From the NCBI GenBank assembly GCA_002794465.1, contig MTSL01000169.1:149931-181930 (forward strand): 32,000 bases of DNA, written 5' to 3'. How positions within the stretch are numbered: the stretch's first letter is position 1; the number at the start of each line of letters is the position of its first letter. The DNA comes from Paramicrosporidium saccamoebae KSL3. Lineage: Eukaryota > Fungi > Cryptomycota. Positions 1 to 32,000 of the stretch are shown piece after piece. A program made the position numbers and the translations under genes. The notes beneath the pieces were generated by a model. It was not told the DNA's origin and did not search any database. It was given only the letters and a program-made list of their open reading frames with translations.

Positions 1-258
1 CCAGTGGGTGTGGTTGAGAGCGTCAAAGGTGCTTCAGATGTGTATGCACCACTCTCGGGGACCGTCACCAAAATTAACGAAACTGCGATTGCCAAACCGT
101 CTCTAATAAACAAGAGTCCCGAGGGTGATGGTACACTCACTAATTGGAGAATGATGATTGTAGGTTGGCTGTGTGAATTGGAAATGCCATCCACTGTAGA
201 AATGGATGCACTGTATGACAAGGAGGGCTATGAGAAATTCTGTAAAGGGGCTGTGTAA
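1..258 (+). CDS. GCV3: Glycine cleavage system H protein, 3' part (5' end outside the window); intron 131..163
   Basis: Lipoyl-Lys motif GVVESVKGASDVYAPLSG and INKSPEGD. Removing the 33-nt GT-AG intron (gtacac...actaat...tgtag) restores EGD-GWL. Confidence 0.93.
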   Translation, partial: PVGVVESVKGASDVYAPLSGTVTKINETAIAKPSLINKSPEGDGTLTNWRMMIVGWLCELEMPSTVEMDALYDKEGYEKFCKGAV

Positions 259-288
259 TTGGCGAATAAAATATTGCCTCTGTTGCGT

Positions 289-345
289 GGGGGGGGGAGT
301 TGAGGATTAAGAGTTGGGAGTTGGAAGTTGGGAGTATTGTTGCGT
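289..345 (+). repeat. G-rich low-complexity tract (G9 plus several gagttgg/aagttgg units)
   Basis: Read directly: ggggggggg then gagttgggagttggaagttgggagt, just downstream of the GCV3 stop and an aataaa. Confidence 0.6.
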
Positions 346-465
346 AGTGGAAAAGATGCTAAAATATGGGTAAAGTGTTAATCCTTCCGTCTCTCGACTC
401 TGATCCACCACGTATCATCCAATAATCATTCCACTACTTTACATCTTTTGCAGCGCTGATCGAAA

Positions 466-1911
466 ATGCCATGGCACATATTTTACCCTATTACGCCCTT
501 ACTCGCGGTTCAACAGCTTGATCTTAGAAACGCTTTACGTGACATTAACAATTTCACAGCTAGGATCGGCGTCCCCAGGGATATGGCAGCAGCACTAGCA
601 AAGAGATTGGGCAGCCTTGCGCCAGTGTTCACTGCGCGGCCTGAACAATTATCATTTCTGCCGTCACCTACTGCATTCTATGAACATCTTAAAACTTCCA
701 TAGGAAATGCAACAAGACGAGTCACCTTGGCAAGCCTCTATCTTGGGACTGACGAACAGGAGCAGCAGCTGGTCTCTCTGCTCGATGACAAACTCAAGCG
801 TGAAAGTGGCCTAAGCACCCATATTTACATGGACTATTTGCGGGGCACAAGAGGAAGTCCGAGCTCTGCAAGTCTTTTGATGCCGCTGGCAGCCCAACAC
901 TCAAATTTGTTGGTGTCAATGTACCTGGCACCTGCCGTGCAATGGCGTCAGGTCGCCCCGCCTCGGTGGAATGAAATATTTGGAGTATCGCACCTAAAAG
1001 TGTGTGTTTTTGACGATAATGTGCTCGTCACTGGCGCAAACCTCAGCAAGAACTATTTTGAGAATCGGGCGGACCGGTACATTTGCGTAACCGGGCACCC
1101 AAAGCTAGCAAACTATTTCGATCAGCTGATTCGTGTCATTTCTGGACTTTCCCATACTCTGAACGGGAAAGGAGGATTCAATCCGCCATCCACCAAGCAG
1201 AATGATGCAAATTTACAACTGGAAGAATTCCTCAAGAAACAAGCCGCTTTTTCAGATCCAATTGATGAAAATTGTACCTTTTTAGTTCCGTCTCTGCAAA
1301 TGTCTCCGCTCGGAATCAGACAGGACGAAAGGCTTCTCGATGTTATGATGAAAAGCACGGATGAGATGCACCCACATTCAAAGGTATCCCTAGCCACTGG
1401 TTACTTTAATCTGTCACCAATGGCCAAGCGCATATTTGCGCAGTGTAAGAGGACTCCCTGGCATATACTCACCTCTTCGCCTGAAGCAAACGGGTTTTTC
1501 AACTCTGATGGCGTGTCCAAGTATATTCCAGACACTTATCGAGCAATTGAGCTCGAATTCCTCTTGGACGCAGCTCAAAGGCCCCCTTTGGCGACCAATG
1601 ATGCCGACCAAGAATCCATTTATGAATATTCCCGACCGGACTGGACATTTCACGCCAAAGGATTGTGGATTGACACTCCCGAAATGGTTTCTACCGTAAT
1701 TGGATCATCAAACTTTGGCCATCGATCATCAGAACGTGATTTGGAGGCCCAGCTCTCTGTCATTACCTCCAACTCGGAGCTGATGGACAAGATCAGGTGT
1801 GATAGGGACGCTTTGTACAAATATTCGAAGCTAGTCTCAGCCCCCCAAATCAAAAGTCAGACAACGATGGCTGCTACACTAGTGTCTAGGCATTTTAAAG
1901 GCTATCTTTAG
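466..1911 (+). CDS. PGS1: CDP-diacylglycerol--glycerol-3-phosphate 3-phosphatidyltransferase (PLD/HKD family)
   Basis: Two HKD-type motifs (HLKVCVFDD...GANLS; HAKGLW...GSSNFGHRS), plus ASLYLG and DYLRGTRG. Start could be the internal Met of MAAALAKR. Confidence 0.92.
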   Translation: MPWHIFYPITPLLAVQQLDLRNALRDINNFTARIGVPRDMAAALAKRLGSLAPVFTARPEQLSFLPSPTAFYEHLKTSIGNATRRVTLASLYLGTDEQEQQLVSLLDDKLKRESGLSTHIYMDYLRGTRGSPSSASLLMPLAAQHSNLLVSMYLAPAVQWRQVAPPRWNEIFGVSHLKVCVFDDNVLVTGANLSKNYFENRADRYICVTGHPKLANYFDQLIRVISGLSHTLNGKGGFNPPSTKQNDANLQLEEFLKKQAAFSDPIDENCTFLVPSLQMSPLGIRQDERLLDVMMKSTDEMHPHSKVSLATGYFNLSPMAKRIFAQCKRTPWHILTSSPEANGFFNSDGVSKYIPDTYRAIELEFLLDAAQRPPLATNDADQESIYEYSRPDWTFHAKGLWIDTPEMVSTVIGSSNFGHRSSERDLEAQLSVITSNSELMDKIRCDRDALYKYSKLVSAPQIKSQTTMAATLVSRHFKGYL

Positions 1912-1919
1912 GAGATTGT

Positions 1920-4304
1920 TTATAAAAGGCTAGACAGGACGGAGGCAAGTTCTTTAGGATTCTCAACGTAGTAGTTGGCGGCACGCCGTTTCTCCATAGT
2001 CACTTTAAATACAGGCATCTCTGTGGGGGCCTTGAAATCGTCGAGACGATCATCGGTGCATAAGATGAATCCACAATTGTCTCCCAATTTCGTCAGATCA
2101 GCAATAATTCGATTCAATGCGACCGCATCGTCCACCAATGATGGCCTCAGGGTCAGCTTGTTCTTGTCGAGGTAAATCTACAAAAATTACATCTGTTGCC
2201 AGCCAGACGACTTACGGAAATTGGAACATGACCAAGCAGCTTTTCAAGGTTGGCTTGCAGTTCTGAGGCTTGCCACGCACCAAATTCCACATCAGATTCG
2301 CCAAAATCCCAGGATATCACCTTTTCTCCTACGTCCACAAATGAACCAGGTGTATGATCAGTGTAAAATTTGAAGAGGGGGAGTATACGGTCACGCCAGC
2401 TTTCGTCGCCCAGCTCAGACAAGTGAACCCAGTCGTCGGCAAATTGCGGCGACGACACCATTCGAAGGCGCATATTTATGGGATGTCGGATGAAACATCC
2501 AAATTCACAGACAAGCCCAATATTTCCGTGGGCGAATGCAGTCTCAACAAGCTCACGAGGCTGAGTGCTGAACATGTAGACAAGAGTATTTGGTGCGTGG
2601 GCGAGTCTATTGAGAGCATCCATTAATTGTGGATTCAACCCGTCGAGTGCATCATAGTCAATAGCAAAAAGACGAAAGTCCTTGCAATCAGCAAACTGAC
2701 AACGCACAGTGTCAGCGGTAAGTCGGGTTCTTTGTTGTGGACTGGGCACATGGATCTCAAGTTTCTAATAGTATTACCCAACTCGTCCGTCAAATTACCT
2801 GTAGCTCTGATACAAAAGATTGTCCCCAATATGAGGCGGTTTGCTTTGTGACATATTTGAATAATTTCTGATGATTGCTGGTGGCGACTTCGGGAGAAGT
2901 GGTGAGCGCCTCACGATATGCTTCAACCAGTTCGTCAATATTCCATGGATTCACGATAAATGCTCCATTCATGGACTGCGCAGCACCTGCAAACTCGCTC
3001 AAAATCAGTGCACCGTTCCTTCCCGCTTGTGTTGCCACATATTCATACGAAACCTAATGTTATAAGGACGCGCGACTGGATGCTACCAGATTCATCCCAT
3101 CTCTGGTGGATGTGACTACACAGACATCAGCAACTCTATACAAAGCAACGAGATCGTGGAATGATATGGAACGATACAGATATTGGACAGGCGTAAAGTC
3201 AAACGACCCAAATTTTCCGTTAATCCTGCCAACTAGCTCATTCACAGAGGTCCGGAGATTTTTGTATTCCTCTACTTCTGTACGAGTAGGGACAGCAACC
3301 TGGAGTAGCGCCACTTTTCCCTGGAATTCAGGGTAACGCGACAGGAACAGATCAAAGGCATACAGTTTATGCGGGACTCCCTTGATATAGTCAAGACGAT
3401 CGACACCCACCATCAGTTTCTTCCCCGCAAACCTGGCTTGCAGCTCTTCAATCTTTTCCTTGACCAAGGGATCATCAAGGCCAGCCATGAACTTGTCGGG
3501 ATCAATTCCAATTGGAAAGGTGCCAACATGTACAAACCTATCATCGTATTCTACGCCATTGGGCATTGTCTGCAACCCAAGGATCCGTGCACAGGAGCTA
3601 AGGAAATGTCGGGCGTAGTCGTATGTATGAAATCCAATGAGGTCGCACTGGAGGACACCAAGCAGAATTTGCTTTCTTACTGGCAACACACGGTAAACTT
3701 CTGATGAGGGGAAGGGTGTATGCAAAAAGAACCCGATTTTTATGTTCTTTCTGTCCGCCAACACCTCCCTCAAAAGTGCCGGCAACAACATTAAATGATA
3801 ATCCTGCACCCAAATCATATCGCCGTCTTGGGCAACCTGCTTGATAGCCATCGCAAAGGCCATATTAGCTCGATAGTATCCATCCCATTGAGTCTCATCA
3901 AAGTCAATTTCGCCAGGAAGATAATGGAAAAGCGGCCACAGGGTTCTGCAGAGTTAGTAAACAAAATGCATCTACCCATTGGAAAATCCATTATAGTGAA
4001 GGTCGGCAACTTCATTAGATATAAATACAGGCTGGCAGGAGTAGATTTCCATCAAGTCTTTTGAGAGCCTTTCCCTAGAGTCTGTATCCACTTCAAAGCC
4101 TAAAGGTTAGCAATGTGCACTGATACCAGGCCATCCAATCCAGATAAACGACATGAGCTTTTTCAGTCCACTGAGAGCAGATACCAGACCTCCTGAGCTT
4201 GGCTCGTATTTCCACGGGTTCTCAGCCGCCTCGGGATTCTTCTTTATGGTCATGGGAAGACGGTTTGACACGACTAGCAACCGTTCCTTGCATTCCCCCG
4301 TCAT
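1920..4304 (-). CDS. TPS1: Trehalose-6-phosphate synthase with a C-terminal degenerate TPP (HAD) domain, about 740 aa; introns 4100..4126, 3946..3975, 3054..3086, 2765..2798, 2178..2215
   Basis: GT20 motifs VVSNRLP, SSGGLVSAL, WVQDYHL, GFFLHTPFPS, GVDRLDYIKG, DGMNLVSYEY, LSEFAGAAQS, VNPWN. Five GT-AG introns of 27-38 nt join six exons in frame. Confidence 0.93.
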
Positions 4305-4402
4305 AAGTCCGCCTTTGTTAAAAATGCAATAATAATGTTAGTTAAAAGCAATGTGCAGTGAAGCCTATCATCGTGTAAAGGTAATCTATAAAGACCATCA
4401 AA

Positions 4403-5478
4403 TTAATTAGCTAAGCCTTGCGGTCGAGGTGGCACGCCCGTGGGAAAAAGGGACAGTAAAAATGTAGTAAACATTTCTAGCAGCTTGAAAAGAGGATTCG
4501 GATCCGCGCCAGGCTGCTCCCTGTTATTGTTGCCAGGTTCTTCCGGCACTTGGGGCTGGACTACCCGTCGTGCTTCCATGACAATTTCCCAAAACCGGTT
4601 TACACCACGGCCAACATTAAGCGGCATCACGCCTGCTTGTAGCAAGAAGACGACACCAAACACGGCACACATTAATGCCACACGCCATTTATCTCCGCCC
4701 TGCGAAAATATCACAACAATTAATCCTATCCGCATAGCAAAGCCCAAGAATGCGGAATAGTCAAAATTTACACGCTGCCACACGTTGGGTGGTCGTGGAG
4801 CAGCGGGTGGATGAGCGGCGGGGACGGTAAGTGACGCGTCTGCCATTGAGAATGGAAGGCGCTGGCCAGCAGGCAAGTTGACTCCTCGCATAACGTAAAA
4901 TTGACGCCCATCAAAGAGCACAGCATTGGAAAGATCAGTGTAAACTACTTGACCACGATCATTTAAAAATCCATAGAAGCCGGGCGGCGTACGAGAATAT
5001 TCTGGCGTAGCTGGCGTCATCGTTCTGGGTGGCGCACGAGGGGGCACTGTAGCAGTTACTGGTTGTGTTTCAGCATTAATCTCCACGCTTGGCTGCGGTT
5101 CAGAACCTGACTGCATTGTGGTATCGGGGCCGTGGTATTTTGCACTCTTTAAGACCATATGAATCACAAGCTCCCTTGACTCTACCTAATCAAGATAAAC
5201 AAGCCGAAACGACTAAATACCTTTTCACACATTTCGGCGATAGTCAACTTGTCATTTAGAATATGTCCTCGAAATATGAGCCGCTGGTCCTCGACTCCAG
5301 GTCGACATGGATGCATGCGGCTCAGCTGGCGTTTTAGGTCCTCTACCAGGTCGAATAATGGTATCTGTGTGACATAGTCAACGGTAGCAAGATTCAACAC
5401 GGCAGGACATCTTATTGTGATACTTGCCAAAAAGTCCTGCTCATCCGACATGCCACAAGAAACGAGACTGGTTGACAT
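4403..5478 (-). CDS. HERP/HERPUD-like ER membrane protein with N-terminal ubiquitin-like domain; intron 5186..5220
   Basis: UBL segment LKRQLSRMHPCRPGVEDQRLIFRGHILND resembles the HERP UBL. It is followed by a Pro-rich linker, a hydrophobic hairpin, and the C-terminus FTTFLLSLFP...LAN. Start is 5478 or 5451. Confidence 0.75.
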
Positions 5479-5504
5479 TCTTTTATGACAGCCGGACTGA
5501 TTTT

Positions 5505-5581
5505 ATTGGTTCTGTTAATGTCCACCAATAAGAGAAAACTGTGAAAAACATTATTGGTGCCTCTTAGTTGGTGTCCATTGG
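5505..5581. promoter_or_regulatory. Cluster of four CCAAT/ATTGG boxes upstream of the HERP-like gene
   Basis: attgg at 5505, 5553 and 5577; ccaat at 5525. Function is inferred. Confidence 0.4.
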
Positions 5582-5598
5582 CTAATTGAAATGCATTT

Positions 5599-5700
5599 TA
5601 GTAGTGTGTCAGTGGTAGTAGTAGTAGTGTGGCGGTGGTATTAGTATAGTAGTGTGGCTATGGCAGTAGTGTTAGTAGTGTGGCAGTAGGTTGTGGTGGA
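5599..5700 (+). repeat. GT-rich degenerate minisatellite (tagtagtgtggc units)
   Basis: tagtagtgtggc occurs three times (about 5622, 5647, 5673) with variants; C-poor on the + strand. Confidence 0.7.
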
Positions 5701-5769
5701 ATGACCGCTCCTCAGTCTTGGATAACCCATAAAAATTGGCAGTATCCCATAACACAGCTATTAACACTT

Positions 5770-6433
5770 TTATTGGACAACACAACAAGAGTTGGTCTTT
5801 TTAGCAGTCTTGAAAAACATTTTGGATTTTACTCCTAGTTCGTCGGAGCGTGCCACTAGGTCATCCAACTTTTCACCACGCTCCAATAAAGAGTTCATCG
5901 TCTTGTGCTAATGGATTGGTTAAATAAACACTAAAAATCGTACCAGAACAATCTTGGTCTCGTCCAGTTCTTTTTGCACTCGCATGATGGGATCAGCTTC
6001 ATGGGGATTCTGGTACTTTGTCAGCATATCTTTGAGCTGTGGGTAGTCAAGTTTCCCGCTAGTGGTAAGCCAAACGTCCCGCGAAAAGGTAGAGGTGAAC
6101 TCTTCAAGGACGCGATTGATTAGGGCAAAGGCAACTCTGGGAGGGTATTCCTTGTCGCAAATAATAACACAGGCAAGACCCGCCAAATTGGTGTAAGCAT
6201 GAACAACATGCTCATTCTCCTCTACGGATTGGCGAACACCCTTTTCGGTGCGCTCCACGATCGTCTTGCAGAAGAAACCCAACAGCTCCTGGCCACTGCA
6301 ACCTTAATCTCATCTTATTTGGGACTTACGAGCTGCGTTGGAAGAAACTGAACGATGAAAGGTCAAATTCGGCGGCTATAATTTTTGCACCCTGAAGGTC
6401 TTTGCGCACAACGGCGATAGAGATGAGCTTCAT
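5770..6433 (-). CDS. YKT6: R-SNARE Ykt6, 197 aa; introns 6296..6329 and 5908..5943
   Basis: Longin domain ([19 protein letters not shown]), [36 protein letters not shown], and C-terminal CCaaX (SCCVVQ). Confidence 0.96.
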
Positions 6434-6575
6434 GCTGCAAGGGTGCCCGTAAGGTGCCACATGTATTTGTCACGGTGGTTTTTTAGTAGAATAATGTTAT
6501 AAACAAGAATAGTTGTCGCTCTCAGCCTGTATGATCATGTGGGCTTTATTATTGTCAACCCCATGTCCACGGGCC

Positions 6576-7288
6576 ATGTCCTCGAATGGTTCCTGCTCTC
6601 GTTTCGCATCTGACGTTTAGAATTTTCCCACCTCTACACTGGCATATTTGTCGCCCCACACGAGGCCGAGGCGAATATCCTCCAAGTGCTAAGTCGTGAT
6701 GACGATTCGTTTCGGTCGCGTGCAGGTGACATTCAAAGCAAAGCAGGCAAGAGTTTTCTCCTCGACAATCCAGACTCACGACGTTTGAAAAAGAGAAAGC
6801 ATGTCAAATGCAGTTCAAATATGTTCAAGAGCGCCGAGAGAAGGGTCGCAGACAGAGCAACCATGCAGGAGCTTTCGTAAGAAAAGTGTTCGGGTATAAA
6901 CTATTTTAGGTACGAGAAAATGCTGCCACTGAGCAAGCTATGGGAGGGCTATATGCGAGATCTTTATTCAGTAACCCAGAGGAGCAATTTGGAGAATGCT
7001 TTGCTAAGGGCAGATTATCATGGCGCCTTTCTGCGGGTTGTACAGTCCAAATGCCCTTCTCATGTGGGAAAAGGAGGGCTGGTGGTGCAGGAGACGCTCA
7101 ATACCTTTGTAATGATACAATCTGACAGTAGGCCGCTTGTAATCCCCAAGAATGGAAATGTGTTCCTCTGTGGATTGCAGCTGCCAACACTGAAGATTGA
7201 ATGGCATCTCTATGGCGATCAATTGAGGCAGCATGCGGGATTCCGCTCCTCTCGCAAATACAAGTCAAAGCCAACAGTTTCGTTGTAG
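6576..7288 (+). CDS. POP4: RNase P/MRP subunit Pop4/Rpp29; introns probably 6589..6620 and 6877..6909
   Basis: YEKMLPLSKLWEGYM, LLRADYHGAFLRV, GLVVQET, IPK, RSSRKYK. First micro-exon and start are inferred from splice phase. Confidence 0.88.
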
Positions 7289-7376
7289 ATAGAGTTTGTA
7301 TTTAAGAGCAACAGGCATGGTGTAGTGGTACAGTCTGTGGTGGTTACTCCACTACGTAAATTAGTATAGTTGGACA

Positions 7377-8125
7377 TTATACACACTTACGCATATCGTC
7401 GTATCCATGTACAATGATCACTTGTCCTAGCACAGCCTCTGCCACGATCAAGATAGCGTCTGTGTCGCGTGTAGCGCCTTTGACTTTCAAATCCCAGAAG
7501 CACCAGAATCCAAGAGCTATCCATCCAAGTACTATAAGTACGATCCCACAGGATTGTTTAAACCGGACATATACCAAAATGGCAGAGAACAGTATAAATG
7601 CTAGAAACCATTTCTCGTCCCACCCAAGATCAATGCCCGCCAACGATAACATAAAGTTGGACACCCAATGGGCAGAATAGCTTACAATGTACAATACCAT
7701 AAATCTCTGCGGGAGTGTCTCTAGCTTCAGTGTGAGACGGACCCTTTCTATAAACTCAAGTGCCTCCTTGGCACTCCCTCGTCTATCCAAATGGTTTATC
7801 CAGTATGTTACGGTCACTAGCGTTATGATCAAAACTAGCATTCCCGCAGCGGTCAACGCCTTACTGTCTCCCTGTAAATGTGGCGCACCAACTGTCAAGA
7901 TCAACCAAATCCACATAAAGTGGACTTGAAACTTGTATCCCAGGAACTGAGAAACGTAGCTGGTTAATGACAAGATGGCGAATATAATAGCTTGGAACCA
8001 ACCAGTTAATACAAATCCCAAAGTGCACGTTTCTATCACTAAAAGTCAAACTAGGAATAGAAGACATGTGTACCGATGATTCTCACAAGATGTGCACAGA
8101 CACCGAAAGCGTTTACACCAAGCAT
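7377..8125 (-). CDS. Multi-pass membrane protein of unknown function; intron 8039..8073
   Basis: 220-codon ORF with several hydrophobic helices. A GT-AG intron joins it in frame to an upstream open segment with ATG at 8125. It may extend further 5'. Confidence 0.6.
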
Positions 8126-8795
8126 AGCGACTTGCTGGGGACACGTTGTGGAGCTTATCTAATGCTGGCGCATTTATGCCCAAATATGGAAAATTGAACA
8201 GCAACAAGCTGATAAGAGATGTCTAGATATAAAGTTGACCAAAATGAGCGAATCAACATTGTGAGAAAGTAGATTTACAGATCAGGAATTATAACATAGG
8301 GTCTTTACAAGCTCCACGGTAAAATGTTTGAAATTCAGCTCTCATAACAAGTGCGCAGCAGTTGACTCCTGATTATAGGCTGTTGATATAACCACGCTAC
8401 ACAATGATGCCACAACGAATGAGAATGGCCAGTAGTAAATGCCTCTGCGATTCGTGTAAGGGGCCAATTACACTTGACGCTTATAAATATCCTAATGTAC
8501 ACTATCCGTGCATTCCAAGATGCACAAAGCTAGCAAATACTATAATCTTTCCCTTAGGACCCCTTACGCAGTCATCATCCAAATGTTGATTCGTATTGCT
8601 AAGTCAGGACAACAGGCCCTAAAGTTGAGACTGGCCGGCTACCCGATTTAGAGCCGTATTATTTTGACTGCTGAGGGCCCCTTTCCTTTCTAGTGACAAT
8701 ACCCGTCATGATTAAGTTATGACAGAAGCTCGCTTGGGTACGAATGCTGTACAATAAGACTTACGACAAATTGGCACAATTCCTTTATTTTTTAC

Positions 8796-10173
8796 ATGTT
8801 CCAGAAGTTGCTTCTTTCAAAGCACCCGCTTTTTAGGAGGCCTATCTTCCATGCATTTGTGATGGGCCGCAGTGGTGGTAGTGCTAATAATGGGAATACT
8901 GGTACTAGCCATTTTATTTCATGCATATGTGTTAGCAACTCGTTCATACTCAAGCTTCAAAGACCCATATTCTGTATTGGGGGTACAAAATTCTGCCTCG
9001 GGTTCTGAAATCAAACGGGCATATTTTGACCTGGTAAAAAAGTATCATCCTGACACAAACAAGGACCCAGAGGCCAAAACCAAGTTTATTGAAATTCAGA
9101 ATGCCTATGAAATTTTGTCCGATCCTAAGAGAAAGTCAACCTTTGATCAATACGGTGCCACAGAGGAGCAGGCCTCACAAGGACCCGAAGCATCTGGTTT
9201 TGGCGCAGGTGCGGCCGGATTCGACCCGGCTGAAATGTTCCGGAATATCTTCACCGGTGGATTCAACACTACCAACGACTTTTTCGGAAATCTCAATCAA
9301 TCTGACCTTGACATTGAGGTATCCTGACATTGTTTCCATTAATGAATGCGTAGACTCACGTCAAGCTCTCCTTTATGGAGGCCGTTAAAGGCACAAAGAA
9401 GACTATTACATTCTCCCGGATGGAAGAATGCACACCATGTAGAGGCAAAGGTATTGCCAAAGGAAGCCAGATGACAACGTGTTCGTCATGCCGAGGCTCT
9501 GGACAGGTAATGCCCTTTGTGCCTCCTTAATCCATAGGAGACGAGGATGAAAGGATCGTTCTACTTTACCATCACGTGTAAAGCTTGTGGTGGAATGGGA
9601 CGAGTGAATCCGAATCCCTGCTCGCCCTGTGGTGGATCCGGTGTTGTGCAGAAGGATTCGACCATTACTGTGGATATTCCAGCAGGAGTTGCCGACGGCG
9701 AAGCCTGGTCAGTGCGGAAAGAAGGAAACCGAATGCTTGGACAAACGGGGAATCTTATAGTCAAAGTCAGAGTGGACAAGGACTCGCCATTTTTGCGGAA
9801 AAAGAATGACATTTATGTCACTGTCCCTATTTCAATGTACGAAGCGCTTGTTGGAGGCACCATTATTGTTCCAACCATCAGTGGGAATGTCGAAATGAAG
9901 ATTCCACCCGGCACGCAGCCAGATGATGTAAAGAGGATGAGCGGCCGTGGGGTCTACAAGGCATCTACTGGAGAGCAAGGACACCAATTTGTCAAATTAA
10001 AAGTTGAGGTACCAAGAACGATTACGGCAGAGCAGCGGGAACTGCTTGAAAAGTGCTTTGGTTCTGGATCTGGTCCTAGGGATGCCGAGAGCAAAAAGCA
10101 TGAAGAGTCCGATACTAAGACTGCAACGAATCAATGGTTTGACAAGCTACGCCGATGGCTTAAATGGTACTAA
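8796..10173 (+). CDS. MDJ1: Mitochondrial type I DnaJ (Hsp40), about 425 aa; introns 8902..8935, 9319..9353, 9507..9537
   Basis: Basic presequence ending TRSYSS; J domain with HPD; G/F region; four CxxCxGxG repeats restored by splicing; C-terminal DnaJ domains. Confidence 0.9.
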
Positions 10174-10211
10174 TCGTGTAGATTAAAAGACAAACCTTGT
10201 GGATTAAATGG

Positions 10212-10292
10212 TTCACTTTACACAATAGAAACGGCAAACCTTTCATTTTTTATACCGGCGTATTGAATGATTCACTTTACACAATAGAAACG
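10212..10292 (+). repeat. Perfect 22-bp direct repeat, two copies (10212..10233 and 10271..10292)
   Basis: ttcactttacacaatagaaacg occurs twice, separated by 37 bp. Confidence 0.9.
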
Positions 10293-10429
10293 CCTGAATT
10301 TGCTAGATTAAGCGAGTCATTTCGCACATTAAATCAACAGCATCTCTCACATCATACTTCAAATACTCGCTCATATCCCATTTTACACCAGTAGTACTTG
10401 CTTATGATAAAATAATTTAATTATCTTTG

Positions 10430-11318
10430 ATGCGGCGAGGACTATTTGGGATTGAGCCGGGGCCTTGGAGACTGCCACTTGGCACCAAGACTAGCCGAGG
10501 AAGCCCTACGGCACAGCACAGCAACACTCGCCCGTACAAAGGGCGCCGCCAACCAACTACCGTGACGATCCCGATCCTTTGTGATTCCGCAAAGTCGCCG
10601 AAATCGGTGTCCACGATGACCCTCTCTACATCAGCCGGTAAGCTCTGCGAGATAAGCGTACGTCCCTGGTGAGTGCGTTTATCTCGCTTCTTCTATGGAT
10701 TCTAATTCCGTAGATCCAGATTATTCCAGTACAGGGACGTCGCCTGGCGCGCGTCTTGGTTCCCGTTCCGTAAAAGGAGGGAGGCGCAAGAACCCGCCAT
10801 CCCGGTCCGTCTCACCCTCCAACCAGGCCGCTGGCGTCCTTTTCCGCATGTCTCAGGGCTCTGTCATCGAATCCATCTGTGTGGGCGACATGCGAGTATC
10901 TTCGGCCATGTCGTTGGCTGGCACCCCATTGCCACCCCCAACTCGTGACTATGGCTTCTCATATGCCTCCAAGGAGCGTCGTATTGAGGAGCCAACTAAG
11001 CCGGCGACCTATTCGCCATCGTCTCACGAAAATTTTGATGAGGAATACGATTCTATGGAACGCACACCAACCCCCAGTGCAGGACGTGGACGCAGTCGCA
11101 AGACGACCCATCCACCGACCCCGCGTATGTGCATCTCCTGCGGAGCCACCAAAACTCCGTACTGGCGTGAGGCATGGTCCTCTTCCGTACTCCTCTGCAA
11201 TGCCTGTGGATTGAGGTTTTCAAAGTTCCGTCGTCGTTGTCTGGATTGCAGCTACGTTCCGAGGAAGGAAGACAAGGGGAGCAAGGCTTGCACCAAGTGT
11301 GGTGGCCCATGGTCGTAG
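10430..11318 (+). CDS. Ash1-like GATA zinc-finger transcription factor, about 270 aa if intron 10638..10713 is spliced; the alternative ATG at 10695 gives 207 aa
   Basis: C-x2-C-x18-C-x2-C finger (CISC...TPYWREAW...LCNACGLRF) followed by a second CxxC-x13-CxxC module. The gtaagc donor at 10638 and the ctaat/tag acceptor at 10713 are phase-compatible with the upstream ATG at 10430. Confidence 0.8.
10638..10713 (+). other. 76-nt structured intron containing a 15-bp stem-loop (10647..10687)
   Basis: Arms gcgagataagcgtac and gtgcgtttatctcgc pair at all 15 positions (13 Watson-Crick, 2 G-U) around an 11-nt loop. Confidence 0.7.
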
Positions 11319-11761
11319 ATCCGTATACAGAATCATAAATATAGAATCAACTTGAAATTCTGCTCTTCTTGCAATTTCTGCACTGCGTGCAATTTCTAAG
11401 GCGCCGAAACCGTTCATCGGCCAGGGTAGAGAAAATTGCGCGCTTAAACCACCCACTACACCACGCCATCTGATCGCAATCCCGGCTATTGTCTGTTTCT
11501 GGGCTGCTCCAGATCTACAGATACGACAGGCGCTGTTTCGTGACATTTCTACAGCCAACGTACAGGAATAACGAGACCTGCTCATACTAGTTCCAGACTT
11601 TGGGGCTTTTCGTGAAATCCCTTTATTTGTTCACTACCATAATTTGGAGATTCAGATATCTAAACATAGTCGATTACTGCATAGGACATTCTACAGTTTT
11701 TAATAGCTCCCTCCTAGGGCCAGGGCATTAGTTTGGGCGGGTATCCCGATTTGGACGCCGC

Positions 11762-14729
11762 ATGATGACTGCTCTTAATGCAGTCGATGTGGAACATCTT
11801 CGGCGCACTCTCAACGAGCTTGGCTATCGCGAAACTGTAAATTCAGATTCTGCCCCGCTCGTGCACCACATTCTTACCGATTTGAAACAGGCCACTCATC
11901 AGTACACAGACCTGCTGCAGCACTATGACGACTTGTTCGCTCGTTGGCAGCAGGAGAATGAAAAGTCGCCACCGAATTTAGATATTACCCATCTGAGTGG
12001 TCTTGATTACAGCATGCTGGGAATGGACCAGGCTGTCAATGACTCTTTTATTTTGCGTGCCGTGGAGGACGCACGCACCAAGATTGATAGTCTGTCTGCC
12101 GAAGTGCACGGGTTGAAGCAGGAGACGGCCAAGTTGCAGAGTGAGAAAGAGGCTATACAGAAAGAATTACAACAGTCACAGTTGACAGCGCAGGAATTTT
12201 CCCAGTTATTACATGGGAAGCATGGGCAAATGGATGCCCTAAAGGTAGAGCTGGAGAGCCAAAGAAAAAAGATGGATGTCGGCTATTTGCTTCAGCTTGG
12301 GTCTCTGGTCAAGTCTGCCATTTCCATGGTCCCGGACGAGCTGCAATCCGCCTTCAGTGCCAAGGCGTCCGATTCTCCAGAGTCCCAGATTAGTCTTCTC
12401 TCCGAGATTGTTCAGCGGATTAAAAGGGATGGTGAAGCCAAGATTACAAAACTAAGAGAGGCTTTGGAACAAGTCGAGCAGTATCGGAAGGAACGCGAGT
12501 TGGCAGAGGCGTCAGCCATCAAGATGAAGGCAGGAATATCGCAGTATCAGGCTCAGATTGCAGACTTGAATTCTCGTCTTAGCCAAAGAGAATTTGAAAG
12601 GACACTGCAGTCAGATGTAATGCTCTAAATCATTTCTTACCGCTTTTAGTTGTCTTTGCAAATTTCATCGCTGGAAGGGATCAACAATATGATCAGGGAT
12701 AAAATTGCGGTCCTCGAACGTCTAGGACATGAGGGAATCGGTGGAGCCCTTAATGTTTACTCCATGATTCATTCTGATTATGTAGGGTGAGCTGGCTCAT
12801 ACCACCGTGAATGCTCTGTTGGAGAGCTTATCGGCGGAGCTCAATACGGAAGTCTGCTTTTCCAGCCATCTGAGCCAGCTGGTTGATAAGCTCAACAAGA
12901 GACGTACAGAGCAAGATCAGCAAATTTCTCAAATATCGACTCAACTACGGGAATGCGAGAGCCGCACTGCATTGCTGGAGACGGAAAAGGCCGATCTGCG
13001 AAGCAAATTAGAAAAGGCACTGACTGATCTCTCGCGTAAAGATGGCTCCTCAACCACCACGAGTGAGGTCATCCACAATTTGAAGCAGGCAGTGGATCTT
13101 AAACACTCCAAGATTGAAGAGCAAAAGAGTACACTGTCATCATAGGTTCTGACATTAGAGTACTGCGGGGAGTTGAAAGCTGCTCTGGAGCAGTGTCAAA
13201 TTGCAATGGCAAATATGCGACGAAATGAAGAAATGATCCGCCAACATGTTGTGGCCCAAGATGACGAGATTCGCAATGCCAAAGTGAAGTGCGAGCAAAT
13301 GTCTGCAGAGAAAACAAAACTGTCGTGTCGTGTCACTGAATTGGAGTCGGAGCTGGTAATGGTAAAAAATGCATTCAAGGACAAGGCCGACGAAGGACAG
13401 CAATCCGTCAACAATATAAAGTCACTGGTCCTTGCCAAGGAAAAGGCAGAGTTGGACTTGAAGTCTGCCAAGGATCATGTTCGCGAGCTCGAAGAGACAC
13501 TCCTGGCCAAACGGAAGGAAAAGGATCTACTCATGACTACCTATTGTCGAGTAATCAAGGACAACGAGAGACTACATGCCGATTTGCAAAAACTCCATGA
13601 TGATTATGTCAATAGTAAGGCCGGAGATTTGCAGTCAGAAACGGCCTTGAAAGCATTCCAAACGAAGATCCAGGCTCAAAATCAAGATTTGGAGCGTCTC
13701 CGCACCCAAATTTCTCAGTCAGAGAGTAAAGTGAGTGAGTTTGAGAGCAAATTACAAGAAGCCCAGAGAGCCAAGAATCGAGTTGACGATGAAGTCAGGG
13801 ACAAGAGCCGAGAAATATCATCTTTGAAGGGAGTGATCCAGTCACTTGAACGCTCAAAACGAGACATTGCAGCTCAAATGTCACGATTTGGCCAACAAGC
13901 AAATGAACTTAGGGGCCATCTTCGACGCGTAGAGGAGGAGCGGGATGGGTTACAAAGACACTTAAAGTCTTCATCGATGGATACTCCGGCCAGTAGGGAA
14001 GTGCAAAATCGTCTTGTCAACTTGACCATGGAACTGGATCAAACGAGATCGCAACTGCGGCACATTGAACGTGAAAAGGATGCTATTGCACAGCAGCTGA
14101 AATTGGAGAAATTACGGGCGTCACAAATGGAAGAAATGATGGTTGAGGAGAAGAGCAAAAGACTTGAAAAGGAAAGTATAATTGCTGGTCTTGAGAATGT
14201 TCGTGGAAAGTTAAAAGGACAGTTGAACGTATTAAGCGAAGAGCACGACAAGGGAGTGTCATCCATGCGACGCCAAATGCAAGCGACTCGTGATGAAAAT
14301 GAACGGCTGCGGAGGGAAGAACGAACTTTTTCAGACCACTTTCCACGCAGATCCACCCGCCACGTTACTCCATCACCACCTGACAGCCCTGTGGAAGATG
14401 AAAAGTACCACGGCACAGAAAAGTTGAAAGTTCAAAACCGTTTTTTGAAAAAGCATCTTTCCGATATTCGGAATGAGATGAAACAGACCCTTTCTCCTGG
14501 AAAAGTACTCAGTCCTGATTTGGAGTCGTCAATTATTGCACTGACCAGCGAAGACGCAGACGAGTCAACATCACCAACATCTGATGAGATTGTCTCCAGC
14601 AATGCCGAGATTAGACGAAGACTGGAGCATGAGAATCGCCTTTTATTCAAAATTGTTGATAAGGTAAAATCCGAGCTCATGCGGGCAGGATTGGACACTC
14701 CAATGTCAATATCTTCTTCCAACTCGTAA
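11762..14729 (+). CDS. CEP135/BLD10-like long coiled-coil protein, about 957 aa; introns 12617..12649, 12755..12785, 13129..13158
   Basis: N-terminus LRRTLNELGYRETVNSDSAPLVHHILTDL resembles the conserved CEP135 N-terminus (IRKRLDQLGYRQTL...LPLVEKLFSDL, recalled). The rest is heptad-rich. Three introns join the exons in frame. Confidence 0.7.
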
Positions 14730-14894
14730 TCTTTCCCCTTTGTAATAAACATTTTGGTAAATTTGTTAATGGAGCGTCCATATGAACAACTACATATGTA
14801 GACGCTAATGCAGATGGAAATTCATTTCTCGCACCCCACTGACTAATCCGTTGTACATCAACTCTCATAGTCATGTTAAAAATTAATTTGAAAA

Positions 14895-15767
14895 ATGTCC
14901 GTTTTGTCAAAAGAGGACGAGGCGCTGTACGATCGCCAAATTCGACTGTGGGGACGAGACGCCCAGCAGAAGATTAGAAATGGACAGGTTGTGATAGGAG
15001 GACAATTTACTGGCGTGGCCCATGAAATAGTCAAGAACCTTGTGCTCAAGGGAATAGGGAAAATAATGCTTCTCACCTGGGGAAACGATAGTGAAGCCCA
15101 ATCCCAAACTCTGGATACATCATCCTTTCTTTTCCGTCCTGAGGGTTCCACTAACCTTGATATTGCACGAGGAATAGTTTCACAAGCGGCCCTTATGAAT
15201 CCAACTGTCGAGTTGGTACACCGTCACCTTGATAGCTTTGACGAAGAGGCAATTTCAGGACATTCCATGTTCATTCTGGTGAACGAAAAGGTGCCCTCCA
15301 ACATTTTCCAGTTAGATGACGTTTGCAAAAAGATGTCCGTGCCATTTCAATACATACTCACACAAAAGATTGAAGCACTGGTGATCAACTCATTTCAAGA
15401 CTACAAATACACTACAGAAATTACTACAGTGGTCGATGGCGAGCAGGTGAAAAAAATGACGGAAAGTTCTATGGAATTTGCTAGCGTATCAGAACTCTGG
15501 CGTGTCCACGAAAACACGCCGCCACCATCCGGAAGGGTTCGGCGAGCGACGCCTGGAATCTACTCTCAAAAATTCCAAAATCTCCAACGAGCAATGATCT
15601 CTTCAGAGGGGATAAACGTCGGGGACCACGCAGCAGTGAATTCTGTAATGGGTGCAATTTCGGCACAGGAAGCGATCAAAGTCGTAACCCGAAAAGACAT
15701 GCCGCTTCACAACGTGCTGCTTTTTGACGGAAGCACGCTAGAATCGACAGTTTTGAGCATCAAATAA
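14895..15767 (+). CDS. AOS1: SUMO-activating enzyme E1 subunit 1 (Aos1/SAE1)
   Basis: EALYDRQIRLWGRDAQQKI, HEIVKNLVLKGIG, NPTV, SAQEAIKVVT. Confidence 0.88.
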   Translation: MSVLSKEDEALYDRQIRLWGRDAQQKIRNGQVVIGGQFTGVAHEIVKNLVLKGIGKIMLLTWGNDSEAQSQTLDTSSFLFRPEGSTNLDIARGIVSQAALMNPTVELVHRHLDSFDEEAISGHSMFILVNEKVPSNIFQLDDVCKKMSVPFQYILTQKIEALVINSFQDYKYTTEITTVVDGEQVKKMTESSMEFASVSELWRVHENTPPPSGRVRRATPGIYSQKFQNLQRAMISSEGINVGDHAAVNSVMGAISAQEAIKVVTRKDMPLHNVLLFDGSTLESTVLSIK

Positions 15768-16006
15768 ACGTGTATTTTCCTTGTGAATCGGGAATCTCGT
15801 TCGTTGCCAACTGAACAGTACTTTTATGGTCTCCCTAGTGCGCGAGGGACAAGCGTAAATATGGACACTATACATGGACCTCATACACGGGCACTATTTC
15901 ATCGCACAGACATCAGACTAGACAATTCCAGCGATCACATTTGGCTTTGCTTGGCCTAATTACTCGGCCATTAACAGAACCCCACCTAGTCGTTGCATAT
16001 ACAAAA

Positions 16007-16543
16007 CTATTTATTTCTTGCCCTTTTTGGCTTTGACTCTACGGGGATTCGATGGATTACAAGCGACTGATATACTGAAAGATCTTCGTTGGGAGGCAGT
16101 CTTTTCTTCAGATATTCAATGTACGCCTCCATTTCCGGTACCCTCCTTATTCCCACTACAGATACGTTCTTGATACCAAAAAGTGTAGAGAGTTCACCAG
16201 CACTGCCGGCTGGCAAAGCGACTACTAGTGCTCCTGACAATCGGCTTTGGAAGGGCAAATGTGCAACGACCTGTGGATACTGCAAGTCATCCCGACATGC
16301 CAACACGCCAGCGAGGGTACGTGCCTCTAGACATCTTGTCACCTCATTCAAGCCAATCACCACAGGCGAGTCATTTCCTGTTTTGGGACGGAGACGCGAA
16401 AACTCGGAAATACTGCGGGTCAGTACATCTTTAGAGGTTGCTTCGTCGACCTTTGGCCATTGCGTGTGTGGTGTATCAAAAACTGTCTTGAAGACTGTCT
16501 TTTTCTTTAGTGTTTTGCTACTCAGAGTCGTTGGCGTCTGCAT
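16007..16543 (-). CDS. L7Ae-family protein, probably RNase P/MRP subunit Pop3/Rpp38
   Basis: KTVFKTVFDTP-x3-WP, VVIGLNEVTRCLE, VAHLP, LSTLFGIKNVSVVGI. First in-frame ATG is at 16543. Confidence 0.72.
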   Translation of the reverse strand: MQTPTTLSSKTLKKKTVFKTVFDTPHTQWPKVDEATSKDVLTRSISEFSRLRPKTGNDSPVVIGLNEVTRCLEARTLAGVLACRDDLQYPQVVAHLPFQSRLSGALVVALPAGSAGELSTLFGIKNVSVVGIRRVPEMEAYIEYLKKRLPPNEDLSVYQSLVIHRIPVESKPKRARNK

Positions 16544-16661
16544 CTGGGACGATTGCGAGCGCACAGGGCACAAGGTATAGAGAAGATGGTAGGCCTGATT
16601 CCAGTATAGAGGAGGTTCCCACCTCTAGCCCAATAGAACAAGCGAATACTAAACATTTAAT

Positions 16662-18176
16662 CTATAAATTATTCTTTATGTGGGACAGAGGCTGAGAAGT
16701 AATCAAGATTGGACTTTCTCTCATTGACATCAACCTCCCTCTTCTACTCTTCACAGATAGCCATCCCACTGGCACCAAAAGTAGAAGAAAGGGTGCAGAA
16801 AATACACTCATTGAGACGGGGAACCCGTAGCGCGGGTTGATTGCACTGGCCGCCAGCGGCCCCAGCAACATTCCGAAGGAGTAACAGACATTCAGGATGG
16901 CATAAACTTGGGCATAGGAGCCACCGCCCAATCGAGTTACAATGGCGCCCATTTCTGGCAGCGTCGGAGCCTGTAGGACTGCTGACGTTGCTCCAAAATA
17001 GACAGACGCTGACAAGAACATTCCCAGTGATTCGGCCAAACCCATGAACGGGGTGGCGGGGATGTAGAGAAACATGGCCACCAGAATCATAGTGTAGCAA
17101 CAACACTTGTCGGCCCAGCGACCGGCGAGGAAGGAGAAGAGGACACTGGGAACGACAATGGCCATCATAGCAAAGGAGACGCCCATCACATCGAGACCGA
17201 AGGCGCGCTGTAGATGCGCCGATAGCAGTGTTTCTACTGCAGAAAAAGAGCTGGACGTGCAGACTACCACCAGTCCGATCACCAAGACCTCGGGAAAACA
17301 TAGCAATTTGGGCAGGGTAGTCTTGCGAATGTTGGGATCAACCACTCTAATAGGGGGCGGCCTGATGAAAGCTCGAGCGGCCAGGTCAATGAAACAGAGT
17401 CCTGCACATAGCACAAAGGGAGCCTCAATTCGGACCATATGCGTCAAGATTCCTCCCATCAGAGGGCCCACAAAGTACCCCAGGGTGTGAAAGCCAAACA
17501 CGACTCCCATGGCTGCACCCAGCTCCGATCCCGGAACTGCATCTGCCAGTAGCGCTAGACCAAGGGTCCAACTCACTGCTGCAGCCACTCCCTGTAGCAG
17601 TCTGGCCAATACCAATACCCAAAACACTTTTCCAAATGCAAACATTAAAGTTGCCCCGGCCAGTCCTGCCTGTCCCAACAGCATTGGGAAGCGTCGGTCA
17701 CGCATGCGGTCAGACCAAATTCCAAATACGGGTGTGGCAACCAAATAGCCGACAGCATAGATGGCAAAGAGCAGACCAACGGAGCTCTCATCGCGTCCCA
17801 CGGATTTGAGGAGCAGAGGGAGAATAGGGACGATGACGTCATAGAGCACCATGTCGGTGAATAATGCCAATGCCACCACTGCAATGACTGCCGAACGACT
17901 GCCACGGAATCGGTCAATGCGGCTAATTTCTTGCGGACTGAGGAGCGGCGAATGTGGTGCGGTCAGGGTCTCGGCGCTGCCGTTGAAGCAGGTCATGTTG
18001 ATTTGGCTCGTGGGGTCATCAACTCTATTCGGGTTTTTGCTATTGCAATTTTTGCCTTTTTCGTCATTTGGGGACTCAGCCCCCTCGGCATCTCCGCTCT
18101 CGCTCATAGTCCTTTCAATTCGTCCCAATTTACTGGCTTCCGCCCTCTTTATAGACCTGTTGCTATTATTAGACAT
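16662..18176 (-). CDS. MFS transporter, SLC18 (VMAT/SLC18B1)-like
   Basis: About 12 TM helices; ALALFTDMVLYDVIVPILP, WSDRMRDRR (motif A), ARLLQGVA, YAQVYAILNVCYSFGMLLGP. Confidence 0.85.
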   Translation of the reverse strand: MSNNSNRSIKRAEASKLGRIERTMSESGDAEGAESPNDEKGKNCNSKNPNRVDDPTSQINMTCFNGSAETLTAPHSPLLSPQEISRIDRFRGSRSAVIAVVALALFTDMVLYDVIVPILPLLLKSVGRDESSVGLLFAIYAVGYLVATPVFGIWSDRMRDRRFPMLLGQAGLAGATLMFAFGKVFWVLVLARLLQGVAAAVSWTLGLALLADAVPGSELGAAMGVVFGFHTLGYFVGPLMGGILTHMVRIEAPFVLCAGLCFIDLAARAFIRPPPIRVVDPNIRKTTLPKLLCFPEVLVIGLVVVCTSSSFSAVETLLSAHLQRAFGLDVMGVSFAMMAIVVPSVLFSFLAGRWADKCCCYTMILVAMFLYIPATPFMGLAESLGMFLSASVYFGATSAVLQAPTLPEMGAIVTRLGGGSYAQVYAILNVCYSFGMLLGPLAASAINPRYGFPVSMSVFSAPFLLLLVPVGWLSVKSRRGRLMSMRESPILITSQPLSHIKNNL

Positions 18177-20550
18177 CGGGACACTTTGCGAGAATCCGCG
18201 AATAGCGGAGTAGCGACAACCACCATTGGTCGGTTGGACGGCGATTCTTGTGGTCTGTACGATCTTCTAACGAAAGGATTGGAGTGAGACGCACCCTCGA
18301 TCCACGTATCCCTATCAAGACTGCATCTCCATTGTCGTCAGCATCATTGTCGGACCGATCTGAAGCGTGCAGATCAACCGAGGACGAGTCGGCTGAGGTG
18401 GATGGGTCAGCTGAGGCTGGGTTGAGCAAAGATAGATTTGTAAACGATAAATCTACTTTAGTCGAGTTCGTCTCATTCGATACTTTGCAATTGGTCTCTA
18501 AATGGGTATTCGGGATAAGCTTGGATTCTAGATATCTTGTTGCCAACACGGCAAGACGCACCCCGCGGATACGATCAAGTGGAGAAGGCGATCCACCTTG
18601 TTGCAGATGGCCCAACATTACCCATCGAGAATCATATGCACCTCCGCCCTCCTCTTCCAGGATCTTGGAGATCATCTCGGCAGAGTATGTTGAGCTACAT
18701 AATTCATTACGGATGACTATACGCCCTTGTGCCCGATCGTCGAGGAATCTATCTCGCAAATGCTGTGAATCGCGTTGCAAGTCTTTGATCCGAATGCCCT
18801 CCTCTGGAATGTACTCGCGACTGGCAGCGGAGGCTAAACCAGCTAATGTAGCCAAATAGCCACACTTTCCTCCCTGGACATCAACCACAAAGACTCTCTT
18901 CCTTGAGGAGCTTGCAGATTGTCGAATGTAATCACAGCTCTGCACGATCACATTCAAGGCCGTATCCGATCCGACACTGTATTCTGTGCCTGGAACATTG
19001 TTCGAAATTGTGGCAGGGATCACGACCATCGGAATCCGCAGCACCGAATACCTCTCCCTAGCCTTTGTAAGTTGCATCAATGCTGTGTATGCCTCAAAGC
19101 CGCCAATGATTACTAGGGCTTCTAGACGCAGCTTTTGGATTTGCTGAGCAAGCAAGCTCATATTTTCGCCAGGGAGACTGCGGTTGGTGCCCAGCATGGA
19201 GCCTCCTTTGCCGATAATTCCAAAAATATCAGTAACATTCAACTCTCGTACATCTCCCTGCGACAGTCCATCAAATCCATTAAAGATACCCACCGTATCA
19301 AACCCCTTTGATCGCCCGTACCAGAACGTAGCTGCAGTCGCAGCATTCATTCCACCACACGGTGCCCCACAATTCAAGACTCCAATCCTGATTCCACGCT
19401 GGGCACATTGTTCATGTTCCCCATGCATCATTGCCCACATTTGGTAATTCTCCCTGAAATCAGGATCCCGGAGGGAGAATGCCTTGTCAAAATTCAATGC
19501 GGACATTTCATTGGCTGCGGCTTGCGTCTTGATCACACAGTCCATCAGTGGCCGATATGTAATCTTGTTCTCATTCATGCTGACAAGGAGGGAGGGTGTT
19601 TCTGGGGTAGAGTCCAGGATTGCCTCGACAGCCTTGATTCCCTGCATGGTCCCCAAATATCTGTCAAATGCAGAAGGCGAGCCGCCTCGCTGTACATGAC
19701 CCAAAGTAGTTACTCTGGCATCCAGCCCCGCTTTCTCGAGGATTTCCTTGATCCGTTCGCTCTTAATTGGCTGGTTCTTCCTATCAACCGCACCTTCCGC
19801 CACCATCACAATACTTACAGTCCTTCCCATAGCACGATTGTTTAATACTGTATCGCTCATCCTCTCCTCCCAGCCATCAAGCGGCGGGTCTTCGGGTATC
19901 ATTAGCCAATCTGCACCACATGATATTGCCGAATTCAGAGCCAACCATCCACAATGGCGTCCCATCACCTCAATTACAAAAGCACGCTGATGCGAGCTGG
20001 CAGTGCTGTGGATGCAATCTACTGCCTCAATGATTCGGTGCAGGGACGAATTGGCTCCGATAGTGATTTCGGTCCCGGCCATGTCATTGTCGATGGAGCC
20101 CACCAGACACACAATCATCATATTCTCAAACGTCTTGGCGGTCAACTTGTCGATTTTACCATCTCCAACCAGCTCATTCAGTAGGCTTTTCCATTCTTGT
20201 CTGAACAAGTCTGCTCCAGTCAGACTTCCATCCCCACCAATAACAATCAACTTGTCAATGCCCAATCTTACCAAATTCTCGGCCGCCTTCTTCCGATGCG
20301 TCCGCTCCCTGAACTCTGGACACCTTGAGCTCCTTATTATAGTGCCGCCCTCGTTGATAATGTTTGCAACATCGTTCCAATTCATTTTGGTAATCATATC
20401 ACCGCCGTGAACAAGACCACGGAAACCCTCTAATACGGCATACGGCTGACATCCACGGTATAGCGCCATTCGGACTATCCCGCGGATAGCCGCATTCATG
20501 CCGGGCGCATCGCCACCAGACGTCAGAAAGGCTAATTTCTCGCCGGACAT
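18169..20550 (-). CDS. PFK: ATP-dependent 6-phosphofructokinase, eukaryotic tandem-domain type
   Basis: TSGGDAPGMN, IGGDGS, GSIDND, EVMGR, TLGHVQRGG; regulatory half GAPCGGMN, PATISNN, LGHLQQGG. Confidence 0.96.
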   Translation of the reverse strand: MSGEKLAFLTSGGDAPGMNAAIRGIVRMALYRGCQPYAVLEGFRGLVHGGDMITKMNWNDVANIINEGGTIIRSSRCPEFRERTHRKKAAENLVRLGIDKLIVIGGDGSLTGADLFRQEWKSLLNELVGDGKIDKLTAKTFENMMIVCLVGSIDNDMAGTEITIGANSSLHRIIEAVDCIHSTASSHQRAFVIEVMGRHCGWLALNSAISCGADWLMIPEDPPLDGWEERMSDTVLNNRAMGRTVSIVMVAEGAVDRKNQPIKSERIKEILEKAGLDARVTTLGHVQRGGSPSAFDRYLGTMQGIKAVEAILDSTPETPSLLVSMNENKITYRPLMDCVIKTQAAANEMSALNFDKAFSLRDPDFRENYQMWAMMHGEHEQCAQRGIRIGVLNCGAPCGGMNAATAATFWYGRSKGFDTVGIFNGFDGLSQGDVRELNVTDIFGIIGKGGSMLGTNRSLPGENMSLLAQQIQKLRLEALVIIGGFEAYTALMQLTKARERYSVLRIPMVVIPATISNNVPGTEYSVGSDTALNVIVQSCDYIRQSASSSRKRVFVVDVQGGKCGYLATLAGLASAASREYIPEEGIRIKDLQRDSQHLRDRFLDDRAQGRIVIRNELCSSTYSAEMISKILEEEGGGAYDSRWVMLGHLQQGGSPSPLDRIRGVRLAVLATRYLESKLIPNTHLETNCKVSNETNSTKVDLSFTNLSLLNPASADPSTSADSSSVDLHASDRSDNDADDNGDAVLIGIRGSRVRLTPILSLEDRTDHKNRRPTDQWWLSLLRYSRILAKCPDV

Positions 20551-20573
20551 TAACAAACGACGAAATTGGTTTA

Positions 20574-21498
20574 TTAACGGGGAATCTGATAGACACGGCT
20601 GCGATCAACCAGATCTCGAAGACGATCGCGGTATTCGCGCTCCATCTTCTTGGAGTCTAATAGACGAAACCATTCCTCTTGCCGGATGTGGCGACTGTAC
20701 TCGGTCCATGTGGTGGGTGCGGTTGCAAGCGTTAATCCCTCAAGGGCGGCCTTCCAAGCGTCCTCGGCAGCCTCTAGACGTTGTCTTCGTCTCTCTCGTG
20801 TCCCTTCTGCAAGTGCTGGACAGGCTGCATCAAAAAGACTACGGCGTTCTTTTGCATTGGAGATGCCACTAAATCGCGGATCCGAAGACAACTTGTTCGA
20901 AATAATGTCCCAGGATTGGAATGGATCAATGTTCGAGTCCATAAGCATCTGATTATAATTTTCTACAGCCGCCTGGTGCTCTTCAGCATTCAATTTTTTG
21001 ACAAGTGTCTTTACTGGTCGCTCAATTTGTCTCGCTTGGCTGGTTGGGTCCTGTATCTCTTTGTCCCTCGGTGACATTTCGTCAAAGGCTGTACTCTCAT
21101 CCCTAGGCGCCATTTTATCTAACATCGTGCTCTCCTCTCTTGGTGTCATTTCGTTTAAACCCCCACTCCCATCTCTGGGCGCCATTTCATCCAACACCGT
21201 GTCCTCGTCACTGGGCACAATATAGTCTTCCTCGGAGAGATACTCTGTTTGAAAGGTCTCACCGTCCAAGATATATTCCTTGTCCGGATCAAAAAGACTA
21301 TCAAGTTTCTCAGGTGCAAGCTCCAGTAAATACTCCAAGAGATGCTCTGGCGGCTGGTATTTTGAGCATCCCTCTACAGTGTCATGGAAAAAGTACTTTC
21401 CATCTTTTGTAAATATTAGATTCCATCCTGTGTAGTCTATTTGTCTCCTAGACCAGAATTAGCTACACATTTGAGAATTACTGCTGAAGTATCGACAT
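20574..21498 (-). CDS. WW + FF domain protein (Urn1/Dre4/TCERG1-like splicing-associated factor), about 296 aa; intron 21448..21481
   Basis: Extending the frame upstream of the ORF-track start gives a WW-like GWNLIFTKDGKYFFHDTVEGCSKYQPP. FF-like YNQML...SWDIISNKLSSDPRF...ERRSLFD follows, then a second FF-like unit. Confidence 0.75.
21057..21200 (-). repeat. Coding 36-bp (12-aa) tandem repeat, four copies, in the WW-FF protein
   Basis: TVLDEMAPRDGS / GGLNEMTPREES / TMLDKMAPRDES / TAFDEMSPRDKE. Confidence 0.85.
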
Positions 21499-21522
21499 TT
21501 TATGAAAGCGAAATGAATTTGT

Positions 21523-22833
21523 TTATTGGACCAACGCCTTTAAGGCTTCTTTACAGTCCTTGTAAGTGGTCAGGTTGTTAGCAAATGTCCTTAGTCTTGT
21601 GTATTGCTCCTTTTTGACATCTTTACCAAATTTGTTTAACAACTCGGTAGCCATAAATGAGATCCACAACAGATTAGTTTTCGGATGGAACTGGTTCCAG
21701 CAGTCGTCAACAATATCCCGCATGTCTCTATACACCTGGTATTGTCCACTCTCTGTTGAATCACCCGTGAACAACCAATCGTCCTCAACCAAGTCTCGAT
21801 ACTCAACGCTTCCATTCCGATCTCTGAAACGAGCAAGGGAACAGTCGATTATACAGCACAAGATTCCCTCAGTTTGGATCGTTTGGTAATTTCCTAGACG
21901 AATGTCGGCGCGATGAGTTGACCGTATGAGAACATTTCCGAGATGAAGGTCGCGATGTTCAAAAAGTAACCTTTCTTCTGCGAGACTCATTGAAGAGAGC
22001 ACTTGAGCCAGGACACTTTGGACCTGCCCAATCGAGGTCAGCCGGTAACTTTCCAGATCGATTCCGCCAAATTCCATCACAAGGACGACATGCAAACTGT
22101 TGACGTCGTAAAATTCTAAAAATTATAAAACGATAGACTATAAACCTGGCTTATCATTGTAGCTTTCGTGTTCAGCCGTCCAGTCGTCCCATGTGTTTAT
22201 CAAAGATTTTGGGTATTTTCCAGACACTACGGCGCATCTAACCATCTTGTTGAAACCAGTGTGTCCAGAGGGGATTGCATATTTTCGTTCAACCCTGAGA
22301 GTCTCCAGAGCCTGCAGGGATCTAATCTCGTGCAAAAGATGGCCCAACTGGATTGGTTCTGGTGATCTCGCATCAGAACATCCCATTTCAACACTCTGGC
22401 CAGGCCGCATCAATGGCATAATTTTCACGGCAATAGAGTCATCCCCCTCGGCAGACATTTTGAATACCTCTGAAAACGATGATTCGCCAATTTTGATGCA
22501 GGTCGGCCATCGGGTCATCGTCTCTGTCAGCCAATCCTCAAAGGGGAGCTCTTTGTCTTGTAAACACTCTTTCAGGAGGTCAGAAAATTCCTGCGTAGAG
22601 GGTGCAATGGACATTCGGGGCCGAATTTCGCTCTTGCGCGATTTTGTCGATTGCAGCGGCTCAATATCCAACTTTTTAATGCTGGCACTAATGTCACACA
22701 GCAACTGCTCCTCATAAGGAACGTTATCCTTAGGGCCAGTGTTTGGCTCGCTATTCTTAGCATTCGCCTCTTCAGGGCGATTGATTGCAAACGGTGTTCG
22801 TTTGCTGTAGGTGGCAATTTTGCGCCCAAGCAT
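21523..22833 (-). CDS. Haspin-family atypical Ser/Thr kinase (Alk1/Hrk1-like), about 426 aa; intron 22116..22145
   Basis: KIGESSFSEVF, VMEFGGIDLE, FEHRDLHLGNVL, IIDCSLAR, QYQVYRDM, W-x3-HPKTNLLWI. Confidence 0.9.
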
Positions 22834-22842
22834 ATCCACAGA

Positions 22843-22850
22843 CCAATCAG
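22843..22850 (+). promoter_or_regulatory. CCAAT box (CCAATCAG) in the 36-bp divergent spacer between haspin and the RIM15-like kinase
   Basis: gaccaatcag lies between ATG 22833 (-) and ATG 22870 (+). Confidence 0.45.
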
Positions 22851-22869
22851 AGCTCGCCCCAACAAAGCA

Positions 22870-24905
22870 ATGTCGCCGTCATCGCAATTCGGTGACGACA
22901 CTTTACAGAGTGGAGGTAGCTTGAGGGACTCTGATAGAGAATTTGCCGATTTGGACAATGAGATTGAACGATATGAGAGCAATGTACTAACAGCACATGT
23001 ACCCATAGAGGCGAGTCCAAAAGTAAAGCCCATTATTCGGAGGATTATTGCGTCTCTGAAAAACCGGTTCGCTGACAAACAAAATGATGGCATTGGGGAA
23101 GACGACCTGGTAGGAGAATCTCCCACCATTACGTGTCGAATATGTGAGAATCCGGTGCCAGCTGGCGATCTCGAGACCCACACAGACTGGTGCTCCCGAT
23201 TTCAAGACTGCGTTCTGAAAAAGGTGTCCTGTTCCCACTACCTAAATGCTTTGCTGAAATTTCCTTCAGGAAACTTGGAGGAGGGTACAATCATCCGTGA
23301 CTTTGTGACCAAGGCGCTGGATATTGATGAACAGCTTGGGAAAAGCGCAGCTATCAAGCTTGCCAAGCTGATTTACCGGATGGCCAAGATTGATCTGGGC
23401 AAGGAGGCTGATGGAAAAAGTCTGGCCTATTTTCGCAGGATCAAATACTTGGTAGCTCTTCATCTGTTAGGTGTTTCATCTCGTAGATTGAACAAAAAAG
23501 AGTCCTGGCGGATAGATTTACCGACTTGTTACCCAGGAGTCAAGAAGTCCTTTATAGCGGCTATTCATCAGTCACAGATTCGAGTCTCGATGCCACGCCA
23601 AGTACAACTTCCCATCCATCCATCTAATACATAGAGCGCTCCTCCACTCCAGTGGGCAAGCTGACTACCCTTTTTGCCCAGCTGTTAAAAGGAAATCGCT
23701 CTACTAGTCGCTCTCCCCAATTCGGAGCCAGTCCACCGCGATCCTCAGCCCTCCGAAATTACGTCCATGGACCAGTGCCACGTATCAATGACTTTGATAT
23801 AATTAAGCCCATCAGTCGTGGTGCATATGGCAATGTCTATTTGGCCAAGAAACGAGCAACGAATGATTTGTTCGCCATCAAGGCTCTCCGGAAAAGTGAT
23901 CTCATTAGGAAGAATATGACCAGTCACGTACTGACTGAGCGACGAGTGTTGTCACTTGCCCAGGCTCCGTTCGTTGTGATGCTCTACTACGCCTTTGAGT
24001 CCCAGGATCATCTTTTTCTAGTGATGGAGTACTTGATTGGCGGTGATCTAAGTTCCATTCTCCAAGGAAGCGGCACCATGTCTGAGGACACGGCATGTTT
24101 CTACATTGCTGAAGTGGTCTTGGCATTAGAATACCTCCATGACCATGGCATTATTCATCGCGATCTAAAGCCGGACAACATGCTGCTTGATGCAGAGGGC
24201 CACTTGAAGCTGACCGACTTTGGTTTGGCTGACTATGAGAGTAACAGTAGTCGTGCGAGTCCTGATCGCGTCCTGGGCACTCCAGATTACTTGGCACCAG
24301 AATTGTTGGATGGCAAAGAACATGGGACAGCCGTGGATTGGTGGGCGGTTGGTGTGTGTCTATTCGAATTCCTTATTGGTGTCCCACCATTTACAGGTAG
24401 TCGTCCAGAGGAGATTTTTGAAAAGATTCAGACCTTTCAAAGGATCGACTGGGCGGAATATTCAGAGTTTGGCCTATCTGATCAGGCTAGAGATTTGATT
24501 GATAGACTCCTTTGTGTGGATCCAGCCATCCGTCTCGGGTCACAAGGCATCAAGAGCCATTCATTCTTTGAAAAGATAGTTTGGGACACGCTCCGCACAG
24601 TCAGCCCGCCCATTAATCCCCAGCCAGCCCACCCCCTCGACACTTCTCAATTCGAGCCACGAAATCGTCGATTCGCAGATCTACCTGAAGATTTTCTCGA
24701 CGCCGAGCCAGTCGGGGAGATGGAGAGTGGGATTAGCACCCCAACTAGAACTAGTTCTCCGTTCGATGGATTCATGTACAAGAACATTGAGCTGCTCAGC
24801 CGGGTTAATCGAAGGCTATCCTCTACGCCGGCTTCCCTAGCGTTACATTCGGAATCAAGGGCATCGTCGGGAGCCTTGTCAGATAACTCTTTCGGCGTAT
24901 CTTAA
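22870..24905 (+). CDS. RIM15/Cek1/Greatwall-like AGC kinase, about 655 aa; introns 23452..23486 and 23602..23634
   Basis: C2HC finger CRICE...HTDWC; IKPISRGAYGNVYL, HRDLKPDN, DFG, GTPDYLAPE, VDWWAVG. Two introns reconcile the frames of the two ORFs. Confidence 0.88.
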
Positions 24906-25014
24906 TAAACTATGTGCTGCACAATAGAGTAGTCATTATTATGTATTGTTTAAACGGAGAGGGAACTTTTAAATTGCCCAGTCCCTGTCTATAGCCCTAT
25001 TGCAAAGCGATAGG

Positions 25015-25216
25015 ATGAATTGATTATCCGGGACTTGAGGATAACTCTCTAATGTTTGTAATAGAGTGGATTGATTGCCCGGGTACTTGAAGATAAATCT
25101 CTAATATTTGCGACAGAGCGGATTGATTATCGGGGTACTTGAGGATAGGTCTCTAATGTTTTTGATAGAGTGGATCGATTATCTGGGTGCTTGAGCACAA
25201 CTCTCTAGTTTAGAGC
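25015..25216 (+). repeat. Degenerate 52-bp tandem repeat, about four copies, each able to form a hairpin
   Basis: Units start at 25015, 25066, 25118 and 25170; consensus about gtggattgattatcngggtacttgaggataantctctaatgtttgngataga. Confidence 0.9.
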
Positions 25217-25349
25217 AACCACAGGAAGACAGCCAGATTTGCACCTGGACTATTCTGTGATTAGCAGTAAACGAGTTTCCTCCTGTAGTTTGTGGCGTCT
25301 CCTCCGCTACGCGACAACTTTGCAGATGTTATGCCTCCAGACAAAGCAA

Positions 25350-26870
25350 TCAGTCATTCATGTCACACATGGACAACTTAAAGTCGCCGCGTTCAGAGGA
25401 CGACTCCATCTTGGCAGTTTTGGCACCAAATTGAATTGCCCTTTTGGGGAGGAGGGCGACTTGATCGGAAAATCCAAAATGTTGTGCCATTCTCCTAATT
25501 AAGATTTTCTCCCCGCTGCCACGGGGTTTGGAAAAGTCGCACTTTAATTCCACAGGGAGGGAGGAGAGATGCGACACCAGTTGCTCATCAAGGAAAGGAA
25601 ATCGCGCTTCTTTTCCGTGATCTGAAATAACACGATCGTCTCGACCTAAATTCCGATGTGCAATGCGATCCAATTCCATTTGCATCTCTTCGAGAAGCGC
25701 CTCTCTACCGCCCCTTTCAAAGGCAGACCGATGACGGCTGTAACCGCCAAGTTGTTCATCTGCCCCCATTCCCAGGAGAAGCACTTTTGCAGTAGATTGA
25801 TATGGGATATTCTCCACTAGGCCCACTCCACGGGCGGCAAACCAGAGGGCAATGGCAATACTGAGATCCATTATTGTATCCGAGGGGCAGATGAGCTGAA
25901 GCACGTGTGGTTTCCACTCATCATACTCGATGGCTGGCACGTTTACTTTAACAAAGTTCCACCTTCGATTTGGTGCCACTTTATTCTGTAACTCTTCCCA
26001 TCCAACCATTCCGCTAACCCGATCCGGTACAGAATAAGGATCTGTTGTTGGATTGTTGCTCACGAATCGTCGATTTTCAAATGCCACATTGATGAGATCG
26101 ACAGGTACGCCAGGCGGTAGCACTCGATCAGCAATGGCGGCCAAGATGACCGAATCGATCCCGCCTGAAAAGAGAATGGCTACATGCGCGGTACTAGCGT
26201 CTTTGATGTGGGGAATATTCAACAGCCTGCGACCAAGAGATCCCTCAAACTCTTGAATTGTTGAATTTAAAACTGATTCAATCTCTCCAGCTCTGGAAAT
26301 TCTCGGAATGCCATTGAGGTGTGACCATGGGATTAGGACTGGGGAAGCCAGCTCATCAGAAAGCCTGACTGTCCATATCCCAGTTGCAGGGACTTCGATT
26401 GCATTCTTGGCCTGTGCTGGCACAGCTGAAGTAAGTCTTAGATAAGTGCTACTGAGTTGCTGAACTAGACTTCGGCGTCCAAAGACGTCTCGGCCATAAT
26501 AAATCGCCCGGTCCTGGCGATCAAGTAACACAAAGGCATACTCGCCACGTATCGCAGAAAAGATTTCTGAAGCAGACTGGGCAATGGTAATAGCATGAAA
26601 GAGTGCGCTAGTGTCGTTATCGTAACGACCCATCTCCAGGCCGTCATATGCTTCTCCATTCCACAGTAAAGCAAAACGCTCATTTACCAACGGCTGTGTG
26701 ACACACTCGCCACCACGCAAGTGCAACACGGTCGAGTGCATACGCGTACTCCATGACCCCAAAACCTCTACAATTTTTTGCTCTGCATCCGGCCCACGTC
26801 TTCTAATAGATTCGAGACATTCACTGTGAGAGTTGGTGGATGGAATCACCTCAAAGTCGATGCCACACAT
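25350..26870 (-). CDS. ASNSD1: Asparagine synthetase domain-containing protein 1
   Basis: MCGI Ntn N-terminus, RRGPD, LHLRG, LLWNGE, ILFSGGIDS, GMGADEQLGGY, RNLGRDDR, KRAIQFG. Confidence 0.93.
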   Translation of the reverse strand: MCGIDFEVIPSTNSHSECLESIRRRGPDAEQKIVEVLGSWSTRMHSTVLHLRGGECVTQPLVNERFALLWNGEAYDGLEMGRYDNDTSALFHAITIAQSASEIFSAIRGEYAFVLLDRQDRAIYYGRDVFGRRSLVQQLSSTYLRLTSAVPAQAKNAIEVPATGIWTVRLSDELASPVLIPWSHLNGIPRISRAGEIESVLNSTIQEFEGSLGRRLLNIPHIKDASTAHVAILFSGGIDSVILAAIADRVLPPGVPVDLINVAFENRRFVSNNPTTDPYSVPDRVSGMVGWEELQNKVAPNRRWNFVKVNVPAIEYDEWKPHVLQLICPSDTIMDLSIAIALWFAARGVGLVENIPYQSTAKVLLLGMGADEQLGGYSRHRSAFERGGREALLEEMQMELDRIAHRNLGRDDRVISDHGKEARFPFLDEQLVSHLSSLPVELKCDFSKPRGSGEKILIRRMAQHFGFSDQVALLPKRAIQFGAKTAKMESSSERGDFKLSMCDMND

Positions 26871-26884
26871 GGCCGGGGAGTGAC

Positions 26885-29800
26885 ATGTCGTTCAACTTGG
26901 AAGGTCTACGAAATGTCCTTCTCGCCGAATCCTCTGCTCGTGTCGAGGAGAAAGTACTGGAGGTTGAGTTTTGCTGAATATGTAGATTGAGGTTAATCAG
27001 CGTCATCTCATAGACAAAATTCTTGCCCGGTATGTTTACATGCTGGCCACCTATAATATTACCTAGCTATTCTGCAGAGCACACAATTTACAGAGAAGTG
27101 TTACAAAATGCCAATGATGCCAATGCAATGGCAGTTGAGATTATATTTGGAGAGACGGTGGTTGCAGAACAGACCCCGATTGTCAATAGCATAATCCTAA
27201 GGAATAACGGGCGACCATTTGATAAAAATGACTGGAACAGACTCAAAAAGATTGCCGAGGGAAATCCTGACGAGCAAAAGGTAGCTGCTCCTGCAAGACG
27301 CAAGACTGACTATTTAGATTGGTTTCTTTGGAGTGGGGTTTTACAGCTTGTTCTCAATTTGTGAAGAGCCGTTTGTAGTGTCTGGGGAGAGTTGCTTGGC
27401 ATTTTACTGGAAGGGGGATCAGCTGTATGCCAGACCCGGGGCAACTCCAGCTGAATTCGATGGATCTTGGACAACCATTTATTTAAAGCTCCGTGACCCG
27501 ATTGAACGAATGCATCTGGATAGTTTTGCCCATTTTCTTGCAAAATCGATTCTGTTTACGCAATATCTGGAAAAGGTTTCGGTTCGGTCCGGAACCGATC
27601 TCTTGTTTTCTGTAAGCAAAAAGAGATCGTCGCCGTCCGCCTTGTCAATCTCGCCGTCGTCCCTTCTATCGAGCACCTCGACAAAACCAGCAGGATTGTT
27701 TACAATCAAGTCGGGAGAGACCCAAGCTATACAGTTGGATTTAGACAAGCGCTATGTGAGCGAAGCTCCGAAGGCCGACAGGTCGCTTTTGTCGAGTATC
27801 TGGTCCATAGCAAAGAACATTGCCAAGGACAAACAGACTCGAAAAGACGAAGATGCTGCAATGAGACCGGGAATTTTCACCCTGTTTCTTCACATTATCA
27901 ATTGCGAAGTCAAGGTCAGCCCGAGCTCTGCATTCTCGGCCTCCATGGAGCGCATTACAAAAAAGAAGCCTTCATCCCACCTGAAAATGTCTCTATTGTA
28001 TAGCACATTTGATGAGGTGGAGGCATCTTCCGACTTGATTCGAAAGGCGAAGCATCCGGTGCTCTGTGGGGTGTTACCGGAAGTTGAAGCAGGCAAGGTT
28101 TTTATTGGGTTTGAAACGCACCAGACGACAGGATGTGCAATTCATGTAGCTGGTCCGTTTGTTCCGACTGTTGAGCGCGAGTCGCTGGATTTCGTCGACA
28201 AGACCCTTTCCCAGTGGAATGAAGAACTGCTTAGGGTTTGTAGCAAAATTATTCGAATCATCTACGAAACTGAAATGCAGGCTATGCGGAAGTTATTCCC
28301 ACAAAAGACTTCCAATCAGCCTGATGAATACTGGCAACGGTCGAGGCACATTTTGAGGTCGTTTGGCTCTGGACAATCATCTCCAAGCCCCGCGCCGTCA
28401 CACGTGATTATCCACGAATTCTTTTCATGCGCAAGAACGGCTCTCTTGCTACCATCATCAGTTGGAATCGTGCCTATTACAGACCTTCGAAGCATTCCCT
28501 CTAGTCTAGAGTCGTTCGCTAAAGACATACCCTTGCTTGATTATGCCAAGCTGCAAGGTGTGGATCGCATGATTAAGATGGTTACATCGTTTTCTGAAAT
28601 CCCGGATGCCTCATTTTCAGAGATTATGCACAGCCTGCACGGACGGAAACTGACAGATTCCGAGTTGGCGTCTTGTCTGGAATGGATCATTGTGCTGCAT
28701 CAGAAGGGACAATTGGGTGGGCGTCATTTTTACTCAATGGTGTCAAATCTGCTCGTGCCCGTAGGCCAATCTTCCGCTGGGCAATTTGCCAAACTCTCAT
28801 CAGTCACTCACTACCCCTCGGGACCTATAATGTATGAATCTGGAATGCCAATCCCAAACTACTGCCTATCTCCCAAGATAGCCGAGAGAATTCCGGGATA
28901 CGACTTGGGCGCCGTGTTCAATTTGAAAGAGCTTGGGTTATGTGATTGGGCTAGTGACCTTGTGAAGGGCGATTTCTTGACAGATGCAGGACGGGCTGAA
29001 AAGTTTATCATTTTTCTCTCCAAAAACTTTGCAGGCATTTCGGATCACGACAAAGCAATGATTGCAAATCTCCTTGCTAACATTCCAGTTGTGCCAACCG
29101 TGCATGGATTAAAAATTCCTTCGCAGTCGTATCTAGAGGCTGTCAAGGTGTTTGGGAATGTCTCCGTGGTCAGCTTCAAGGAGCGCTGGGTGGTAAGCGA
29201 TTCGTTCCTGATAGCCTTGGGAGTGCAGTCGCACATTGATGTGGCTCAGATATTTTCAAAACTGGATCACCTGGACTGGGATCATCGTCAACTCATCAAA
29301 TATCTTGTATCAATCAAATCCCAGCTATCTTCCGACGAGCTTGGGATATTGCGAGCCGCAAAAGTATTCCCGGCCATTGGAACGAAGAATGAAAGATTTA
29401 AGCTTGAAGAGTTGTACCTTGATCATCCCGTGGTGCGCTTCATGGATCTTTTCATAATTGACTGGAAGGGAGGCGAGGCGCCATCCCCCCACTCCGAGTC
29501 TGCCGTGTTTATGACCAAACTTGGTCTACGCACGGTTGTTCCTTGGGAGTTGTTGTTGCGTAAAGTTGCTGATGCAAATTCTAGTCAGCGTGTGACTCTG
29601 CTAAAGTATTTCATCGACCATTACGATTCTGACTACCGCAACAGCTACAATGCAAAGAGTATTGACTTTGATTTTGTTCCCTTAAAGGACGATGCCGCTT
29701 TGTCAAGACCCTTGGAAACTTTTTCTGACGACGGTGTGGCTTTGTTGGGATTCAAAGTCTTCCACCCCGAGCTAAAGTCCTTTGCTTCATATTTTGGCAT

Positions 29801-31757
29801 CAAACCTCGTCCAGCAGTAGATTTGATTGTTATTCAAATTTGCAATCGTGCCTTTGACCGAAGCCGTGCTGCTGAGGTGTTTTCCTATCTGTCCACCATG
29901 CTTCGAGATTTCAACTCCAATCATTACCGACAATTGTCACATGCACCATTTATCCCCACCGAGGGAACTCTCAAGTGGGGACGTCCCATCGACCTGTTCT
30001 TTTCAAAAGGAAAATTTGATCTCGGCGAGGTTTTTCAAGTGATCAACTTTGGAGAGCATTCGAAACCATTCCTTAGTGCTTGCGGTGTGGAGGACGAACC
30101 CAAGGCTGCACATATAGCCAACCGAATCTGTGAAGAACCGGCAGGGTATTTGAAACAGCTTGGTGCTGAAACGTACATGGATCTTCTTCGTTGGTTGGCT
30201 TTGCAATTCGCCCATCTCCCAAATGATTCTATAACAGCCTTGAAAACATCCAAGGCTCTCCTCGGGCTTGACTACAGCGTTGCTGCTGATGAAAAAGTCG
30301 CCAATGACGTCATTCAGAGCAAATTTGTTCTCGCCACCGCGCAGTCTTTGTACATTATCGACGACACCATTTCGCAGCAAGTATTTGGTTGTCTTGCAGT
30401 CCCGGCTGATTCCACCATTGAGCATTTATACACCAAACTCGGGAGCAAATTGCTCTCATCGTGTGTGAAAATGTCATGGAAATTTATGGGAATCCCAACT
30501 GGCACCCACGAGGCCGTCAATCTTCAAAAGCAGATCCAGATGCGAGCACCGTTGCTGGTGGCCGAACAGCCTTCAGCCAGCAAACAGAACAAGCAAGCAC
30601 TCTCCAGACTGCTATCGGTAGAGGTAGGAATGGTCGACAGTATTTCAATTGCAAGAATGTTTGAAGGGAAAACCCATAATCAGCCAACCACTGCCTGCCT
30701 TAAGACCGAAACACTTCTTCTGGTGACCAGTGATTACGACTTTTTTGATGTCGCCAATGCGCTGGCAAAGGTGATCTACATGGATCACTCGCGCTTACCC
30801 GATGCGCTCTTAATCTCCACTTTGTTATCCTCTTCGTTGGCCAGCTTAAGGGCCAAGGGTTTTCCGGTTGACCGTGTTCTGGGGCGCAAGCCTGCAAAAA
30901 CTGTCATTCCTGAAGATTCTGAGATTGTCAACGCCCCACCGCCTTATCGCGAGCCTGTTAAACCCGAACCAACCCCACCCAAACCCACGCCAGTTAAGAG
31001 CGAAGAGCACATGCCGACACTAAAACCGCAGCAAATGACCCCCGAAAAACACGACGGCAGTATTGGTCGGAAAACGGCAGGGATTTTGGGTGCTATTAAA
31101 GATGCGATCCGTGATAGAACGATGCGCACTCCCACCAAAACTCCATCTCTTCCCGGTCCGGTGGACGACAACGGCATGCGATCTACCCTACAGCAGTCAA
31201 TTTCCAAGTTACGAGAACACAATCGGCAGGCCATTCATGATGAGCCACGAGTGGAACCCACTCCCCCACCGTCCGTCTCAGCAGATTCATACTGCGAGGT
31301 CATTCCTGGTCATTCCCTCCGCTATATCGGAACGGTAGGGAGTGTTCCTATCTACACAGCAGTCTCAGAGCCGGTTAATCAGACCACTGCGCTTCTTGAG
31401 CTTCCACTTATGCATCAGTTTGTGGCAGAGCTTTCTCGCCTAGCATCTGTGTTCCAGGCGTCTCCATCCACACTTCATGTCTTTTACGATACTTCCTCCG
31501 TGGCGATTGCATTTAACCGAAACAAGACGCTCTTCTTCAACTATGCACATTATCAGCGGCAGGTGGAGGCTGAAGTGCCGGCTGTCCAGCTACAGGCCAG
31601 TTGGTACATTACCTTTTGTCATGAGCTGGCTCACAATTTCATTGGGTACGTTTCATTAGTGCATTATTTTGACTTTAGACCCCATGATGAACGACACATT
31701 TACTACATGAGCTGTTTTGCTGAAACATATCTAGATCGTTTTATATCAGGCATGTAA
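26885..31757 (+). CDS. Large GHKL (sacsin/Hsp90-like) ATPase with C-terminal HExxH zincin motif, about 1577 aa (probably the fungal DUF3684-type family); introns 26954..26985, 27030..27066, 27281..27317, 31646..31678
   Basis: Spliced N-terminus EVNQRHLIDKILARYSAEHTIYREVLQNANDA, NNGRPF, IAEGNPDEQKIGFFGVGFYSLF (Bergerat-fold boxes); C-terminal TFCHELAHNFIGPHDERH. Confidence 0.85.
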
Positions 31758-31929
31758 TTTCTGTAATATATTCTGAATGCCATTCTGTTGATTGATCGCC
31801 ACCTATAACCGGTGCCAACACACTACTCTCGCCCATTGATTAGCTTTGCTTATATTAGTCCATCATAGACCACAACTCGTCTGGTTAATAATATATGCCT
31901 CTGTAATACTTTTTAAGCGGTATACCAAG

Positions 31930-32000
31930 GCAAGTTTGGTTTAGTGGTATAATTGCCGCCTGCCACGCGGTAGACCCGGGTTCGATTCCCGGAACTTGCA
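31930..32000 (+). tRNA. tRNA-Gly (GCC)
   Basis: Acceptor stem GCAAGTT/AACTTGC plus discriminator A; D-loop TAGTGGTA; anticodon stem GCCGC/GCGGT with loop CTGCCAC (GCC at 31962..31964); T-arm CCGGG-TTCGATT-CCCGG. Confidence 0.96.

Follow-up and report, generated by a model that had tools for sequence, protein, structure and literature searches.

In S. cerevisiae, intronic zipper stems (among others in RPS17B and RPL7A/B; PMC12350175, PMC2536676, PMC12311795) leave the canonical splicing signals free and tend to cover cryptic sites, and both their primary sequence and their presence vary, with poor sequence conservation and a stem in only some orthologous introns. These stems draw the 5' splice site (5'ss) and the branch point together, and structure in yeast introns is found preferentially where cryptic splice sites lie (PMC12350175, PMC2536676). 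In Microsporidia, a family of long introns about three times the usual size, found in the Poly-A-binding and S23 genes, carries a conserved stem-loop and is spliced best (Whelan et al. 2019, PMC6349667). The same phylogenetic neighbourhood includes the amoeba parasite Paramicrosporidium saccamoebae, the sister of Microsporidia, whose S23 gene contains a 120-bp intron belonging to that family (PMC6349667). Finally, fungal TPP-riboswitch introns place structure near alternative GTs, the inner sites giving non-productive mRNA.

The intron considered here lies in a stretch of 32,000 nt of P. saccamoebae DNA, which we call the window. It is a genuine and already annotated 76-nt GT-AG intron (10638-10713, GTAAGC...CCGTAG, + strand), the first in the GATA-factor gene PSACC_02669; GenBank PJF17576.1 is the exact translation of 10430..10637 joined to 10714..11318, and P. 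saccamoebae RNA-seq went into the MAKER annotation (PMC5701793). Like other spliceosomal introns, it has a frame-restoring donor, a branch-like motif and an acceptor, and its position is kept in orthologs. The gene is laid out as follows.

10616..10637, + strand: exon 1 as read from its conserved ATG (ATG ACC CTC...), encoding MTLSTSA plus 1 nt; phase 1
10638..10713, + strand: intron 1, 76 nt, GTAAGC...TAG, annotated in PSACC_02669
10701..10706, + strand: putative branch site TCTAAT; its A at 10705 would be the branch nucleotide, 8 nt before the 3' splice site
10714..11318, + strand: exon 2, the remainder of the GATA-type zinc-finger protein

The protein encoded by exon 2 contains a C-x2-C-x18-C-x2-C motif and a C-terminal C-x2-C...C-x2-C motif. 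Residues 147-178 match Pfam PF00320 above the gathering threshold (E = 5e-10; 39.2 bits against a cut-off of 26.8), and the C-terminal ~60 residues are almost invariant among 18 orthologs. We infer the branch site at 10701..10706; both the orthologs and the short introns of the window have a yTAAy motif equally far from the 3' splice site, and the branch region GAUUCUAAU agrees with UACUAAC at 5 of 7 positions.

By the standards of its surroundings this intron is long. The preliminary description gave 27-38 nt for the other introns, in good agreement with the 12 frame-restoring introns of the window that we spot-checked after a loose GTA/GTG scan and inspection by eye, which measure 27, 30, 30, 31, 31, 31, 33, 33, 35, 36, 37 and 39 nt. 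Their donors (12 checked) amount to little more than GTA+N3, the normal 5'ss-to-branch offset in the window is 19-33 nt (median 23), and 10638-10713 is the only oversized intron found. The excess length is shared by relatives. In nine orthologous loci of environmental Paramicrosporidium-like lineages (handles L001 and so on), exon 1 likewise ends in phase 1, the donor begins with GTA and the acceptor reads TAG|ATCC, the orthologous first introns measuring 76, 93, 102, 117, 130, 75, 96, 214 and 213 nt; other introns are ~30-40 nt in genomes where this one has 75-214 nt. Clade-wide, then, the first intron is two to six times the standard mini-intron length. The start ATGAC(C/G) and phase 1 recur in all orthologs, with an exon 1 of 22, 31 or 82 nt. 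The introns of L036 and L038 carry stops or frameshifts, and their removal is therefore required. A protein-alignment scan of metagenomes brought up distant GATA genes and one ortholog of 44% identity, the latter left out of these comparisons.

More than half of the intron is taken up by one inverted repeat, which the preliminary description placed at 10647..10687 with 15 of 15 pairs, two of them G-U, and which we find exactly so.

10647..10661, + strand: hairpin 5' arm GCGAGATAAGCGTAC, pairing with 10673-10687
10662..10672, + strand: hairpin loop, 11 nt, to which the MFE structure adds two weak inner pairs
10673..10687, + strand: hairpin 3' arm GTGCGTTTATCTCGC, pairing with 10647-10661

The 15 pairs are consecutive, and the G-U pairs are 10656-10678 and 10659-10675. 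Folding of 10630-10720, which the preliminary description had proposed as a check, gives a stable RNA (-35.5 kcal/mol, z = -4.6, with 0 of 200 shuffles as stable), against -25.2 kcal/mol (z = -2.4) for the antisense strand; the z values of the hairpin against shuffles range from -4.6 to -5.9. When 45-nt windows are slid along the two strands of the 32 kb (21,304 in all), the hairpin ranks first at -24.5 kcal/mol, the mean being -6.9 (sd 3.5) and the runners-up reaching -22.3. MFE and centroid structures are identical, and the ensemble holds no mutually exclusive alternative fold. The hairpin is real and is exceptional for the window.

What might such a hairpin do? Based on these observations, we posit that the stem-loop is a constitutive architectural element that compacts the intron, a tentative reading to which we assign a probability of roughly 0.4. 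In this model, 41 of the 76 nt would form a very stable stem-loop starting 9 nt after the donor, and the 5'ss-to-branch distance, 67-68 nt along the linear sequence, would shrink to a linker of ~26-27 nt, near the ~23-nt spliceosome norm. Burial of any GT inside the hairpin would be a side effect, and the surplus sequence would probably be kept for a GATA motif, of which there are two here, one per arm. We infer that the hairpin forms in vivo, that it aids splicing and that the GATA motifs are used. One argument for compaction we do not accept. The preliminary description subtracted the hairpin from the intron and arrived at a normal 35 nt; the arithmetic is right, but we reject effective length as evidence because dinucleotide shuffles of the intron interior give exterior paths (MFE-based effective distances) as short as those of the real sequences.

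Conservation of the stem, on which the preliminary description had made its proposal depend, is borne out in the sister lineage. L001, the closest (93% protein identity), and L002 keep the hairpin with 14 of 15 pairs, one C-G pair having become U-A through a double change and both G-U pairs having become G-C; the sole pair-breaking change in L001 turns A-U into A.C. Hairpins are also present in L003 and L007, whose proteins are just 68-72% identical. These two share a CGAG...CUCG helix base and differ in their G-U-rich interiors (5 and 6 G-U pairs), a homology that rests on manual comparison, MAFFT having left L007 and the L003 3' arm out of register. In the window, L001, L003 and L007, the single hairpin domains start at +10, +10, +10 and +11 and span 41-54 nt of introns of 76-96 nt, and the leftover linkers of 26, 26, 30 and 34 nt are close to the normal 5'ss-to-branch distance of 19-33 nt. 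In L005 and L037, a long hairpin directly follows TGATAAG. The 102-nt intron of L004 is essentially unstructured (MFE -8.8, z = +1.6), and the 213-nt intron of L038 has no more structure than its shuffles, so a hairpin is not obligatory for splicing long introns in this clade.

Has selection maintained the pairing? Between the window and L001, the retention of at least 14 of 15 pairs after five transitions in the arms has p = 0.36 and the retention of folding energy p ~0.09; the pair-preserving substitutions therefore do not prove selection. A Fisher combination of sense-strand p values over independent lineages yields ~0.002 with the window and ~0.03 without it, and taken together the sequence evidence for selection on pairing is modest. 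A rival reading is that the palindrome is functionless, a product of chance or a mutational quasi-palindrome (e.g., from template-switch repair) that has yet to decay in a young lineage. Such an origin would suit the neutrality-compatible substitutions between the window and L001, the near-neutral divergence of the arms (25 of 30 positions identical, against 76-77% at neutral sites), the other hairpins of -22 kcal/mol in the window and the L004 intron, which manages without structure. It would leave to coincidence that the first-ranked fold of the window sits in the one oversized intron found there, that the L003 and L007 helices, in genes so diverged, agree in start offset and base sequence, and that the intron shows zero indels relative to L001, whereas intergenic DNA shows many. 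We regard a functionless palindrome as unlikely.

Compaction invites comparison with zipper stems, which are defined by a stem of 6 bp or more lying between 5'ss and branch point; here a 15-bp stem occupies intron positions 10-50, upstream of the putative branch A at 68. The distances, 9 nt before the stem, 17 nt after it and a linker of 26 nt, fall outside the zipper thresholds of PMC12350175, which are derived from yeast. In the yeast A-complex model such an arrangement would be sterically impossible, yet it matches the ~23-nt norm of P. saccamoebae. The host intron is also far shorter, 76 nt compared with 300-500 nt in the yeast cases. As in zipper introns, the canonical signals are free, GT-like sites tend to be covered, the primary sequence is poorly conserved and only some orthologous introns have the stem.

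The resemblance to the microsporidian long introns is of another kind. Both are rare introns about three times the mini-intron length (76 nt against 27-39 nt here, and 76 nt in E. cuniculi too), retained despite genome reduction, and both contain an internal stem-loop with G-U or compensatory changes. Unlike that family, the present intron lacks CTGA and TGATGA anywhere in 10638-10713, its host gene encodes a GATA factor and not a Poly-A-binding or S23 protein, its putative branch site, UUCUAAU, is probably not of the family's hyper-extended, U2-complementary type, and its sequence is not conserved across the gene family.

The region upstream of the conserved start codon bears on how the 5' part of the gene is read.

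10406..10425, either strand: another tail-to-tail pair (GATAA...TTATC), just 5' of the conserved leader; not conserved in L001
10430..10615, + strand: highly conserved leader, in GenBank a 62-codon N-terminal extension
10473..10484, either strand: candidate promoter element, read by eye: an inverted repeat TGCCACTTGGCA with the family consensus CGCCACTTGGCAC

Relative to L001, the leader is 93% identical with zero indels, compared with 76% identity in the intergenic DNA upstream; its differences fall 5/3/5 over the three codon positions, and those of exon 2 fall 9/4/46. The upstream in-frame ATG is absent from seven other orthologous loci. The inverted-repeat motif lies ~130-200 nt before the start codon in the window, L001, L003, L004, L005, L006, L007 and L038. 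The leader is probably non-coding, a 5' UTR or core promoter.

The arms of the stem are themselves inverted GATA motifs inside a GATA-factor gene, a feature that the earlier reading had missed.

10650..10656, + strand: GATA motif AGATAAG, within the 5' arm
10678..10684, - strand: second GATA motif AGATAAA (TTTATCT on the + strand), arranged tail-to-tail with the motif in the 5' arm at a centre-to-centre spacing of ~29 bp

GATA factors often autoregulate through GATA sites. Yeast Dal80-type repressors use paired sites spaced 15-35 bp apart, DAL80 and GAT1 have such pairs, and the vertebrate GATA1 and GATA2 genes have intronic enhancers. Here, too, paired WGATAR motifs stand in the 5' part and first intron of a GATA-factor gene, at a spacing within the Dal80 range. 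With an inverted GATA site in each hairpin arm, autoregulation at the DNA level is a serious competitor of compaction or a second role beside it: the palindrome would be a candidate auto- or cross-regulatory platform of paired WGATAR sites, with the RNA hairpin as its by-product, and the two roles could coexist. The change that breaks a pair in L001 (TTATCT to CTATCT) still fits WGATAR. L003 retains the 13-mer CGAGATAAGCGTA even after loss of the sequence that it would pair with, leaving AUAA in an internal loop, and TGATAAG stands at the same intron position (+16/+18) in L005 and L037; the 5' motif is thus found in the window, L001, L003, L005 and L037. The window contains three GATAA-N10-35-TTATC pairs where 0.72 are expected, and two of the three lie in the 5' region of this gene. 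Strand preference points the same way. The preliminary description took the G-U pairs, which pair on the sense strand, as a sign of RNA structure; this fails in the nearest relative, where the sense A.C is G.U on the antisense and the antisense strand folds better than the sense, as expected of a strand-neutral palindrome.

Other observations weigh against an account in DNA alone. A complementarity of 15 bp far exceeds a motif of 6-7 nt, and the compensated pair lies outside the motif. L007 keeps a 15-bp helix and has lost both GATA motifs; intronic WGATAR is absent from L004, L006, L007, L036 and L038; and the 3' motif is confined to the window and L001, being missing in L003, L005 and L037. 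The lineage-specific second site and the extended complementarity also set this locus apart from known GATA autoregulation, and the sites here are predicted. The promoter pair is not kept in L001, and the window has no surplus of AGATAAG (3 found, 3.5 expected). On balance, we consider a DNA-level role of the palindrome a doubtful but substantial alternative.

Could the hairpin be a splicing switch? That was the proposal of the preliminary description, in which folding would choose between the productive distal donor at 10638 and two unproductive donors within the hairpin.

10658..10663, + strand: buried donor-like GTACGT, in the stem; GCACGT in L001 and L002
10669..10674, + strand: buried donor-like GTGAGT, at the loop/stem edge; GCGAGT in L001 and L002
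10695..10697, + strand: in-frame intronic ATG, a possible start on an intron-retaining mRNA (MDSNSV + DPDY...)

Much of what was said in its support is accurate. Both hexamers are where they were said to be; splicing from 10669 would create TG|A and stop at once, splicing from 10658 would shift the frame and stop after 19 codons, and retention does meet a stop at 10670-10672 and leaves an in-frame ATG at 10695. GTACGT could plausibly act as a donor, since donors in this genome are little more than GTA+N3, and the geometry is coherent: unfolded, the internal GTs would be nearer the branch point, and folded, they would be occluded. The alternative donors, however, are not conserved with the structure. 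Both are GC in L001 and L002 while the stem persists there, the U of GTACGT occupying a stem position where U-G and C-G pairs alternate. None of the 12 donors checked has the G at +3 that GTGAGT carries, and introns from 10658 or 10669 would measure 56 and 45 nt, also outside the normal sizes. The absence of TPP aptamer motifs, already remarked on, extends to aptamers and Rfam families generally: at gathering thresholds the only Rfam match in the window is a tRNA at 31930-32000, and a permissive scan of 10350-10850 returned chance-level matches (E at least 0.88). With no aptamer, no conserved alternative donors and no alternative fold, the locus differs from TPP-riboswitch introns. The intron, its donor and acceptor and the hairpin hold up from that proposal, and the regulated switch between donors is not supported; we judge it very improbable.

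Retention of the intron deserves separate comment. It had been counted as unproductive, but the ATG at 10695 would give the same protein bar the first 6-7 residues, and an equivalent in-frame ATG exists in L001, L003, L005 and L037. In 5 of 7-9 related lineages the length of the intron is divisible by three and no stop interrupts it. A retained intron is no dead end, since what follows is either an ATG in frame or a 3n intron that stays open. Is it possible that both levels are used, one 41-nt sequence coupling transcriptional autoregulation to splicing efficiency, with the DNA palindrome serving as paired GATA sites for the factor that the gene encodes and the RNA hairpin making an oversized intron spliceable or gating its splicing? 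In an extreme version, the GATA protein may bind the RNA stem as it would its DNA site, the one mimicking the other, and so control its own splicing or retention isoform. We think such coupled use has very little chance of being right; if it were, the excess of stop-free in-frame introns in relatives would be the mark of a regularly retained, regulated intron.

A further possibility is that the hairpin has a purpose unrelated to spacing, as a protein site for autoregulated splicing or as the source of a stable RNA from the spliced intron, an idea put forward for the microsporidian long introns. Excess intron length persists in very compact genomes, structured long introns occur in the wider clade, including the S23 intron of P. 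saccamoebae itself (PMC6349667), and yeast has autoregulatory intron structures in RPL22B, RPL7B and RPL30 (PMC12311795, PMC13232506). Such a purpose sits poorly with a GATAAG block as the only family-wide conserved sequence, with the lack of the microsporidian CUGA and UGAUGA motifs, with a 15-bp stem too short for Dicer-type processing and with the empty Rfam result, and it seems to us quite unlikely. Two other identities were considered and rejected: an intronic snoRNA or miRNA, the stem being too short and box motifs absent, and a MITE or introner origin, since the element is single-copy in the window and lacks a target-site duplication.

In total, the element appears to be a fixed fold holding surplus length and GATA motifs, and not a splicing switch. 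Speaking for compaction are the top-ranked fold in the only oversized intron found, the helix kept in L001 and L002 and the start offset of +10 or +11 in L003 and L007 despite differing spans and intron lengths; speaking against it are the essentially unstructured intron of L004, the shuffle-like one of L038, the equally short shuffles, the drift-compatible pattern between the window and L001 and the strand flip in L001. The locus is an annotated intron with a previously unreported, unproven structural element; it is not a demonstrated riboregulator.

If the compaction model is true, a spliceosome tuned to introns of ~30 nt would tolerate longer ones when structure restores the native spacing, here with a 26-nt linker far below the limits of yeast models. 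The zipper-stem idea would then also apply to genomes with mini-introns that stand at the base of Microsporidia, and a third gene would join those with the puzzling retained, structured long introns of this clade. The GATA motifs in the arms, for their part, offer a concrete candidate, open to experiment, for how this parasite, with a 7-Mb genome and few transcription factors, might autoregulate one of them.

The ORF downstream of the 76-nt intron at 10638-10713 encodes a small GATA-type zinc-finger protein (Pfam match PF00320) of Paramicrosporidium saccamoebae, a member of the Rozellomycota, sister to Microsporidia. A 93% identical metagenomic protein, P0001, belongs to the 90% cluster that also contains GenBank PJF17576.1 (270 residues), entitled [quoted passage not shown]. 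The translation of 10430..10637 joined to 10714..11318 matches PJF17576.1 exactly; the intron had therefore already been annotated, with the donor and acceptor given in the preliminary description. The P. saccamoebae gene models come from MAKER, for which a Trinity RNA assembly served as evidence, and the genome paper makes no mention of introns (PMC5701793). Metagenomes and Logan assemblies supplied the orthologous loci (L001/L002, L003, L004, L005/L037, L006, L007, L036, and L038-40); protein identity to the window GATA factor is 93% in L001/L002, 72% in L003, and 68% in L004, and the gene order DnaJ, GATA, coiled-coil is common to most. The downstream neighbor (11762-14729) encodes a long coiled-coil protein. 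Its orthologs (L004 3934-6300, L007 2290-3633) match Pfam CCDC39, a ciliary family; for an organism said to have no flagellum this is odd, and mere coiled-coil similarity may explain it. The right-hand end of the window is occupied by a tRNA gene (31930-32000; Rfam RF00005, 65 bits).

The GenBank model starts at ATG 10430, adding 62 residues (10430-10615). This stretch looks like an unusually conserved noncoding leader: it is 93% identical to L001 without indels, its differences fall 5/3/5 by codon position (no third-position bias) versus 9/4/46 in exon 2, and seven other orthologous loci lack an in-frame upstream ATG. The true start codon is probably 10616. About 130-200 nt upstream of the start codon, an inverted repeat, CGCCACTTGGCAC (TGCCA-CT-TGGCA), is kept across the family; X-box/NFI-like by eye, it is a candidate binding site of a dimeric factor.

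Window 10473-10484: inverted-repeat motif, seen by eye
L003 ~2848-2860: counterpart
L006 ~2198-2210: counterpart
L005 ~2155-2167: counterpart
L007 ~258-270: counterpart
L038 ~2306-2316: counterpart

The intron itself reads GTAAGCTCTGCGAGATAAGCGTACGTCCCTGGTGAGTGCGTTTATCTCGCTTCTTCTATGGATTCTAATTCCGTAG. At all orthologous loci, the gene starts with ATGAC(C/G) or ATGATC, and intron 1 runs from a GTA donor to the acceptor TAG|ATCC and contains a branch-like motif, yTAAy/CTGAC; exon 1 measures 22, 31, or 82 nt in the orthologs, with phase 1 throughout. Intron 1 of L036 and L038 contains in-frame stops or a frameshift, and splicing is therefore required there. The lengths of intron 1 in the window and its orthologs are 76, 76, 93, 102, 117, 130, 75, 96, 214, and 213 nt, whereas the other window introns are short, as had been described (27-39 nt in the twelve checked), and candidate introns in relatives measure about 28-44 nt. 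Because intron 1 is long throughout the orthologs, its extra length is an old, maintained trait of the GATA gene, not a P. saccamoebae peculiarity.

The described hairpin is present in full: 10647-10661 and 10673-10687 form 15 consecutive pairs, including two G-U, and enclose an 11-nt loop. Folded as sense RNA, 10630-10720 reaches -35.5 kcal/mol (z = -4.6), a value matched by 0 of 200 shuffles; the antisense reaches -25.2 kcal/mol (z = -2.4). When the 32 kb is scanned in 45-nt windows, both strands included, the hairpin ranks 1 of 21,304 (-24.5 kcal/mol; mean -6.9, SD 3.5); with runners-up at -22.3 kcal/mol, it marks the far end of a tail rather than a class of its own. The second and third most stable folds, 10951-10995 (+) and 11079-11123 (-), also lie in the GATA gene, in exon 2 (-22.3 and -22.2 kcal/mol). 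A second small stem of 8 bp (10692-10714; UCUAUGGA/UCCGUAGA) is predicted to pair the 3' splice-site AG and to expose the putative branch motif UUCUAAU as part of its loop; L001 keeps only 5 bp of it, and L003 lacks it.

Does the hairpin choose between productive and unproductive donors, as first proposed? The frame arithmetic for donors 10658 and 10669 and for retention was correct. However, the closest relatives, L001/L002, keep the hairpin and lose both buried donors (GTACGT to GCACGT, GTGAGT to GCGAGT), which decides against the switch reading. The U of the buried GTACGT is a stem position alternating between U-G and C-G; real donors in the window show little beyond GTA+N3, and GTGAGT is atypical at +3. 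Introns from 10658 or 10669 would measure 56 or 45 nt, beyond normal size. The MFE and centroid structures of 10630-10720 are identical, with no competing fold, and Rfam matched nothing in the region, whether the thresholds were curated or permissive. Nor would retention be a dead end: translation from the in-frame ATG 10695 of a retained transcript would leave the protein unchanged except for MDSNSV replacing MTLSTSA, and L001, L003, L005, and L037 have an equivalent ATG. The switch is not supported. Conserved AGATAAGC (10650-10657) and the genuine donor context GGTAAGC (10636-10643) are alike except at the first intron base; we speculate that the former could serve in RNA as a U1 decoy or pseudo-5' splice site.

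In five of the 7-9 lineages, intron 1 is a stop-free multiple of three (post hoc Poisson-binomial P of ~3e-4 versus shuffles), and its retention would add 25-39 residues in frame.

L003 3023-3115: stop-free 3n intron 1
L004 3023-3124: stop-free 3n intron 1
L005 2346-2462: stop-free 3n intron 1
L006 2448-2522: stop-free 3n intron 1
L007 430-525: stop-free 3n intron 1

Prokaryote-style gene calls of these lineages (P0002, P0003, and P0008) run uninterrupted through intron 1. The pattern suggests a family in which retention is tolerated by design, the reverse of a productive/unproductive switch; the bias toward a frame-preserving intron 1 is family-wide.

Evidence that the hairpin is selected as RNA is mixed. 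In its favor, extreme stability is seen in two genomes. L001/L002 keep 14/15 pairs, and the L001 stem shows one C-G to U-A double change and G-C at both G-U pairs. Single hairpin domains begin at +10, +10, +10, and +11 in the window, L001, L003, and L007, leaving linkers (the nucleotides that lead from the 5' splice site to the branch point once the hairpin is set aside) of 26, 26, 30, and 34 nt despite spans of 41-54 nt and introns of 76-96 nt; in ordinary introns, this offset is 19-33 nt (median, 23). A CGAG...CUCG helix base is common to the window, L003 (distal helix expanded, 5 G-U pairs), and L007 (15-bp helix lacking the GATA motif, 6 G-U pairs in the domain overall), and these G-U-rich stems strongly favor the sense strand (-29.4 versus -20.6 in L003, -38.8 versus -20.9 in L007). 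In L005 and L037, the equivalent place is taken by another long hairpin. By our own arithmetic, Fisher combination of sense-strand shuffle P values over independent lineages gives ~0.002, or ~0.03 without the discovery lineage. On the other side, the 102-nt intron of L004 shows no structure (z = +1.6), the 213-nt intron of L038 no excess over shuffles, and the helices of GC-rich relatives no significance against shuffles. The L001 substitutions fit neutrality (P = 0.36 for at least 14/15 pairs, ~0.09 by energy), and the stem arms are 25/30 identical between window and L001, with neutral sites at 76-77%. The argument that G-U pairs favor RNA over a DNA palindrome is lost for L001, where an A.C mismatch on the sense strand lets the antisense fold better (-31.1 versus -26.2). 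The normal size reached by subtraction (76 - 41 = 35) carries no statistical weight, since the MFE effective distance is just as short when the interior is shuffled.

An interesting twist, overlooked in the preliminary description, is that the hairpin arms within this GATA-factor gene are themselves inverted GATA motifs (AGATAAG, 10650-56; TTTATCT, 10678-84, AGATAAA on the minus strand), tail to tail and about 29 bp apart. The main rival, given evidence on both sides, is thus that these paired sites would serve autoregulation at the DNA level. The sole pair-breaking L001 change, TTATCT to CTATCT, still fits WGATAR; L003 retains the 13-mer CGAGATAAGCGTA despite loss of the partner strand; TGATAAG occurs at +16/+18 in L005 and L037; and of the window's three GATAA-N10-35-TTATC pairs, two fall in the GATA gene 5' region (0.72 expected in the whole window). 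Yet five lineages lack an intronic GATA motif, the 3' site is confined to Paramicrosporidium proper, and arm complementarity reaches well past the motif. Another tail-to-tail GATAA...TTATC pair, at 10406-10425 just upstream of the conserved leader, is not kept in L001.

The closest working analogy for the hairpin is the yeast zipper stem, which draws the branch point and the 5' splice site together, is poorly conserved in sequence and patchy in orthologs, and belongs to structure enriched over cryptic sites (PMC12350175, PMC2536676, PMC12311795); the GATA-intron hairpin would work alike yet falls outside the published yeast rule. The closest phylogenetic precedent is the microsporidian long introns of the Poly-A-binding and S23 genes, which have a conserved stem-loop and are the best spliced; that of E. 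cuniculi likewise measures 76 nt, roughly threefold the usual size, and P. saccamoebae S23 carries a 120-bp version (PMC6349667). Size ratio and stem-loop are shared, but the GATA intron lacks the CUGA/UGAUGA conserved region and has a different host gene. We class the feature with structured long introns whose stem resembles a zipper, as a new and still unproven case; the original observation is confirmed and its interpretation is partly supported, for the structure and not for the switch. Quite possibly, such a role of the hairpin coexists with autoregulation at the DNA level: the GATA motifs may be why the extra intron sequence is retained, and the hairpin may be the way to render that sequence harmless to a mini-intron spliceosome.
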